Shown: positions 1 through 64,000 of the stretch, piece after piece | How the letters are laid out: each line of letters begins with the position of its first letter | How positions within the stretch are numbered: the stretch's first letter is position 1 | Translations under genes and position numbers: made by a program | Notes under the pieces: generated by a model | The model's input: only the letters and a program-made list of their open reading frames with translations | Told to the model about the DNA's origin: nothing | Databases searched by the model: none | From: an uncultured Arcobacter sp. | Lineage (GTDB): Bacteria > Campylobacterota > Campylobacteria > Campylobacterales > Arcobacteraceae | Assembly: GCA_965140705.1 (NCBI GenBank) | Contig: OZ223300.1 | Coordinates: 448,001 to 512,000 of the forward strand | DNA: 64,000 nucleotides | Direction of reading: 5' to 3'

Positions 1-218
1 AAGTAAGTTTAGTAGGTCCTAAGCGACCTATGAAGAAAAGAGAAGCAAAAGATGTAAATAAAAAAGAGTTTGGAATAGTTTGGGTATTAAAAGATAATAA
101 ACCACAAAAATTAAGAGTAAAAGTATTAGATACAAATGGTACCCTAACAAGTGTTGAATCAAATGAGTTAAAAGTTGGCGATGAAGTAATTGTTTCTCAA
201 AGTAGTGATAATGAATGA
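1..218 (+). CDS. Partial (3' end) efflux periplasmic adaptor subunit, MacA-like
   Basis: Frame is open from the window start (VSLVGPKRPM...). C-terminus (VWVLKDNKP...LKVGDEVIV) is typical of membrane-fusion proteins. Directly upstream of an ABC ATPase and permease. Confidence 0.75.
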   Translation, partial: VSLVGPKRPMKKREAKDVNKKEFGIVWVLKDNKPQKLRVKVLDTNGTLTSVESNELKVGDEVIVSQSSDNE

Positions 219-915
219 TAATGAAGTAATAATTGAGTTTAAAAATATAGTTAAAACCTATGGAAAAGGGGAAGCTAAAACCTATGCTCTAAATGGAATA
301 AATCTTGCCATAAAAAAAGGAGAGTTTATTTCAATTATGGGTTCAAGTGGAAGTGGAAAATCCACATCTATGAATATAATAGGATGTTTGGATTCTCCAA
401 GTAGTGGGGAATATTTATTTAATAATATAAACGTAGAAAAACTAAATCGAAATCAATTGGCATTGATACGAAAAAATTATATTGGTTTTGTTTTTCAAGG
501 TTTTAATTTACTTGGAAGAACAAGTGCTTTAGAGAATGTTGAGTTACCTTTAATATATAGAAAAGTCCCTTCTAAACAAAGAAAAGAATTAGCAATGAAT
601 GCTCTAAAAAAAGTAGGTTTAGAAAGTGTTTCTCACCATGCACCATCACAACTTTCAGGTGGACAACAACAACGTGTTGCCATTGCACGGGCTTTAGTAT
701 CAGACCCTTTGATACTTTTAGCAGATGAACCAACTGGAAATTTAGATAGTATAAAAAGTGTTGAGATTTTAAATTTGTTAAAACAGTTAAATGAAGAATT
801 AAATATTACAATTATTATGGTAACCCATGAAGAAGAGATGGCAGCATATTCAAATAGAATAATTTATTTTAGAGATGGGCATATTGATGATAGTTTGAAA
901 AGAGGATTTAAATAA
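211..915 (+). CDS. ABC transporter ATP-binding protein, MacB/LolD family
   Basis: Walker [10 protein letters not shown], signature [15 protein letters not shown], Walker [13 protein letters not shown]-loop VTHE. ATG 211 preferred over TTG 190. Confidence 0.93.
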
Positions 916-2126
916 TGTTATTAAAAGCCTTTTTAATTGCTATAAAAGAGATAAGAAGAAATATTTTGCGTTCTATTTTAACTGTCTTAGGAATAGTAAT
1001 AGGGGTTGCTTCTGTTATTGGTATGGTGATGCTTGGAGATGGAACAACAGCTAGTGTAAAAGCAAACATAGAAAAGCTTGGAACAAATATGTTAATACTT
1101 CGAGTAGGACAAGAGCGAAGAGGGGGACCACGAACTGACAACAGTGCAAAACCTTTTAAGCTTACTGATGTAACTGCCATAAAAAATCAAGTAGATAATC
1201 TAAAAGCAGTGGCACCTGATAATAGTACAGGGGTCAATTTAATTTATTTAAATAAAAGTTATACCTCAAGTGTGGTTGGGACAAATAATGATTATTTTGT
1301 TATAAAAGATTGGAAATTAAAAGATGGAAGATATTTTGATGAGAGTGAATTAAATAGTGGAAAGTCATCTTGTATTTTGGGTACAACTATTGTAAAACAA
1401 CTTTTTGGAGATGAAAATCCTGTAGGTGCAAAAATTAGATTAAAAAGCTTTTCTTGTAATGTTATTGGAGTTTTAGAGTCAAAAGGTGCCTCAACTTTTG
1501 GACAGGATCAAGATGAGATAGTTGTGGTTCCTATACGAATGCTACAAAGAAAGATACAAGGAAATAAAGATGTAAAATCCATAGTTATTTCTGTAAATTC
1601 AAATAAGAATATAAAAAGAGCTAAAGAAGATATAAAACTTTTAATGCAAGATAGAAGAGCTATAAAAGTAGGTGAAAGTGATAACTTTTATATAAGAGAT
1701 ATGGAAGACTTACTCTCATCTATGACTTCAACTACAAAGATGCTTACTTATTTATTGGGCTCAATAGCAGCAATTAGTCTGCTTGTTGGAGGTATTGGTA
1801 TTATGAATATTATGCTTGTATCTGTAACTGAGCGAACAAAAGAGATAGGTATTAGACTTGCAATTGGTGCAATGGAGAGTGAAGTTTTACTTCAATTCTT
1901 AGTTGAAGCCATAGTTTTATCTACACTTGGTGGAATTATTGGGATAATTTTAGGTATTAGTATAGGTTATATTGGTGTTTCATCTTTTGACTTACCCTTT
2001 ATAATAAATGAAAAAATAATCCTAATTGCCTTTTTCTTTTCTACTCTTATAGGAGTTGTCTTTGGATATTTCCCCGCAAGAAAAGCTGCAAGGCTTAACC
2101 CTATTGATGCATTAAGATATGAATAA
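915..2126 (+). CDS. ABC transporter permease, MacB/FtsX family
   Basis: RSILTVLGIVIGVASV, GGIGIMNIMLVSVTERTKEIGIRLAIGA, PARKAARLNPIDALRYE. Confidence 0.93.
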   Translation: MLLKAFLIAIKEIRRNILRSILTVLGIVIGVASVIGMVMLGDGTTASVKANIEKLGTNMLILRVGQERRGGPRTDNSAKPFKLTDVTAIKNQVDNLKAVAPDNSTGVNLIYLNKSYTSSVVGTNNDYFVIKDWKLKDGRYFDESELNSGKSSCILGTTIVKQLFGDENPVGAKIRLKSFSCNVIGVLESKGASTFGQDQDEIVVVPIRMLQRKIQGNKDVKSIVISVNSNKNIKRAKEDIKLLMQDRRAIKVGESDNFYIRDMEDLLSSMTSTTKMLTYLLGSIAAISLLVGGIGIMNIMLVSVTERTKEIGIRLAIGAMESEVLLQFLVEAIVLSTLGGIIGIILGISIGYIGVSSFDLPFIINEKIILIAFFFSTLIGVVFGYFPARKAARLNPIDALRYE

Positions 2127-2131
2127 TAAAT

Positions 2132-2150
2132 AATTATAATAACGATTATC
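2132..2150 (+). promoter_or_regulatory. Fur-box-like site
   Basis: AATTATAATAACGATTATC matches GATAATGATAATCATTATC at 14/19. It precedes an extended -10 (TGtTAATAT 2179-2187) and an iron-uptake operon. Confidence 0.65.
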
Positions 2151-2240
2151 AGTTTTAATAAGTAATTAAGCTTAGCTCTGTTAATATCCCATTAATTTTT
2201 AGTTAACTATATTAGCTAAATATAAAAATGAGGTATTAAT

Positions 2241-2375
2241 GTGAGTGAGAATAAAGATAAAAAAATTGAATCAAAAGAGATTTTTAAAGATGGTAAATCA
2301 ATCAAAATTTTGCATGATGGACAATCTTATTATCTAAAAATCACAAAATCAAATAAATTAATACTCACAAAATAA
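2241..2375 (+). CDS. hemP: Hemin uptake/regulatory protein HemP (HmuP) family, 44 aa; not in ORF track
   Basis: GTG start with GAGGT RBS at 2230-2234. Translation MSENKDKKIESKEIFKDGKSIKILHDGQSYYLKITKSNKLILTK has the HemP pattern I.H.G..Y.L..T...KLILTK. Confidence 0.88.
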   Translation: MSENKDKKIESKEIFKDGKSIKILHDGQSYYLKITKSNKLILTK

Positions 2376-2382
2376 ACTAATC

Positions 2383-2418
2383 TAGCCAGCAAAAGTAATT
2401 TTTTTACACATAGCCAGC
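2383..2418 (+). repeat. TAGCCAGC direct repeat (2383-2390, 2411-2418) in the TonB receptor leader
   Basis: Two identical GC-rich 8-mers 28 bp apart in an otherwise very AT-rich spacer. Confidence 0.7.
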
Positions 2419-2490
2419 CAAAAATCAAATTAAATCTTTTTAAATAGTAAATTTTTTCTATTTAAGACTTTTATTTCTTGGAGGAAATGA

Positions 2491-4773
2491 GTGAAAAAAC
2501 ATATTGTAAGTAAAAAACATAAAACAACAAATTATTTAGGCGCATCAGTTGTAACGGCTAGTGTCTTATTATCAAGTCCAATTAGTCTAAATGCTGATTC
2601 TAGTTCGTCAAAATCTACAGTTTTACCTATTAATGTAGTAGGAACAAAAGAAAAAGAACAAAACTATACTAATAGTTATAAAGTAGATAGATCTTCATCT
2701 TCAAAGATTACACAGGATTTATTAGACACTCCCCAAACAATAAGTGTGGTGACTGAAAAAGTTTTAAAAGAACAACAAGCGACAACGCTTCAAGAGGCTT
2801 TACGAAATACTCCTGGTATTACTTTAAACTTAGGTGAAAATGGTAATACTGATCAAAAGAATAATATTATGATGAGAGGTTTTGATAGCCAATCAAGTAT
2901 TTATAAAGATGGGGTAAGAGATAGTTCAAATGCAGTTAAGGATATGTATAATACTGAAGCAGTAGAGATTACAAAAGGGGCAGTTGGAGCTGATAATGGA
3001 AGAGGTGTTTCCTCTGGGTATATTAATCAAGTAACTAAAAAAGCTAAAAATAAAGATGCAGCTGAAATAAATTTAGGTTACAGTACAGGGAAAAATGGAA
3101 GAGTTACAACTGATATTAATAAAAAGCTAAATGAAACTACTGGTTTAAGAATAAACCTATTAAAACAAAAAGGTGATGTAGTAGGAAGAGATGTTGTAGA
3201 AATAGATAGAACAGGAATAGCCGCTTCATTGGGGTTTGGAATTGGTACAAACACAAGAACTACAATTAATTATGAAAGATTTAAACAGGATGATATTCCA
3301 GATGGTGGAATTCCAACAATAGGTTTAGATAGTGTTCATATTTCAGCCTTAGAAGCTGCTGGAATTTCTCCAAGTGAAGTAGATAGGAAAAACTATTATG
3401 GAAGTGATTCTGATTTTGAAAAAGCAACATCAGATGTATATAGTTTAGATTTTGAACATGACTTTTCAACAACTACAACATTAAGTAATATCACGAAATA
3501 TACGAAAACAAAACAAGAAATGATAATAAGTGCTTTATTATCTCCTACTATTACAAATGTAAATGATCCTAGTACTTGGACTATAAATAGACTTTCTAAT
3601 CAAAAATGGGAAGAAAATGAAGTTTTAGTAAATAAAACGAATCTTATAACAAGTTTTGAAACAGGTTCTATTGGACATAGTTTAAGTACAGGGTTAGAGT
3701 ATATAAAAGAAAAAAAGAGATCAAAGGCTTATAAAAATGCTGGAGATAGGAAGGATATAAATATATATAATCCAAGTAACTCTGTTACTGGAAGAGATTT
3801 ATCGATGAATCCTAAAAATATTGTAGGTGAAGTGGAAACTGTGGGTATATATTTATTTGATTCTATTTCTTTAAGTGACAAATTTATGCTTATAGGTGGA
3901 GGAAGACTTGATAGATATGAATTAAAACAATCAGGAACAAATGTTACTACTCCAAGAGGAGGAGGGGCTGCAACAATTTCGCAAGTTAATGAAAAAGATA
4001 GTGGTACTTTAAAGAGTTGGAAATTAGGTCTTGTATATAAACCACTAGAAAATGGAAGTATATATATATCACATGCCACTTCACAATTACAACCAGGTGG
4101 AAATACATTAGCTTTTAGAGCAGACTCAACAAGAGGACCTAGTCAATCTGATCCAAATAAAGATCCAGAAGAATCAACAACAAGTGAATTAGGTACAAAA
4201 TGGGATTTTTTAGATAATAGATTATCTTTAACAGCAGCTATCTATAGAACTTTAGTAAAAAATCAAGTAACTACTGAATCTGATGGAACATACACCCAAG
4301 AAGGTGAAAAAGAGGTTAAAGGTATTGAATTAGGAGTTGTAGGTCAAATTACTGATAAATTTTCAATTAGTGCAGGATTTGCTAAAGATAAAACAGATGT
4401 AAAAAGTAAAGGAGCTAGTGATGATGGTGCTGCTTTAAGATTTACACCTGATTGGAGTGCAACCTTATGGAGTACTTATAATTTTACTCCAGCTTTTACT
4501 GTAGGATTGGGTGCTACATATATGGGTAAACAAAAAGTTTCATCATCTAAATCAGGGCAAGATACTCCTATAAATGGAAGACTAACTGAAATTGATGATT
4601 TCTTAGTATTTAATACAATGGCTTCATACAAAATAGATAAACATTCATCTTTGCAGTTAAATGTTTATAATATTGCAGATGAAGAGTATGTGGCAAATAC
4701 TAATAAAGATGGATTTAGATATACCCCAGGGGCTGCGAGATCAGCTTTATTAACTTATAGTTATAAATTTTAA
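2491..4773 (+). CDS. TonB-dependent siderophore receptor, Fiu/PiuA-like
   Basis: Plug DTPQTISVV...LQEALRNTPGIT.NLGENG, MRGFD, EAVEITKG; C-terminal YSYKF; GGAGG RBS; followed by piuC. Confidence 0.9.
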   Translation: MKKHIVSKKHKTTNYLGASVVTASVLLSSPISLNADSSSSKSTVLPINVVGTKEKEQNYTNSYKVDRSSSSKITQDLLDTPQTISVVTEKVLKEQQATTLQEALRNTPGITLNLGENGNTDQKNNIMMRGFDSQSSIYKDGVRDSSNAVKDMYNTEAVEITKGAVGADNGRGVSSGYINQVTKKAKNKDAAEINLGYSTGKNGRVTTDINKKLNETTGLRINLLKQKGDVVGRDVVEIDRTGIAASLGFGIGTNTRTTINYERFKQDDIPDGGIPTIGLDSVHISALEAAGISPSEVDRKNYYGSDSDFEKATSDVYSLDFEHDFSTTTTLSNITKYTKTKQEMIISALLSPTITNVNDPSTWTINRLSNQKWEENEVLVNKTNLITSFETGSIGHSLSTGLEYIKEKKRSKAYKNAGDRKDINIYNPSNSVTGRDLSMNPKNIVGEVETVGIYLFDSISLSDKFMLIGGGRLDRYELKQSGTNVTTPRGGGAATISQVNEKDSGTLKSWKLGLVYKPLENGSIYISHATSQLQPGGNTLAFRADSTRGPSQSDPNKDPEESTTSELGTKWDFLDNRLSLTAAIYRTLVKNQVTTESDGTYTQEGEKEVKGIELGVVGQITDKFSISAGFAKDKTDVKSKGASDDGAALRFTPDWSATLWSTYNFTPAFTVGLGATYMGKQKVSSSKSGQDTPINGRLTEIDDFLVFNTMASYKIDKHSSLQLNVYNIADEEYVANTNKDGFRYTPGAARSALLTYSYKF

Positions 4774-4780
4774 TCAAAAA

Positions 4781-4798
4781 TAGTCCCTTTGGGGACTA
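4781..4798 (+). terminator. Intercistronic stem-loop (partial terminator or mRNA stabiliser)
   Basis: TAGTCCC-TTTG-GGGACTA followed by only a short T run. Confidence 0.55.
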
Positions 4799-4817
4799 CT
4801 TTACAAAAAGGAAAAAA

Positions 4818-5498
4818 ATGCTTTTACACATACCAAATGTATTAACAAAGGAACAAGTTTTTGAGTGCAGAAAACTCTTAGATGAAGCTACTTGGGTAGA
4901 TGGAAAATTAACAGCTGGAAGTCAAGCTGTTAATGTAAAAAGTAATCTACAACTTGCTGAAAATGATCCTTTGTTAAAACATTTAAGAGATATGATTACT
5001 TCAAGTTTAAAATCAAATCCACTTTTTGTATCAGCTGCTTTACCAAATCACATTATTTCACCTTTTATAAATAGATATGAAAACAGTGGTGAATATGGAA
5101 ACCATGTAGATAATTCAATTTTATATGATACTACTGTTGGTAAAAGTTTCCGTACTGATATCTCTAGTTCACTATTTTTTACAGATCCTGATGAGTATGA
5201 AGGTGGAGAGATGATTATAGAAGATACCTTTGGAACCCACGAAGTAAAACTTCCAGCTGGAGATTTATTACTTTATCCCTCAACAAGTTTACATAGGGTT
5301 GAGCCAGTCACTAAAGGTGTTCGAATGGTAAGTTTTATGTGGACTCAAAGTATGATTAGAAGTGCTTGGAAAAGAAGTATTTTATTTGAACTTGATAATA
5401 CAATTCAAAGTTTAAGGTCAAAATATGGAGAGACTAAAGAAGCTGTAGATTTATCAATTCATTATCATAAACTAATTCAAGAATGGGCGGAACTTTGA
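4818..5498 (+). CDS. piuC: PKHD-type Fe(II)/2-oxoglutarate hydroxylase, PiuC/YbiX family
   Basis: WVDGKLTAG.QA..VK.NLQL, YGNHVDN, YEGGEM.IEDTFG, YPSTSLHRVEPVT.G.R, WTQSMIR. Confidence 0.9.
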   Translation: MLLHIPNVLTKEQVFECRKLLDEATWVDGKLTAGSQAVNVKSNLQLAENDPLLKHLRDMITSSLKSNPLFVSAALPNHIISPFINRYENSGEYGNHVDNSILYDTTVGKSFRTDISSSLFFTDPDEYEGGEMIIEDTFGTHEVKLPAGDLLLYPSTSLHRVEPVTKGVRMVSFMWTQSMIRSAWKRSILFELDNTIQSLRSKYGETKEAVDLSIHYHKLIQEWAEL

Positions 5499-5499
5499 A

Positions 5500-6597
5500 T
5501 TGAATACAATAGAGCCAAAACTAGATTATATTCCAAATGAGATTGTTTGTGTTGATGATTATGAAAGCTTTGCAAAATCTAGAGTAGATACAAATGCTTG
5601 GGCTTATATTTCATCTGCTTCAGCAGATGAAATAACTTATAAAGCTAATAAGCAAGCATTTGATAAAATATCTCTTTTAAGCAGAACATTAGAAGATTTA
5701 AAAGGTGGGAACACAAAGTTAAGTTTATTTGGGCAAGAGTATGCACATCCTATTTTTTTAGCTCCTGTTGCTTATCAAAAATTAGTTCATATTGATGGTG
5801 AAATTGCAAGTGCCCAAGCTGCTAATGCCATGGAAGCCTGTATGATGTTAAGTGGCTTTTCAAGTACTTCTTTAGAAGAGATAAGTACCTATTCCAACTC
5901 ACCTTTATGGTTTCAATTATATATGCAAATAGATATGAATGATAATTTATTTCTAATAAAAAAAGCTGAAAGCTTAGGTTATAAGGCACTAGTGATTACA
6001 ATAGATGCTCCAATTGCAGGAATTAGAAATAAAGAACAAAAAGCAGGCTTTGCCTTACCTTCTCATATAGAAGCTGTAAATTTACGAGGAATGAAGCAGT
6101 TAGATTTAGATTTGAAAGAAGTTCAAAGTACTATTTTTGATGGGATTATGGTACATTCCCCTACTTGGGAAGATATTAAGTTTATAAAAGAAAATACAAA
6201 GTTACCAGTTATTTTAAAAGGTATTACACATCCATCATATGCAAAAAAAGCAGTTGAGCTTGGGATTGATGGTATTATTGTTTCAAATCATGGGGGAAGA
6301 ATTTTAGATACTCTTGTTTCTACAATTGATATTTTACCAAAGATTGTAGAGGTAGTTGATGGGGAAATCCCAGTTTTATTAGATGGAGGAATTAGAAGGG
6401 GAACTGATATAATAAAAGCTCTTGCTTTTGGAGCAAGTGCTGTTTTAATCGGCAGACCAATTATGTTCGCTCTTGCTACATCAGGAGCTTTAGGTGTAGC
6501 ACATATTTTAAAAATACTAAAAGATGAGTTAGAAGTTTCTATGGCACTTACAGGGTGTAAAACCCTTAAAGATATTACAAAAGAGATTTTATATTAG
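5500..6597 (+). CDS. FMN-dependent alpha-hydroxy-acid oxidase/dehydrogenase
   Basis: WFQLY, LVITIDAP..GIR, ILKGI, VSNHGGR, DGGIRRGTD, GRP. Confidence 0.9.
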   Translation: MNTIEPKLDYIPNEIVCVDDYESFAKSRVDTNAWAYISSASADEITYKANKQAFDKISLLSRTLEDLKGGNTKLSLFGQEYAHPIFLAPVAYQKLVHIDGEIASAQAANAMEACMMLSGFSSTSLEEISTYSNSPLWFQLYMQIDMNDNLFLIKKAESLGYKALVITIDAPIAGIRNKEQKAGFALPSHIEAVNLRGMKQLDLDLKEVQSTIFDGIMVHSPTWEDIKFIKENTKLPVILKGITHPSYAKKAVELGIDGIIVSNHGGRILDTLVSTIDILPKIVEVVDGEIPVLLDGGIRRGTDIIKALAFGASAVLIGRPIMFALATSGALGVAHILKILKDELEVSMALTGCKTLKDITKEILY

Positions 6598-6610
6598 AAA
6601 AAGGACTTAA

Positions 6611-7741
6611 ATGCATAAAAAATTTTTGTTTAAAGTACATATGATTTTAGGCTTGACAGCTGGAGTTATTTTATTAATTATGGGAATAACAGGAGCAATG
6701 CTATCTTATCAAAAAGAGATATTAAAATATATAAATAAAGATAGTTTTATAGTAGAAGTTCCAAGTACAAAAAGATTATCTGCAAAAGAGATATTAGAAA
6801 AATTTGAGCAAAAATTTCCAGATGCTAAAATAAATGCATTTATTTTTTCTAGTAGTGCAAATAGATCTGTAGTTATTAATGTAAAAGCTAATGGTGAAGG
6901 AAAACAAGCAAGAAGGGGAATAAATTATTATATTAATCCCTATACATCAGAAGTTTTACCAAGCACACAAGGCTATACATTTTTTAAACTTATTGAAAGA
7001 ATTCATAGGGGATTGATAATTGGAGAAGTTGGAAAACAAATAAGTGGAATCTGTACTTTTGCTCTATTAATACTTATGTTTAGTGGAATATATGTCTACT
7101 GGAAAAGAGTAAAAAATTCATTTTTCAAAAGTTTTACCTTTAGTTTTAAGGATAAAAAAAGAGCATTTTTATCAAATATACATTTTGCAATTGGAATGTG
7201 GGTAATACCATTTTATTTGTTATTATGTATTACAGGTGTTACTATGACATATGATTGGGTAAAAGATGGCTTATATAAAGTTTCAGGGGTTGAAAAACCT
7301 ATACGACAAAAAAGAATGCCAACACCAAAAAATAAAAAAGGTGAAGTTACAGCTTCTATATCAAATGGTGATGTAGAAAAAATAGTTCAACTATTTAATA
7401 AGAATGTCAAAGAGTATGAAAATGCTACTTTACAAATTGGCAAAAAAAGTGATGTAGTAAAAATAAGTTATTTTGCAAAAAATGCAATTCATGATAGGGC
7501 AAGAAGTGAGATAACATTAGATACAAAAACAAATAAAGTCATAAAAAATGATAAATTTGAAGATAAAGCTTTAAATGATAGATTAATGAGAAGTATTATT
7601 TCTCTTCATACAGGAGAATATTTTGGTCTTTTAGTTCAAGGAATATTAGGAATATCATCCCTAATGATGGTACTATTTACAATAACTGGTTTTATGATGT
7701 ATTTTAAAAGAAAAGAAAAAAAATCAGTCAAAAAAATATAA
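6611..7741 (+). CDS. PepSY-associated TM helix protein (PiuB-like)
   Basis: H.ILGL...GITG, YINPYT, IH.GL, SGIYVYW, NIHFAIG, SLHTGEYFG, ITGFMMY. Confidence 0.85.
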   Translation: MHKKFLFKVHMILGLTAGVILLIMGITGAMLSYQKEILKYINKDSFIVEVPSTKRLSAKEILEKFEQKFPDAKINAFIFSSSANRSVVINVKANGEGKQARRGINYYINPYTSEVLPSTQGYTFFKLIERIHRGLIIGEVGKQISGICTFALLILMFSGIYVYWKRVKNSFFKSFTFSFKDKKRAFLSNIHFAIGMWVIPFYLLLCITGVTMTYDWVKDGLYKVSGVEKPIRQKRMPTPKNKKGEVTASISNGDVEKIVQLFNKNVKEYENATLQIGKKSDVVKISYFAKNAIHDRARSEITLDTKTNKVIKNDKFEDKALNDRLMRSIISLHTGEYFGLLVQGILGISSLMMVLFTITGFMMYFKRKEKKSVKKI

Positions 7742-7744
7742 ATT

Positions 7745-7780
7745 TATAAAAAGAAGTTGTTGGAAAACACTTCTTTTATA
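7745..7780. terminator. Bidirectional terminator-like hairpin between convergent genes
   Basis: TATAAAAAGAAGT...ACTTCTTTTATA. Confidence 0.55.
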
Positions 7781-7781
7781 T

Positions 7782-8243
7782 TCATTTCCTATATGAAAAA
7801 TATTCTTCATTAACTTTTTGAAAGTTACTGTTTCCAGTAATTGTAATATCTTGAGAATTATTTGACGAAATAATATTAGCAGGAGTTAAAGAGTATCTTA
7901 AATAATATGTTTTATTTTTTTCAATATTTATTTTAACTTTACCATCTTCCAAACCTGGCATAAATAAAATTGAATCCTTTACCGTAAAAATATGTTCTCC
8001 TGGAATAACTTTAATTACTAGTTCTTGACCTGTGCCTAATTTTCCTATATATTTTTCATCAATATAAAAAAATGGTTTTTCTGGATTGAACATATGAAAT
8101 GATGAATTTGTTCTATAAATATATACTGTGGCTAATTCTGTATTTTTTATCGAACTTGGTATTTGATAAGTGTTATTTTTACTGCAACTTGATAATAAAA
8201 TTACACTAAAAAATAGTAAAAAGTTTAATAAGACTTTTTTCAT
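7782..8243 (-). CDS. Lipoprotein, DUF2846-like
   Basis: Lipobox LLSSC; ATVYIYR, IGKL, PGEH, KTYYLR pattern. Confidence 0.7.
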   Translation of the reverse strand: MKKVLLNFLLFFSVILLSSCSKNNTYQIPSSIKNTELATVYIYRTNSSFHMFNPEKPFFYIDEKYIGKLGTGQELVIKVIPGEHIFTVKDSILFMPGLEDGKVKINIEKNKTYYLRYSLTPANIISSNNSQDITITGNSNFQKVNEEYFSYRK

Positions 8244-8358
8244 GGTTTTCCTTTTTATAAATTGTAATTATTTTACAATAGGTATATTTTAATTTTAATG
8301 ATAAATAGTATAAATTTTATAATTTAGAATAAAATAATTGGTATTTTCATATTAACAT

Positions 8359-8399
8359 ACAAAAAACACCTACTAATTAGCTATTTTTCTTAGTAATAT
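8359..8399 (+). promoter_or_regulatory. Stress-cluster promoter motif copy 1 (photolyase operon)
   Basis: ACAAAAAACACCTACTAAT (8359-8377), 16 nt, then TAATAT (8394-8399). Confidence 0.6.
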
Positions 8400-8423
8400 A
8401 AATAAAAAACTAGGGAAATAGCT

Positions 8424-9755
8424 TTGAGACAAATACTTTGGTTCAGACGTGATTTAAGAATTATTGATAATAAAATTTTAGAAAAAGCATCCAATGAAGT
8501 ACTGCCTATATTTATTTTCGATAAAAATATTTTAGAAAAACTAGATTTTGATGATAAAAGGGTTACTTTTATTTATGATGCAGTATTAGCTTTAAAAAAA
8601 TCACTCCAAGAGCTTGGATTAGATTTATATATCTTTTTTGATATTCCTAAAAATGTATTTACTAAATTAAAAAATGAAGGTTTTGATGAAGTCTTATGTT
8701 CATGTGATTTTGACTCTTATTCAATAAAAAGAGATAAACAGATAAATGAAATATTGCCTTTAAAAAGATATTTAGACTCATTTTTAATCAATCCAAATAA
8801 AAACCTGAAAAAAGATGGAACACCTTATAAAGTATTTACTCCTTTTTACAAATCTCTATCTTGGTTAAGTTCATCAGATAAAATAGGTGAAGCTATGATA
8901 AATCCAAATTTAAAGTTATGTAAATATGAAAATAAAATTTCTACCTTAGAAGAGTTGGGATTTAAAAGAGCTGATTTACCAGAGTTTTTAAAAAAATCAC
9001 CACAAAACAGGTTAGATGATTTTAAAGAAAAAGTTAAAGAATATGAGAAAAATAGAGATATCTTTTACAAAGATGGAACTTCAAATTTAGGAGTTGATTT
9101 AAGATTTGGAACCCTATCTCCTAGAATGATTTTTAATGAAATAAAAAAATCAGATAAAGAAAATAGTGAAGCTTTTATTAGACAACTTTTTTGGAGAGAG
9201 TTTTATAATTATATTTTATTTCATTTTCCAAATAGTGAAAATAAAAACTGGAATGGTATTGAAATCTCTTGGAGTGAAGATGAAGAAAGTTTTCAAAAAT
9301 GGTGTGAAGGGGAAACAGGAGTACCTATAATAGATGCAGCCATGAGACATTTTAATAAAACAGGTATGATACACAATCGACTTAGAATGATTGTCTCTTC
9401 TTTTTTATGTAAAAATTTATTAATTGATTGGAAAAAAGGGGAGCAATATTTTGCAAAAAAACTGCTTGATTATGAGGCAAGCTCAAATATTGGCTCATGG
9501 CAATGGGCTGCAAGTACAGGGGCTGATAGTGTACCATATTTTAGAATCTTTAATCCATACTTACAATCAGCAAAATTTGATAAAGAAGCTATATTTATAA
9601 AAAGTGTAATACCTGAACTAAAAAATGTGGATGCCAAATTAATACATCTTGAGGGAGCTTTAAAAGATAAATATATAAGTCCAATAATAGATATTAAATA
9701 CTCAAGAGATAGGGCAATGAGAATTTTTAAAGAGGCAAAAAATGCAAAAGTATGA
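8424..9755 (+). CDS. phrB: Deoxyribodipyrimidine photolyase / cryptochrome family
   Basis: WFRRDLR, YKVFTPF, FIRQLFWREFY, TGVPIIDAAMR, HNRLRMIV, NIGSWQW, PYFRIFNP. Confidence 0.92.
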   Translation: MRQILWFRRDLRIIDNKILEKASNEVLPIFIFDKNILEKLDFDDKRVTFIYDAVLALKKSLQELGLDLYIFFDIPKNVFTKLKNEGFDEVLCSCDFDSYSIKRDKQINEILPLKRYLDSFLINPNKNLKKDGTPYKVFTPFYKSLSWLSSSDKIGEAMINPNLKLCKYENKISTLEELGFKRADLPEFLKKSPQNRLDDFKEKVKEYEKNRDIFYKDGTSNLGVDLRFGTLSPRMIFNEIKKSDKENSEAFIRQLFWREFYNYILFHFPNSENKNWNGIEISWSEDEESFQKWCEGETGVPIIDAAMRHFNKTGMIHNRLRMIVSSFLCKNLLIDWKKGEQYFAKKLLDYEASSNIGSWQWAASTGADSVPYFRIFNPYLQSAKFDKEAIFIKSVIPELKNVDAKLIHLEGALKDKYISPIIDIKYSRDRAMRIFKEAKNAKV

Positions 9756-11160
9756 TTTAGCAATAATTGGTTCAGGAATTGGGGGGGCATTAATAGCAGC
9801 ACTAAATAAAGATAAAAGTCATATTCTTTTTGAAAAAGATTCTAATCTTGGGGGATGTGCTAGTACTTTTAAAAGATTTGGGAATTATTATAATACAGGA
9901 GCTACAACTTTTGTAGGATATGAAGAAAATCATATTTTAAAAAATATGTTTGATAAAATCAAATATGTCCCAAATATCTCTGAATCAAAAATCGCAATAA
10001 GAACAATACAAAATAAAAAAGTAGTAGATAGAGTAAGAGACTTTGAAGAGTTTTTAGCCCAAATAGAAGAAAATTATCCAAATGAAAATAATAGAGTTTT
10101 TTGGGAAAAAATAAAAGATATTGATGAGAAGTTTTGGCAAATCAAGGATATATATTTTGCAAAATATAGTTTGCATTCTTATATAAAATCTTTGAGTACT
10201 TTTAAAAATATGATAAAAGTTTTTAAGCTGGATTTATTTAAAAGTGCAAGCTCTTTTATTAAAGAAAACTTGGGAGAAATAACACAAGAATATCAAAGTT
10301 TTATAGATGCCCAACTTCTTATTACTGTGCAAAGCAAATCAAAAGATATCTCTTTATTATCTATGGCTTTAGGCTTATCTTACCCTTTTCATAAAGTGTT
10401 TTATGTAAATAATGGCATGGGTTCAATTATAGAAGATATACTAAAAGAAGTAAATGTTCATAAAAAAGAAGAGATACTAAAAATCAAAAAATCAAAAGAT
10501 TCGTATTTTATTAATTCATCAAAAGGTGAATATCAAGCAAAAAATATTGTACTAAATACAACTATTTATGATAGTAAAAATTTTTTTGGAGAAAAAATAA
10601 AAAAATATTATGAAAAGTTTGAGTTTAGTGATCAAAGTGCTTTTACAAGCTATCTTACAATTAATAGTAAAGAGAAGTTTTTAGAACACTATCAAATCAT
10701 ATTAAAGCCTGATATTCCAAATTGCATCTCCAATTCATTTTTTATCTCTTTTTCAAAACTAAGTGATGAGAAAATGAGTCAAAATGGATATAGTGTAACT
10801 ATTTCAACTCATACAAAAGTTAGTACTTGGAAAGCCTTATCAAAGGATGATTATAAAAAACAAAAAGAGCTGACACAAAACTTTATATTAGAGCATTTTT
10901 TAGATTATTTTGATAACATAAGTTCAGAACAAATAACAAAAATATTTTCTGCTACTTGTTTGACTTTTCAAAGATTTATAGGAAGAGCAAATTGTGGTGG
11001 GAAAGCTATAAATATAAAGTCAGCTTTGCAAATCCCTTCTTGTAAAACACCTTTTGAAGGTTTATATAATGTGGGGGATACAGTATTTGCTGGTCAAGGT
11101 TGGCCAGGAGTTGCTTTGGGCGTAAATATATTAAATAAGGAGCTAAATGAAAAGCTTTGA
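9742..11160 (+). CDS. FAD-dependent oxidoreductase, phytoene desaturase (CrtI/CrtD)-like
   Basis: GSGIGG Rossmann motif, E..SNLGGCASTFKR.G..YNTGAT, C-terminal GLYNVGDTVFAGQGWPGV. Confidence 0.8.
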   Translation: MQKYDLAIIGSGIGGALIAALNKDKSHILFEKDSNLGGCASTFKRFGNYYNTGATTFVGYEENHILKNMFDKIKYVPNISESKIAIRTIQNKKVVDRVRDFEEFLAQIEENYPNENNRVFWEKIKDIDEKFWQIKDIYFAKYSLHSYIKSLSTFKNMIKVFKLDLFKSASSFIKENLGEITQEYQSFIDAQLLITVQSKSKDISLLSMALGLSYPFHKVFYVNNGMGSIIEDILKEVNVHKKEEILKIKKSKDSYFINSSKGEYQAKNIVLNTTIYDSKNFFGEKIKKYYEKFEFSDQSAFTSYLTINSKEKFLEHYQIILKPDIPNCISNSFFISFSKLSDEKMSQNGYSVTISTHTKVSTWKALSKDDYKKQKELTQNFILEHFLDYFDNISSEQITKIFSATCLTFQRFIGRANCGGKAINIKSALQIPSCKTPFEGLYNVGDTVFAGQGWPGVALGVNILNKELNEKL

Positions 11161-12136
11161 ATTACAAATTTCTTATAAAGACTGGCTTTATATAATCATT
11201 ATAGGAATACTTTTTGGTTTTTTGATTTCTTTAGTTTTTTATTATACAAATGAAGAGATTAGATATCTATCAACTATTGCTTTTAGTACTTCATGCGCTT
11301 TTTTTATCTCTTTCTTTTCTTTTTTATTTATTTCCATTTCAAATTTTTATATTTTGCCAAATGTTAAAAAAAGATATTGGTATTTTATTAGTTTTATATT
11401 CTCTTTTTTAGCTGGGTGGTGTGGGTTTTCTTTGACTTATATTTTATTTAGTGATAGCTATCCAATAGTAAAATTAATATCACAATATTGGCTAGATATT
11501 AGTACAACTATTGGATTATTAACTTTTTTGATTGGTTTGATATTGCATCAATTTATTTCTATGAAATATAAGAATGAAATAACTCATAGTGAGATATTAC
11601 AAACAAAATTACAAGCTTTGGAGGGTGAGTTAAATCCCCACTTTTTATTTAATGCTTTGAATTCTATTTCAGAACTTATATATCAAGATCAAAAAAAAGC
11701 AGAAGAGTCAGTTCTAAAATTATCAAAATTTTTAAGAAATGCCATTACAAAAAAGGGTTTGATTGATTTAAAAAGTGAAATTGATATGTTAAATACATAT
11801 TTACATATAGAGAATATAAGATTTGATAAAAAAATAGTTTTTAATCTAAATTGTGATGAAAAATATTATGATATGCTTTTACCAAAATTCTCCATCCAAC
11901 TTCTTGTAGAAAATGCAATAAAACATGGTTTTACAGGAGAGAGTTTGATTATTGATGTGAATGTAACTGATAAAAAAATAGAAGTAATAAATAGCGGGAA
12001 AGTTACTTCTAAAGTTACCTTTGGAGTGGGATTAAATAATTTGCAAAAAAGATTACAAATACTTAAAATTGGATATTTAAAAAGTTCAATAGAAGATAAT
12101 AAAATGAAATTTACAATATATAGGAGTAATAGATGA
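11147..12136 (+). CDS. LytS/YehU-family membrane sensor histidine kinase
   Basis: About four N-terminal TM segments; LNPHFLFNALNSI H-box; E...RF; QLLVENAIKHG; GVGLNNLQKRL. Confidence 0.88.
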   Translation: MKSFELQISYKDWLYIIIIGILFGFLISLVFYYTNEEIRYLSTIAFSTSCAFFISFFSFLFISISNFYILPNVKKRYWYFISFIFSFLAGWCGFSLTYILFSDSYPIVKLISQYWLDISTTIGLLTFLIGLILHQFISMKYKNEITHSEILQTKLQALEGELNPHFLFNALNSISELIYQDQKKAEESVLKLSKFLRNAITKKGLIDLKSEIDMLNTYLHIENIRFDKKIVFNLNCDEKYYDMLLPKFSIQLLVENAIKHGFTGESLIIDVNVTDKKIEVINSGKVTSKVTFGVGLNNLQKRLQILKIGYLKSSIEDNKMKFTIYRSNR

Positions 12137-12843
12137 AAGTAATGATAGTAGATGATGAAAAGCTAGCTCTTAGTAGATTGACAAGACTTCTAAATGAAGA
12201 AGGAATAGAAGATATTGTAAGTTTTGATTCTCCAAGTCTTGCTTTAGTAGAAGCAACAAAAAATAAGTTTGATGTAGTTTTTTTGGATATTTCAATGCCA
12301 CAAATGAATGGTTTGGAACTAGCTAATGTTATTTTATCTATGGAGCCTAAGACTTTTATTGTATTTCAAACAGCATATAGTGAGTATGCAATAGAGGCTT
12401 TTAAAATTGGTGGAATAGATTATTTAATGAAACCAATAGAGAGTGATGACATAAAAAGAGTAATAGAAAAAATAAAAAGTTTTAAACAATCAAGTGACGC
12501 AAGTGATGAAAAACTTTTAGGGAAAAGAGGAAATAAAATATATTTAATCAAACTTGATGATATATATTTTATAAAAGCAGATCTTGATGAAGTGCTTGTT
12601 CGTATAAAAGATGCAGATGTTTATGTAAAAAGAAAAATTGGAGATTTAGAAAAACTTTTAGATAAAAAGAAGTTTTTTAGAATACATCGCTCAATTATTG
12701 TAAATGTGGACAAAATAAAATCAATGGAGAGTGTAGAACAGTCAAAATTGACTATTAGCTTTGAAAATATTGATTCCGTAGTTACTAGTTCTAAAGATGG
12801 AGCTAAAGAGTTTAGAGAATATTTAGAAAGAAGAAGTCTTTAA
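12133..12843 (+). CDS. LytTR-family response regulator
   Basis: VDDE, FLDISMPQMNG, TAYSEYA, DYLMKP; LytTR domain FFRIHRSIIVN. Confidence 0.92.
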   Translation: MKVMIVDDEKLALSRLTRLLNEEGIEDIVSFDSPSLALVEATKNKFDVVFLDISMPQMNGLELANVILSMEPKTFIVFQTAYSEYAIEAFKIGGIDYLMKPIESDDIKRVIEKIKSFKQSSDASDEKLLGKRGNKIYLIKLDDIYFIKADLDEVLVRIKDADVYVKRKIGDLEKLLDKKKFFRIHRSIIVNVDKIKSMESVEQSKLTISFENIDSVVTSSKDGAKEFREYLERRSL

Positions 12844-12847
12844 ACTG

Positions 12848-12888
12848 ACAAAAAACAACTACTAATCCTTTTGTTTTGATGATAAACT
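12848..12888 (+). promoter_or_regulatory. Stress-cluster promoter motif copy 2 (gpx-SRPBCC-hemH)
   Basis: ACAAAAAACAACTACTAAT (12848-12866), 16 nt, then TAAACT (12883-12888) preceded by TG. Confidence 0.6.
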
Positions 12889-12909
12889 TTTCAAAATAGA
12901 AGGATTAGC

Positions 12910-13443
12910 ATGAAAAAATTATTATCAACACTACTTTTCTTTATTCCTATACTAGGAATCTCACAAACATCAATTTATGATTTTAAAGTTAAAACAATAG
13001 ACAATAAAGAGATATCTTTATCAAAATACAAAAATAGAGTTATGTTAATAGTCAATGTTGCTAGTAAGTGTGGCTTTACTTACCAATATGAAGGTTTAGA
13101 AAAATTGCACGAAAAATACTCTTCAAAGGGTTTAAGTATTTTAGGTTTTCCTTGTAATCAATTTTTAAATCAAGAACCAGGAACAAATAAAGATATAAAA
13201 GAGTTTTGTTCTTTAACTTATCAAGTAAAATTTGACATGTTTTCAAAAATAGATGTAAATGGTGATGATGCTTCACCTTTATATAAATATTTAAAATCAT
13301 CTCAATCAGGACTATTTGGTACAGGCCTTATAAAATGGAACTTCACAAAGTTTTTAGTTGATAGAACTGGAAAAGTAATAAAAAGATACTCACCTTCAAC
13401 AAATCCAAGTGAAATTGAAGATGATATAAAAGAGTTATTATGA
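12910..13443 (+). CDS. Glutathione peroxidase-family (Cys-GPx) protein with N-terminal signal-like peptide
   Basis: NVASKCGFT.QY, GFPCNQF..QEPG, KWNFTKFLVDR; hydrophobic N-terminus MKKLLSTLLFFIPILG. Confidence 0.92.
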   Translation: MKKLLSTLLFFIPILGISQTSIYDFKVKTIDNKEISLSKYKNRVMLIVNVASKCGFTYQYEGLEKLHEKYSSKGLSILGFPCNQFLNQEPGTNKDIKEFCSLTYQVKFDMFSKIDVNGDDASPLYKYLKSSQSGLFGTGLIKWNFTKFLVDRTGKVIKRYSPSTNPSEIEDDIKELL

Positions 13444-13895
13444 AAAGATATGAAAAAACATCACTCATCTCGTGCTCATTAGATGAATTATTTGAGTTTC
13501 ATTTAGACTCAAATAATATAAAAAGAATCACTCCAAAAGATACAAAAGTAGAACTTCTAAGTAAAAATTTTGTGCCAGCTGAAGGCAAAGTTTTACAAAT
13601 AAAAACTACAAAATTTTGTATACCAACTTTATGGGAAGTTGAGATTAGTTTGATAAAAAAACCAAATATGTTAGTTGATACAGCAATTCGCTCACCCTTT
13701 GAGTTTTGGAGACATTCTCATATCTTTACAAAAAAAGGAAATGTTTGTGAATTAAAAGATGTGATTGAATATGAAATGCCATTTGGCTTTATTGGAAATA
13801 TTTTTTCTGGTTTTATGGAAAAACAACTTGATAATATGTTTTCATATAGACATAAACAAACAAAGATGATATTAGAAAAGAAGGATGAAGATTGA
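13440..13895 (+). CDS. SRPBCC (START-like) family protein
   Basis: ELFEFH...NI..ITP, D.AIRSPF.FW.H.H.F, D.IEY.MPFG, MFSYRH. Confidence 0.8.
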   Translation: MKRYEKTSLISCSLDELFEFHLDSNNIKRITPKDTKVELLSKNFVPAEGKVLQIKTTKFCIPTLWEVEISLIKKPNMLVDTAIRSPFEFWRHSHIFTKKGNVCELKDVIEYEMPFGFIGNIFSGFMEKQLDNMFSYRHKQTKMILEKKDED

Positions 13896-14824
13896 AAAAA
13901 GCAGTAGTGCTCATGAATATGGGTGGCCCAAATAATTTAGATGAAGTAAAAGTTTTTTTGACAAATATGTTTAATGATAAATATATAATAGGTGCACCAC
14001 AGCCTATAAGAGCTATGATAGGATTTTTGATTACAAGTATGAGAGAAAAAGAGGCTAAAAAAAACTACGCTTTACTTGGAGGAATGTCTCCAATAGTAGG
14101 TCATACAAAAAGACTTGTTAGAAGATTAAATGAAAGAATAGAAGATAAGGATGTCTTTTATGCTATGAGATATACTCCACCTTTTTCAGAAGAGGTAGTA
14201 AAAGAGCTAAAAGAGTATGATGAGATTATTACTTTTCCTATGTATCCACATTATTCTAGTACAACTACAAAGTCTTCAATTGAAGACTTTCAAAAGGCTT
14301 TAAAAAAGGCAAATATAAATATTCCTGTTAAGACGGTAGAGAGTTATTATGACAATGAAAAATATAATAAGGTAATAGTTGAGAGAATAAAAGAGAGATT
14401 AGATGGAGATAACTCAGAAGAGTTTGAATTAGTCTTTTCAGCCCATGGACTTACCCAAAGGGTTATTGACAAAGGTGATTTATATCAAAAACATATTTTA
14501 GCAAATGTTGAATATGCAAAAAAAGAGTTAGAAAAACAAGGAATAAAGTTCAAAGATATACATGTAGCTTATCAATCAAGACTTGGTCCTATGGAGTGGC
14601 TTAGACCTTATATGGATGATAAGTTAAGAGAACTTGGAGATAAAGTTTTAGTCTATCCTATATCATTTACAGTAGATAATTCAGAAACAGAATTTGAACT
14701 TGTAATGGAGTATAAAGAGATAGCTGATGAGGTAGGAATAAAAGATTATAGAGTTGCACGTGCTCCAAATCATCATCCACTTTTTATGGAAGCGTTAAGT
14801 GAGCTTTTTGAGCAGGCAGTATAA
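13892..14824 (+). CDS. hemH: Ferrochelatase
   Basis: MNMGGP, GGMSP, AMRY, PMYPHYS..T, FSAHGL, YQSRLGPMEWL.P, SFTVDNSET.FEL. Confidence 0.95.
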   Translation: MKKAVVLMNMGGPNNLDEVKVFLTNMFNDKYIIGAPQPIRAMIGFLITSMREKEAKKNYALLGGMSPIVGHTKRLVRRLNERIEDKDVFYAMRYTPPFSEEVVKELKEYDEIITFPMYPHYSSTTTKSSIEDFQKALKKANINIPVKTVESYYDNEKYNKVIVERIKERLDGDNSEEFELVFSAHGLTQRVIDKGDLYQKHILANVEYAKKELEKQGIKFKDIHVAYQSRLGPMEWLRPYMDDKLRELGDKVLVYPISFTVDNSETEFELVMEYKEIADEVGIKDYRVARAPNHHPLFMEALSELFEQAV

Positions 14825-14825
14825 A

Positions 14826-16361
14826 TTACTTGTAAAAAAGTTTTATAATACCTGCTAAAAATAATACTAAAGCAAAGCTTTTTAAATCTTTGTCATACAA
14901 AAGAATAAAAAAGCTAGATAGAATTAGAATTAAAGAGTTTGTGATTCCTTTTACATAGCTTTTTAACTCTTTTGCTAAATACTCAATTTGATTATTTGAA
15001 ACTTCAATTTGTAAAGTTCCCTCACTAGCTTTTTTTACTACATTCTTTAACTCTTTTACAAAAAATGGTAAATCTTTTACTTCATCAATAATTGTCTCCG
15101 TTATTGTATCTTTTGCCCCAAGGGCTTTTGGAAGATTATTTTGCAAGATTGGTAGGATATCTTTTATTCCATTGAAATTTTCTATATAAGTAGTTCCTAA
15201 TCCTTCTACAATAGCACTAACTCTTAAGATATAAATAGCATCACTTGGTAGTTTAAAAGGCATATTTCTAGTTGTTTCTAAAATCTCAAAGGCAAGTTTT
15301 TGCATAGATTCACTACTTAAATTATCATTTGAAAATATATCAAACATATTTGAAGTAAACTCTGCAAGTTCTGAAGTAGGGGCTTCATATGATATGGTTC
15401 CAAGCCTTTTACTAGCAGCAATATAGAGTTCATAATTTTGTTCATTGGCTGCTTTTATTAACTCAATTATTGCTATTCTTTTATCATTTGGTACAGTTTT
15501 TACCATCCCAAAATCAAGTAAAATAAGTTCACCTTTTTTATTTACTAGTAAATTCCCAGGATGGGGATCTGCATGGAAGTATCCATTTATAAGCATTTGA
15601 GTAGTATAAAAATCAACTAATTTTGCAATGATATTTTTAAAATCTATTTTGTGTTTAAAGATATTTTCTTTATCATCAAATCTAAATCCCTCTTCATAAC
15701 TCATAACAATAGCATCATCGCTACAATACTCTTCATATGGCTTAGGAAACTTTATACCACTATTTTCATATACATGAGAAAATTTTTTTAGATTTGATAA
15801 CTCTTTATTTAAAGATACTTCTTCTTGTATCATCTTTGAAAACTCAACAATAACAGCTTCTATAGAGTTTTTAGTATAGTGTGAAAATAGGGGTTTAAAT
15901 AAAAAATTAAAAAAGCTTATGATTTTTATATCAGCTAAAATTTGTTTTTTTATGCCATCTCTTCTTAATTTTACAGCAACTTTTTCTCCACTATTTAAAT
16001 ATGCCACATGAACTTGTCCGATAGAAGCAGAAGCTATGGCATTTTTATCAAAGCTTTTGAAAGTAAGATTTTTAAAGGCCTTATTATAAATTTTTTCATA
16101 ACTTTTTTCATTCATTGGTGGGATTTGGTCATGGAGGTTTTTTAACTCATCAAGATAATCTTTTGAAAAAAAATCAGACCTAGTAGCCAATACTTGAGCT
16201 AGTTTTATAAAACTAGCCCCAAGTTTAACAATAGTATTTTTTAAACTTTTTGGTTTTAGTGGTTTTAAAAATAAAAAGCTCTCTTTTCTTTTTATAACTA
16301 AATAAATTGTTAATAAAAAGAAAAATACACTTAGTATTCTTTTGGGTGAATAATTATTTAT
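14826..16361 (-). CDS. ABC1/UbiB/AarF-family atypical kinase; extended to a probable ATA start
   Basis: IASASIGQVH, VAVK, FHADPHPGN, LDFGM. The conserved LGASFIKLAQVLATR motif lies upstream of the track's TTG (16190); the frame is open to ATA 16361, 6 nt after GAGGA. Confidence 0.85.
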   Translation of the reverse strand: MNNYSPKRILSVFFFLLTIYLVIKRKESFLFLKPLKPKSLKNTIVKLGASFIKLAQVLATRSDFFSKDYLDELKNLHDQIPPMNEKSYEKIYNKAFKNLTFKSFDKNAIASASIGQVHVAYLNSGEKVAVKLRRDGIKKQILADIKIISFFNFLFKPLFSHYTKNSIEAVIVEFSKMIQEEVSLNKELSNLKKFSHVYENSGIKFPKPYEEYCSDDAIVMSYEEGFRFDDKENIFKHKIDFKNIIAKLVDFYTTQMLINGYFHADPHPGNLLVNKKGELILLDFGMVKTVPNDKRIAIIELIKAANEQNYELYIAASKRLGTISYEAPTSELAEFTSNMFDIFSNDNLSSESMQKLAFEILETTRNMPFKLPSDAIYILRVSAIVEGLGTTYIENFNGIKDILPILQNNLPKALGAKDTITETIIDEVKDLPFFVKELKNVVKKASEGTLQIEVSNNQIEYLAKELKSYVKGITNSLILILSSFFILLYDKDLKSFALVLFLAGIIKLFYK

Positions 16362-16621
16362 TTTAAATCCTCTTTTAATTTTTCTAAGTCCTCTTTTGTA
16401 GCAAGTCCTAGTTCATCAATTACTTCTTTTAAGATTCTTTTTATTTCATCTTTTGCTTTTTTTTCTTCGTCTTTACCTTTTTGTTCAAGGGATTCTAAAA
16501 AGCTTTTTGCATCATCTTTTTTTAACTTACCTTTTTTCTCTAAGGCTTTTATCTCTTCTTCAACTTTTTCTCTAATAACAGCTGCTGCACCAAAACCAGT
16601 ATTTAATAATTCTTTTAGCAT
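16358..16621 (-). CDS. Phasin-like (PhaF/PhaI-type) small coiled-coil protein
   Basis: G.GAA...EK.EE....LEKKGKL...A, LGLATKEDL..L; adjacent to the ABC1 kinase. Confidence 0.75.
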   Translation of the reverse strand: MLKELLNTGFGAAAVIREKVEEEIKALEKKGKLKKDDAKSFLESLEQKGKDEEKKAKDEIKRILKEVIDELGLATKEDLEKLKEDLK

Positions 16622-16661
16622 TTTAATATCCTTTTTTATTTTTATACTTCTGTAATTATAT

Positions 16662-16691
16662 AGTATAAAACAATAATATCTGTATTGGTAG
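16662..16691 (-). promoter_or_regulatory. Stress-cluster promoter motif copy 3 (phasin-ABC1 kinase)
   Basis: Minus strand CTACCAAT (16691-16684), 16 nt, then TATACT (16667-16662). Confidence 0.55.
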
Positions 16692-16701
16692 TAGAAAAAT
16701 G

Positions 16702-17472
16702 TTAATTAATAATTTTTCCTGCTACCTTATGGGCGATTGGACCTTTTCCTGCACCTAAACTTGGGGCATTTTTTATTGCATGAAAAATAAATTCTTTCGA
16801 GATACTAATTGATTCCTCAAGTGTTTTTCCAAGAGCTAGATTTGCAGCAATTGCACTTGAAAAACTGCAACCCGTTCCATGGGTATTTGAGGTATCTATA
16901 AAATCAGATTGAAAAATCTTTTTTTGCCCATTTTTGTAAAATAATATATCTATAGAAACTTTTTTATTATCTGTTTGTTCGGTGTGATTTTTTATTAAAA
17001 CTTCACAAGGTATATTAGATATCTCTTTTAAAGCATCATTTCCAAAAAGTTCTTTTGCTTCATATAAGTTTGGAGTAGTAACTTTTGAATATGGAAACAG
17101 AGTTTTTAGATTTTCAATTGCATCTTCATTTAAAAGTTTTGAACCAGCTTTTGATACAAAAACAGGATCAAATACTATAGGAATATTTAAATCTTTTATA
17201 GAGTCTCTAACTACATCAATAATATCATTTGAAAAAAGCATTCCAATTTTTATGCAAGCTACATCAAAATCATCTAAAATTGCATCAATTTGGTCTTTGA
17301 TAAAAGATGGACTTACTTCTTGAATATTCGTTACACCTTTTGTATTTTGAGCAGTTAAAACAGTAAGCACACTACAACCAAAAACACCAAATGCCTCAAA
17401 GGTTTTTAAATCAGCTTGAATACCTGCTCCTGCGCTACAATCACTTCCTGCTATGGATAAAACTACTTTCAA
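16702..17472 (-). CDS. thiD: Hydroxymethylpyrimidine/phosphomethylpyrimidine kinase
   Basis: IAGSDCSAGAGIQADLKTF, TAQNT.GV, KIGML, TPNL.EA, HGTGCSFSSAIA. Confidence 0.95.
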   Translation of the reverse strand: MKVVLSIAGSDCSAGAGIQADLKTFEAFGVFGCSVLTVLTAQNTKGVTNIQEVSPSFIKDQIDAILDDFDVACIKIGMLFSNDIIDVVRDSIKDLNIPIVFDPVFVSKAGSKLLNEDAIENLKTLFPYSKVTTPNLYEAKELFGNDALKEISNIPCEVLIKNHTEQTDNKKVSIDILFYKNGQKKIFQSDFIDTSNTHGTGCSFSSAIAANLALGKTLEESISISKEFIFHAIKNAPSLGAGKGPIAHKVAGKIIN

Positions 17473-17648
17473 TTTATTTCCTTTATATGTTTTCTAATTC
17501 TACTGAAATTATCATTATGGTAGGAAAAGAAACAAAATAATTAAAATAAATATTGTAGAAATAATAATTAAACTTATTTTAATAAAAGGAAAGGTTTTTA
17601 TGCTACAATTTAGACACAGTTTATGAAGTAAAAATAAAAGGGGATTGA

Positions 17649-20219
17649 ATGTTAAAATCATTGTCGATAAAAGCAAGGCTTTTACTTATAGTTATAAGTT
17701 CAATAGTCATTGTTTCTGCCGTTATGCTTGCACAGTCGGTAATTTCTTTACAGGAGACGTCGGCAACTGTAATAGAAAAGTTTAAACAAAATGCTTATGC
17801 TACAAAAGAAGAGGAACTAAAAAACTATGTTTCCTTGGTTATGAAAACAGTAGAGTCTTATTATGCAAGAACAGCCCCTGAAAAAATAAAAGTTGAAGTT
17901 CAAGCTAAATTAAAAGAACAAACTGAATTTATGTTATCAATCATGCAAGGAGAGTATGATAAGTATAAAGGAAAAGTATCTGATGAAGAACTGAAAAATA
18001 TGATTAAAACTTCGGTACAAAAAGCAAGATATGGAGATACAGGTTATTTTTGGATAAATGATTTAGATGCAAAAATCATTATGCATCCAATAAAACCAGC
18101 CCTAGATGGTAAGGATATGTCTGAATATAAAGATAAAGGTGGAAAAAGAATTTTTTATGAATTTGCAGAAGTTGCAAAAAAATCAGGTTCTGGATTTGTT
18201 GATTACGTTTGGCCAAAACCAGGTTTTGAAAAACCTCAAGAAAAGGTATCTTTTGTAAAACTTTTTGAACCATTTGGTTGGGTTATAGGTACTGGTGAAT
18301 ATGTTGATAATGTAACTGATAAATTGAAAAAAGAAGCACTAAAAGCAATATCACAAATGAAATACGGTAAATCTGGCTACTATTGGATTAACGATTCAAA
18401 TCATGTAGTAGTAATGCATGCAATGAAACCATCTTTAGTGGGTAAAAATATGTCTGATTTACAAGATCCAAAGGGTAAATACATATATCGAGAAATCGTT
18501 AAAACAGCTAATGCAAAAGAAGAGGGTGGATTGGTTAAATATATGTGGCCAAAACCTGGTAAGAAACTTGATCAACCTAAATTTTCATATGTACAAAGAT
18601 TTGCTCCTTGGGATTGGATTATAGGAACAGGGGCATATGTAGATGATATTGAAGATAAAATTGCACAAATGCATGATGAAACGGAAGCTCAAATAAAAGC
18701 GGTAATTATAAGAAATTGTGCAATTATTTTTGTTATTATGATTATCTTAGCAATAATTATGGGTATGCTATCTAATAGATCTATTTTTGTGCCTTTAAAT
18801 AAATTCCAAGATGGATTATTAGGATTCTTTAAATATCTAAATAAAGAACAACCTGATGTTGATAATCTTGATGATTCAGCAAATGATGAAATTGGAGCGA
18901 TGGCAAAAATTATAAATCAAAATCTAGGAAAAACAAAATCTTTAATTAAACAAGATGATGAATTAATTCAAGATGTTACAAGAGTTGTAGGGGAGATAGA
19001 AAAAGGGTATTTATTTAACAGAGTTGAAAAAAGAACAGAAAATGAGTCTTTACAAAAACTTCAAAATAAACTAAATGAAATGTTGGATAATCTTGAAACT
19101 AATATAGGTAAAGATACAAATATCATTTTAGATTGTTTAGCAAAATATGGAAAACTTGATTTTAGAGATAATATACAAAATGCTCAAGGAAAAGTTGAAG
19201 TAGCTATAAATGAATTGTCAGATATTATTAATAATATGCTAAAAGAGAATAAACAAAATGGTTTAACATTAGATGCAAGTTCTGATGTTTTACTTAAAAA
19301 TGTTGATACTTTAAATAAAAACTCTACATCAACAGCTGCTTCGTTAGAAGAAACAGCAGCAGCATTAGAAGAGATAACTTCTGCAATTGTTAGTAACACA
19401 AATAATATTGCAACAATGGCAACATATTCTGATGAATTAGTTGAATCAATAAATCTTGGTAAAACTTTAGCTGAGTCAACTGTAGTTGCAATGGATGAAA
19501 TTAATAGTCAAACAGAAGCTATTGCAGATGCAATTGTTTTAATTGATCAAATAGCCTTCCAAACAAATATTTTATCACTAAATGCAGCAGTTGAAGCGGC
19601 AACAGCAGGAGAAGCTGGAAAAGGATTTGCCGTAGTTGCACAAGAAGTAAGAAATCTAGCTTCAAGATCTGCTGATGCAGCAAAAGAGATAAAATCTTTA
19701 GTTGAAAATGCAACGCAAAAAACAAATGCAGGTAAAGAAGGAACTGATAAGATGATTAAAGGTTATGAAACTTTACATCTAAATATCAAAAAAACAACAG
19801 ATACAATACAATCAATTGCAGAATCATCAAAAGAACAAAGAGCAGGTATTGAGCAAATAAATGATGCTGTTAATAGATTGGATCAACAAACACAAGAGAA
19901 TGTTGCTATTTCTAATACTACTCACTCTATTGCTGTTGAAACTGATGAGTTAGCTAAACTTATTGTTACAGTTACAAATGAAAAAGAGTTTAGAGGTAAA
20001 CATGATTTGAAAGCAAAAGTTTCTAACTATGAAACAGCAACAGTTACTATACCTGTAAAGAAAGTAGAAGTGAAAAAACCAGAATCAAAAAAAGTAGAAA
20101 AATCTTCTGATACAAAAAAAGAAGTGAAAAGTGAAAATAGTTCTAAAATAGAGGCTAAACCTAAAGTTGAAATAATAAAAAGTCAAAGTAGTTCTGATGA
20201 TGAATGGGAAAGTTTCTAA
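17649..20219 (+). CDS. Methyl-accepting chemotaxis protein with two tandem Cache_2-type domains
   Basis: Two GY.WIND...MH...Y.WPKPG...W.IGTG.YVD repeats; [31 protein letters not shown]-terminal EWESF pentapeptide. Confidence 0.93.
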
Positions 20220-20248
20220 GATAAAAAAAGAAGAGATATAAAGTTATT

Positions 20249-20605
20249 TTATATCTCTTCAGATATTATTGTACTTATTTTTTTTGACGAGCCAAAATGT
20301 GGGAATAATTTGAACCTTATATTTTGGTAATTGCTTCTTAATTCTTCAATTATATTTGGAATATCATTTACAACATGTTTACCAGAATTTAAAAAATACG
20401 GATAAAGACTAATTTCAGTAATATTTTTTGAATCTAGTTGTTCTACAAGCTCTTCAATAGAAGGTTTAGCAAACTCTAAAAAAGCAGTTTCTATTCTCTT
20501 ATATTTATTTGAATTTAATTTTTTTATCTCTTCTACTAAATCTTTAAACTCCTGATTTGATTTATCTTTTTTACTACCATGTGCTATTAGTATTAATGCT
20601 TTCAT
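20249..20605 (-). CDS. Short sirohydrochlorin chelatase, CbiX/SirB family
   Basis: AHGS, AFLEFAKPS, PYFL.SGKHV..DIP; single domain, 118 aa. Confidence 0.85.
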   Translation of the reverse strand: MKALILIAHGSKKDKSNQEFKDLVEEIKKLNSNKYKRIETAFLEFAKPSIEELVEQLDSKNITEISLYPYFLNSGKHVVNDIPNIIEELRSNYQNIRFKLFPHFGSSKKISTIISEEI

Positions 20606-20635
20606 TATCTTCCTTAACTTTTCAATAACTATTTT

Positions 20636-21736
20636 TTATTCAAGACTTGTTTGCTTAAATTCTTTTACTATAGCTACTTCTCTTTGATAAATATATTTTT
20701 CTAAAATCTTTTTATTTGCTATACTTAAATCAAGTAACATTACTATTTTAGTTAAATTATTTTCTAGTTTTTCTATTTTTAAAACAGTTGCTTTTGAATC
20801 AATTCTTTCTTTATGTGTTTGAGTATCATGATATGAAGTGCCATAATATGTATTAAAACTTAGTGTTAAATTAACACTCTCATTTAGTTTAATTTTTTCA
20901 TCAAAAAACTTGACCTCAAATGAGATAGCTTTTGTAGATATGCTTGATACATCAAAAGAGTACCTATCATCTTTTTTAAAAACTGAAGCACTAAAATCTT
21001 CATTTGGAACAATTCCAATTACTTCTCTTTTTTTAGCTAAGTGTTCAATTCTTTCTAGATTATCAAAAGTTAGTTCATTGTTTTGTTCATCATAATCTTT
21101 TAATCTAACTTTTATAGTGTCATTGTTTGTTTCGATAATGCTACTTTTTTCTTTTAGTATAGCTTTTACTTGGACTTTAATTGTTTGTATTTTTATACTA
21201 TCTTCTTTTACTAAAGTAATAGTTCCTTCATGAATAAAAGGTAAACCTTTATAGTGATTAATCAAGGTAATTGGGGCTTTATTCTTTTTTATAATTAGTA
21301 AATTTCTTAATAATTCATCTTCAAAACTATCCTCATCTTTTTCTCCCTCTATAACTTTTAATAGGGTATTTGTTAATTGGTCAAAATTTACAGGCTTTTG
21401 AATGAAGTTTGTAATCCCTTCTTTTAAAAATTTTTCTACATTTTCTGAATAACCATAAGCAGAACAAACTATAATTTTAGAAGAGTGTTTGGTTTTATTT
21501 AGATTTTCTATAAATTCATGACCATCCATTTTAGGCATTTGAATATCTGTTAATATGATATTAGGATTATGGTTTTTGCAAATTTCTAAGGCTTCAAGAC
21601 CATCTTTAGCTACATAAACTTTATCAAAAAGTTTTTCTAAAAATACTTTCATTTGGTTTTGAATAGCTATACTATCTTCTACTATAAGTGCTGATAAATT
21701 TTTTGCAAGTTCTTTTAATACTTTTAAATTAGACAT
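20636..21736 (-). CDS. Response regulator: receiver plus non-DNA-binding C-terminal domain (degenerate PilZ-like)
   Basis: VED, TDIQMPKMDG, SAY, KP; beta-rich C-terminal region ending in the helix LEKYIYQRE. Confidence 0.8.
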   Translation of the reverse strand: MSNLKVLKELAKNLSALIVEDSIAIQNQMKVFLEKLFDKVYVAKDGLEALEICKNHNPNIILTDIQMPKMDGHEFIENLNKTKHSSKIIVCSAYGYSENVEKFLKEGITNFIQKPVNFDQLTNTLLKVIEGEKDEDSFEDELLRNLLIIKKNKAPITLINHYKGLPFIHEGTITLVKEDSIKIQTIKVQVKAILKEKSSIIETNNDTIKVRLKDYDEQNNELTFDNLERIEHLAKKREVIGIVPNEDFSASVFKKDDRYSFDVSSISTKAISFEVKFFDEKIKLNESVNLTLSFNTYYGTSYHDTQTHKERIDSKATVLKIEKLENNLTKIVMLLDLSIANKKILEKYIYQREVAIVKEFKQTSLE

Positions 21737-23958
21737 TATATATCCTTTGTAGAAAATCTTATTTCAAAACAAGCACCATCATCTTTATTTGACACTTGCA
21801 ATTGTCCATTTAAATGTTTTTCAATTATAATTTTTGACATATATAGTCCTAATCCTGTTCCTAATTCATCTTTAGTTGTGAAATAAGGGTCAAAGATTTT
21901 ATTTATAATATCTTCATTTATCCCACCAGCATTGTCGCTTATTTGGATTATTATTTGGTCTTTGTCCATAAACTCATTTATTCTTATTATTCTATCTTTT
22001 TCTCTTTTTTCAATTAAAGCTTCTTTTGCATTTTTTATAATATTTATAAATACTTGTAAAAGTTCTTTAGAATAAGTATAAATCTCATTTTGGGATTTAT
22101 ACTCTTGTTCTATAGTAATGTTATTATTTTCTAACATTTTGCCTATTACTTTAAAGGTTTCGTTAAATATAGATTTCACAGTAACTAAATCTTTTTGTTT
22201 ATTTGGTTTAAAAAAGTTTTTAAAATCATCGATTGTTTGAGAAAGATATTCTGTTTGAGATATAATATCTTTTAAATTTTCTTTTAATGAATCATTATTA
22301 ACACTATCAAGTTCTATGTCAGCTAGAATATTGTTTGCACCCATAGCAACAACAGAGATTGGTTGTCTCCATTGATGTGCTATCATACTTATCATCTCTC
22401 CCATTGCTGCATGTCTTGATTGTGCAATCATAAGTTCTTCTTTATCTTGTAACTCTTGTTTTAGATATACCTCTTTTGTGATATCTTGTATTGTACCTAT
22501 TGTATTAACAATTTTCCCAAAAGCAATTTCATGTTCTACATTACAATGTATATACCGTATTTCATTTTCTTTATATTTTTTAAATCTATATTCAATAGAG
22601 TAAGAGCTTTTTTCTCGTACACTATTTGTGAGTTTTTCTGATACTTTTTCTCTATCTTCTTCATAAACAAAAGTATTAAATAACTCTTTCATCCCAAATT
22701 CTGCATCTTCTTTTAGTCCAAATAATCTTCTAATATTTTCAGATACAGTTATTTCCATTGTACTTATCTTTAAACTCCAATGGGCTAAATTAGCTATTTT
22801 TTCAGCTTTTAAAAGAGTTTGTTGTGAATTACTCAGTGACATTTCTAACTCTTTTTGTTGTGTAATGTCAGTATGAAAACCAGTCATTCTTATGGCTTTT
22901 CCATCTTCATTAAAAAATGTTTTACCTCTATCTAATATCCAAATCCAATGACCATCTTTATGTCTTAGTCTATGAATATTTTCGTAAGAGTTTGTTACTT
23001 TATTATGGTTGTTTTGTATATCACATACAGCTTTTTCTTTATCTTCTGGATTTATAAGTTCTTCCCAGGTATTGATATCATTTAAAAGCTCGTCTGGTTT
23101 ATAACCTAACATTGCTTTCCACTCTTTTGAAAAATAAACTTTGTTTTGAACTAAGTCCCAATCCCATAATCCACTATTTGAAGCTCCCACTGCTAATTTA
23201 TATCTTTGATATAAGTCTTCTTGTTTTTTTGCCATCTTTTGAATAAGATCTTGTCTTGTATAAATATTATTAATAAACCAAATTAAAATAAGTAAAACAA
23301 ATATTGATAAAAGTATTATTACAATCTTAGTGATACTTACTTCTTTTTGCAATGATTCATAAAAATTTTTATAATCATTTGTTGGAATAGTGATTCTAAC
23401 GCCACCAATGTAATCACCTATTTTATAGTTTTGTTGATAGTGACAAGCCATACAACTTGCATCTACTTTTAAAGCACCTACATAAGTAAATCTTTTTAGA
23501 TTTTTGCTAAAAGAGTAGTATTCATTTATTTTATCTTTTTCAAATTTTTTTAGGGCAGTTTTTTCAAGTTTGTCAGGGGCATTATCTGGATTTATAGGTC
23601 TAAGACTAGTTAATTTATAATAGTAATTTCCTTGTTTATTGGAAATTTCAGAGATTTGTTTTGTCATCCAAGCATGATTTATTTTTATTAATAGTTTATT
23701 ATCTTTTGTGAAAATATGATTATTGATTAAATATTTATTTGGTTTTAGTGTATTGCTTTGTACATAGACTCCATCAAATTGAGTATTCCACTCTTTTATG
23801 TGAATTGTATCTTTAAAGTGAGCTCTAGATTCATTTAAAACCATTTTTTTAGAAATATTTATTTGGGAACTTGCATTTCTATCAATAAAATAAAAAGTGA
23901 CAATATTTCCTAAAATAATAAAAAAGACCGTAAGTAAGATTGCTTTTGTTTTAGTCAT
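21736..23958 (-). CDS. Sensor histidine kinase with periplasmic c-type heme (DUF3365-like) domain and PAS domains
   Basis: SLRPINP.N.PD, CMACH; PAS GLWDWD...HRLRHKDG.W.WI; MGEMISMIAHQWRQP, DNAGGI, FDPYFTTK, GTGLGL. Confidence 0.9.
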   Translation of the reverse strand: MTKTKAILLTVFFIILGNIVTFYFIDRNASSQINISKKMVLNESRAHFKDTIHIKEWNTQFDGVYVQSNTLKPNKYLINNHIFTKDNKLLIKINHAWMTKQISEISNKQGNYYYKLTSLRPINPDNAPDKLEKTALKKFEKDKINEYYSFSKNLKRFTYVGALKVDASCMACHYQQNYKIGDYIGGVRITIPTNDYKNFYESLQKEVSITKIVIILLSIFVLLILIWFINNIYTRQDLIQKMAKKQEDLYQRYKLAVGASNSGLWDWDLVQNKVYFSKEWKAMLGYKPDELLNDINTWEELINPEDKEKAVCDIQNNHNKVTNSYENIHRLRHKDGHWIWILDRGKTFFNEDGKAIRMTGFHTDITQQKELEMSLSNSQQTLLKAEKIANLAHWSLKISTMEITVSENIRRLFGLKEDAEFGMKELFNTFVYEEDREKVSEKLTNSVREKSSYSIEYRFKKYKENEIRYIHCNVEHEIAFGKIVNTIGTIQDITKEVYLKQELQDKEELMIAQSRHAAMGEMISMIAHQWRQPISVVAMGANNILADIELDSVNNDSLKENLKDIISQTEYLSQTIDDFKNFFKPNKQKDLVTVKSIFNETFKVIGKMLENNNITIEQEYKSQNEIYTYSKELLQVFINIIKNAKEALIEKREKDRIIRINEFMDKDQIIIQISDNAGGINEDIINKIFDPYFTTKDELGTGLGLYMSKIIIEKHLNGQLQVSNKDDGACFEIRFSTKDI

Positions 23959-24063
23959 AAACTTTGCCCTTATTCTTTAATTACATTATAGTTAAAAATA
24001 TATTTGTTTTATTTAAACTAATAAAAATATAAGAGATATTTGATATAATTTACATCTTCAAAT

Positions 24064-24140
<77 letters not shown>

Positions 24141-24224
24141 CTTCTATTTAGAATTCCAAAACTTATAAAATATATTGTTGATGATTTGTTTAATTTGATT
24201 GTATTAAAATGTAGATTGAACTAG

Positions 24225-24300
24225 TGGTGGCGCGGGGCAGAATCGAACTGCCGACACAAGGATTTTCAGTCCTTTGCTCTACCGACTGAGCTACCGAGCC
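24225..24300 (-). tRNA. tRNA-Phe(GAA)
   Basis: Reverse complement GGCTCGGTAGCTCAGTCGGTAGAGC AAGGA-CTGAAAA-TCCTT...GTTCGATTC...ACCA. Confidence 0.96.
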
Positions 24301-24305
24301 ACTAG

Positions 24306-24390
24306 TGGTGGTGAGGGAAGGATTTGAACCTTCGAAGCCGTAGGCGGCGGATTTACAATCCGCAGGATTTGACCACTCTCCAACCTCACC
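24306..24390 (-). tRNA. tRNA-Tyr(GTA)
   Basis: Reverse complement has GCGGA-TTGTAAA-TCCGC, a long variable arm, GTTCAAATC and CCA; 5-nt spacer to tRNA-Phe. Confidence 0.96.
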
Positions 24391-24455
24391 TTTTGTTTGA
24401 AGAGCGTAATAATATTCAAACAAAGATTAAAGTTATATGAAATTTGTACATAATT

Positions 24456-25088
24456 TCAATCTTTTTTTGTATATTTTAACCATTGGCTTAAAAATTCATC
24501 TCTTTTTAAAATAGTAGAACCCAAATCAATCTTGTATTGTAAACATGCATGACCTAAGTTCCAAAATTTGTAGTTCTCATTTTGAAGCAGTTTTGCTAAA
24601 AGAACTAATTGTAGTTTACCATAATTATTGTATATTTTTTCTCTGCTTGAAAAGCCAGTCAAACTTGTATATACTTTTCCAATTTTATATCCAATCTCAC
24701 CTGCAATTAGCGTATAGTTTTTTTTATCATATAATTCAAAAGTCAATAATTCAAAATTGTCATGCTTATTTGAAAAGATATCTAAAAGCATATTTTTATA
24801 CTCTTCAGTTATCCATGAATCCTTGTGAAATTCATTTATTCTTTTTATAACTTCATTTAAATTTTTATTTTTTATAAATAAATAAGTATCCTCTTTTAGT
24901 AACTTTTTTACTTTTCTACTTATATGAAGATTTTCAAAGTATAAAACGGCATATTCAAATTGGATTTCTGGAAGTAAATAGCTTCTATTGTTTGCTAAAG
25001 TAGCTGTAGTACTAATAAAACCTGCTTGGGCTAACTTCATGTATAAAGAAGGTGAAAACTGCTCACAGGCATAATAGTTTTCTTCCAT
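24456..25088 (-). CDS. Leucyl/phenylalanyl-tRNA--protein transferase-like protein (start may be upstream)
   Basis: LHISRK, SWIT, LIAGEIGY.IG..YTSLTGF, GKLQL, YK.DLG...L.R.EFL. Confidence 0.7.
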   Translation of the reverse strand: MEENYYACEQFSPSLYMKLAQAGFISTTATLANNRSYLLPEIQFEYAVLYFENLHISRKVKKLLKEDTYLFIKNKNLNEVIKRINEFHKDSWITEEYKNMLLDIFSNKHDNFELLTFELYDKKNYTLIAGEIGYKIGKVYTSLTGFSSREKIYNNYGKLQLVLLAKLLQNENYKFWNLGHACLQYKIDLGSTILKRDEFLSQWLKYTKKD

Positions 25089-25212
25089 ATTAGGATAAAT
25101 ATGATTTACTAATATTTGTTTATTGGAGATTATTTCCTCATCTATTAGGTAAATAATAAAATCCTTTTAAAAGAGTAAGGGAAAAGTAGAATTCATCAGA
25201 TAAGACTTTTTC

Positions 25213-26052
25213 TTATGAAAGAAGTCTTAATACTGATTGTTGGTTGATATTATTAGCTTGTGATTGTCCAAAAGAACCAATTTGAGCTAAAATATTTTGT
25301 TTAGAGAAACTTGATACTTCTTTAGCAAAATCTACATTTGAAATAGTAGATAGAGCTGAACTATTATTTACAACTTGTGAAGACATTGAAGTATATGAAG
25401 ACTCTAATTGTTGTGCAGTAGAACCAATATCACTTCTATAATCTTGAAGTTTTGCAGTTGCTTGATCAATTGTATCTAAAAACGTTCTTGCATCATCGGC
25501 TGAAAATGTATTATCTTGAAAAAAGCCATCTAATCCTAAACCTTGTGTATTAGATTGAAGAGGATTAAGTGATGTAGTATCTTGAGAATCAGTACCTGTT
25601 TGTACATTAAAAGAGTTACTTTCACCTTTATCATCTTGACTATTTTGCAAAATAGAATTATCTCCATAACTAGTACTTGAAGCAATGTTATCAAATTGTT
25701 CTAAAAGTTTAGAAATATCATTTCTAATAATATTTCTTTGATCATCACTTGTTGTATCAGTTGCTGCTTCTAAAGTTTTTTCTCTAATTGTTCTTAAAAT
25801 ATCAGATTGTTCACCTAATGCACTATCTCCTATTTGTAAATAAGATAAAGCACTATTGATATTTTCAACACCTTGAGTTAATCCACTTTGTTGATAATTT
25901 AATTGTTCCGAAATAGCTAAAAGCGCAGGATCGTCTGATGCTTTTGTTAATTCTTTATTTGTTGCAATCTTTTCTAAAGGATTGCTTGACCTAACTCCTT
26001 GAAGCTCTTCTGGTACATATAAATAATTGCTGTAATCATTTGATATAGTCAT
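25213..26052 (-). CDS. Orphan short flagellin-like protein (FlaC-like)
   Basis: ASDDPA.LAIS, Q..D.AL, IRE...A, RSDIGS, ISNVDFAKE, QQSVLRLL; almost no variable domain; AAGGAG RBS. Confidence 0.85.
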   Translation of the reverse strand: MTISNDYSNYLYVPEELQGVRSSNPLEKIATNKELTKASDDPALLAISEQLNYQQSGLTQGVENINSALSYLQIGDSALGEQSDILRTIREKTLEAATDTTSDDQRNIIRNDISKLLEQFDNIASSTSYGDNSILQNSQDDKGESNSFNVQTGTDSQDTTSLNPLQSNTQGLGLDGFFQDNTFSADDARTFLDTIDQATAKLQDYRSDIGSTAQQLESSYTSMSSQVVNNSSALSTISNVDFAKEVSSFSKQNILAQIGSFGQSQANNINQQSVLRLLS

Positions 26053-26127
26053 CGAGTCTCCTTTCTTGAGGTTTTCTTTATTTTACAACTTCTAGTATTA
26101 AACCAACTTTAAGGATTAATACTAATA

Positions 26128-26160
26128 TAACCTTTTGTTAACTTTTTGTTAACCTTTGGT
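26128..26160. repeat. Three tandem 11-bp direct repeats, probable regulator binding site
   Basis: TAACCTTTTGT TAACTTTTTGT TAACCTTTGGT. Confidence 0.7.
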
Positions 26161-26197
26161 TGTTTCATAGTTAACTGAATAAGAATATACTTATATT

Positions 26198-26309
26198 ATA
26201 AGTAAATAGGAAGCGCGAACACTAGGCTTGTTTACTAAGATTAAAGTTCTCCTTGAAATAAAATTAAATCAGTTAAAAAGGCACTCTAAAGGGTTAGGTG
26301 CCTTTTTTT
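26198..26309 (+). ncRNA. Candidate small regulatory RNA
   Basis: TATACT at 26186-26191; 5' hairpin 26201-26236; TTCTCCTT at 26247-26254; strong terminator; no plus-strand ORF upstream. Confidence 0.5.
26275..26309 (+). terminator. Rho-independent terminator (orphan)
   Basis: AAAAAGGCAC-T-CTAA-AGGG-TTAG-GTGCC-TTTTTTT. Confidence 0.8.
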
Positions 26310-26376
26310 ATGCCTAAAATCTTTTTAAATCAATAATAATTTGGGTATTATGTCAAAATTATTAAAAAGGTTATAG

Positions 26377-27375
26377 ATGAAAAGAGTTTTTTTACAAAAT
26401 TATAAGCCCCTAGAATTCAAGTTTTATCAAAATAAAGATGATTTTATTGTTACAGAAAATCCAATAAAATTCACAAATAGAGGTAATTTTATAATTTTAA
26501 AAATAGAAAAAGAGAGATTAGGAACTTGGGATTTAATTGACTCACTTGCTAGAAATCTAAATATATATGAAAATGAAATAGGTTATGCTGGATTAAAAGA
26601 TAAGAATGCAACTACTACTCAATACATCTCAATACCTAGAAAATATGTAAAAGATATAAAAAAATTTAAACATCCAAAGATAAAGATATTAGAGACCTTT
26701 TTACATAGTACAAAGTTAAATATTGGTGATTTGATTGGAAACTCTTTTGAAATAAATCTTCATGAAGTAGAGTCTTGTGATGTAGGTATTATTGAAAAAA
26801 GGCTACATGAACTTGCAAAAAATGGTATACCAAATTTCTTTGGATATCAAAGATTTGGGAAAGATATAAAAGAGAACCTTGAAAAAGCAAATAAGATTAT
26901 TTATGGTGATTTGAAAATTAGAGATAGAAAATTAGAAAAGATGTTAATTTCTATTTATCAAAGTGATTTATTTAATAAATGGCTTGCTAAAAGAGTTGAA
27001 ATGTCTGATGGAAGATTTAAATTACTTGATGGTGAAGTTATGAAATCACTTGTTGATTTGAAATTTTTTACACCAAATAAAATAAATGAAAAGATAATAA
27101 AAGATTTTGAGGATAAAAAAATAGTTCCTACAGGTCTTTTATGTGGAAGAGAAGTCTATAGAGCAAGAAATGAAGCATATCTTATTGAAAAAGAGTTTGA
27201 TGATACTTATATTCAAGAAAAAGGTTTAAGAAGAGATGCTATTATTTTCCCAAAAGATATTTTTGTAAATTATGATGTTGAAAATAAAAAGTGCAAACTA
27301 AAATTCACACTTCCAAAAGCTTCATATGCTACAGTTGTGGTTGAAAATATAGCAAATAAAAATCTAAGAGTTTAA
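26377..27375 (+). CDS. truD: tRNA pseudouridine(13) synthase
   Basis: DFIVTE, GYAGLKDKNATTTQYIS, GNSFEI, PNFFGYQRFG, FTLPKASYAT. Confidence 0.95.
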   Translation: MKRVFLQNYKPLEFKFYQNKDDFIVTENPIKFTNRGNFIILKIEKERLGTWDLIDSLARNLNIYENEIGYAGLKDKNATTTQYISIPRKYVKDIKKFKHPKIKILETFLHSTKLNIGDLIGNSFEINLHEVESCDVGIIEKRLHELAKNGIPNFFGYQRFGKDIKENLEKANKIIYGDLKIRDRKLEKMLISIYQSDLFNKWLAKRVEMSDGRFKLLDGEVMKSLVDLKFFTPNKINEKIIKDFEDKKIVPTGLLCGREVYRARNEAYLIEKEFDDTYIQEKGLRRDAIIFPKDIFVNYDVENKKCKLKFTLPKASYATVVVENIANKNLRV

Positions 27376-29463
27376 ATTAGTAGGTATTTTTATTTTAAAG
27401 TTTGCTCCAAAGTATTCTTTCTCTTTATAAAAAAAGTTTATATTTTGAGCACTAAGTTCACCATCAAAATGTTTTGTTATAATTTGTTCACTCATATAAA
27501 GACCAATACCTGTTCCTTGGGATTTATGTTTAGTTGTAAAATAGGGTTCAAATATTTTTTCAATATTTGATTCTTTTATTCCTCCCCCATTATCTAAAAT
27601 TGAAAATATGATTTTGTTATCAACTTGTTTTACCTCTATTTTTATTAATTTATTACTATTTTTTGTTGCATCTAAAGCCTCTTTTGCATTACTAAAAATA
27701 TTTAGTAATACCTGAATTAATTCATTTTTATAACCAAAAATTTCGCAGTCTTTATATAATGTAATAATCTCAATATCCGTATTCTTGATATTTGCTAATT
27801 TTATTGCACTATTTAATAGTGTAGAAAGTGTAAATTTTTCTTTATTTTTACTTTGTTTAAAAAAGTCTCTAAAGTCATCAATAGTTTGAGAGAGATAATT
27901 TGAGGCTCTTATAATTAAATCAACAGAATCATAGAAAAATTCGTCACTTAATTCTCCAAACTCTTTTTTTATTTTTGCACCACTTGCAGCTGTTGTAATA
28001 GTTGAAAGTGGTTGTCTCCATTGATGTGCAATATTCTCAAGCATCTCGCCCATTGAAGCCATTTTTGCTTGTTGGTAAAATAGTTTTTGTTTTTTATTAA
28101 ATTCTTTTTTTTCTTTTAATTCTTCTGTAATATCTCTAATAATAGAATACACAAAAGTTTTTTTATCTATTTTTATTGCTGATGCATATATTTCTACATC
28201 TTTTATTTCACCATTTGATAAAATATTTTTAGTAATAAAAATATTTTGTTTATTTTCTAAAATATTTATGAATTCTTTTCTTTGATTTTCTATTGTAGAC
28301 ATTGATATATCATTTGCTTTTAAATTCATAAAATCTTTTCTTTTATATCCATAGAAATTAATTGCAGCAGTGTTAATATCAATTATATTTAATGTTGTTG
28401 GATCATATACAATTTTTATTGCCTTAGAACCTTCGAAAATTTGATGATATTTTTTTGTTAATTCATTTAATTCTTGAGTTCTTTTTTTTACATTTTTTTC
28501 CAATTCAGATGTATATTTTGATTTATTATAAAAATGAATTGAAGTAAAGATAGCAATTATTATTAGAGTTAAAAGAATACCAATAAATTTGATAAATTTA
28601 TCAAATTCATAAATATCATTGAGGTCTATCTCTTTTTTCTCTTTAAAGATAATAAAATATCCAATATTTAAACCTTCTAAATCTTTTAGGGTATATGTAG
28701 TGACGATATATTTGTCTATCAATTTATACTCTTTTATTGATAAAAATTCATTAATATTCTCTTTTATAATCTTTTTTAAATTACTTTTAGCATCAAGATT
28801 TGCAACATAATAATCACCTAGAAAATCTTTTGTAAAAGGTTTTCTAATTTGTTCTTTAAATCTTTTATCTGCAAGAATTACTATATTAATTCCCCTTTTT
28901 TTAAACTCTTCTGCAATAGAGTTCATTTTTGTAATCACTTCAACTAAACCTAAAAACTTTTCTCCATCATAAATTGGAACAATATTTTTAAAAGTTATGT
29001 CAAATATACCTACACTTATGATTGATATAATTCTTGGATTTTTAAGTAGAGGCGGTAATTCTTTTCTTATTATTGCTACATTATCATCTTTTTTATTTGT
29101 CCAGCTTCTATATTTACTTATTCCATCTTTATTTATTAAATGTATCCATAGATTTTTAAAATTACTATATTTTTTAATTTTTTCAGATACAACATTCAAG
29201 TTAGAATATGATACTTTTTCATTTTTTAAAAATTTTTTGAAGTTGTTATCTTCTGATAGGGTTAATGCAACATTAAAAGTTGAGTTTTTTTTGTTAAATA
29301 TTGATTCTTCAATTTGACTTTTTAAATTAATTGATGTTTGTATATATTTGTTTTCAGTCAAGCCATCTATTTTTTTTGATAGAAAATAATTAACAAATAT
29401 AAACATAATAAGTATAAGAATAATTAATAAGACTATATAAATTGGCTTTATTGAAGATTGCAC
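27364..29463 (-). CDS. Sensor histidine kinase (Cache-type periplasmic domain plus PAS)
   Basis: Two TM segments; MGEMLENIAHQWRQPL, DNGGGI, FEPYFTTK, GTGIGL. Confidence 0.9.
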   Translation of the reverse strand: MQSSIKPIYIVLLIILILIMFIFVNYFLSKKIDGLTENKYIQTSINLKSQIEESIFNKKNSTFNVALTLSEDNNFKKFLKNEKVSYSNLNVVSEKIKKYSNFKNLWIHLINKDGISKYRSWTNKKDDNVAIIRKELPPLLKNPRIISIISVGIFDITFKNIVPIYDGEKFLGLVEVITKMNSIAEEFKKRGINIVILADKRFKEQIRKPFTKDFLGDYYVANLDAKSNLKKIIKENINEFLSIKEYKLIDKYIVTTYTLKDLEGLNIGYFIIFKEKKEIDLNDIYEFDKFIKFIGILLTLIIIAIFTSIHFYNKSKYTSELEKNVKKRTQELNELTKKYHQIFEGSKAIKIVYDPTTLNIIDINTAAINFYGYKRKDFMNLKANDISMSTIENQRKEFINILENKQNIFITKNILSNGEIKDVEIYASAIKIDKKTFVYSIIRDITEELKEKKEFNKKQKLFYQQAKMASMGEMLENIAHQWRQPLSTITTAASGAKIKKEFGELSDEFFYDSVDLIIRASNYLSQTIDDFRDFFKQSKNKEKFTLSTLLNSAIKLANIKNTDIEIITLYKDCEIFGYKNELIQVLLNIFSNAKEALDATKNSNKLIKIEVKQVDNKIIFSILDNGGGIKESNIEKIFEPYFTTKHKSQGTGIGLYMSEQIITKHFDGELSAQNINFFYKEKEYFGANFKIKIPTNLNS

Positions 29464-29697
29464 TAGAATTCCTATTTGTACTATTAATTGTTTAACAATT
29501 TTATTAGTTAATTTTATGTCTTAAGCAATTAATTATACTCTATTAATGTTAAAATACGAAATAAAAGAATTATCTTTTAATATAAGTAGAGTAATTATTA
29601 TGATAGTTGTAGAAGTATTATAAATTTATTAAATTAGATTTTATTAAAATTAGAGCTTAAAATCGATATTTGTATGTTTAAATTAAAGTAGAAAATT

Positions 29698-30669
29698 CTA
29701 CTTTAATTTAATATATTCGTCATTGATATACATAGTATCACCAAAAACTATTACTTTATCTTCTTCATCAAAAGAGAAATCATATATTTTATCAGTTTTA
29801 AAATCATTAGAAATATTTATCATATATCCTTGAGATTCTAAAGCATATAGAGAATCACCATATGCTAAGGCATAAAACTTAGCAAATTTATATTTTTTTC
29901 TATTCATAACATTTAATGAAATATCAGTTTTAATAATTTGTCCATCAATTGTTGCTAAATAAATATCATTTCCATGTGCTATAATATCTCGTAAATCATA
30001 TTGTTTGATATTTAAAACGCCATCTCCTACAGAGATAACTTTTTTTGAAGTTGCAGCTATAAGAGTGTCATTTACAACATTTAAGTAAATGATATTATTA
30101 AATTGACTATCAGCATCAACAATAATATTTCTAACTACTTTATAGTTTTGTGCAGATACAACTAAAATCTTACCATCTAATGTTGGGAATAAAATAAGAT
30201 TTTGCATAAAATAAGGAGCTGCAATTCTTGTGTCATTTGCTAAAGATTTTGTTAAATACTCTTTAAATATGATTTTCCCATCTCTTAAATCATAAGCCAT
30301 AATTGAATTGTCACTATTTACTATTGCTAAAATATCATCTTTAAGTGATGCAGCAACAACAGCTGTATTTGTAACTATCTCTTTTTTATCCACATAAATT
30401 TTATCTTTTATATTTGTAGAGAGTACTTTCCCCTCATTTAGATTTAAAAATTGAAAACCTTTAGGTATTTTTATCTTTGAAACACCTTTTGCACTAATAA
30501 ATTGACCATTTTCAAGTGTTGCACCATCTCTGTTAAATGAGACAATATCTGAATCAATAGATTTAGTACTTTTATTGAATGATAAAGTATCTTCTGGTTC
30601 AAAATATTGTTTTTTAGAACAAGCAGTAAATAAAATGATTGCTGAAATTAAAATTAATAAATGTCTCAT
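29698..30669 (-). CDS. Lipoprotein with beta-propeller-like repeats (possibly BamB-like)
   Basis: Lipobox LFTAC; repeated beta motifs (AYDLRDGKIIF, PTLDGKILVV, ATIDGQI). Confidence 0.6.
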   Translation of the reverse strand: MRHLLILISAIILFTACSKKQYFEPEDTLSFNKSTKSIDSDIVSFNRDGATLENGQFISAKGVSKIKIPKGFQFLNLNEGKVLSTNIKDKIYVDKKEIVTNTAVVAASLKDDILAIVNSDNSIMAYDLRDGKIIFKEYLTKSLANDTRIAAPYFMQNLILFPTLDGKILVVSAQNYKVVRNIIVDADSQFNNIIYLNVVNDTLIAATSKKVISVGDGVLNIKQYDLRDIIAHGNDIYLATIDGQIIKTDISLNVMNRKKYKFAKFYALAYGDSLYALESQGYMINISNDFKTDKIYDFSFDEEDKVIVFGDTMYINDEYIKLK

Positions 30670-30678
30670 TATATACCT

Positions 30679-31257
30679 TTATTTTGTGATTAAGTAATGA
30701 TTTAATAAAGCAACTAAATCTTTAACTTTTGATGTCTCAGGAATTAGTTTTAAAGCATCTTTTGCTTCTTTATATTTCCCTTTTTCAGCCAAAATCAATG
30801 CTTTATTAAATATAGCAAACTCTTTTAATAAAAAATCATTTTCCATTGAAAGATCACCTAATTTATTTACATTTTGTTCTTTCATTGCTTTTTCATATGC
30901 ATATAATTCTTTAAAAAATTTAGCATGGATAGAAATGTCTTTTTTACTATCTCTTTGACTGTAAAGTATTATGTCGTACAGATTTGAATTAAGACCTTTT
31001 AAAGTTTCTAATGCCTTTTCATCATTCGGATTTTTCAATAATTCTTGAAAAATAATGTTTGCTTTTATCGTATTTTGCTCTTTAAAATATGAAGTAAGAC
31101 TTATAGCTATTATTGCAAGTACAATTATTACAATAGCCGATATAATTATAAGTTTATATTTTTTGAAAATTCTTTCAACCCTAACAAAGCTTTCTAGGAA
31201 TTTTTCTTCGCTACTAAGCCCTTCTTTTACGAAATCCATATTGTCTTTTAAACTCAT
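30679..31257 (-). CDS. Single-TM TPR-like protein (YfgM-like)
   Basis: KKYK followed by one TM helix, helical soluble part, TPR-like KALILAEKGKYKEAKDALKLI. Confidence 0.6.
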   Translation of the reverse strand: MSLKDNMDFVKEGLSSEEKFLESFVRVERIFKKYKLIIISAIVIIVLAIIAISLTSYFKEQNTIKANIIFQELLKNPNDEKALETLKGLNSNLYDIILYSQRDSKKDISIHAKFFKELYAYEKAMKEQNVNKLGDLSMENDFLLKEFAIFNKALILAEKGKYKEAKDALKLIPETSKVKDLVALLNHYLITK

Positions 31258-31365
31258 TGATTAACCTTATAAAAAATTAGTTATAAGTGTACAAAAATTT
31301 TCATAAAATCTTACTTTTATAAAAAATTCTATATAATACAAACCTATTAAAGCACTGGGGTTAAA

Positions 31366-32664
31366 ATGAATAAATTTATATTATCAATTATAGTTTTAGT
31401 TATTTCACTAAATTTTTTACATGCTGATGTAAAGGCAGATAAAAAAGAAGAACAAAGTAGATTTGAATCATTGTCAAAATTAACAAATGTTATTGGCACT
31501 GTTGAAAAATATTATGTGGATGATTTAAAATTACAAGAAATCGTAGATAAAGCATTAAAAGGTTTAATGCAAGAATTGGATGCACATTCAACATATATGG
31601 ATAAAAAATATTTTAAAGAGATGCAAATCCAAACTGATGGTGAATTTGGTGGATTAGGAATTACTGTTGGAATGAGAGATGGAGCATTGACTGTTATCTC
31701 ACCAATTGATGGTACACCTGCATATGAAGCTGGTGTTAAATCTGAAGATATTATTTTAAAAATTGATGATAAATCAACATTAAATATGAGTTTAGATGAA
31801 GCAGTTAGTTTAATGCGTGGAAAACCAAAAACTTCAATAACGTTGACTGTTGTTAGAAAAGATGTTAGAAAACCTTTAGAAATAAAGATTGTAAGAGATA
31901 TTATTAAAATAGAATCTGTAAAAGCAAAAACTATTGGAAAAGATATTTTATATCTAAGAGTTACAAGTTTTGACAAAAATGTTGTGGCTGGATTAACTAA
32001 AGCAATTAAAGATGCTAAAGGTATTAAAGGTATTGTTTTAGATTTAAGAAATAACCCAGGTGGATTATTAACTCAAGCAATAGGAACAACTGATTTATTT
32101 GTAGATAAAGGAATCATAGTTTCACAAAAAGGTAGAGATCCTTCAAGCGAAGAAACTTTTAATGCAAACTATTCAAAAACATTGACAAGAGTACCTTTAA
32201 TTGTCCTAGTAAATGGAGGTAGTGCATCTGCTTCAGAAATCGTAAGTGGAGCTTTACAAGATCATAAAAGAGCAATTTTAGTTGGGCAAAAAACTTTTGG
32301 AAAAGGTTCAGTTCAAGTTGTATTACCAATTACTGCTGATAAGAGCGAAGCTATTAAATTAACTATTGCTAAATATTACTTACCAAGTGGAAGAACAATT
32401 CAAGCAACAGGTATTACTCCTGATGTAATAGCATATCCAGGAGAAGCTGTAAAAGCACCAGATATGGATTTCATGATAAAAGAAGCTGATTTGAAAAAAC
32501 ACTTAAAAAGTGAATTAGAAAAAGTTGATGGAAAAGATAAAGACGTAAAAAAAGAAACTAAAAAAGATGATAAAAAAATTATCACAGACGAAGAGTTGTT
32601 TAAAGACAATCAGTTAAAAACTGGTGTTGATATTTTAAAAAGTTTAATAATTATAAATAAATAA
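31366..32664 (+). CDS. ctpA: Carboxy-terminal processing protease, S41 family
   Basis: LDAHSTY, PDZ GGLGI, DLRNNPGGLL, SASASEIV, TFGKGSVQ. Confidence 0.93.
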   Translation: MNKFILSIIVLVISLNFLHADVKADKKEEQSRFESLSKLTNVIGTVEKYYVDDLKLQEIVDKALKGLMQELDAHSTYMDKKYFKEMQIQTDGEFGGLGITVGMRDGALTVISPIDGTPAYEAGVKSEDIILKIDDKSTLNMSLDEAVSLMRGKPKTSITLTVVRKDVRKPLEIKIVRDIIKIESVKAKTIGKDILYLRVTSFDKNVVAGLTKAIKDAKGIKGIVLDLRNNPGGLLTQAIGTTDLFVDKGIIVSQKGRDPSSEETFNANYSKTLTRVPLIVLVNGGSASASEIVSGALQDHKRAILVGQKTFGKGSVQVVLPITADKSEAIKLTIAKYYLPSGRTIQATGITPDVIAYPGEAVKAPDMDFMIKEADLKKHLKSELEKVDGKDKDVKKETKKDDKKIITDEELFKDNQLKTGVDILKSLIIINK

Positions 32665-32689
32665 AAAAGAATATATAAAGGAAAAATAG

Positions 32690-33643
32690 ATGAATATAAG
32701 TGATATTGTAGCACTTGGTCTTTGGCCCCAATCAAAGAAAACTACAACAAAAAAGGGTATTCAAGAGTTAGAAGATTTAGGATATAATTTATTTTATATA
32801 GGGAAAAATGCGGATCTTTATACTTGCCCAGGAGATGATGCAAAAGTATTACTTGTAAGAAGTGATAGATGTTCAGTATTTGATATTCCTTTAAATTTAG
32901 AGATTGAAGAAAAGGGAGTTTGGCAAACTGCTATTTCAAATAATGGTGCAAAATTTGCAGAAAATGCAGGTATAAAAACAGCTGTTTTATCTGAAAATGT
33001 AGACCCCTCTTTAAGTATAGCTCCAAGATGTCAAATAATGGAGTTATGTAAAGCATTAGAAGCTGAGATTGATGGTGATGTTGTACAATTTGAGTTTATT
33101 TTTAGAAACTATTTAACAGGTTCTTTATTTGAAGCAACAAAAAATGGTAATGATCCTTATGGCTTAAATTTACCATCAGATTTAAATGAGTGGCACAAAT
33201 TTGAAACTCCAATCTTCACTCCAACTACAAAAGGTGTAAAAGATATTCCTTTAAACTCTGAAAAAGTAAGAGAAAAATTTCCTGAAATTATTTCTAGTTT
33301 GGAAAAACTTTTTAAAGAATTTACTCAATATGCACAAGATAATGGCATAGTTGTTGTGGATACAAAGCTTGAAGTATTTGTAAATGCAAAAGGTGAATGG
33401 ATTTTAGGTGATGAGATATTAACACCAGAGAGTTCAAGATTTATCTCAAAAGAGAATTTTGATGCTAAAAACTACATCTCGATGGATAAACAAATTCTTA
33501 GAAATTTTGCTAAAGAAAACAGTTGGAAAGAAAAAGCAAAAGATTTAAAAGCAGGTGAAAAATTAAATGTAGAAGTTCCAGATTCTATTAAAAACGAGGT
33601 TTTAAGTGGATATAAAACTATCCATGAAAGATTGAGTAAATAG
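32690..33643 (+). CDS. purC: SAICAR synthetase (long type)
   Basis: GKNADLY, SDRCSVFD, RNYLTGS, PIFTPTTK, DTKLE, DEILTPESSRF, DKQILR; upstream of purS-purQ. Confidence 0.9.
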   Translation: MNISDIVALGLWPQSKKTTTKKGIQELEDLGYNLFYIGKNADLYTCPGDDAKVLLVRSDRCSVFDIPLNLEIEEKGVWQTAISNNGAKFAENAGIKTAVLSENVDPSLSIAPRCQIMELCKALEAEIDGDVVQFEFIFRNYLTGSLFEATKNGNDPYGLNLPSDLNEWHKFETPIFTPTTKGVKDIPLNSEKVREKFPEIISSLEKLFKEFTQYAQDNGIVVVDTKLEVFVNAKGEWILGDEILTPESSRFISKENFDAKNYISMDKQILRNFAKENSWKEKAKDLKAGEKLNVEVPDSIKNEVLSGYKTIHERLSK

Positions 33644-33663
33644 TACAATTAAGAGATAGTTTT

Positions 33664-33694
33664 TGAAGTAATTTTTTCTAGAAAAATTACTTCA
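33664..33694. terminator. Inverted repeat between purC and purS
   Basis: TGAAGTAATTTTT-TCTAG-AAAAATTACTTCA; TATAAT at 33707-33712 follows. Confidence 0.5.
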
Positions 33695-33739
33695 GGTAGT
33701 TTTAGATATAATCGCAAAAATATAAATTGAAGGTAATAA

Positions 33740-33985
33740 ATGAAAGCAATCGTAAATGTAGCATTAAAACAAGGTGTTTTAGATGATCAAGGTAAAGCAA
33801 CACACCATGCTTTAGATACTTTAGGATTTAAAGAAGTTGTTAAAGATGTAAGAATTGGAAAACAAATTATTTTAGAATTAAATTCTAGCTCAAAAGAAGA
33901 AGCACAAGCTGAAGTTACGAAGATGTGTGAAAAATTACTAGCTAATACTGTAATTGAAGATTACAATATTACAATTACTGAGTAG
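33740..33985 (+). CDS. purS: Phosphoribosylformylglycinamidine synthase subunit PurS
   Basis: GVLDDQGKA, VRIGK, LLANTVIEDY. Confidence 0.95.
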   Translation: MKAIVNVALKQGVLDDQGKATHHALDTLGFKEVVKDVRIGKQIILELNSSSKEEAQAEVTKMCEKLLANTVIEDYNITITE

Positions 33986-33989
33986 AATT

Positions 33990-34664
33990 ATGAACGTAGC
34001 AGTATTACAATTTCCAGGTACAAATTGTGAGTATGATACAAAATATGCTTTTGAAAAATTAGGTGCTATTGTTCAAATTATATGGCATAAAGAGAGTAAA
34101 TTACCAGAGAATATTGATTTAGTAGTTATTCCAGGTGGCTTCTCTTATGGTGATTATTTGAGATCAGGTGCGATTGCAAGATTTGCAAATATTATGGAAT
34201 CTGTAAAAGAGTATGCGGCAAATGGTGGAAAAATTTTAGGTATTTGTAATGGTTTCCAGATTTTACTAGAAGCTGGACTACTTCCAGGTGCTATGAAAAG
34301 AAATAGTTCATTACATTTTATTTCTAAATATAATCATTTAAAAGTAATAAATAACAATAATGTATTTTTAAATAAATTAGAAGTAAATGATGTAGTAAAT
34401 ATTCCAATTGCACATCATGATGGGAATTATTTTATTGATGAAGCTGGTTTAAAAGAACTTGAAGAAAATGATCAAATATTATTAAAATATTGTGATGAAA
34501 ATGGAAATCTTTCTAATGTAAATGGTTCTGTTTCAAATATTGCTGGTATTTGTAATAAAGAAAAAAACATTTATGGACTTATGCCCCATCCTGAACGAGC
34601 AATTGAGACACTTCTTGGATGTGATGATGGTGTTAAGATGCTAGAAGGTTTTTTAAATAAATAA
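33990..34664 (+). CDS. purQ: FGAM synthase glutaminase subunit
   Basis: FPGTNC, PGGFSYGDYLRSG, GICNGFQ, MPHPERA; ATG 33990 preferred. Confidence 0.95.
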   Translation: MNVAVLQFPGTNCEYDTKYAFEKLGAIVQIIWHKESKLPENIDLVVIPGGFSYGDYLRSGAIARFANIMESVKEYAANGGKILGICNGFQILLEAGLLPGAMKRNSSLHFISKYNHLKVINNNNVFLNKLEVNDVVNIPIAHHDGNYFIDEAGLKELEENDQILLKYCDENGNLSNVNGSVSNIAGICNKEKNIYGLMPHPERAIETLLGCDDGVKMLEGFLNK

Positions 34665-34686
34665 GAAGTAGTTTTTCTACTTCTTA
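34662..34686 (+). terminator. Stem-loop after purQ
   Basis: TAAGAAGTAG-TTTTT-CTACTTCTTA. Confidence 0.5.
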
Positions 34687-34699
34687 AAATAGGAAAAAT

Positions 34700-35899
34700 A
34701 TGAAGAGTATTTTTTATTTATTACTTATCTCACTTACATTATTAGCAAATGAACCACAAAATAGTACTGAACTAACTAATAGTGAAACTTCAGTTTTTGA
34801 TGCTAATAATAGCACTAAAGCAGAAGAGTTAAAACCAGATTATTATCAAGAAATAACAAAGCAAGATACACAAGATATATCAGCAGAAAAGAATATATAT
34901 TTATCTTATAAATATTTCCCAAGTAAGATTTTTAAAAATCAAAGATTTGAGATTATTATAAAAGCAATAATTACAAGTGATGATTATGATAAAATAGAGA
35001 CAAGATTTATAAATTCAAAAAATATGAATGTGCTAAATCCACAATCTCCTTGGACAGAAGTAGAAGATAAAACTTTTGAAAACATGTTTTATTTTAAAGC
35101 AAAGGAAGCTGATTTTGTATTACCCACTTTTCAAGTTGCAATATATAAAAATAATGCTTTAGTAGAAGTTGAAAGTATAGCACCAAAAGAAGTCTCTTTT
35201 ACAGAAATTGGTAAAAATATAGAAAACTTTTCATCAGTAATTGCAAAAGATTTAGTGATAAATGCTTACAAAACAAAACAATACAATAATGATGAATTAA
35301 TCACAATTATGGATATTAATGCAAAAGAATCAAATCTAGAGGACTTTTATATAAAAAATGTAAAAGAGCAGGGAGTTTCAAGTATTGATGATAAATATCC
35401 TGAACAAAATTTATTATATTATTTAGTTTTACCTGTTCATACAAAAAAGATTGATTTCTCATATTATAATAGTGACCAGAAAAAATTCATAACTATAAAT
35501 GTTCCAATAGTATTAGAAAATGAATTAGTAAGTACTCAAACAGATTTAAATCCAAACAAAAGTAATGTTTTGCTTTATAAAAGAGTTGTTTTTGGAAGTT
35601 TATTTGTACTATTTTTTATAATATTTATTTGGAAAAGAAAAAAAACTTATTTAATTATTGCCTTAATAAGTGCTGTTATATTATTGCTTTATTCTATTCC
35701 TAATAAAACAGAAATATTGAAAAAAGATAGTTATATTTATATACTTCCTACAAAAAAATCAACAATTTTCCAAAAAACAGATAAAGAACATGAAGTTCAA
35801 GTATCTATTAAAAGAGGCGACTTTGTGAAAGTTATTTTAGGAGATGGTGATAAAAGTATGATTGGATGGGTTAAAGAAAATGATCTTGTCAAAAATTAG
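34700..35899 (+). CDS. Exported/membrane protein with C-terminal SH3-like domain
   Basis: Signal peptide, two late TM segments, YILPT...FVKV...IGWVK. Confidence 0.7.
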   Translation: MKSIFYLLLISLTLLANEPQNSTELTNSETSVFDANNSTKAEELKPDYYQEITKQDTQDISAEKNIYLSYKYFPSKIFKNQRFEIIIKAIITSDDYDKIETRFINSKNMNVLNPQSPWTEVEDKTFENMFYFKAKEADFVLPTFQVAIYKNNALVEVESIAPKEVSFTEIGKNIENFSSVIAKDLVINAYKTKQYNNDELITIMDINAKESNLEDFYIKNVKEQGVSSIDDKYPEQNLLYYLVLPVHTKKIDFSYYNSDQKKFITINVPIVLENELVSTQTDLNPNKSNVLLYKRVVFGSLFVLFFIIFIWKRKKTYLIIALISAVILLLYSIPNKTEILKKDSYIYILPTKKSTIFQKTDKEHEVQVSIKRGDFVKVILGDGDKSMIGWVKENDLVKN

Positions 35900-36572
35900 A
35901 GGAATTATTGTATTAATACAATTTACAATTAGTGTAGCATTTGTTGTTATTGCAATGTATACTTTTAAAAACCATGTACACAAAATTATAAAACTTTGGA
36001 TGAGACTTCAAATATATTTTTTAGGTATTACTTTCGAACAAGTTGGGAAGATGGATGAATCATGCGATATGATAATAATGAATCATCAAAGTCTATTAGA
36101 CATTATAGTAATAGAACATATTCACAATAAACATTTAGCTTGGGTAGGAAAAAAAGAGATTACAAATCTAATCTTTTTTGGTCATATTATGAAAGCGCCA
36201 AATATGATTACAATTGATAGAGAAAATAAAACTGGTTTATTAAAACTAATTAAAGATGCAAAAGATAGATTATCAAAAAATAGACCTATAGCAATTTTTC
36301 CAGAAGGTACAAGAGGTGATGGGAAAACTATGGGTCCTTTTAAACCAGGAGCTGCAATGGTTGCAAACAAATTAAATTTGAAAGTGCAACCTTTGATAAT
36401 AATAAATACAAAAAATATTCTTGATTCTCAAAAACTTGATGCAAAACCAGGAGTAGTTAAAATCATTTATTTAGACCCAGTTCAAGCTGATAAATCGACT
36501 AATTGGTATAAAGAAACAGAAGAAAAAATGAGAGAAGTCTTATCAAAAGAAATAGAAAAAGAGAAAAAATGA
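35880..36572 (+). CDS. plsC: 1-acyl-sn-glycerol-3-phosphate acyltransferase
   Basis: NHQSLLD, IDR, FPEGTR, FKPG. Confidence 0.92.
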   Translation: MILSKIRGIIVLIQFTISVAFVVIAMYTFKNHVHKIIKLWMRLQIYFLGITFEQVGKMDESCDMIIMNHQSLLDIIVIEHIHNKHLAWVGKKEITNLIFFGHIMKAPNMITIDRENKTGLLKLIKDAKDRLSKNRPIAIFPEGTRGDGKTMGPFKPGAAMVANKLNLKVQPLIIINTKNILDSQKLDAKPGVVKIIYLDPVQADKSTNWYKETEEKMREVLSKEIEKEKK

Positions 36573-36955
36573 CACTATCATGGCAAACAATTTTAGCAGT
36601 AGGATGTGGAGGTTTCTTTGGAGCAATTTCTAGAGTTTATATAACTCATAGTATGAACTTATCTATGAAATCAGAATTTCCTTGGGGAGTTTTGACAGTA
36701 AATGTTGTGGGAAGTTTCATAATAGGAGTTTTATTCGCAATTTTTTTGCATTATACTGTTTCTGATACCTTAAAATCTTTTTTAACAACAGGCTTTTTGG
36801 GAGCTTTTACTACTTATTCAACTTTTGCAATTGAAAGTTACTTCTTACTTAATACTTCAATTTTTCTTGCTGGTGTAAGTATGTTTTTAAATCTTTTTGG
36901 AACAATCGTAGCAGCTGGTAGCGGATATAGACTTATTCACTTTTTACTTAGATAA
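36569..36955 (+). CDS. crcB: Fluoride efflux channel Fluc
   Basis: GGFFGAISR, PWGVL.VN..GSF, TGFLGAFTTYSTF. Confidence 0.93.
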   Translation: MTLSWQTILAVGCGGFFGAISRVYITHSMNLSMKSEFPWGVLTVNVVGSFIIGVLFAIFLHYTVSDTLKSFLTTGFLGAFTTYSTFAIESYFLLNTSIFLAGVSMFLNLFGTIVAAGSGYRLIHFLLR

Positions 36956-37032
36956 AAAGTGCAATTTATTTAAGGATTAAGAAGATATAATAGCCTCTTA
37001 ATTTTTTTAAAAGTTCAATATAGGAGAATACT

Positions 37033-37266
37033 ATGGGTATGCCAGGTGGTATGGAATGGATATTAATTGCGTTGGTTGTTTTATTACTTTTTGGTGGTAA
37101 AAAAATACCAGAATTAGCAAAAGGTTTAGGTTCAGGAATCAAAAACTTTAAAAAAGCAGTTAAAGAAGATGATGACGAAGAAGTAGTTAAAGCTGATAAA
37201 GCAGATGAAATTGAAGATAAAAAAGCTGAGAAATCAGTAAATACTGAAGATACAAAAAAAGTTTAG
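37033..37266 (+). CDS. tatA: Twin-arginine translocase TatA/E
   Basis: [23 protein letters not shown]. Confidence 0.95.
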
Positions 37267-37276
37267 GGATTAATAG

Positions 37277-38869
37277 TTGCAAATCTTAGTTAAAAAACAT
37301 ATAGAAGAAATACTAAAATTAGAAAATTTAGTTTTAGAAAAGCCTAAAGATATATCTTTAGGCCACTTTGCAACGCCTGTTGCATTCTCTTTAGCTAAAG
37401 AATTACGAAAAAATCCAATGCAAATTGCACAAGAATTAGCTGATAAGTTCAAAGACTCAGAAATTTTTGATAGTGTAACAGCAGTAAAAGGATTTGTTAA
37501 TTTTAAACTTTCTAATACATTTTTAGAAAATCTTATTTCAAAACTTTTTGAAGATGAAAACTCATTTGCAAAAGGTGAAAATAAAAATGAAAAAATTCTT
37601 TTAGAATATGTAAGTGCAAATCCTACTGGACCACTTCATATTGGTCATGCAAGAGGTGCAATTTTTGGAGATACACTTGCTCGTGTTGGAAGACACTTGG
37701 GTTATGATGTGCAAACAGAATATTATATCAATGATGCTGGTGCTCAGATGGATATGCTTGGTCTTTCTGTATCATTAGCTGGACGTGAGTTTTTATTAAA
37801 TGAAACAGTTGAGTATCCAGAGTCTTATTATAGAGGTGAATATTTAGTTGATATTGCAAAAGAGATTCAAAAGAATTTTGGCGATGATATTTTTAATGAT
37901 GAGTCAAGATTCAGAGAAATGGCAATGTTTGCTAAAGATGAAGTTCTAAAAATCATAAAAAAAGATTTAAAAGATATTGGAATAGAGTTTGATACTTTTG
38001 TTTCAGAAAACTCTTTATACTCTTCATGGGAAGATACAAAAAATGTTTTAGAAAAAAATGGTTCTTTGTATGAAAAAGATGAAAAAATATATTTAAGATC
38101 AACAGCACATGGTGATGATAGTGATAGAGTTGTTGTAAGAGACAATGGAATCCCTACCTATCTTGCTGGTGATATAATTTATCATAAAAATAAGTATGAT
38201 AGAAACTTTGATAGGTATATAAATATTTGGGGTGCAGATCACCACGGATATATTACAAGAGTAAAAGCTGCAATCGAGTTTTTAGGAAATGATTCATCTA
38301 AATTAGAGATTATTCTTTCTCAAATGGTACAACTTTTAAAAGGTGGAGAACCTTATAAGATGAGTAAGAGAAAAGGTAATTTTATTCTTATGAGTGATAT
38401 TTCTGAAGAGATTGGTGCTGATGCTTTAAGATTTGTATTTTTGACAAGAAAAAGTGATACACATTTGGAGTTTGATTTAGAGACCTTGAAAAACCAAGAT
38501 TCTTCAAATCCAGTATTTTATATAAATTATGCTCATGCTAGAATAAATCAAGTATTTGTAAAAGCAAACTTAACTCCAAAAGATGTAATAAATGAAAAAT
38601 TTGGAAATTTAAACGAAGATAGTATAAACTTAATTTATGAAGCTCTACTTTTACCAACAGTTATAAGTGAAGCTTTTGAAAAAAGAGATATGCAAAAAAT
38701 AACTGATTATTTGTATAATCTTGCATCTTCAGTTCATAAGTTTTACAATGAACATAAGATATTAGAAACAGAAGAACAAAATAGTTATTTAAAAGTATTA
38801 AGTGTAGTTTCTTTATCAATAAGAACAGGCTTAAATCTATTAGGAATCGAGGCTAAGGAGGTGATGTAA
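37277..38869 (+). CDS. argS: Arginine--tRNA ligase
   Basis: SANPTGPLHIGH, WGADHHGY, KMSKR, YINYAHAR. Confidence 0.97.
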   Translation: MQILVKKHIEEILKLENLVLEKPKDISLGHFATPVAFSLAKELRKNPMQIAQELADKFKDSEIFDSVTAVKGFVNFKLSNTFLENLISKLFEDENSFAKGENKNEKILLEYVSANPTGPLHIGHARGAIFGDTLARVGRHLGYDVQTEYYINDAGAQMDMLGLSVSLAGREFLLNETVEYPESYYRGEYLVDIAKEIQKNFGDDIFNDESRFREMAMFAKDEVLKIIKKDLKDIGIEFDTFVSENSLYSSWEDTKNVLEKNGSLYEKDEKIYLRSTAHGDDSDRVVVRDNGIPTYLAGDIIYHKNKYDRNFDRYINIWGADHHGYITRVKAAIEFLGNDSSKLEIILSQMVQLLKGGEPYKMSKRKGNFILMSDISEEIGADALRFVFLTRKSDTHLEFDLETLKNQDSSNPVFYINYAHARINQVFVKANLTPKDVINEKFGNLNEDSINLIYEALLLPTVISEAFEKRDMQKITDYLYNLASSVHKFYNEHKILETEEQNSYLKVLSVVSLSIRTGLNLLGIEAKEVM

Positions 38870-38985
38870 TGAAATGGATCATTATTATTTTCGCCGCGAT
38901 AATAGCAGTCGCAGTAATTACAGGTTATACAGGTGGTGCAAAAGATGCCACTACAAATTATGGAAAAGTTATGAGAGGAGGGTGA
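38869..38985 (+). CDS. Small single-TM protein, 38 aa; not in ORF track
   Basis: AAGGAGGTG RBS inside the argS 3' end; TAATG stop/start overlap; MKWIIIIFAAIIAVAVITGYTGGAKDATTNYGKVMRGG. Confidence 0.7.
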   Translation: MKWIIIIFAAIIAVAVITGYTGGAKDATTNYGKVMRGG

Positions 38986-38986
38986 A

Positions 38987-39313
38987 TTAACCCTCTCTTG
39001 TAATTTCTAATTCGCTTAAAAATTCTTCTAAAGAGTATTTTTCTCTTGTTTTTTCTGTCATTAGGTGTATAAAAGCATCTCCTAAATCAATAACAGTCCA
39101 ATCATCATTGTCATCAACTCTTAAGAACTCTTCACCAGCTGGTTTTAGTTGCTCTTTTAAGTAGTTTAATAAAGCAAATGCATGTTTTGCATTTAATGTT
39201 GTAGCAATAACAACAAAATCTACAATATAATCTTTATCTTTAAGATTTATAAGTTCAACATTTACTGCTTTCTTATCTTCTAAAATCTTTACAATTGTTT
39301 CTTCTCTAGTCAA
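38987..39313 (-). CDS. rsfS: Ribosome silencing factor
   Basis: LEDKKA, DFVVIAT, WTVIDLGD..IHLM...R..Y.LE; TTG 39313 with AAGG RBS. Confidence 0.92.
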   Translation of the reverse strand: MTREETIVKILEDKKAVNVELINLKDKDYIVDFVVIATTLNAKHAFALLNYLKEQLKPAGEEFLRVDDNDDWTVIDLGDAFIHLMTEKTREKYSLEEFLSELEITREG

Positions 39314-39326
39314 TATGTGTACCTTT

Positions 39327-39863
39327 TTAGTGCCAAAAATTTTTGACATCATCTTTTATTTTATTTGGAACAAACTCTAAGTCCAAATTATTTCTTAATT
39401 CAGTAGAACTTATATCAATATCTACATCTAAAGTCAATATATTATCATAAATATCATTACAAAACCCATTTCTTGTAACAACAACCAATTCTACTTCAGC
39501 TAAAATTTCATCAACCTTATGCCAAGTATTTAATTTTTCGTAGTTATCTGCACCAATAATAAAATATGTTTTATCTGGTTTGTAATACTCTTTTAAATAT
39601 TGGATGGTTTCTATAGAGTACACAGGTCTACTTTTATTTATTTCATAATCACTAACTATAACTTTTTCACAATCTTTAAAGTTTTTACTCAATAAATAAA
39701 GTCTTTCATTTGGACTTAAATGTGAAGTTATTTTTTGTGGATTTAAAAAAGTAGGAACTAAAATAATTAAATCTAAGTCAAGTTTTTTTAGGGCTTCTAT
39801 TACGATAGTCTCATGGGCGATATGTACCGGATCAAAACTACCACCAAAAATTGCAATTTGCAC
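39327..39863 (-). CDS. nadD: Nicotinate-nucleotide adenylyltransferase
   Basis: FGGSFDPVH.AH, IIGAD, W, ISSTELR. Confidence 0.93.
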   Translation of the reverse strand: MQIAIFGGSFDPVHIAHETIVIEALKKLDLDLIILVPTFLNPQKITSHLSPNERLYLLSKNFKDCEKVIVSDYEINKSRPVYSIETIQYLKEYYKPDKTYFIIGADNYEKLNTWHKVDEILAEVELVVVTRNGFCNDIYDNILTLDVDIDISSTELRNNLDLEFVPNKIKDDVKNFWH

Positions 39864-39952
39864 TTAATATAATCCTTTGTATTATACTTAAATTATATTA
39901 TAGCAACTTTTAGATAAAATGCCTAAAATATTATAAATATAAGAGGGACGAA

Positions 39953-40951
39953 ATGGCTATAAAAGTTGCTATAAATGGTTTTGGAAGAATTGGTAGATGT
40001 GTTGCTAGAATTATTGAACAAAGAGATGACGTAGAATTAGTTGCGATTAATGATACAGCTTCTACTGAGATGCTAGAGTATATCACGAAATATGATACTG
40101 TTCATGGAACTTTTAATGGAGAGGTTAAAGTTGTAAATGGATTTTTAAAGATGGGAAAAATCAATGCAAAACTTTATTCAACAAGAGATGCTAAAGAATT
40201 AACTTTTACTAAAGAGTGTGGAGCAGATGTAGTTTTAGAATGTACAGGTGCATATTTAACACAAGAGTCTTGTCAAGTACATATTGATAATGGTGCAAAA
40301 AAAGTAGTTATGTCTGCACCTGCAAAAGATGATACTCCAACTTTTGTATTAGGTGTAAATGAAAAAGAGTATAAAGGACAATTAATCATTTCAAATGCCT
40401 CTTGTACAACAAACTGTTTAGGACCAATTGCAAAAATGATTGATGATGCCTATGGGATTGAAAAAGGCTTAATGACTACAATTCACTCATATACAAATGA
40501 CCAAAATATCTTAGATGTAAAACATAAAAAAGATAAAAGAAGAGCAAGAGCAGGTGCTCAAAATATGATACCTACTACAACAGGTGCAGCTAAAGCTATG
40601 AAATTAATCATGCCTCAACTTGATGGTAAATTACATGGTCAAAGTGTAAGAGTTCCGACACCAAATGTTTCTATGGTAGATGTAAACTTTGTAGTTAAAA
40701 AAGATACATCAAAAGAAGAACTAAACTCTTTATTTGAATCAAAAGCAAAAGAATTTGCAGGAATAATTGCTGTTGATAATGAGATGATGGTTTCAAGTGA
40801 TTTAGTAGGAAATACAAACTCTACAATTATAGCTTCAGATTTAACACAAGTAATTGGTGGAAACATGATAAAAGTTATGAGTTGGTATGATAATGAATGG
40901 GGATACTCTTCAAGACTAATAGATATGGCTGTTTACGTAGCAAAAAACTAA
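39953..40951 (+). CDS. gap: Glyceraldehyde-3-phosphate dehydrogenase
   Basis: INGFGRIGR, ASCTTNCL, WYDNEWGYS. Confidence 0.97.
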   Translation: MAIKVAINGFGRIGRCVARIIEQRDDVELVAINDTASTEMLEYITKYDTVHGTFNGEVKVVNGFLKMGKINAKLYSTRDAKELTFTKECGADVVLECTGAYLTQESCQVHIDNGAKKVVMSAPAKDDTPTFVLGVNEKEYKGQLIISNASCTTNCLGPIAKMIDDAYGIEKGLMTTIHSYTNDQNILDVKHKKDKRRARAGAQNMIPTTTGAAKAMKLIMPQLDGKLHGQSVRVPTPNVSMVDVNFVVKKDTSKEELNSLFESKAKEFAGIIAVDNEMMVSSDLVGNTNSTIIASDLTQVIGGNMIKVMSWYDNEWGYSSRLIDMAVYVAKN

Positions 40952-40959
40952 GGATATAA

Positions 40960-42156
40960 ATGAAATTACAAGAGCTTAAGAATATTGACATATCTGGTAA
41001 GAAAATATTTATTAGATGTGATTTTAACGTTCCAATGGATGAAGATAATAACATAACTGATGATAGAAGAATAAGAAGTGCACTTAGTACAATAAGATAT
41101 TGTATTGACCATGATTGTTCAGTTATTTTAGCTTCTCACTTTGGAAGACCAAAAGAGCCTTTTGATGAAAAATATTCTTTAAAACCTATTGCAAAAAGAT
41201 TACATACTCTTTTAAAACAAGAGATTAAAATGGCTAAAAATATTGTTCAAGATGATACTTTAGAGATTGCAAAGAACTTAGAAGTGGGGGATATTTTACT
41301 TTTAGAAAATCTTAGATTTCATGAAGGTGAAACAAAAAATGATGAAGAGTTTGCAAAAAAACTTGCATCAATGGCAGATGTTTATATAAATGATGCTTTT
41401 GGTGTATCTCATAGAGCTCATGCTTCTGTTGAAGGTATTACAAATTATTTTGATATGCAACATAAAGCAGCTGGATTTTTACTAGCAAAAGAGATTAAAT
41501 TTTTCCATCATATTGTACATAACCCAAAAAGACCTTTTGTATCAATAGTAGGTGGATCAAAAGTTTCTGGAAAACTTGAAGCCTTACACAATCTTGTACC
41601 AAAAGTTGATAAAATATTAATTGGTGGAGGAATGGCTTTTACTTTCCTAAAAGCTTTAGGATTAGAAGTTGGAAAATCTTTAGTAGAAGAGCATTTGATT
41701 CCTGAAGCAATTAAGATTATGGATGAAGCTAAAAATCTTGGTGTAAAGCTATATTTACCTGTTGATGTAGTTGCTGCTGAAGCTTTTGATGCAGAAGCGA
41801 TTGCAAAACTTGTAACTGTTCAAGAGATACCAAAAAATTGGTTTGGATTAGATATTGGACCTGCAACTGCACAACTTTTTAAATTGGCGCTAAATGATGC
41901 AAATACAATCCTTTGGAACGGACCAATGGGTGTTTATGAAATGGATAAATTTGCAAAAGGAAGTACAAGAGTTTCCCATGCAGTTGCTCAATCATTTGCG
42001 ACAACTGTTGTTGGTGGTGGAGATACTGCTGATTTAGTAAGAATAACTGGTGATGAAGATGAAATGACTTTCATCTCAACTGGTGGTGGAGCTTCTTTAG
42101 AATTGATTGAAGGGAAAATCCTTCCAGGTGTAAAAGCCTTACTATTAGAGGATTAA
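40960..42156 (+). CDS. pgk: Phosphoglycerate kinase
   Basis: DFNVP, SHFGRP, LENLRF, NDAFG..HRAH, WNGPMG, STGGGA. Confidence 0.97.
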
Positions 42157-42157
42157 T

Positions 42158-43827
<1,670 letters not shown>

Positions 43828-43896
43828 TGGACTTGAAAGTTTTAGATTTAAATTTTTGGAATTTAGATTTAAGATTTTAGAAAACATAGGAATGAA

Positions 43897-45105
43897 ATGA
43901 ATATTAATTTTAAAGAATTAGCAAACAAATATAAAACACCTTATTATGTGTATGATTTTGATTATATTACAAGTCAATATAATGAATTAAAAGATGCTTT
44001 TAAAGCTAGAAAATCATTAGTTGCATATGCTGTTAAAGCAAACTCGAATTTATCTGTTATTAAACACCTTGCCAATCTTGGTGCTGGTGCTGATTGTGTA
44101 TCTATTGGTGAAGTAAGACGTGCTTTAAAAGTAGGGATTGCTCCTTATAAAATCATTTTCTCAGGGGTTGGGAAAATTGATGATGAGATAAGAGAAGCTC
44201 TTAATTTAGATATTTTAATGATAAATGTTGAAAGTGATGCTGAATTAAATAGAGTAGAGATGATTGCAAAAGAGTTAGGTAAAATTGCTCGTATCTCTAT
44301 TAGAGTTAATCCAAATATTGACCCTCAAACACATCCATATATTTCAACTGGATTACATGAGAATAAATTTGGAGTTGATATTGATACTGCAAAAAGAATG
44401 TATATCCAATGTAAAAACTCGGATAATCTAGATCCTGTTGGAATTCATTTGCATATTGGTTCTCAATTAACCCAATTAGACCCTATAAAAGAGTCTGTAA
44501 AAATTGTAGCTGATTTAGTTAGAAATTTAAAAGCTATAAAAATAGAGTTATCTTTTATGGATATTGGTGGAGGACTTGGTATTGTTTATGATAATGAAAA
44601 ACTTATTGATACAAATGAGTATGCACAATCAGTATTAGAGACTATGTTTGGACTTGATATAACAATTGTATGTGAACCAGGTAGATTTATGGTTGGAAAT
44701 GCTGGAATTTTTATTACAAAAGTTTTATATGAAAAAGTAAATGGTGATAAAAGATTTGTGATAGTTGATGGGGCTATGAATGACTTAATTAGACCAGCTT
44801 TATACAACGCTCAACACAAAATTGAAGTTATTGATAAAAGTTCAGATATATCTGATTGTAATTTAGTTGGACCTATTTGTGAAAGTGGAGACTTTTTTGC
44901 AAAAAATATTGAATTACCAAAAACTGAGCATAATGATTTAGTGGCTATTTATTCTGCAGGGGCCTATTGCTTCACGATGGCATCTAACTACAATACAAGA
45001 GGTAGAGTTGCTGAAATTGCTATAGAGAATGGTCAAGATAGACTTATAAGAAAAAGAGAAACTTTTGAAGATATAATTGCACTTGAAGAGGAATTTATAA
45101 AATAA
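43897..45105 (+). CDS. lysA: Diaminopimelate decarboxylase
   Basis: YAVKAN, HIGSQ, EPGR, GPICESGD, GAY...MASNYN. Confidence 0.96.
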   Translation: MNINFKELANKYKTPYYVYDFDYITSQYNELKDAFKARKSLVAYAVKANSNLSVIKHLANLGAGADCVSIGEVRRALKVGIAPYKIIFSGVGKIDDEIREALNLDILMINVESDAELNRVEMIAKELGKIARISIRVNPNIDPQTHPYISTGLHENKFGVDIDTAKRMYIQCKNSDNLDPVGIHLHIGSQLTQLDPIKESVKIVADLVRNLKAIKIELSFMDIGGGLGIVYDNEKLIDTNEYAQSVLETMFGLDITIVCEPGRFMVGNAGIFITKVLYEKVNGDKRFVIVDGAMNDLIRPALYNAQHKIEVIDKSSDISDCNLVGPICESGDFFAKNIELPKTEHNDLVAIYSAGAYCFTMASNYNTRGRVAEIAIENGQDRLIRKRETFEDIIALEEEFIK

Positions 45106-45885
45106 ATGAATAAAGCTTATTTCATTGATGTACAAGGTACATTAATTGATGATATTAATAAAGATCCAATAAATGGTGCAATAGAATTTATTGACACTTT
45201 AAATGAAAAAAATATACCTTATGTTGTAATTACAAACAACACTAAATTTAAAAGCGAAGATTTTAAAAAGTTTTTAAATGACAAAGGATTTAATATAAAA
45301 AATTATATTGATCCTTTTTATATCTTAAACACTGTAACAAAAGAGAAAAGAGTTGCAGCATTTGGGGCAGATGAATTTTTAAAAACTATGATTGATTTGG
45401 GTTATGTTTTAGATTATGAAAATCCAAAAGAGTTAATAGTCTCTATTAAAAAAGATTATACAAATGAAGATTATGCTTCTATGATAGAAATTGCTCTAAA
45501 AGTAAATAGCATAATTGGTATGCATGATACTTCTGTATACTCAAAAGATGGAAGAAGATATCCAGGTGTTGGGGCAATTATGAAGATGATAAAATTTGCA
45601 ACTAATAAAGACTATAAGGTAGTTGGAAAACCATCTATTGGATTTTTTAAAAGTGCCAAAGATATTATTAATGTAGATTTTAAAGATATAATGATAATCT
45701 CTGATGATATGATAGGTGATTTAATAGGAGCTCAAAACTTAGGCATGAGCTCTTGTTTGGTATTAAGTGGAAAAATAAAAAGTAAAGAAGAGATACTATC
45801 TACTTTAGAAGAAAATGATAAACCTAATTTTATTTGTAAAGATATGGGTGAAGTTTTGAATCTTTTAAATAAAGGTGAAATATGA
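45106..45885 (+). CDS. HAD-IIA (NagD-like) hydrolase
   Basis: FIDVQGTL, ITNNT, GKPS, SDD..GDL.GA. Confidence 0.85.
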   Translation: MNKAYFIDVQGTLIDDINKDPINGAIEFIDTLNEKNIPYVVITNNTKFKSEDFKKFLNDKGFNIKNYIDPFYILNTVTKEKRVAAFGADEFLKTMIDLGYVLDYENPKELIVSIKKDYTNEDYASMIEIALKVNSIIGMHDTSVYSKDGRRYPGVGAIMKMIKFATNKDYKVVGKPSIGFFKSAKDIINVDFKDIMIISDDMIGDLIGAQNLGMSSCLVLSGKIKSKEEILSTLEENDKPNFICKDMGEVLNLLNKGEI

Positions 45886-46949
45886 GTGAAGCTGGATTAT
45901 TAGAGTTAAGAAAAAAGCTAGATGCAATTGATGACGAACTTTTAGAACTTATTAATAAAAGAATGGATTTAGTCCATCAAGTAGGACTTTTAAAAGCAAA
46001 AAGTGGTGGGGCAATTTATCGACCTGAGAGAGAAAAAGCTATTATTGATAGACTTGATACTCTAAATAAAGGTAAATTAAATAGAGCTGCAATTGAAGCC
46101 TTCTTTTTAGAAATATTTGCAATAAGTAGAAACTTTGAATTACCAGAAAATATTGCATATTTAGGACCTGAAGGAAGTTTTACCCATCAAGCTGCGGAAG
46201 CTAGATTTGGGGCTATGAGTTCATATATTTCGATTGGTTCTATAAAAGGTGTATTTAGAGAAGTTAACACAAAAAAAGCAAGATTTGGAGTTATTCCTAT
46301 TGAAAATTCATCAAATGGAATAGTCTCAGATACAATAAATTGTCTAAGCACTTATGATTTAAAAATTATCGCAGAAGTTGTTCTAAATATACATCATACT
46401 CTTGCAACTACTTGTGATAAAGTAAAAGATATTAAAAAGATATATTCAAAAGATATTGCCTTTGAACAATGTAGAAGATTTTTAGAAAATTTTGGACTTG
46501 ATGAGGTGGAACATATTCCAGTAGAGTCAACAACAAAGGCTGCAAAATTAGCTTTAGCTGAACCAAATAGTGCTGCTATTTGCTCTCATGTTGGTGCAAA
46601 GATGTATAATCTTCCAATACTGTTTGAAAATATTGAAGATAAAGACAATAATAAAACTAGATTTTTTATTATAAGTGATTTTGAAAATGCTCAAAGTGGA
46701 AATGATAAAACTTCTATTTTAGTAAAACTACCAAATTTACAAGGTGTTTTGGTAGAGTTTTTAACTGATTTTGATAAGGCTAAAATCAATTTAACTAAGA
46801 TAAAATCACATATTGTTGAGGGTGACTCTATTTTCTTTATTGATTTTAACGGTCATAAAGATGATGAAAATGTAAAAAAAATATTAGAAAAACACAAAGA
46901 ATCTATTAAATTCTTAGGTTCTTATGTTAAAGAGATAGATGATATTTAA
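45882..46949 (+). CDS. pheA: Chorismate mutase/prephenate dehydratase
   Basis: LRKKLDAID, RPERE, YLGPEGSFTH, PIENS, NKTRF. Confidence 0.95.
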   Translation: MSEAGLLELRKKLDAIDDELLELINKRMDLVHQVGLLKAKSGGAIYRPEREKAIIDRLDTLNKGKLNRAAIEAFFLEIFAISRNFELPENIAYLGPEGSFTHQAAEARFGAMSSYISIGSIKGVFREVNTKKARFGVIPIENSSNGIVSDTINCLSTYDLKIIAEVVLNIHHTLATTCDKVKDIKKIYSKDIAFEQCRRFLENFGLDEVEHIPVESTTKAAKLALAEPNSAAICSHVGAKMYNLPILFENIEDKDNNKTRFFIISDFENAQSGNDKTSILVKLPNLQGVLVEFLTDFDKAKINLTKIKSHIVEGDSIFFIDFNGHKDDENVKKILEKHKESIKFLGSYVKEIDDI

Positions 46950-46963
46950 TTTTAGGAAAATAA

Positions 46964-48070
46964 ATGAAATTTAATGATGTTTTAGAAAATGTTACAACTT
47001 ATGAAGCAGGAAAACCAATTGAATTAGTTGTAAGAGAATATGGTGTAGATCCAAAAGATGTTATAAAATTGGCTTCAAATGAGAATCCATATGGAACAAG
47101 TCCAAAAGTAACTGCTAAAATCCAAGAGTTAGCAAAAAATATGTTTGTTTACCCAGATGATTCTATGTATGAGTTAAAAGAGGCTTTAGGTAAAAAGTTT
47201 GATGTAGACTCATCTAATGTAATTATTGGTTCTGGAAGTGACCAAATTATAGAGTTTTGTGTACATGCAAAATGTGAAAAAGGCTCTAAAATGCTCATGG
47301 CAAAAACAACCTTTGCTATGTATGAGATTTATGGTAAACAAACAGGTTCACAAATAATAAAAACAGAATCACATACCCATGATTTAGCACAATTTTTAGC
47401 TTTATACAAAGAACATGGTGCTGATGTTATATTCTTATGTCTACCAAACAATCCTTTAGGAGAAGCTGTAGATACTAAAGATGTATATGAGTTTTTAGAA
47501 CAAATTGATAGTCAAACTTTAGTAGTAGTTGATGGAGCTTATCAAGAGTATGCTGCATATAAAGATGAAAATAAAAAAATAGTACCAAAAGATTTAATTA
47601 CTAAGTTTCCAAATACTATTTACCTTGGAACATTTTCAAAAGCTTATGCCTTAGGTGGTATGAGAGTTGGATATGGTATCGCAGGAGCTGATATTATAAA
47701 AACTCTTTATAAATTAAGAGCACCTTTTAATATTACAACTTTAACTCTAGCAGCTGCTATTGAAGCACTAAAAGATGAAGAGTTTGTAACTGCTTGTATT
47801 GTTAAAAACTTTGAAGAGATGAAAAGATATGAAGAGTATGCTAAAGCAAGAGGTTTTGATTATATTCCTTCTTATACAAACTTTATAACTATCAAGATGG
47901 GTGATAAGTTTGTATCTAAAGAAGTTGCACAAAAACTTTTAGAAGTGGGTATTATAGTTAGAGATTTAACTGGATATGGACAAAATGCAATAAGAATTAC
48001 AATTGGTACAAATGAACAAAATACAAAAGTATTTTCTATGTTGGATGAAGTGTTAGAAAAATTAAAATAG
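46964..48070 (+). CDS. hisC: Histidinol-phosphate aminotransferase
   Basis: [34 protein letters not shown]. Confidence 0.94.
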
Positions 48071-48083
48071 ATTAAGAAGAGAT

Positions 48084-49886
48084 ATGAAAATAAAAAACAA
48101 ATCGCCAAAAGAATTAGAAGAAATAAGTCAAAAAATTAGAGATAGAATAATAGATGTTGTATCTAGAAAAGGTGGACATTTTTCTTCAACTCTTGGTGCA
48201 GTTGAATTGACTGTTGGTATGCATTATGTTTTTGATTCAAGTAAAGACCCCTTTATTTTTGATGTATCTCATCAATGTTATCCCCATAAACTTATAACTG
48301 GTAGATGGGAAGAGTTTGAAACTATTAGACAATTTAATGGTCTTAGTGGTTTTACAAAACCAAAAGAGAGTGATGCTGATTATTTTGTAGCAGGGCATAG
48401 TTCTACTTCTCTTTCTCTAGCAGTAGGGGCAGCTAAAGCTATCAAACTAAAAAAAGAAGATAGAGTACCAGTTGTTATGATTGGTGATGGTTCTATGACT
48501 GCTGGAATGGTTTATGAAGCACTAAATGAAATTGGTGATTTAAAACTTCCTATGGTAATTATCTTAAATGATAATGAGATGTCAATAGCAAAACCAATAG
48601 GGGCGATTTCAAAATATCTTTCTAAGTTATTAGCTGGAAAATATTATCAAGGTTTTAAAACAAAAGTTGATAAATTTATAAAAAATAATATGCCAGAAGG
48701 TACAACATATATAGCTAAAAGAATGGAAGAGGCTATGAAGTTAATCACTCCTGGAATTTTATTTGAAGAGATGGGTATTGATTATATTGGACCTATTGAT
48801 GGACATGATATCAAAGAAGTACTTGAGACTTTAGAAATAGCAAAAGCCATGAAAAAACCAGTTATTGTTCATGCTCATACAGTAAAAGGAAAAGGTTATA
48901 AGATAGCAGAAGGTCAACATGAGTGTTGGCATGGAGTAGGACCTTTTAATGTGGAAGATGGGGCATTTGTAAAAAAAGAAGCACCGAAATCAGCAACTGC
49001 TGTTTTTGCTGATGCTTTATTAGACCTAGCTTCAAAACATGAAAATGTAGTTGGAGTAACAGCTGCAATGCCAAGTGGTACAGGTATAGATAAACTTATG
49101 AAAGAGTTTCCTGAAAGATTTTGGGATGTTGCAATTGCAGAACAACATGCTATTACTTCAATGGCTGCTATGGCAAAAGAAGGATTTAAACCTTTTATTA
49201 CTATCTATTCTACTTTCTTACAAAGGGGATTTGATCAAATTATTCATGATGTTTCTTTGATGAATATGCCAGTTGTATTTGCGATAGATAGAGCAGGAAT
49301 AGTTGGAAATGATGGAGAGACACATCAAGGTGCTTTTGATATTTCCTTTTTAAGATTTATTCCAAATATGATTTTATTTGCCCCAAGATGTAATGAAACA
49401 CTAAAATTAGGTCTTGAATTTGCTTATACTTTAAAAAGCCCAAGTGCTATTAGATATCCAAGAGGTGCATTTAAAGAAGTATGTGCACCAGCTTCACCTT
49501 TTGAATTAGGAAAAGCAGAACTTCTAAAAGAGGGGACTTCAAATAAACTTTTCATAGCTTATGGAGCAGGAGTTGGAAGAGCTTGTGAGACAGAAAAACT
49601 TCATAGTGAAGATATTGCAATCTTAGATTTAAGATTTGTAAAACCACTAGATAAAGATACTTTAAAAGAGTTAGCTAAAAAATATGATGACTGGTATGTT
49701 TTCTCAGACTCACAAAAACAAGGTGGAGTGGGAAGTGCTATTTTAGAATTTTTAAATGAAGAGAAAGTTTGTGTAAACTTGACAAGCTTCGAATATGACG
49801 ATGATTTTATACCACACGGGGATACGAAAGTGGTGGAAGAGTCGTTAGGCTTGCTACCTGCTCAACTAGCTGATAGAGTAAAATAA
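48084..49886 (+). CDS. dxs: 1-deoxy-D-xylulose-5-phosphate synthase
   Basis: GGHFSSTLG, GHSSTS, GDGSMTAG...NDN, IAEQHA, DRAG..G.DG.THQG, IRYPRG. Confidence 0.97.
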   Translation: MKIKNKSPKELEEISQKIRDRIIDVVSRKGGHFSSTLGAVELTVGMHYVFDSSKDPFIFDVSHQCYPHKLITGRWEEFETIRQFNGLSGFTKPKESDADYFVAGHSSTSLSLAVGAAKAIKLKKEDRVPVVMIGDGSMTAGMVYEALNEIGDLKLPMVIILNDNEMSIAKPIGAISKYLSKLLAGKYYQGFKTKVDKFIKNNMPEGTTYIAKRMEEAMKLITPGILFEEMGIDYIGPIDGHDIKEVLETLEIAKAMKKPVIVHAHTVKGKGYKIAEGQHECWHGVGPFNVEDGAFVKKEAPKSATAVFADALLDLASKHENVVGVTAAMPSGTGIDKLMKEFPERFWDVAIAEQHAITSMAAMAKEGFKPFITIYSTFLQRGFDQIIHDVSLMNMPVVFAIDRAGIVGNDGETHQGAFDISFLRFIPNMILFAPRCNETLKLGLEFAYTLKSPSAIRYPRGAFKEVCAPASPFELGKAELLKEGTSNKLFIAYGAGVGRACETEKLHSEDIAILDLRFVKPLDKDTLKELAKKYDDWYVFSDSQKQGGVGSAILEFLNEEKVCVNLTSFEYDDDFIPHGDTKVVEESLGLLPAQLADRVK

Positions 49887-50016
49887 AACAGCATATTTTA
49901 CCTCTATCTGCGTTGTCGAAATTTTTTACTCAGTCACTTACTAAAGCGTAAGCTCCTTCCTAAAAAACTTCTCCGCCTTGATATAGAAAAAATCTACTAT
50001 TTTCTTTTACCCTATC
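49872..50016. repeat. ERIC-like long imperfect palindrome, copy 2 (about 145 bp)
   Basis: Termini GATAGAGTAAAA / TTTTACCCTATC; core CGTTGTC...CAGTCACTTAC-TAAAGC-GTAAGCTCC...TCCGCCTTG; overlaps the dxs 3' end. Confidence 0.75.
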
Positions 50017-50071
50017 TTTGGTATACTTTTTTAGATAATTATGAAAATTTTAAATGTAAAGGCAGTATATT

Positions 50072-50266
50072 ATGAAACGATTGAATGAAGCAGGAATTAC
50101 ATTAATAATTTTTGGTTTATCTATAATTATTTTTTTTGTGATTTTCGATATTAAAAGTACTCATAAATACTCTGAATCAGAAGCTTTACCAATAGGCATT
50201 TTTTCAATATTTATGGGTTCTCTTATATTAGTAATCAAACATTATGTAAGAAAATATTATAAATAA
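50072..50266 (+). CDS. Small hypothetical membrane protein (2 TM)
   Basis: 64 aa, two hydrophobic helices, basic C-terminus, AAGG upstream. Confidence 0.6.
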   Translation: MKRLNEAGITLIIFGLSIIIFFVIFDIKSTHKYSESEALPIGIFSIFMGSLILVIKHYVRKYYK

Positions 50267-50297
50267 AATAGATCTTTTTAGACTAATTTAACTTAGT

Positions 50298-50846
50298 TCA
50301 ACCCAAAAATGCCTTCAATTTTTCCACACATAATCCCATCGCCGTACTTTCATATCCTATCACTTCTTTGATATATGGCTTACAAAATCCCTCCACCATA
50401 ATAGCTCCTGCTTTTCCTATCCATTCATTTGAGTCTAGGTAGTTTTGCATATCTTTTTCATCGAACTTTTCGAAGATGTATGTGCTGATTGATATGTCTA
50501 TTAGTTCTAGGGTTTTGCTTTTGTATTTCATACAGCTTATTACTGAGGTTTGGTTTCCACTTTGTAGTTCCAACATTCTTTTGGCATCATTTTTATCTTT
50601 TGCTTTTCTAAGTAGCAAGTTATTTGTAGTAACTACTGAATCAGATACTAAGAGGGGATATTCTTCTACTCCATATTTTTTGTATAGTTCATCAAACTTT
50701 CCTAAGGTTGCTTGATAGGCGAAACTTTTTGGGTTTTGGGTTGTGATTGTGTCTTCATCAAACTCTCCTCCACTTTGGATGAACTCTATATTATGGGCTT
50801 TTAGAATCTTAGCTCTAGTGGGTGATTTTGAACCTAATCTTATCAA
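50298..50846 (-). CDS. maf: Maf-family nucleoside triphosphate pyrophosphatase
   Basis: LGSKSPTR, FDE, SDSVV, GKAGA, G...AMGL. Confidence 0.9.
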   Translation of the reverse strand: MIRLGSKSPTRAKILKAHNIEFIQSGGEFDEDTITTQNPKSFAYQATLGKFDELYKKYGVEEYPLLVSDSVVTTNNLLLRKAKDKNDAKRMLELQSGNQTSVISCMKYKSKTLELIDISISTYIFEKFDEKDMQNYLDSNEWIGKAGAIMVEGFCKPYIKEVIGYESTAMGLCVEKLKAFLG

Positions 50847-50885
50847 TAAACTTCCTTTTTAATTCAATTATGATATTTTACGCAA

Positions 50886-52058
50886 ATGAAACAAAATATT
50901 AAATATAACTTACCAAAAGGTTTCGTTTTTATACTTGCAATGTTGGGCTCAATTACTCCTCTTGCTATTGATGTATATCTTCCAGCTTTTAAAAATATCG
51001 CAAACTATTTTTATACTTCTATTGATGAAGTTGAAATTACTTTAAGTATTTATCTCTTAGGTTTTTCTCTTGGACAATTAATTGGTGGCCCCTTATCTGA
51101 TAGATATGGAAGAAAGATTTTTATACTTACAGGTTTATGTATATATATTACTTTTTCTTTATTGATTTCACAAGCTTCATCTATCCATGAACTTTGGGCT
51201 TTTAGGTTTTTTCAAGCTATAGGAGGTGGTTTTGCAGTTGTAAATACAAATGCTATTATTAGAGATATTTATCATGGAAAAGAATCAGCAAGGGTATTTT
51301 CTATCATCTCTATGATTATGATGGTGGCACCTATGATTGCTCCTATTATTGGAACTACGATTTTAAGTTTTTATTCTTGGAAGTATATTTTTATATTTTT
51401 AGCTATTTATACATTTTGTATAATTTATTTTATTACAAAATTACCAGAAACTTCTCCTAAAATAAGAAATAAAAATATTTTTAAAAACTATGGAAGAATC
51501 TTTTTAAATAAAAAAGCGATACTTCTTATTTTAGCTGGTGGATTTGGTTTTTCTGGAATGTTTGTTTATATTACTAAGTCTTCATTTATTTATATGGATT
51601 ATTTTGGAGTCGATGCAAAACATTTTACGCTTTTATTTGGATTAAATGTATTTACTTTGATTATTTTTAGTAGATTAAATATGCACTTCTTAAAAAAATA
51701 TGCAACTTTTAGTTTACTTCGTTTTGGAGTATCTTTACAGTTATTAAGTGCTATAGGTTTATATGCTTTTAATGAACATAATACCATAATAAGCGTTGCG
51801 ATTTTTATTATGATATATGTAGGTGCCTTGGGATTTATTTTTGCAAATGCTATTGCTTTGGTTCTTGAAGACTTTGGGGATATAAGTGCTACAACAAACT
51901 CTTTATATGGAGTAATAGGTTTTATTATTGCCTCATTTGTTGGATTTTTAGCAAGTTATTTCCATGATGATACTTTAAGCCCAATATTTATTTTGATGGC
52001 TACTACCTCTACTTTATCATTTCTGATATTACTATATATAAAAAAATTTAAAGTGTGA
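50886..52058 (+). CDS. Bcr/CflA-family MFS multidrug efflux transporter
   Basis: AID.YLPAF, GQL..GPLSDRYGRK, RFFQA.G, APIIG, LPET. Confidence 0.9.
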   Translation: MKQNIKYNLPKGFVFILAMLGSITPLAIDVYLPAFKNIANYFYTSIDEVEITLSIYLLGFSLGQLIGGPLSDRYGRKIFILTGLCIYITFSLLISQASSIHELWAFRFFQAIGGGFAVVNTNAIIRDIYHGKESARVFSIISMIMMVAPMIAPIIGTTILSFYSWKYIFIFLAIYTFCIIYFITKLPETSPKIRNKNIFKNYGRIFLNKKAILLILAGGFGFSGMFVYITKSSFIYMDYFGVDAKHFTLLFGLNVFTLIIFSRLNMHFLKKYATFSLLRFGVSLQLLSAIGLYAFNEHNTIISVAIFIMIYVGALGFIFANAIALVLEDFGDISATTNSLYGVIGFIIASFVGFLASYFHDDTLSPIFILMATTSTLSFLILLYIKKFKV

Positions 52059-52061
52059 TTT

Positions 52062-52955
52062 ATGAGATATTATATTTATTTGGTTTTAGCAGTTTTATTT
52101 TGGTCTGGAAATGTTGTTGTAGGTAGATATGTTTCTACAGATATTTCACCCATGGAATTATCATTTTTTAGATGGTTTTTTGTGGTATTGATACTTTCAC
52201 CTTATACTATCAAAAATAGAAAAAGATTAATATCTATATTTAAACAAAATCCACTTTTATATTTACTTTGTGGGACTTTGGGGATTAGTGCTTATAATAC
52301 TTTTATTTATTTGGGAGTAGAGCATTTAACAGCTACAAATACTTTATTAATAAACTCTTCAATTCCTATTTTTATAATTATTTTATCTTCAATATTAATA
52401 AATACAAAAATAACAAAACTACAAGGTTTTGGAATATTCCTATCAACTATAGGAGTTATATATTTACTATTAAAAGGTGAATACGAAGCCTTAATGAAAT
52501 TAGAGTTTACAAGATATGATTTATGGATTATTTTAGCTTGTATTACTTGGGCTATATATTCTATATATTTGAAGTTTAAACCAAAAGATATAAAGCCTTT
52601 AGAGTTTTTGTCTATTATTACTTTTATTGGGGTTGTGATACTATTTTTAGTTTGTGTAATATTTGGATTTAAATTTGAGTATGGATTTTTGCATGATGAT
52701 AAATTATTATTTACTTTAATGTATGTATCAATCTTTCCTTCAGTATTGTCATTTTATTTTTGGAACAGTGCAACATATGAAGTTGGAGCTACAAAGGCTG
52801 GTCAATTTATCCATTTAATGCCAGTTTTTGGTTTTATTTTGGCATATATATTTTTAAATGAGTCTTTACATCCTTATCATATTGTAGGTATTGCTTTTAT
52901 TGCTACGGGTATTTATTTGTCAATATTTTTAAAAAGGGTTCAAGTTGCTAAATAA
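52062..52955 (+). CDS. DMT/EamA-family transporter
   Basis: FWSGN.VVGR, FFRW, about 10 TM, HLMPVFG...LNE. Confidence 0.88.
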   Translation: MRYYIYLVLAVLFWSGNVVVGRYVSTDISPMELSFFRWFFVVLILSPYTIKNRKRLISIFKQNPLLYLLCGTLGISAYNTFIYLGVEHLTATNTLLINSSIPIFIIILSSILINTKITKLQGFGIFLSTIGVIYLLLKGEYEALMKLEFTRYDLWIILACITWAIYSIYLKFKPKDIKPLEFLSIITFIGVVILFLVCVIFGFKFEYGFLHDDKLLFTLMYVSIFPSVLSFYFWNSATYEVGATKAGQFIHLMPVFGFILAYIFLNESLHPYHIVGIAFIATGIYLSIFLKRVQVAK

Positions 52956-54219
52956 TATTTCTGGAGTATTGATCTTTTTATCTTTTCTATTTACGAATAT
53001 TGCATATTTTATAGATAGTAATCTTTTGATTTATGCAAGCTGTTTTGCATGGATAGCTTTTTTATTACTTTTTATTACTTTAGGTAAAAAGAAGATAATA
53101 GTTACACTTTTGATTTTGAGTTTATTGTGTTTTTTATTTTCATACATAAAAGGCTTTGATATAAATGTAATAAAAGCTTTGAGTATAAATCAGTATCTTC
53201 TTACTTTACTTATAGGAGTTACCTTTTTAAAACTTATTGCCACACCAAAGTTTGAAAAAAAAGCAAAAGTAGAATCAGGCAAAAGCTCTTTTTTTAAAAC
53301 TTATTTAGGAGTGCATCTTTTTGGTTCAGTGATAAATCTTTCATCTTTGATTTTAATAGCAGATAAGATGTATAAAAAAGGTCCACTATCAAAACTACAG
53401 TTAGTAGTACTTACAAGAGCTTTTTCATCAGATGCTTACTGGTCACCATTTTTTGTAGCCTTTGCAGCTGCTTTAACATACTTGCCAAACTTTGATAAAT
53501 CAACAATCTTTTTTAGTGGAATCATACTTGCTCTTATAGCTTTAATAGTGACTTATTTTGAAGTTGGGAAAAAGTTTGAATTAGAGAGTTTCCAAGGTTA
53601 TCCTATCTCTTTAGAGACACTTTATATCCCAGTATTATTGGTAATATTTATTTTGATAACAAAATATTATGAAGAGAACTTGAAAGTTATTATTTTAGTG
53701 AGTATCTATTCTTTATTATTGACTATTTTTATTTCACTAATAAAAGTAAATTTTACAAAAACACTTCACTTATTTAAACAACACATTACAAGTGATTTAC
53801 CTAAGATGAAGATGGAAATATCACTATTTTTGGTTGCTGGTTTATTTGGAGTTTCTGTTAGTACGATTTTAAATGGATACCATATAACAGTTCCTTTTAC
53901 GCAATTTACCTATGTGGAAGCTTCTATTACTTTATTAGGATTTATATTGTTGTCTTTTATAGGAATTCATCCTATTATTACTATTGCTGTAATTGCTAGT
54001 TTTTTACTTCAATTCAATCATACTTTGTTGGCAGTTACTTTTTTAATGGCTTGGGCAATTACTGTTTCTTCTTCACCTTTTAGTGGATTAAATTTGACTA
54101 TTCAAGCAAGATATAATGTAGAAGCAAAAGAGGTATTTTTATTAAATCTTCCATTTGTAATAAAGATGTACATAGTTTGCGTAATAGCACTTTATATTTT
54201 AGATAAGTTTATACTATAA
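52945..54219 (+). CDS. Polytopic membrane protein, probable transporter of unknown family
   Basis: More than 10 hydrophobic segments; RAFSSDAYWSPFF, GIHP, SPFSG motifs. Confidence 0.65.
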   Translation: MLNNISGVLIFLSFLFTNIAYFIDSNLLIYASCFAWIAFLLLFITLGKKKIIVTLLILSLLCFLFSYIKGFDINVIKALSINQYLLTLLIGVTFLKLIATPKFEKKAKVESGKSSFFKTYLGVHLFGSVINLSSLILIADKMYKKGPLSKLQLVVLTRAFSSDAYWSPFFVAFAAALTYLPNFDKSTIFFSGIILALIALIVTYFEVGKKFELESFQGYPISLETLYIPVLLVIFILITKYYEENLKVIILVSIYSLLLTIFISLIKVNFTKTLHLFKQHITSDLPKMKMEISLFLVAGLFGVSVSTILNGYHITVPFTQFTYVEASITLLGFILLSFIGIHPIITIAVIASFLLQFNHTLLAVTFLMAWAITVSSSPFSGLNLTIQARYNVEAKEVFLLNLPFVIKMYIVCVIALYILDKFIL

Positions 54220-54291
54220 GATAATATCATACATATTTCATACATAATTTATATACTTAATAAAACTAACAATAAGAAGGGCAAATAAACT

Positions 54292-55221
54292 ATGAGTCTA
54301 TTTTTTTTAATTTTACTAAAAGTGTTCCCTATTTATATCAATGTGATTTTAGGATATTTATCTACAAAATATCTTCATGTAAAAAGAGAATCAATAGCAG
54401 CATTACTTATTTATATTTTAGGTCCTATTGTAGTTTTTTCAGCAACTTTAAGTGTTAAGATTAACTTTGCAGTTGCTTTTTTACCTATATTTTTATATAT
54501 ATTTTGTTCGGCTTTAGCTTTTGGCTCACTTTATTTATTTAAAAATTCTTGGTCTGATCCTACAGGAAATATCTTAGCCTTTTCAGCAGGGACAGGAAAT
54601 ACTGGATATTTTGGTATTCCCCTTGCAATTATATTTTTCCCTCCTGCTTTAGCAGATATTTATATTTTTACCGTATTGACTTCTTTGTTGTATGAAAGTA
54701 CTACAGGATTTTATGTGACAGCAAAGGGTAATTTTACAGTTTCGCAAGCTTTAAAGAAAATGTCAAAGTTACCAATTCTTTATGCTTTTATTTTAGGAAT
54801 AATACTAAATTTAGTAGGTTTTGAAATACCTCAAGCTATAAGCTCTTATACTGCGCAATTTAAAGGTGCTTATGGAATCTTAGGAATGATGATGCTTGGT
54901 ATGGGCTTGATTGGTTTAAAAAATAGTGATGATAATTTTGATGTGAAGTTTATCTCTATAACATTTTTTATGAAATTTATTTTTTGGCCTTTAGCAATTG
55001 TAGGATTTATCTATTTAGATAAAACATTTTTCATGTTTTTAAATGAAGATTTATATAAAGTTTTATTTCTTTTTGCAATTGTACCCCTTGCAGGCAATAC
55101 AGTAACTCTAGCGGTGTTATTAAATGCAAAACCAGAAAAGGCAAGTTTGGCTGTGTTTTTAAGTACAGTAGTCTCTGTTATAGCAATACCACTATATATA
55201 TTTTGGTATGGAGGATTTTAA
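54292..55221 (+). CDS. AEC (auxin efflux carrier)-family transporter
   Basis: GNTGYFGIPL, PILYA, LGMMMLG, P.AGNT, LST. Confidence 0.85.
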   Translation: MSLFFLILLKVFPIYINVILGYLSTKYLHVKRESIAALLIYILGPIVVFSATLSVKINFAVAFLPIFLYIFCSALAFGSLYLFKNSWSDPTGNILAFSAGTGNTGYFGIPLAIIFFPPALADIYIFTVLTSLLYESTTGFYVTAKGNFTVSQALKKMSKLPILYAFILGIILNLVGFEIPQAISSYTAQFKGAYGILGMMMLGMGLIGLKNSDDNFDVKFISITFFMKFIFWPLAIVGFIYLDKTFFMFLNEDLYKVLFLFAIVPLAGNTVTLAVLLNAKPEKASLAVFLSTVVSVIAIPLYIFWYGGF

Positions 55222-55718
55222 TTAGTATTTAAAATTCTTCTTGCTTTCCAATAGTGAGCTCTCCAATATGGATTTGATAAACTAGATATCATAACTCCAT
55301 GGGATGTTGATACATGCATAAAATCACCATGGCTTAAATATATCCCCACATGTCTAGAGCCTTTTTTATTTGTTAGAAAAAATACTAAATCCCCAGTTTT
55401 TAAATCTTTTTTCTTGACACTTTTCCCACTTCTTGATTGGTATAAGGTAGTTCTTGGGATATTTTTTCTTAATTCTTTTCTATATACATCATAAACTAAA
55501 TAGGAACAATCAATCCCATTTCTATCTTGCCCACCATATTTATAACCCACTCCTTGCCATTGTCTATAGTGAGCAAGTAGAGCATCTGAGACATTTATAT
55601 GATTATATGTAGTATTAGTTTTATATGCAGATAGGGGTTTTGTTGGAGTATAAGGATTTTTTGTAGAACAACCAGTTATTAAAAATAATAAGAAAATTGA
55701 AAAGAATATGGTTTTCAT
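55218..55718 (-). CDS. NlpC/P60 lipoprotein peptidoglycan endopeptidase
   Basis: Lipobox LITGC; Y.YGG...GIDCS, PRT, GDLVFF, HVGIY; ATG 55718 with AGGA RBS. Confidence 0.9.
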   Translation of the reverse strand: MKTIFFSIFLLFLITGCSTKNPYTPTKPLSAYKTNTTYNHINVSDALLAHYRQWQGVGYKYGGQDRNGIDCSYLVYDVYRKELRKNIPRTTLYQSRSGKSVKKKDLKTGDLVFFLTNKKGSRHVGIYLSHGDFMHVSTSHGVMISSLSNPYWRAHYWKARRILNTN

Positions 55719-55775
55719 GATATATCCTAAAAGAATTATGTAATATATCAAAAAAGAGCTAAAGAGTAAAGAGGA

Positions 55776-56255
55776 TTAAAATCCTCTTAGTGTAACTCCT
55801 ATAAAAATTGCAATAACTCCCAATATTATATTTGTAGGTATAAATATTTTTGCTATTGGTTCTAAAGTAGCTTTTGCAAGGGATAATTCACCCTTATCAA
55901 AATATTTTTGAGCTTTTATTCTTTTTATATAAATATAAATAAAGATTAAAGTCATAATAGTCCAAATAATCTCTTTTGCTATTGCAAATTTATATAAAGG
56001 TGTTGCTTTTAGTTCAAGTCCTAAAATCATCATAATTGCAGTAAGTAATAATATTAAAATAGCAGGAATAACCAGGTTAAAAAATCTCTTTAGATTTTCT
56101 AAGGTTCTAGCTAATTTTATCTTAGGCTCTTCTATATTTTGCATAGAGTAATGAATAGCAAATCTAACAGCTATCATTCCTCCTACCCATAATACAGCAG
56201 AAATTACATGTAAAAATATAATTACATCTGGCATTGTTAAAAATAATTCTTTCAT
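55776..56255 (-). CDS. Four-TM membrane protein, CopD/DUF4149-like
   Basis: FLHVISAVLWVGGM. Confidence 0.65.
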   Translation of the reverse strand: MKELFLTMPDVIIFLHVISAVLWVGGMIAVRFAIHYSMQNIEEPKIKLARTLENLKRFFNLVIPAILILLLTAIMMILGLELKATPLYKFAIAKEIIWTIMTLIFIYIYIKRIKAQKYFDKGELSLAKATLEPIAKIFIPTNIILGVIAIFIGVTLRGF

Positions 56256-56264
56256 TTTAAAACC

Positions 56265-58817
56265 TTATAAATTCTCTTTTGCATAAGCTAGTGCTTTTGC
56301 TTTTGCCTCATCTACTTTTGATACATCTTTTCCACCAGCTTGTGCGAAGTCAGGTCTACCACCTCCACCTCCACCAACAATTGGAGCAATTTCTTTTATC
56401 CAATTACCAGCTTTGATATTTGTGTTTTTACTTCCAGCTACAAGCATAACTTTGTCATCTTTTGCTTGAATTAAAAGTATTGCTACTTTTTCATTTCCAT
56501 TTTTTGCATCATCAACTATTTTTTTAATATCACCATTTTTTACAATGTCTACTATTACTTTTGTATCACCAATCATCTCTTCAGCTATTGGTGTAGTTGA
56601 AGCACTTTGAGCTTCAATAACTTCTTGTTTTAAAGTTTTAATTTGCTCTTTTAGTTTTTTAATACCAGAAATTACATCACTGTTTTTGATTTCACTTTCT
56701 ATCTCATTCATTTTAGAAATTATAGAATTAGTATATCTAATAGCAGCAGCTCCACAAACAGCTTCTATTCTTCTTACCCCTGCACTAACACCTGATTCTT
56801 TTAAAATATAAAAACTTCCGATATCAAGTGTATTCCTTACATGTGTTCCACCACAAAACTCTACAGAAACATCACCAAAGTTTACAACTCTTACCATATC
56901 TCCATATTTTTCACCAAACATTGCAATAGCACCTCTTTGTTTAGCTTCTTCTATAGGAAGTTCTTCAACACTTCCTTTTAGTCCTCTTGTAATCATAGAG
57001 TTAACTAAATCTTGTACTTCTTCTATTTGCTCAGCTGTCATAGCTTTAGGATAAGTAAAGTCAAATCTTAATCTTGAAGAATCATTTAATGAACCAGCTT
57101 GTGAAACAGTATCACCTAAAACCATTTTAAGTGCACTTTGTAAAAGGTGAGTAGCACTATGATGTTTTGCAACTTCATATCTATTTACTACAACTGCATT
57201 TACTATATCACCTTTTTCTAAACTTGAAGTTTCCACTTTTATTTTTGAAAGATTTATTCCATGGAACTTAGAAGTCTCTTCAATAATTGCAATATGTTGT
57301 TTATCTTCTAAAGCTCCAATGTCTCCACTTTGTCCACCACTTGTAGCATAAAATGGTGTTTTATCAAGCATTATCCAACCAGTTTGTCCCTTTTCTAAAG
57401 AATCAACTTCATTGAATTTTTCATCAAGTAGAGTGACAATTGTACTTTTGTATGAAGTATTCTCATATCCAACAAATTCATTTATCCCATATTTTTCAAG
57501 TAATACTTTAAAATCACCTTCACTAGCTTCATCTCCACTACCTTTCCAAGCAGCTTTAGCTTTAGCTTTTTGTGCATTCATAAGTTTATCAAATGTTTCA
57601 ATATCAACTTTTAAATCTTTTTCTCTTAACATATCTTCTGTTAAGTCTAAAGGGAATCCATAAGTATCATATAATTTGAAGGCAACTTCTCCTGAGAAAA
57701 GCTCTTTTGTATTTACTAATTCGTCATTAAATAAGCTCATTCCTGAAGCAATAGTTTTGAAAAATCTCTCTTCTTCAAGCTCTATTTGTTCTTTTATAAA
57801 TGAAGCTTGCTCTTTTAATTCTGTATAGTGTTCGCCCATCATAGAAATTAATACATCTACAAGTTTTGACATAAATGCTTCTCTAAAGCCTAATAAATAT
57901 CCATGTCTAACAGCACGTCTAAGAATTCTTCTATTTACATAAGGACGACCTTCATTTCCAAATAAAATTCCTTGAGATAGCATAAATGATACAGCTCTTA
58001 AGTGGTCTGCAATTACTCTATATGAACCAATAGTCTCTTTTGTTGGTTGTTTTTTGGCTAATTTAGCTACTTCATTTACAAGTGGTTTGAAATTAGATGA
58101 GTCAAAGTTATTTAAAACACCTTCTTTAATTGCAATAACTCGCTCTAAACCCATTCCTGTATCAATTGATGGCTTTGGAAGTGGAGTTCGAACACCATTA
58201 CTTTGTTCATATTGCATAAATACTAAGTTCCAAATTTCTAAAAATCTATCACCATCTCCACCTAAATAGTCTTCATCACTTCCAAAGTTTTCAACACCTT
58301 GGTCATAAAAAATTTCACTACAAGGACCACATGGACCAGTATCACCCATAGCCCAGAAATTGTCTTTATCTCCAAATCTTTTGATTCTTGTAGGGTCAAT
58401 ATGTTTTTTCCAAATATTAAAAGCTTCATCATCAGTTTCATGTATAGTTACCCATAATTTATCAATAGGTAAGGCTAAATTAACTGTAATAAATTCCCAA
58501 GCATAAGCTATAGCATCTTCTTTAAAATAATCACCAAATGAGAAGTTACCTAACATTTCAAATAATGTATGATGTCGTGCTGTATATCCTACATTTTCTA
58601 AGTCATTATGTTTACCACCAGCTCTAATACACAACTGACATGATGTTGCAGTTGGATTTTTTGGAGCTGGAATAGCACCTGTAAATATGTCTTTAAATTG
58701 AACCATACCTGCATTTGTAAAAAGAAGTGTTGGGTCATCTGGGACTAGTGGCATAGAAGATATTACTTCATGTCCTTTGCTTTTAAAAAAATCTAAATAC
58801 TCTTTTCTGATATCCAT
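56265..58817 (-). CDS. alaS: Alanine--tRNA ligase
   Basis: [55 protein letters not shown]. Confidence 0.97.
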
Positions 58818-58955
58818 GTAAATTTCCAATTATAATTTAAGAGCAAATATTCTAGCTAAAATATAATTTATTAAAGATTATATGTAAAAAAGTACAAGTT
58901 TATTTAAAGTTTAAGTCTGTATAATTTTTGAAATAATACACATAAAGGAACGTTG

Positions 58956-59273
58956 ATGGGTAAATATATAGAATTGACACAAGATAACTTTGAAGCAACA
59001 GTAAAAGAAGGAATCTCAATGGTAGATTTCTGGGCACCATGGTGTGGACCTTGTAGAATGTTAGCTCCAGTAATTGACGAATTAGCTGGTGATTTCGAAG
59101 GAAAAGCAAATATTTGTAAAGTAAATACTGATGAAGAGCAAGATTTAGCTGTTAAATATGGTGTTAGATCTATCCCTACAGTAATTTTTATGAAAGATGG
59201 AGAAGTTGTTGACCAAATGATTGGTGCTGCTTCTAAACAAGCTTTCTCTGATAAAATTAACTCTTTATTATAA
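58956..59273 (+). CDS. trxA: Thioredoxin
   Basis: WCGPC, SIPT. Confidence 0.97.
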   Translation: MGKYIELTQDNFEATVKEGISMVDFWAPWCGPCRMLAPVIDELAGDFEGKANICKVNTDEEQDLAVKYGVRSIPTVIFMKDGEVVDQMIGAASKQAFSDKINSLL

Positions 59274-59294
59274 TATATAATAACAAATACCTCT

Positions 59295-59328
59295 AAAAAG
59301 AGTAAGAGATTTTCTCTTACTCTTTTTT
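59295..59328 (+). terminator. Rho-independent terminator after trxA
   Basis: AAAAAGAGTAAGAGA-TTT-TCTCTTACTCTTTTTT. Confidence 0.8.
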
Positions 59329-59470
59329 ATTTCTAACATTAAATTTTCTTTAAAAAAAGATTCTAAAAAATAAAACAATTGCATAATTAATCTATTTTAC
59401 TGTTTAATACGATAAATATTATTAAAGGAAAAAAATTATCCTTTAAAAGTTAAATTAAAAGGAAGAAGAG

Positions 59471-60400
59471 ATGTTAGATTTAGCGATAATCGGAGGCGGA
59501 CCAGCAGGATTAACAGCAGGGTTGTATTCGACAAGAGGTGGATTGAAAAATGTTACTATGTTTGAGATGGGTATGCCAGGAGGACAAATAACAGGAAGTA
59601 GTGAAATAGAGAATTACCCAGGACAAGTAGAAATAGTAAGTGGTATGGATTTGATGGAATCATGGCCAAAACAAGCAATGAGATTTGGATTAAAACATGA
59701 AATGAATCAAGTTTCAAAAGTAACAAAAACAGGTGAAGTATTCACAGTAGAATTGAGTGATGGAACAAAACAAGAAGCAAAATCAGTATTGCTAGCAACA
59801 GGATCAGTTCCAAAAAAAGGTGGATTTAAAGGAGAAGATGAATTCTTCGGAAGAGGAGTATCAACTTGTGCCACTTGTGATGGATTCTTTTATAAAAATA
59901 AAGAAGTAGCAGTAATAGGAGGAGGAGACTCAGCCTTAGAAGAAGCAGTGTACCTTTCAAAAATGTGTTCAAAAGTATATTTAGTGCATAGAAGAGATAC
60001 ATATAGAGCAGCACCAAGTACAATAGAACATATGAAAGCTTGTGAAAATATAGAAGAAGTAACAAATGTAACAGTAGAAGAAGTGTATGGAGATGCAACA
60101 GGAGTACTTGGACTAAAAGTAAAAAGTAAAGAGACAGGTGAGATAAGAGACTTAGCAGTACCAGGAGTATTTACATTCGTAGGAAGAGATGTGTTAAGTG
60201 ATAGCTTAAAACAAGATGATGGAAGTTACCTATGTGAAGTAAATGAAGCAACAGAAGTAGTGGTAGATTTAAAGATGAGAACAAATGTACCAGGATTATA
60301 TGCAGCAGGTGATGTAAGAATAGATGCAGCGAAACAAGTAGTGTGTGCAGCTGCTGATGGTGCTACTGCCGCTGTTAATATTATTGAATATGTGGGTTAA
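59471..60400 (+). CDS. trxB: Thioredoxin-disulfide reductase
   Basis: GGGPAGL, IENYPG, CATCDG, GGGDSA.EEA, HRR, AAGD. Confidence 0.97.
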
Positions 60401-60436
60401 AATAATTAATAGATTACTCTTTACATAATAAATTAT

Positions 60437-60471
60437 AAAAAAGATAAAGCTTTAACTTTATCTTTTTTTTT
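60437..60471 (+). terminator. Rho-independent terminator after trxB
   Basis: AAAAAAGATAAAG-CTTTAA-CTTTATCTTTTTT. Confidence 0.75.
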
Positions 60472-60505
60472 ACTTAAATACAATACTTAAATATAAAACT
60501 TAAAA

Positions 60506-60540
60506 AATGTCACACTAATGCCATATGAAACTTATATCAT
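60506..60540 (+). promoter_or_regulatory. 11-bp-period direct repeat plus -10 upstream of the DASS transporter
   Basis: AATGTCACACT AATGCCATATG, then TATCAT at 60535-60540. Confidence 0.45.
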
Positions 60541-60569
60541 TTCATAAATAACAAAATGAAAGGTTTATT

Positions 60570-61976
60570 ATGAGCAATAGTATGAAAATGGCACTACCAA
60601 TTTTAGTTGCAATCATTGTGGCACTTCTTCCTACACCTGAAGGTTTAGCTGTAAATGCACAATATTTCTTTGCAGTATTTTTAGGAGTAATTGTTGGTTT
60701 GATTTTAGAACCAATTCCACCTGCATTAATAGGTTTAGTAGGTGTTGCTTTTTCTGCAACATTTGGATTAGTTGGTGATAGTGCAAAAGCTTCAGCAAAA
60801 TGGGCTTTAAGTGGGTTCTCTAACGGAGTTATATGGTTGATTTTTGCAGCATTTATGTTTGCTCTTGGTTACAAAAAATCAGGACTTGGTAAAAGAATTG
60901 CATTGATTTTAGTTAAAAAATTAGGTAAAACTACTTTAGGATTAGGATATGCAGTAGCATTTGCAGATGGGGTTCTTGCTCCTTTTATGCCTTCAAATAC
61001 AGCAAGAAGTGCAGGAACAATTTTCCCTATTGCTATTAATATTCCACAAATGTTTGATTCATTACCAGATCATGAACCAAGAAAAATAGGTTCATATATC
61101 TCTTGGGTTGCAATTGCAGCAACTTGTGTGACAAGTTCTATGTTCTTAACAGCACTTGCACCAAATTTACTAGCAGTTTCACTTGTTGAAAAAAACATTG
61201 GTGTTTCAATTAGTTGGGGTAGTTGGTTTGGTACTTTAGCAGTTATTATGATTCCATTGTTTTTACTAGTACCATATCTTGCATATATAGTATATCCACC
61301 AGAACAAAAAGTATCTCCTGAAGCTCCAACATGGGCAGCTAAACAACTTAAAGAGATGGGTTCTATTACTAAAAAAGAAATCACAATGTTATTTTTAGGT
61401 CTTTTGGCTCTTGCAATGTGGATTTTTGGAAGTAAAATTGGAGTAAATAGTACAGTTGCAGCTATTGCGGTACTTTGTTTACTTGTATTATTCGATGTAA
61501 TTAATTGGGAAGATGTAATCACAAATAAAGCAGCTATTAACGTATTTATTTGGTTTGCAACACTTGTAGCCATGGCATCTGGTCTTAAAGAAGTTGGTTA
61601 TTTAAAATGGGCATCTGGATTAATTTCTACTTGGTTAGTTGGATTAGATCCAATAATGATTGGAGTTGTACTATTAGTATTATTCTTCTTATTCCACTAC
61701 TTATTTGCAAGTGTAACTGCACATACAGTAGCATTATTACCATTATTTTTAGGAATAGCAGCAAATTTAGTTCCAGCAGATATGCTTCAACCTCTTGCTA
61801 TTCTTTTTGTAGGGTCATTAGGTCTTATGGGTATCATAACTCCATATGGAACAGGACCATCACCTATTTGGTATGGAGCTGGGTATATTACACAAGCTAC
61901 ATGGTGGAAACTAGGTTTTATTTTTGGAGCTATATATTTAGGAGCGTTAGTTGCTCTTGGATTTGTAATTCTTTAA
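60570..61976 (+). CDS. DASS-family anion (di/tricarboxylate) permease, CitT/TtdT-like
   Basis: ALSGFSN..IWL, GLGKRIAL, PSNTAR, SSMFLTA.APN, HYLFASVTAH, TPYGTGPSP. Confidence 0.9.
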   Translation: MSNSMKMALPILVAIIVALLPTPEGLAVNAQYFFAVFLGVIVGLILEPIPPALIGLVGVAFSATFGLVGDSAKASAKWALSGFSNGVIWLIFAAFMFALGYKKSGLGKRIALILVKKLGKTTLGLGYAVAFADGVLAPFMPSNTARSAGTIFPIAINIPQMFDSLPDHEPRKIGSYISWVAIAATCVTSSMFLTALAPNLLAVSLVEKNIGVSISWGSWFGTLAVIMIPLFLLVPYLAYIVYPPEQKVSPEAPTWAAKQLKEMGSITKKEITMLFLGLLALAMWIFGSKIGVNSTVAAIAVLCLLVLFDVINWEDVITNKAAINVFIWFATLVAMASGLKEVGYLKWASGLISTWLVGLDPIMIGVVLLVLFFLFHYLFASVTAHTVALLPLFLGIAANLVPADMLQPLAILFVGSLGLMGIITPYGTGPSPIWYGAGYITQATWWKLGFIFGAIYLGALVALGFVIL

Positions 61977-61985
61977 ATCAAATAT

Positions 61986-62022
61986 CTAAAAAGATGGTGT
62001 CAACTTTGACATCATCTTTTAG
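61986..62022 (+). terminator. Terminator-like hairpin after the DASS gene
   Basis: CTAAAAAGATGGTGTCAA-CT-TTGACATCATCTTTTAG. Confidence 0.7.
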
Positions 62023-62045
62023 AATGTTTGACTATAATCTCTACT

Positions 62046-64000
62046 ATGAAAAAACTTCTAATAATTTTAGCTTTACAGACATTTCTTTTTGCAAATAGTT
62101 CAATATTAATAATTAACTCATATCATAAAGGATATGAATTTAGTGATAGTATTATAAATGGTATTGAAAAAGTTATATATCCCCACTCTAATATTGACGT
62201 AAATATATTATATATGGATTCTAAAAGAGTTACTTCTAAAGAGTATTATGAAAGTTTAGAAAAACTTTATAGAGTACAATTAAAAAATAGAAAATATGAT
62301 TTAATAATTGCTGTAGATAGATTTGCATATGATTTTGTTTTAGATATTTATAAAGAGTTTTTTGAAAATGAACCAATTCTTGCAGTTGGAATAGAAAATT
62401 TTTCCCAAAAGAAAGCAAAATATTATGGTGTTGAAAATAAAGTATCAGCTCTTCTAGAGAAAAGGGATTTAATAGGTAATGTAGATATTATAAGAACTAT
62501 TTTCCCAAGTATTAGAAAGCTTTACATTATAAATGATAAAAGTTTAAATGCACAACATACTGAACCACTTATTGAAAATCTAATAAAAGACTTTAAAGGT
62601 AAGTTTGATATTGAATATATAATTGAAGATAATTTAGAAATTTTGAAAAAGAAATTTTCCAAAAAAGAAGAGAATAGTGCGGCACTTTTTATAAGGTTTT
62701 ATAAGAATAAAGATGGAAAACTATATAAAAATCAAGAGATAGCAGATTTTATAAAAAATGCACAAATACCTATTTTTGTAACAGATTCAATTTTTATAAA
62801 AAAAGGTGCAACTGGTGGTAAAATAATTGATCTAAATGATTTTGGTAGATTATCAGGTCAAATGGCTTTGGATATATTACATAAAAAATCTCACAAAATA
62901 GTTACATACAAAAATTTAACTTATATCTTTGATTCTCAAAAATTAAGTCAATTTTACCTACCTGTGGATGGTTTATCTATTCCTTACAAATTAATTAATA
63001 AAAGACCTACTTTTTATGAAAAACATAGAGGGTTTATCAATCTTGTATTTACTATTTCTCCTTTGTTACTCTTTCTAATATTAGGACTTATTCACAATAT
63101 TTATATGAGAAAGCAAGTTGAAAAGGACTTAAGAAGAAGAATAGAATTCGATGAAACACTTTTAAATGCAATAGAAAGCCCAATATTTTGGCAGGACTCT
63201 AAAGGTGTAGTTGTTGATTCAAATAATACTTTTTGTAAGCTTTTAGGTATTAAATGCGACGATTTATATGGAAAAAAACTTGAAGATTTTATCGAAAATA
63301 AAAACGTTGAGAAAATTATAAAAGTAATAGCAAATTATAATTTAGATTCAGAAGAAAATAATGAATTTAATTTTACTGATAGTAAGAGAAAAAAGAAAAT
63401 TTATCTTATAAAACAAGAACGATTTAAAGATGAGAAAATGAAATCAGAAGGTTATGTTACTATTTTTACTGATATTACAAAAGAGAGAGAAATAACCATT
63501 GAGAAACAAAAAAATAGACAATTTGTTATTCAACAAAGTAAATTAGCTGAAATTGGTGAAGTATTTTCTTCTATTGCCCATCAATGGAAATCTCCTCTTG
63601 TAGAAATAACAGCAATTGCACAAGAACTTTTTTATTCAAAAAAATGTGGAGAAATAAAAGAAGATGATAGTTTTGTAAAAGATATAATGAATCAAGTATC
63701 ATATATGACAAATACTATAAATGAATTTCAAAAATTTATTATGCCATCCAATAAGAAAATCGACTTTAATATAAAAGAAGCTATTGAGAGAATGCTTGAA
63801 ATTATACATCATAATATAAAATATAATAGTATTAATATAAATTTGGATATAAAAAAAGATACAAATTTGATTGTATATGGGTATAAAAATGAGTTTATGC
63901 AGTCATTTTTGAATATTGTAAATAATGCAAAAGATGCTCTTTTACATAATGATTATAAAAATAGAAAAATAGAAATAAAAGTTTTTAATGAAGATAATCA
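62046..64000 (+). CDS. Partial sensor histidine kinase (periplasmic substrate-binding-like domain plus PAS), runs off the window; not in ORF track
   Basis: MKKLLIILALQTFLFA signal, INSYHKGYEFSD, YMDSKR, TM, PAS (PIFWQD), EIGEVFSSIAHQWKSPL, NIVNNAKDA. Confidence 0.9.
   Translation, partial: MKKLLIILALQTFLFANSSILIINSYHKGYEFSDSIINGIEKVIYPHSNIDVNILYMDSKRVTSKEYYESLEKLYRVQLKNRKYDLIIAVDRFAYDFVLDIYKEFFENEPILAVGIENFSQKKAKYYGVENKVSALLEKRDLIGNVDIIRTIFPSIRKLYIINDKSLNAQHTEPLIENLIKDFKGKFDIEYIIEDNLEILKKKFSKKEENSAALFIRFYKNKDGKLYKNQEIADFIKNAQIPIFVTDSIFIKKGATGGKIIDLNDFGRLSGQMALDILHKKSHKIVTYKNLTYIFDSQKLSQFYLPVDGLSIPYKLINKRPTFYEKHRGFINLVFTISPLLLFLILGLIHNIYMRKQVEKDLRRRIEFDETLLNAIESPIFWQDSKGVVVDSNNTFCKLLGIKCDDLYGKKLEDFIENKNVEKIIKVIANYNLDSEENNEFNFTDSKRKKKIYLIKQERFKDEKMKSEGYVTIFTDITKEREITIEKQKNRQFVIQQSKLAEIGEVFSSIAHQWKSPLVEITAIAQELFYSKKCGEIKEDDSFVKDIMNQVSYMTNTINEFQKFIMPSNKKIDFNIKEAIERMLEIIHHNIKYNSININLDIKKDTNLIVYGYKNEFMQSFLNIVNNAKDALLHNDYKNRKIEIKVFNEDN

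Follow-up and report, generated by a model that had tools for sequence, protein, structure and literature searches.

What does a pair of identical octamers do between a small hemP gene and the gene for a TonB-dependent receptor in an Arcobacter genome? The pair lies near the start of the window, that is, the whole stretch of 64,000 nucleotides analysed here, and a sequence-only reading had proposed that, with the HemP protein, it forms an iron switch acting after transcription. HemP/HmuP proteins are widespread and how they work is disputed, the published accounts casting them either as DNA-binding or as post-transcriptional activators; a review describes this split between transcriptional and post-transcriptional models as unresolved (PMC11442138).

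The locus itself is easily described. On the forward strand, hemP (2241..2375) begins with a GTG codon that has GAGG 7 nt upstream, encodes a protein of 44 amino acids and is separated by a spacer of 115 nt (2376-2490) from a receptor gene, also with a GTG start, whose product has 760 amino acids and Plug and barrel domains (2491..4773). On the same strand follow a YbiX/PiuC-type Fe(II)-dependent dioxygenase (4818..5498; NF003975, 314.3 bits), an FMN-dependent alpha-hydroxy-acid dehydrogenase family protein (5500..6597; PF01070, 412 bits) and a PepSY-associated transmembrane protein (6611..7741; PF03929, 211 bits), and ORF and profile searches identify a MacB-type ABC pair as the upstream neighbours of hemP. 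The receptor had been called Fiu-type from its sequence. Supporting this, it scores 699.9 bits against a cut-off of 686 with the NCBIfam Fiu equivalog (NF007349), and the dioxygenase stands next to it, so that its place in the Fiu-type catecholate class rests on both profile and neighbourhood. The claim of a Campylobacterota host also holds, the genome being that of an Arcobacter by its nearest named relatives, and the closest named relatives in a wider search for hemP loci were Arcobacter iocasae and Arcobacter MAGs. No receptor in the source genome reaches 316.85 bits, the heme-receptor cut-off (the best scores 130.7); thus, the sole hemP of this genome seems to be tied to a catecholate-type receptor alone.

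The assignment of the 44-residue product to the HemP family is borne out by PF10636, which it matches over profile positions 2-37 of 37 with 54.7 bits (Pfam gathering cut-off 25). The gene was not a missed one, as had been thought, since exactly this protein had already been deposited in the public protein collection (NCBI, ENA). It lies within the size range of less than 90 amino acids given for HemP/HmuP proteins in PMC11442138, and it has the conserved C-terminal strand and histidine. In an alignment of 44 HemP sequences Y30, L32, T35, K36 and K39-L42 never vary, H25, T43 and K44 reach at least 90% conservation, and the PDB relatives 2jra, 2loj and 4ynx align with it. An AlphaFold model (pLDDT 89.1) consists of one short helix and three strands and matches YdiE (4ynx) at a TM score of 0.75 as well as RPA2121 (2jra); the Foldseek matches were HemP-family entries alone, with no RNA- or DNA-binding fold among them. 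Two chains are present in 2jra, which is titled a domain-swapped structure, and in 4ynx, and these suggest that HemP is probably a dimer with two binding surfaces. Binding of heme is reported for ChuP of Chromobacterium violaceum and HmuP of Burkholderia multivorans (PMC9131926).

Within the spacer, the octamer TAGCCAGC occurs at 2383-2390 and 2411-2418, exactly as first noticed, and nowhere else in the 64-kb window. The count by itself is weak evidence, because at least two copies arose somewhere in 12 of 100 shuffles of the window; what matters is their clustering. The two strands of the genome (3.10 Mb, 28% G+C) together hold 10 copies of TAGCCAGC and 44 of AGCCAGC, and same-strand pairs of AGC[CAT]AGC at a distance of 10-70 nt occur twice, against about 0.6 expected by arithmetic from the motif counts. 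One of the two is the hemP-receptor spacer. The other (contig C3, 20533/20567) was rejected as a candidate: it lies in an ORF-free zone with no receptor after it. Eleven copies of AGCCAGC fall outside ORFs of at least 90 amino acids, two of them being the spacer pair and four lying in the C3 zone, and five of the eleven sit within sequences that resemble tRNA genes by appearance. When the 200-nt leaders of the six Plug-domain receptor genes of the genome were compared, only that of the Fiu-type receptor contained the motif; exact copies are missing from the other five leaders, one of which contains a single word with one mismatch.

The octamers are very probably HmuP-responsive elements (HPREs). 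In C. violaceum the predicted HPREs quoted in PMC9131926 are CCCGCAAGCCAGCCGACAGCCAGCCAGCG, upstream of chuR, and GCCAGCCAGACGACGCCGCCG, upstream of vbuA, which encodes a siderophore receptor; they share with the window the core AGCCAGC(C), so that the suspected likeness to published elements proved correct. Copy 1 (2383..2390, forward strand) has a core identical to that of the published HPRE; copy 2, taken as TAGCCAGCC (2411..2419, forward strand), extends one base further and is invariant in all 17 aligned Fiu-type spacers. The copies are 28 nt apart in the window, both in the sense orientation, and stand 72 nt before the receptor GTG. Between them lies the linker AAAAGTAATTTTTTTACACA (2391..2410, forward strand), which in most Aliarcobacter relatives reads AGTAAAGTTCTCCTACAAA and includes the anti-Shine-Dalgarno-like UUCUCCU.

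Tracing the pair through related genomes shows that it accompanies the receptor. A hemP gene was present in 13 of 61 related genomes, the source genome counted, and at all eight loci where a receptor gene directly follows hemP two copies in direct orientation are present in the spacer, which measures 57-119 nt. Ten of the 13 hemP-positive genomes have a pair within 1.5 kb downstream; it is absent in L018 and L010, and in one genome the contig is too short. Eight hemP-negative genomes of the family were also scanned with the pattern, and none contained an exact pair. The hemP of L018 is an orphan, with no pair within that distance.

A wider search gave 80 hemP loci, 31 of which have at least two copies in the spacer after hemP, as delimited by naive ORF calls. 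An unbiased word count covered 29 AT-rich loci whose spacers measure 50 nt or more, namely the window and 28 loci of this search. AGCCAGC was the top-ranked word, present downstream of hemP in 28 of 29 spacers, and in 0 of 29 upstream control stretches (the 150 nt before hemP) and 0 of 29 antisense. The sequence-only reading had made its idea depend on the repeats being kept in orthologous spacers; at least two copies are kept in 27 of the 29, and the idea came through this comparison unrefuted. The exceptions are L061, whose short spacer was probably missed by the ORF call, and the gammaproteobacterial MAG L094, in which one copy is good and the other degenerate. The AT-rich leaders of the Arcobacteraceae make the element conspicuous, and the spacers that carry it, 57-159 nt long and from several genera, cannot otherwise be aligned. 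The heptamer TTCTCCT occurs in 17 of the 29 spacers, a count inflated by kinship.

Where tonB or another gene follows hemP within 10-34 nt, the immediate spacer lacks the motif. In 8 of the 18 rows with an intervening gene, representing seven distinct places (L022, L014/L107, L015, L047, L051, L055 and L071), the pair appears instead 20-40 nt before the next receptor-like ORF with a signal peptide; the other ten rows show no pair within the available flank. Because the pair precedes the receptor even past intervening genes, the element belongs to the receptor leader and not to the 3' end of hemP. At hemP-receptor loci the HPRE module (repeat, linker, repeat) begins 6-28 nt past the hemP stop codon, and in the short spacers of relatives copy 2 lies only 19-36 nt from the start codon, which leaves no room for a promoter, so that the repeats must be transcribed there. 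The distance between copies in relatives is 18, 23-25, 28, 30, 32, 35 or 38 nt, a variability more easily accommodated by flexible RNA than by a DNA site that needs phasing.

The pair-bearing Campylobacterota comprise several genera of Arcobacteraceae, Sulfuricurvum and one Sulfurospirillum locus, in which the pair is at the edge of the flank. A phylum-wide scan for exact pairs matched 124 of 401 genomes and was used for the family rows and the G008 places alone. Many of its matches come from higher-G+C genera, several per genome and on both strands, and these I took to be mostly unrelated.

The receptors behind the pair are of more than one kind. Their sequences in the relatives are partial and score below the cut-offs, so that class is given by best hit: heme/hemoglobin type in L012, L037, L040 and L054, Fiu type in L062 (Sulfuricurvum) and L048 (Thiobacillaceae), CfrA/enterobactin type in L017, and generic siderophore/FoxA type in L019. 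In addition, pairs are followed by a PepSY_TM-like gene in L046 and by an ExbB-like gene in L059, as judged from N-terminal sequence with no NCBIfam hit. The element thus tracks the receptor whatever its substrate class.

How might such a leader come to be transcribed? Upstream of hemP, a consensus scan finds a promoter-like site on the forward strand, TTAAGA-17 nt-TATAAT (2112..2140), with 10 of 12 matches. Overlapping it is a Fur-box-like site, TAATAACGATTATCA (2137..2151), which differs at two positions from TGATAATNATTATCA, the 7-1-7 Fur-box consensus. It is the only match with two or fewer mismatches in the 64-kb window; at three mismatches the scan was at chance level (23 found, 23.25 expected) and was set aside. 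Its ATTATCA half-site recurs before hemP, at the corresponding position, in Arcobacteraceae loci. Between the Fur box and the hemP Shine-Dalgarno sequence, a block running from TTAAGC to GTTAATATCCCATTAATTTTTAGTTAAC (2166..2207, forward strand) is deeply conserved in Arcobacter, Aliarcobacter, Halarcobacter and Poseidonibacter loci; it may be a -10/transcription start region, a second operator or a leader element. An alternative -10 before hemP is possible at 2182-2187 (TAATAT). The spacer 2376-2490 itself contains no Fur-box-like match to this consensus, no promoter-like site on the forward strand and no terminator in a scan that requires three G-C pairs, and no Rfam family came near threshold in 1900-2800. 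These signals are consistent with a Fur-controlled transcript that would carry both hemP and the Fiu-type receptor gene.

The mechanism that I propose begins with this transcript. The mRNA would start at the Fur-controlled promoter and run through hemP into the receptor gene; under iron limitation Fur would leave the promoter, HemP would be made from the first cistron and would then act on that transcript's own HPRE pair, raising receptor expression. In the AT-rich leader the HPRE module would be the sole C-rich partner for the G-rich Shine-Dalgarno sequence, and a probable HemP dimer seated on both repeats may free that sequence, after which the translated mRNA may also be more stable. Taken as a whole, an HPRE pair in the hemP-receptor mRNA through which HemP raises receptor expression is the best explanation of the locus, and I consider it probable, with some reserve. 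That the HPREs act in RNA, with HemP as a positive element, can be held with about the same confidence. That HemP binds the repeats I infer, in Arcobacter and in the published systems alike. That its decisive step is unmasking of the Shine-Dalgarno sequence I suggest only tentatively.

Unmasking turns on the fold of the leader. The receptor Shine-Dalgarno sequence GGAGG (2480..2484, forward strand) lies inside the conserved TTTCTTGGAGGAAA, and the original proposal was an exact switch in which 2414-2425 pairs with 2473-2484, an inner hairpin helps to hide the Shine-Dalgarno sequence, and HemP binding opens the fold. The two segments, CCAGCCAAAAAT and ATTTCTTGGAGG, are as given there, but their ungapped complementarity is only 8 of 12; the CC/GG and CCAA/UUGG pairs that form around a 2x1 internal loop are present in both the minimum free energy and centroid folds. 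The energy of the fold does not stand out: 2376-2500 folds at -17.2 kcal/mol (z -0.84, with 38 of 200 shuffles as good) and 2405-2495 gives z -0.44. The inner stem fared better. This AU-rich hairpin with a 10-nt loop (2440..2465, forward strand; 2440-2447, TTAAATAG, with 2458-2465, CTATTTAA) has -5.7 kcal/mol, z -2.40 and 5 of 200 shuffles as good. It recurs in 14 of the 17 Fiu-type leaders with 99.1% of cells paired, loop lengths varying, and 2 of its 8 pairs show double-sided changes (U-A to C-G in three sequences, A-U to G-C in three), beside two U-G cells. Its covariation favours the exact switch, for which it would shorten the loop, whereas its absence from the other three leaders counts against it.

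Occlusion of the Shine-Dalgarno sequence points less clearly. In the 17 Fiu-type leaders the predicted probability that it is unpaired is 0.00-0.40, compared with means of 0.23-0.50 when the upstream sequence is shuffled; shuffles with an accessibility no higher than the real leader make up a fraction of 0.02-0.70 (0.35 in the window). This is not significant for any leader singly, nor jointly, since a rough Fisher combination across seven groups of lineages yields p of about 0.14. Thus, the claim of a fold that sequesters the ribosome-binding site did not hold up beyond the range of shuffled sequences in either stability or occlusion, nor do the pairs between copy 2 and the Shine-Dalgarno sequence covary. 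This last point is uninformative, because the four G-C pairs concerned never vary and conservation is silent on them. The predicted partners of the Shine-Dalgarno sequence lie inside the HPRE module in all 17 leaders, and blocking the module from pairing raises its probability of being unpaired to 0.31-0.80 (from 0.21 to 0.42 in the window). Copy 2 is the partner in the window and in L024, L025, L036, L038 and L045, holding 0.60-0.79 of the pairing (0.79 in the window); in the other 11 of 17 it is the linker or copy 1, which speaks against the exact switch. On the 17 leaders RNAalifold returns a single consensus helix (-2.13 kcal/mol), in which the linker UUCUCC pairs with GGAGGA; its changes are never compensatory but only one-sided, from C-G to U-G. 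The window linker has lost the CUCC seen in Aliarcobacter relatives. Pairing with the module may simply reflect that it is the sole C-rich stretch in a leader of 28% G+C. Leaders of heme-type and other receptors have weak AAGGA sites that allow little pairing with the module and could not form the copy 2 helix. The exact switch, whose copy 2 helix is one version of release of the Shine-Dalgarno sequence, is possible but not likely. Folded alone, the module is nearly unstructured (-3.6 and -1.3 kcal/mol), which suits a single-stranded site for a binding protein.

Three other explanations deserve weighing against an HPRE pair that acts in RNA to free the ribosome-binding site. Chance, or a neutral local duplication without function, could account for the number of octamers, given the shuffles that match it, and is contradicted by a pair conserved in unalignable spacers of several genera before four classes of receptor, with upstream controls that hold no copies; I find it scarcely credible. 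A DNA operator, at which HemP alone or with Fur would bind the repeats and activate a receptor promoter inside the spacer, is the form in which HemP/HmuP is cited as a DNA-binding activator in Bradyrhizobium and Burkholderia (PMC9131926, PMC9241770 and PMC11442138), and the 115-nt spacer of the window could hold a promoter, for instance around TATTTA within the hairpin. Yet in several relatives copy 2 is too near the start codon for a promoter and leader, the copies show no helical phasing, the spacer scans found neither promoter nor Fur box, and the HemP model resembles no DNA-binding fold. Furthermore, the account of C. violaceum reports that ChuP binds heme and did not shift chuP-chuR DNA (PMC9131926). 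An operator is accordingly improbable. Three features favour action in RNA: the copies of relatives lie so close to start codons that a promoter downstream of them is excluded, the 18-38 nt between copies follow no phase, and the orientation is always sense. The published ChuP data (PMC9131926) agree with it.

If the repeats act in RNA, HemP might still govern the fate of the message and not the initiation of translation. Bound to the HPREs, it would block the loading of Rho or attack by RNase on the untranslated, C-rich and G-poor stretch after hemP, and in this way let transcription continue, or the message persist, into the receptor gene. This would explain why chuR and vbuA mRNA are lower in a chuP deletion mutant when, according to the same account, there is no promoter before chuR (PMC9131926). 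It would also fit an unstructured module close behind the hemP stop codon, in which C exceeds G (9 against 5 in 2383-2425), and an AU hairpin followed by a U-rich run (2466-2479) that could be a weak site of pausing or termination. Against this, no terminator is predicted, at least by a scan that needs three G-C pairs, and loss of mRNA can follow from poor translation. Protection from termination or decay is therefore unlikely, if less so than an operator, and release of the Shine-Dalgarno sequence, itself only a tentative choice, is preferred to both.

The nearest published parallels place the Arcobacter locus among known HemP systems. In Ensifer meliloti, HPRE1 and HPRE2 lie in the 5'UTR of shmR (Amarelle et al., 2019, Biometals 32:273, as cited in PMC9131926 and PMC9241770). 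The likeness lies in a direct repeat in the leader of a TonB receptor gene, a link to HemP/HmuP and a proposed positive post-transcriptional effect, and in sequence it rests on the quoted C. violaceum counterparts with their core AGCCAGC(C). shmR encodes a heme receptor, whereas the Arcobacter receptor is Fiu-type. In E. meliloti hmuP is not known to be adjacent to shmR, whereas the Arcobacter hemP is the cistron directly upstream of the receptor. PMC9241770 describes the HPRE as a direct repeat widespread in alpha- and betaproteobacteria and absent in gammaproteobacteria. Arcobacter, a member of the Campylobacterota, is outside this range; taxonomic range is not a defining feature of the HPRE, and the Arcobacter case extends it.

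The chuP operon of C. violaceum is closer in arrangement, with a hemP-like gene first, the receptor gene next and no promoter between them, as is also predicted in Arcobacter. It is repressed by Fur and has its HPRE 26-49 nt before the start codon (de Lima et al., 2022, PMC9131926). In that high-G+C genome the copies are adjacent or overlapping, whereas those of the window and its relatives stand apart, and the Arcobacter-side leaders differ further in their conserved pyrimidine linker and, in Fiu-type leaders, the covarying hairpin. HemP of B. multivorans and HmuP of Bradyrhizobium japonicum belong to the same family and are reported to exert positive control of iron/heme receptor operons, but the B. 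multivorans site quoted in PMC9241770 is an inverted repeat, GGCTGCGCGCCCGGGCGCAGCC. The Arcobacter repeats are direct and sense-only, and in relatives too near to start codons for a site upstream of a promoter.

For the manner of working, an analogy can be drawn with CsrA/RsmA, dimeric regulators that bind leaders by bridging two short sites near the Shine-Dalgarno sequence, CsrA usually acting as a repressor. HemP is likewise small and probably dimeric, and its two short single-stranded sites, some tens of nucleotides from each other, lie near a ribosome-binding site. Unlike CsrA, it activates, and its model shares no fold with CsrA, the Foldseek matches being to its own family.

How much of this is new? 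The HPRE, its link to HemP and its control of a siderophore receptor are already in print; the novelty first seen in a siderophore receptor in place of a heme receptor therefore lapses, since ChuP and vbuA had been described (PMC9131926). Relative to the literature searched, in which nothing on HmuP/HemP was found for Campylobacterota (queries with Campylobacter or Arcobacter), the new elements are HPREs in this phylum, their association with at least four classes of receptor, the conserved pyrimidine linker resembling an anti-Shine-Dalgarno sequence, and the covarying hairpin of Fiu-type leaders. The Arcobacter case is an extension of a described element and not a new kind of system.

A bolder generalization can be framed, though it is unlikely. 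The Campylobacterota HemP-HPRE pair could be a portable RNA switch, operated by a protein, that can stand in front of a TonB-dependent receptor of any kind, whether heme, catecholate, enterobactin-like or hydroxamate-like. Two single-stranded AGCCAGC sites would lie on either side of an anti-Shine-Dalgarno stretch of pyrimidines (in most Aliarcobacter UUCUCCU, in the window decayed to a U-run) that holds the Shine-Dalgarno sequence until a heme- or iron-sensing HemP dimer clamps the sites and frees it. Were this true, the HemP family would have a concrete molecular mechanism for the first time, and HemP would be a general regulator of iron-receptor translation and not a heme-uptake protein. 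For annotation, the pair predicts which receptor among several is under HemP control, picking out one of six in the source genome. Finally, the relatives supply compact natural variants of the leader, with spacers from 57 to 159 nt, with or without the hairpin and with or without a CUCCU linker.

The sequence TTTC(T/C)(T/A)GGAGGAA surrounds the Shine-Dalgarno of all 17 Fiu-type receptor genes compared (that of the window, at 2470-2493, where GGAGG lies at 2480-2484, and those of the related hemP loci L024-L045), and this strong conservation exceeds what the Shine-Dalgarno alone would need. The start codon that follows is GTG or TTG, not ATG, in 16 of the same 17 genes.

The spacers of the Aliarcobacter loci L026-L034 and L041 contain a second small hairpin, AAGTAA...TTACTT, on the 3' side of HPRE2, the second of the two HmuP-responsive elements (core AGCCAGC(C)) that lie between hemP and the receptor gene. 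These spacers also carry the word GCTGG 3' of HPRE2. HPRE2 might base-pair with this word through its CCAGC, a candidate alternative structure in which HPRE2 would be hidden.

Upstream of hemP, the stretch from the Fur-box-like site to the ribosome site of hemP contains a block of the form TTAAGC-N8-GTTAATATCCCATTAATTTTTAGTTAAC (2166-2207 in the window), which is kept across loci of Arcobacter, Aliarcobacter, Halarcobacter and Poseidonibacter, with conservation at least equal to that of the Fur box. Possible roles for this block are that of the actual -10/TSS region, of a further operator or of an element in the hemP leader.

Two hemP loci of related genomes have no HPRE pair nearby. At L010 (genome G043, 1411-3048), the final part of a TonB-like gene overlaps hemP, and 5 nt after hemP come ORFs that, judged by eye, resemble sigma-factor-like and anti-sigma-like genes; no HPRE pair lies within 1.5 kb of this hemP. 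At L018 (G016), an orphan hemP is followed by a hairpin, and a search for an HPRE pair there likewise found none.

The genome that contains the window has only one other same-strand pair of AGC[CAT]AGC within 70 nt, outside the window on the minus strand of contig C3, at 20533 and 20567. This pair precedes no receptor gene and lies inside an ORF-free zone. At one end of C3, some 120 kb (C3:1-120000) contain almost no ORFs 90 aa or longer: such ORFs cover 0.00-0.19 of each 10-kb bin there versus contig means of 0.78-0.93, and the G+C content of this stretch is 18-26%. Searching C3:19027-22034 against Rfam returned no family at the gathering score. Reading TAA as a sense codon leaves 90% of C3:1-120000 open, a weak test in such AT-rich DNA. 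This contig end may be foreign DNA, perhaps eukaryote-like, joined in assembly, or else a decayed region.

Finally, the iron-uptake cluster of the window includes a homologue of FMN-dependent alpha-hydroxy-acid dehydrogenases/oxidases (5500-6597; PF01070, 412 bits), flanked by genes for a PiuC-like dioxygenase and a PepSY_TM protein.

Follow-up and report, generated by a model that had tools for sequence, protein, structure and literature searches.

Introduction

Light and singlet-oxygen sensing in non-phototrophic bacteria is known mainly from σE-ChrR systems and from MerR/LitR-type regulators. Known outputs of LytTR-class regulators include quorum sensing, pyruvate sensing, and murein hydrolase control. 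In the available text of PMC7380195 and PMC6852236, UfaO (DUF1365), UfaD (amine-oxidase-like), and UfaM (CFA-synthase-like) constitute a furan fatty acid pathway controlled by σE-ChrR, and the accessible part of PMC4336711 describes an operon of hemH2 and a periplasmic gpx in Shewanella as RpoE2-ChrR dependent. The MerR-like VCA0056 of Vibrio cholerae is encoded in the same operon as the photolyase under its control (PMC5241685, available portion). LytTR-binding sites consist of 9- to 11-nt repeats separated by 11 to 13 nt, as far as the text of PMC4847170 is accessible, and AgrA sites are centered near −60 (PMC4227749).

Here we describe a gene cluster in a 64-kb stretch of Arcobacter DNA, the whole of which is called the window below, that shares features with each of these systems. 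Like the LytS/LytTR systems of the AgrA, YpdB, BtsR, and ComE/PlnC class, it has a receiver-LytTR regulator beside a PF06580 kinase, a candidate site at the regulator's own promoter, and two repeats ~21 bp apart (PMC4847170, accessible text); however, its predicted output is photo-oxidative defense, which differs from the outputs named above. With the σE-ChrR (ECF11) regulon of Rhodobacter sphaeroides, V. cholerae, and Shewanella (RpoE2), it shares a regulator operon that is autoregulated (a prediction in Arcobacter) and, in the available portions of PMC7380195, PMC6852236, PMC4336711, and PMC5241685, genes for photolyase, UfaM/CFA-synthase-like protein, UfaD, UfaO, and an SDR, together with a hemH2 and gpx operon. 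In contrast to that regulon, the Arcobacter genome has no detected ECF σ factor, and control would be exerted by a two-component system through an operator at σ70-type promoters. As with MerR-like (LitR/CarH-type) light regulators, regulator and photolyase lie in one operon; nonetheless, the Arcobacter regulator is a phosphorylation-driven LytTR protein, and no MerR-family Pfam match was obtained in the 15 open reading frames scanned between 4818 and 20219.

Gene content of the cluster

The first operon, on the plus strand, begins with a deoxyribodipyrimidine photolyase gene, phr (8424..9755; Pfam FAD_binding_7, 1.9e-68, and DNA_photolyase, 1.4e-24), the only photolyase-family gene of the genome, present as a single copy. 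Its product also matches NCBIfam photolyase models below their cutoffs. The following genes encode a CrtD/carotenoid-isomerase-like FAD oxidoreductase (amox, 9742..11160, plus strand; Pfam NAD_binding_8 and Amino_oxidase), a LytS-type histidine kinase (11147..12136, plus strand; Pfam His_kinase PF06580, 2.3e-23), and a response regulator composed of a receiver and a LytTR domain (12133..12843, plus strand; Pfam Response_reg, 5e-25, and LytTR, 1.2e-21). The oxidoreductase has NCBIfam CrtD and carotenoid isomerase matches, below cutoff. Both regulator domains are above the Pfam cutoff, and a single LytTR match makes this the sole LytTR protein of the genome; the nearest NCBIfam models, BtsR and LytR, both match below cutoff.

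Also on the plus strand, the gpx operon comprises genes for a glutathione peroxidase (12910..13443; Pfam GSHPx, 3e-46) whose N terminus, judged by eye, includes a signal-like segment, a 151-amino-acid protein with weak SRPBCC/polyketide-cyclase likeness (13440..13895; Pfam Polyketide_cyc, E of 0.0015, below cutoff), and a HemH2-like ferrochelatase (13892..14824; Pfam Ferrochelatase, 2.8e-93), the second of two copies in the genome. In many loci, the gene for the SRPBCC-like protein is linked to the regulator gene. The third unit, on the minus strand, begins with a gene for an 87-amino-acid phasin-like coiled protein (16358..16621; NCBIfam phasin-related domain, E of 1.1e-4, below cutoff), whose position upstream of ABC1 is conserved. 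ABC1 encodes an ABC1/UbiB-like atypical kinase (14826..16361, minus strand; Pfam ABC1, 3.6e-59). Its listed reading frame covers 14826 to 16190, while the open frame is 528 amino acids and includes a conserved N-terminal extension; analysis of the junction indicates that the start is most likely an ATA overlapping the phasin stop codon (16361-16359).

The kinase and regulator genes, which overlap by 4 nt, stay paired in 60 loci. Reading of hydrophobic segments from the sequence predicts four membrane helices and no outside domain in the kinase, of which 44 orthologues were aligned. Unlike LytS, YpdA, and BtsS, the kinase has a short four-helix sensor; residues 1 to 150 gave no match to 5TM-5TMR_LYT or to any other Pfam domain, even at E values up to 1. 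Full-length relatives of the kinase were solely from Campylobacterales among the matches listed. The CrtD-like gene overlaps the kinase gene by 14 nt in the window and overlaps or abuts it in 47 of 55 loci; in other families, it lies directly upstream of the kinase gene in five of six loci, and in the sixth it is found within a divergently transcribed phr-amox operon. It is conceivable, though rather unlikely, that flavoprotein, kinase, and regulator together sense photo-oxidative damage at the membrane as a three-part device, rather than as a plain two-component system, with a lipid-mediated singlet-oxygen/light route, in which the flavoprotein would make, consume, or photo-sense an oxidized or furan-type lipid, the four-helix kinase would read that lipid, and the regulator would raise the expression of lipid-remodeling genes. 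If true, non-phototrophic Campylobacterota would have evolved such a route separately from ChrR.

A candidate operator at three promoters

The initial annotation had proposed that one promoter motif heads the three transcription units, and its details agree with the letters at nearly every point. The 19-mers at 8359-8377 (phr) and 12848-12866 (gpx) differ by a single mismatch, CTACCAAT is present on the minus strand at 16691-16684, and half-sites ATATTAAC (8349-8356) and TTATTAAT (16712-16705) are placed 21 bp upstream. At all three sites, exactly 16 nt separate the proximal element from the −10 hexamer. Operator 1 (8349..8378, plus strand), at the phr-amox-kinase-regulator promoter, reads TATTAAC, ACA, and proximal CTACTAAT, followed by TAATAT (8394..8399, plus strand); operator 2 (12838..12867, plus strand), at the gpx promoter, has the distal repeat TTTAAAC and the −10 box TAAACT (12883..12888, plus strand); and operator 3 (16683..16712, minus strand), at the phasin-ABC1 promoter, reads TATTAAT, ACA, and the proximal element given above, with TATACT (16662..16667, minus strand). 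The description of the gpx half-site as weak was mistaken: on the family-wide consensus, the gpx promoter has the best site of the three, at 25.1 bits, ahead of those of phasin (21.2 bits) and phr (19.8 bits). Within the distal repeat of this gpx site lies the regulator's stop codon (12841-12843).

All three window sites belong to a larger, 28-bp element, TATnAAC-N2-ACA-N8-[C/A]TA[C/T]nAA, in which two TA[T/C]nAA cores form direct repeats spaced by 21 bp and a σ70-like TAnAAT −10 box lies 17 nt 3′ of the proximal core. A loose search for ACA-N8-nTA[C/T]nAA plus a −10 box in 60 orthologous loci returned 120 distinct instances. The distal core, 21 bp 5′ of the proximal one, was conserved at positions that the search had left free: among the 90 instances away from the regulator gene, 75 carried T at −6, 79 carried A at −4, and 74 carried A at −3. 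The most invariant letters of the motif are ACA, which lie between the repeats without a counterpart 21 bp away; the operator is therefore more than a simple pair of equal repeats. For 36 of 49 sites not used for training, the best −10 hexamer lay 16 to 18 nt beyond the proximal core, compared to 27% at random positions.

This repeat architecture agrees with the LytTR description in the available text of PMC4847170, with the caveat of the extra invariant ACA in the spacer; relative to the YpdB motif in the same text, the Arcobacter element differs both in its TA[T/C]nAA repeats and in that ACA. It also overlaps the −35 region, whereas AgrA sites lie further upstream. To our knowledge, the repeat sequence is unlike other published LytTR motifs. 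Commonly, activator-dependent promoters combine a weak −10 box with the lack of a TG extension and of a −35 hexamer. In the three window promoters, the −10 boxes are weak and without TG extension, and a consensus scan found no recognizable −35 hexamer. The element is most likely a newly defined, predicted site for a known regulator class.

Genome-wide occurrence and a predicted wider regulon

The pattern of the initial annotation matches three times in the window, with 0.27 matches expected and 1 of 100 shuffles reaching three; it occurs 13 times in the 3.10-Mb genome, three of them within the 8.4 kb that hold the reported sites. Allowing one free position, the 19-mer is found genome-wide only at the two places reported. 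We further scanned the genome with a weight matrix trained on 55 sites, all from other genomes. On contig C1, six matches reached at least 20 bits, compared to one in a third-order Markov copy, and among the 6.2 million positions of the 3.1-Mb genome the window sites ranked 2nd (gpx), 5th (phasin), and 8th (phr). Eight of the best ten matches are intergenic, and all eight have a same-strand gene start downstream, 38 to 209 nt from the site for seven of them; for the eighth, the 87-amino-acid phasin gene fell under the 90-amino-acid filter for reading frames and was placed by hand, at ~60 nt.

Further top matches head an SDR-SnoaL-MFS operon, a lipocalin operon with UfaD and UfaO (DUF1365), and a second lipocalin gene; in full, the first lipocalin operon reads lipocalin-UfaD-UfaO-UfaM-like-DUF3833-PNPOx-EAL-radical-SAM repair. 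Pfam calls behind these other top matches include adh_short, Amino_oxidase, DUF1365, and CMAS. The genome-wide scan that the initial annotation had put forward as a check thus found a rare motif with functionally coherent genes behind it. These data support a regulon larger than three units, with at least three further putative promoters elsewhere in the genome.

Conservation and co-occurrence with the regulator

Phylogenetic footprinting, another check put forward, showed that the motif is kept before orthologous operons. Sites of at least 15 bits in the right orientation precede SDR and/or lipocalin operons at 20/20 untrained family loci, and sites precede the kinase/regulator operon at 6/6 loci from other Campylobacterales families, whose kinases are 40 to 54% identical. 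Orthologues of operator 1 are present in relatives, sites before phasin-ABC1 also occur in other genera, and an operator-2-type site directly follows the regulator gene in 41/60 loci, a count that, like that of 40/60, includes loci used for matrix training. In 85 genomes with the regulator, the strict pattern occurs 2.87 times per genome (control, 0.72), compared to 1.24 (control, 0.82) in 51 genomes without it; related genomes in these counts are non-independent samples, and part of the excess consists of sites beside the regulator operon that were inherited together with it. DUF1365 was found in 52/85 genomes with a close regulator, 5/15 with a distant one, and 1/51 without, and ABC1 was found in 76/85, 11/15, and 5/51, respectively. 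Both are almost confined to regulator-bearing genomes.

Identity of the binding protein

The computational tests support a shared operator of LytTR-type geometry at all three units, among them the operon that encodes the regulator. A single transcription factor probably reads the three sites as its operators, and the phosphorylated LytTR regulator (12133-12843) is the most likely candidate; we infer this reader because its gene is the genome's sole LytTR gene, co-occurs with the motif, and has a site at its own promoter.

The sites could instead be real operators of the same regulon that are read by a different factor, e.g., of the Crp/Fnr or MerR type, with the LytTR regulator merely a target. 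This is unlikely. The invariant ACA outside the repeat units would fit such a factor, as would genome G130, which has no LytTR domain at all and keeps an 18.0-bit site before phasin-ABC1. However, a relative that does carry the regulator has nearly the same site (18.5 bits), which is what a recent loss of the regulator from G130 would leave behind; the G130 site may be a recent relic or a motif read by another protein. Moreover, no other regulator gene is conserved across the 60, 20, and 6 loci examined, the motif stays at the kinase/regulator promoter across families, and both the surplus of motif matches and the occurrence of regulon genes track the presence of the regulator.

It is similarly doubtful that the LytTR regulator binds these sites as a repressor, which would leave the −35 region upon a signal or de-repress when unphosphorylated. 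Although the proximal repeat lies exactly at the −35 position, where polymerase can be blocked, the lack of a recognizable −35 hexamer and the weak −10 boxes without TG extension argue against repression, as does the constant 17-nt spacing from the −10 box, a requirement of face-of-helix contact with polymerase.

The initial annotation had also offered an ECF σ factor encoded elsewhere, for which the motif would be a −35/−10 promoter as in σE-ChrR, and the gene content does equal the σE-ChrR core regulon in the available text of PMC6852236. That alternative fails, since profile searches of the 99.96%-complete genome found no ECF σ gene: only RpoD passes Sigma70_r2 (PF04542) and sigma70-ECF (TIGR02937), no Sigma70_r4_2 (PF08281) match exceeds the cutoff, and the single weak full-length match is a cNMP-binding Crp/Fnr-type protein. 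In addition, the −10 boxes are σ70-like TAnAAT, and we regard this reading as highly improbable. Chance similarity in AT-rich intergenic DNA (28% G+C, with the short core CTACYAAT occurring 304 times) has a negligible probability and is refuted by the ranks of the three sites, all in the top 8 under a matrix trained elsewhere, and by the conservation before orthologous operons at 20/20 and 6/6 loci.

Discussion

The proximal core sits at the −35 position, where a hexamer is missing, 17 nt before the −10 box, so the site is centered near −42. With the phosphorylated LytTR regulator as the probable reader, a dimer bound there may act as a class-II-type activator that recruits RNA polymerase. By autoinduction, the regulator would raise the operon of photolyase, CrtD-like flavoprotein, kinase, and regulator in which it is encoded, and it would switch on gpx-SRPBCC-hemH2 and phasin-ABC1, as well as SDR-SnoaL-MFS, the UfaD/UfaO-containing lipocalin operon, and the second lipocalin. 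The gene set is that of σE-ChrR in proteobacteria, which responds to singlet oxygen or blue light; by analogy, photo-oxidative damage to the membrane may be the inducing signal, and the LytS-type kinase with its four intramembrane helices may be its sensor. On this comparison of gene content, the two-component system is most likely a non-orthologous replacement of the σE-ChrR regulator over a shared gene set.

In the open-access literature searched, no link of LytTR to photolyase or to Arcobacter, including Arcobacter butzleri, was found. The regulator class is already known; the predicted regulon and operator are new. The same defense genes (photolyase, furan fatty acid synthesis, periplasmic gpx, spare ferrochelatase, lipocalins, and ABC1/phasin) would here be wired to a LytS/LytTR system through a newly defined candidate operator. 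This would be a clear case of a regulator class swapped over a conserved regulon, and it would widen the known roles of LytTR regulators. The exact sites, spacing, and gene list are testable predictions for a group with food- and water-borne Arcobacter species, and the small intramembrane kinase may offer a tractable system for membrane photo-damage sensing.

Identification of a shared promoter motif in the stress cluster

The first of three transcription units carries a photolyase gene (phr), the only photolyase-family gene of the genome, followed on the plus strand by genes for a CrtD/carotenoid-isomerase-like FAD oxidoreductase (9742..11160), a PF06580 (LytS-type) histidine kinase (11147..12136) and a receiver-LytTR response regulator (12133..12843). 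The second encodes a glutathione peroxidase (gpx), a 151-aa protein with weak SRPBCC likeness and a ferrochelatase; the genome has two ferrochelatase genes (13892-14824 in the window and C1:837102-838016 on contig C1 of the same genome), and the regulon's copy is the former, paired with the glutathione peroxidase. The third, on the minus strand, encodes an 87-aa phasin-like protein and an ABC1/UbiB-like kinase.

The initial annotation had proposed that CTAC(T/C)AAT-N16-TAnnnT heads all three units as a candidate LytS/LytTR regulon. On re-reading the sequence, the 19-mers at 8359-8377 and 12848-12866 were identical at 18 of 19 positions, CTACCAAT was present at 16691-16684 on the minus strand, and a TAnnnT hexamer lay exactly 16 nt downstream at all three places. 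This pattern matched three times in the 64-kb window versus 0.27 expected, a count reached in 1 of 100 shuffles, and 13 times in the whole genome (3.10 Mb, 28% G+C); with one position left free, the 19-mer occurred genome-wide only at the two reported sites. A scan for consensus σ70 promoters and terminators returned 44 promoter-like matches versus 54 expected, none of which was any of the three promoters.

The full motif is a direct repeat with a fixed −10 spacing

Of 151 genomes sampled from the family, 100 had a match to the regulator; the surrounding loci were fetched for 60 of these 100 and their genes mapped. A loose search of the 60 loci for ACA-N8-nTA[C/T]nAA followed by a −10 box yielded 120 distinct instances. 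Just upstream, positions that the search had not imposed were conserved as T-A-T-n-A-A-C-T; this conservation was kept in the 90 instances not adjoining the regulator gene, which excludes coding constraint as its cause. The resulting consensus, TATnAAC-N2-ACA-N8-[C/A]TA[C/T]nAA, contains two TA[T/C]nAA cores 21 bp apart, and therefore the half-site noticed 21 bp upstream is real. Thus, the motif first described was genuine but too short, being part of a larger one. A 21-bp repeat spacing matches the published architecture for LytTR sites (PMC4847170).

The complete sites lie at 8349..8378 (plus strand, phr), 12838..12867 (plus, gpx) and 16683..16712 (minus, phasin-ABC1). The half-site at gpx, previously called weak, proved otherwise: the distal repeat is present there, and the site scores best of the three. 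This distal repeat (12838-12845) overlies the final codons of the regulator gene together with its TAA stop. Among the 60 loci, a site of at least 15 bits directly followed the regulator gene in 41, the next gene being variously gpx, the 151-aa gene, thiD or phasin, and one preceded the operon in 40, both counts being circular because these were training loci. At 49 untrained sites of at least 17 bits, the best −10 hexamer lay 16 to 18 nt past the proximal core in 36 (17 nt in 29), compared to 27% at random positions. This fixed spacing indicates that the proximal repeat stands in for the −35 hexamer.

Genome-wide search for additional regulon members

The window's own genome was scanned with a weight matrix whose 55 syntenic training sites (effective number, 31) all came from other genomes. 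Contig C1 gave 6 matches of at least 20 bits versus 1 in its third-order Markov copy, and the window sites ranked 2 (gpx, 25.1 bits), 5 (phasin, 21.2 bits) and 8 (phr, 19.8 bits) in the genome. Elsewhere in the genome, intergenic sites head an SDR-SnoaL-MFS operon (28.2 bits), a lipocalin gene (21.4 bits) and a run of lipocalin, amine-oxidase-like, DUF1365, CMAS, DUF3833, PNPOx, EAL, radical-SAM and TIGR03915 repair genes (17.2 bits). The scan thus shows a rare motif with functionally coherent genes behind it, rather than a common one lacking functional enrichment, and the regulon proposed for three units is supported and extends to further operons.

Three other matches stand apart. An intergenic 20.1-bit site (C1:175400-175429, minus strand; 6400-6429 of fetched locus L063) lies 79 nt ahead of a PAS chemoreceptor gene beside rpoN; only two of the 14 orthologous upstream regions retained a site (25.5 bits in genome G017 and 16.7 bits in G054), so that the gene was rejected as a core member and is at most a recent, lineage-specific addition. 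A 19.8-bit site 209 nt upstream of a DUF6602 gene (C2:128400-128429 on contig C2, plus strand; L064 2400-2429) has no obvious regulon link, may be a chance match and was left unassigned. Finally, a TerB-DnaJ (DjlA-like) gene contains a 24.8-bit site with its own TAGAAT −10 box (C1:1791916-1791945, minus strand; L062 4916-4945); about 390 nt downstream of this site follow two BFD-like [2Fe-2S] genes, a 71-aa ORF and NAD synthase. Genomes of the same genus have strict 25-bp pattern matches with nearly identical letters, and the site could be an internal promoter or could owe its conservation to coding.

Conservation of the motif among relatives

Phylogenetic footprinting was extended to 20 DUF1365 loci from several genera, none used in matrix training. 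All 20 carried sites of at least 15 bits in the correct orientation before the SDR operon, the lipocalin operon or both (both in 13, by our count), with further recurring sites before phasin-ABC1, a second lipocalin, thiD and a radical-SAM pair. Across 301 genomes sampled from the phylum, 19 carried the kinase, with 0/90 and 0/124 in the two largest families; outside the family it occurred in 8 genomes of four other families. Six of these eight loci were fetched, the remaining two being excluded as a partial match and a locus at a contig end, and the motif (16.6 to 29.0 bits) preceded the flavoprotein-kinase-regulator operon in all six, whose kinases are only 40 to 54% identical. In a wider search with the kinase alignment as query, the matches were mostly generic LytS-type kinase domains of many phyla; among the 80 matches listed, the 4 full-length ones were all from Campylobacterales or Arcobacter.

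The LytTR regulator is the predicted binder

The regulator is the sole LytTR protein of the genome, and the motif was found at its own promoter in each lineage examined. In the 85 genomes that carry the regulator, the strict pattern averaged 2.87 matches versus 0.72 for its reversed control; the means were 1.60 versus 1.40 in 15 with a distant homologue and 1.24 versus 0.82 in 51 lacking it, these genomes being related rather than independent samples. DUF1365 was present in 52/85, 5/15 and 1/51 of these genomes, respectively, and ABC1 in 76/85, 11/15 and 5/51. Since the DUF1365 cluster is missing from regulator-less genomes, they offer no control on it. Together, the sequence comparisons support the LytTR regulator as the predicted binder, as originally interpreted.

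A binder other than this regulator is compatible with part of the data: the invariant ACA has no repeat partner, which counts against the LytTR regulator, and genome G130, which is complete and has no LytTR domain, carries an 18.0-bit site before phasin-ABC1. That site (L092 ~5870-5899), however, is near-identical to the one in the regulator-bearing genome G142 (L097 3468-3497, 18.5 bits). It is either a relic of recent loss of the two-component system, which is our reading, or an indication that a second protein reads the motif. The alternative of an ECF σ factor fails, as only RpoD passes σ models in the genome and the sole weak candidate is a cNMP-binding protein.

Proposed signaling and translation of ABC1

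We propose that, upon a signal, the four-helix intramembrane kinase would phosphorylate the regulator, which would bind the two repeats centered near −42 and activate weak σ70-type promoters, its own included. From promoter makeup and gene content, we infer that the regulator activates rather than represses and that the likely signal is photo-oxidative damage to the membrane. A search for RNA sequencing runs of this organism returned none, the only match being one metatranscriptome, in contig form, that shared 5% of the words. When solved structures were searched with the regulator sequence, all matches were to receiver domains. In 47 of 55 loci, the gene for the CrtD-like flavoprotein either overlaps that of the kinase or abuts it, which suggests an accessory role in sensing; a predicted complex of the two proteins yielded no support and counts neither for nor against the pairing.

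A conserved N-terminal extension of ABC1, about 45 to 60 residues long, lacks a canonical start codon here and in several relatives. At the phasin/ABC1 junction (16358-16361, minus strand), ABC1 lies in the −1 frame relative to phasin in 21 of 25 distinct junctions, and at most of these an ATA codon (ATAA or ATAG) overlaps the phasin stop; the same position holds ATG (ATGA) in locus L069 and GTG (GTGA) in L090. These data suggest termination-reinitiation at a noncanonical ATA, the rival being a −1 frameshift at A-AAA-TAA that would produce a phasin-ABC1 fusion.

Comparison with known photo-oxidative regulons

Published studies provide the following parallels. Furan fatty acids are made by DUF1365 (UfaO), an amine-oxidase-like desaturase (UfaD) and a CFA-synthase-like methylase (UfaM), which in Rhodobacter belong to the σE-ChrR singlet-oxygen regulon (PMC7380195); the Ufa genes are among its conserved core of about 8 genes (PMC6852236), and full activation of the response requires UfaM and RSP1091 (PMC3546557). 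In Shewanella, a ferrochelatase paralogue and a periplasmic glutathione peroxidase form the RpoE2-ChrR-dependent HemH2-PgpD operon, the same pairing as in unit 2 (PMC4336711). In Vibrio cholerae, the blue-light response is mediated by ChrR and a MerR-like protein encoded beside the photolyase gene (PMC5241685).

The lipocalin-UfaD-UfaO-UfaM-like operon (L061 5334-9086; C1:1575334-1579086) also encodes a pyridoxamine-phosphate oxidase, an EAL-domain protein and a radical-SAM/TIGR03915 putative DNA repair pair, a content that hints at vitamin B6, c-di-GMP and light-independent DNA repair among the outputs of the response.

A search of the open-access literature found no description of such a LytTR-run regulon. 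Altogether, the initial observation is confirmed and its interpretation supported; judged from sequence, this is a new regulon with a predicted operator for a known regulator class, which replaces σE-ChrR over a conserved photo-oxidative defense gene set.
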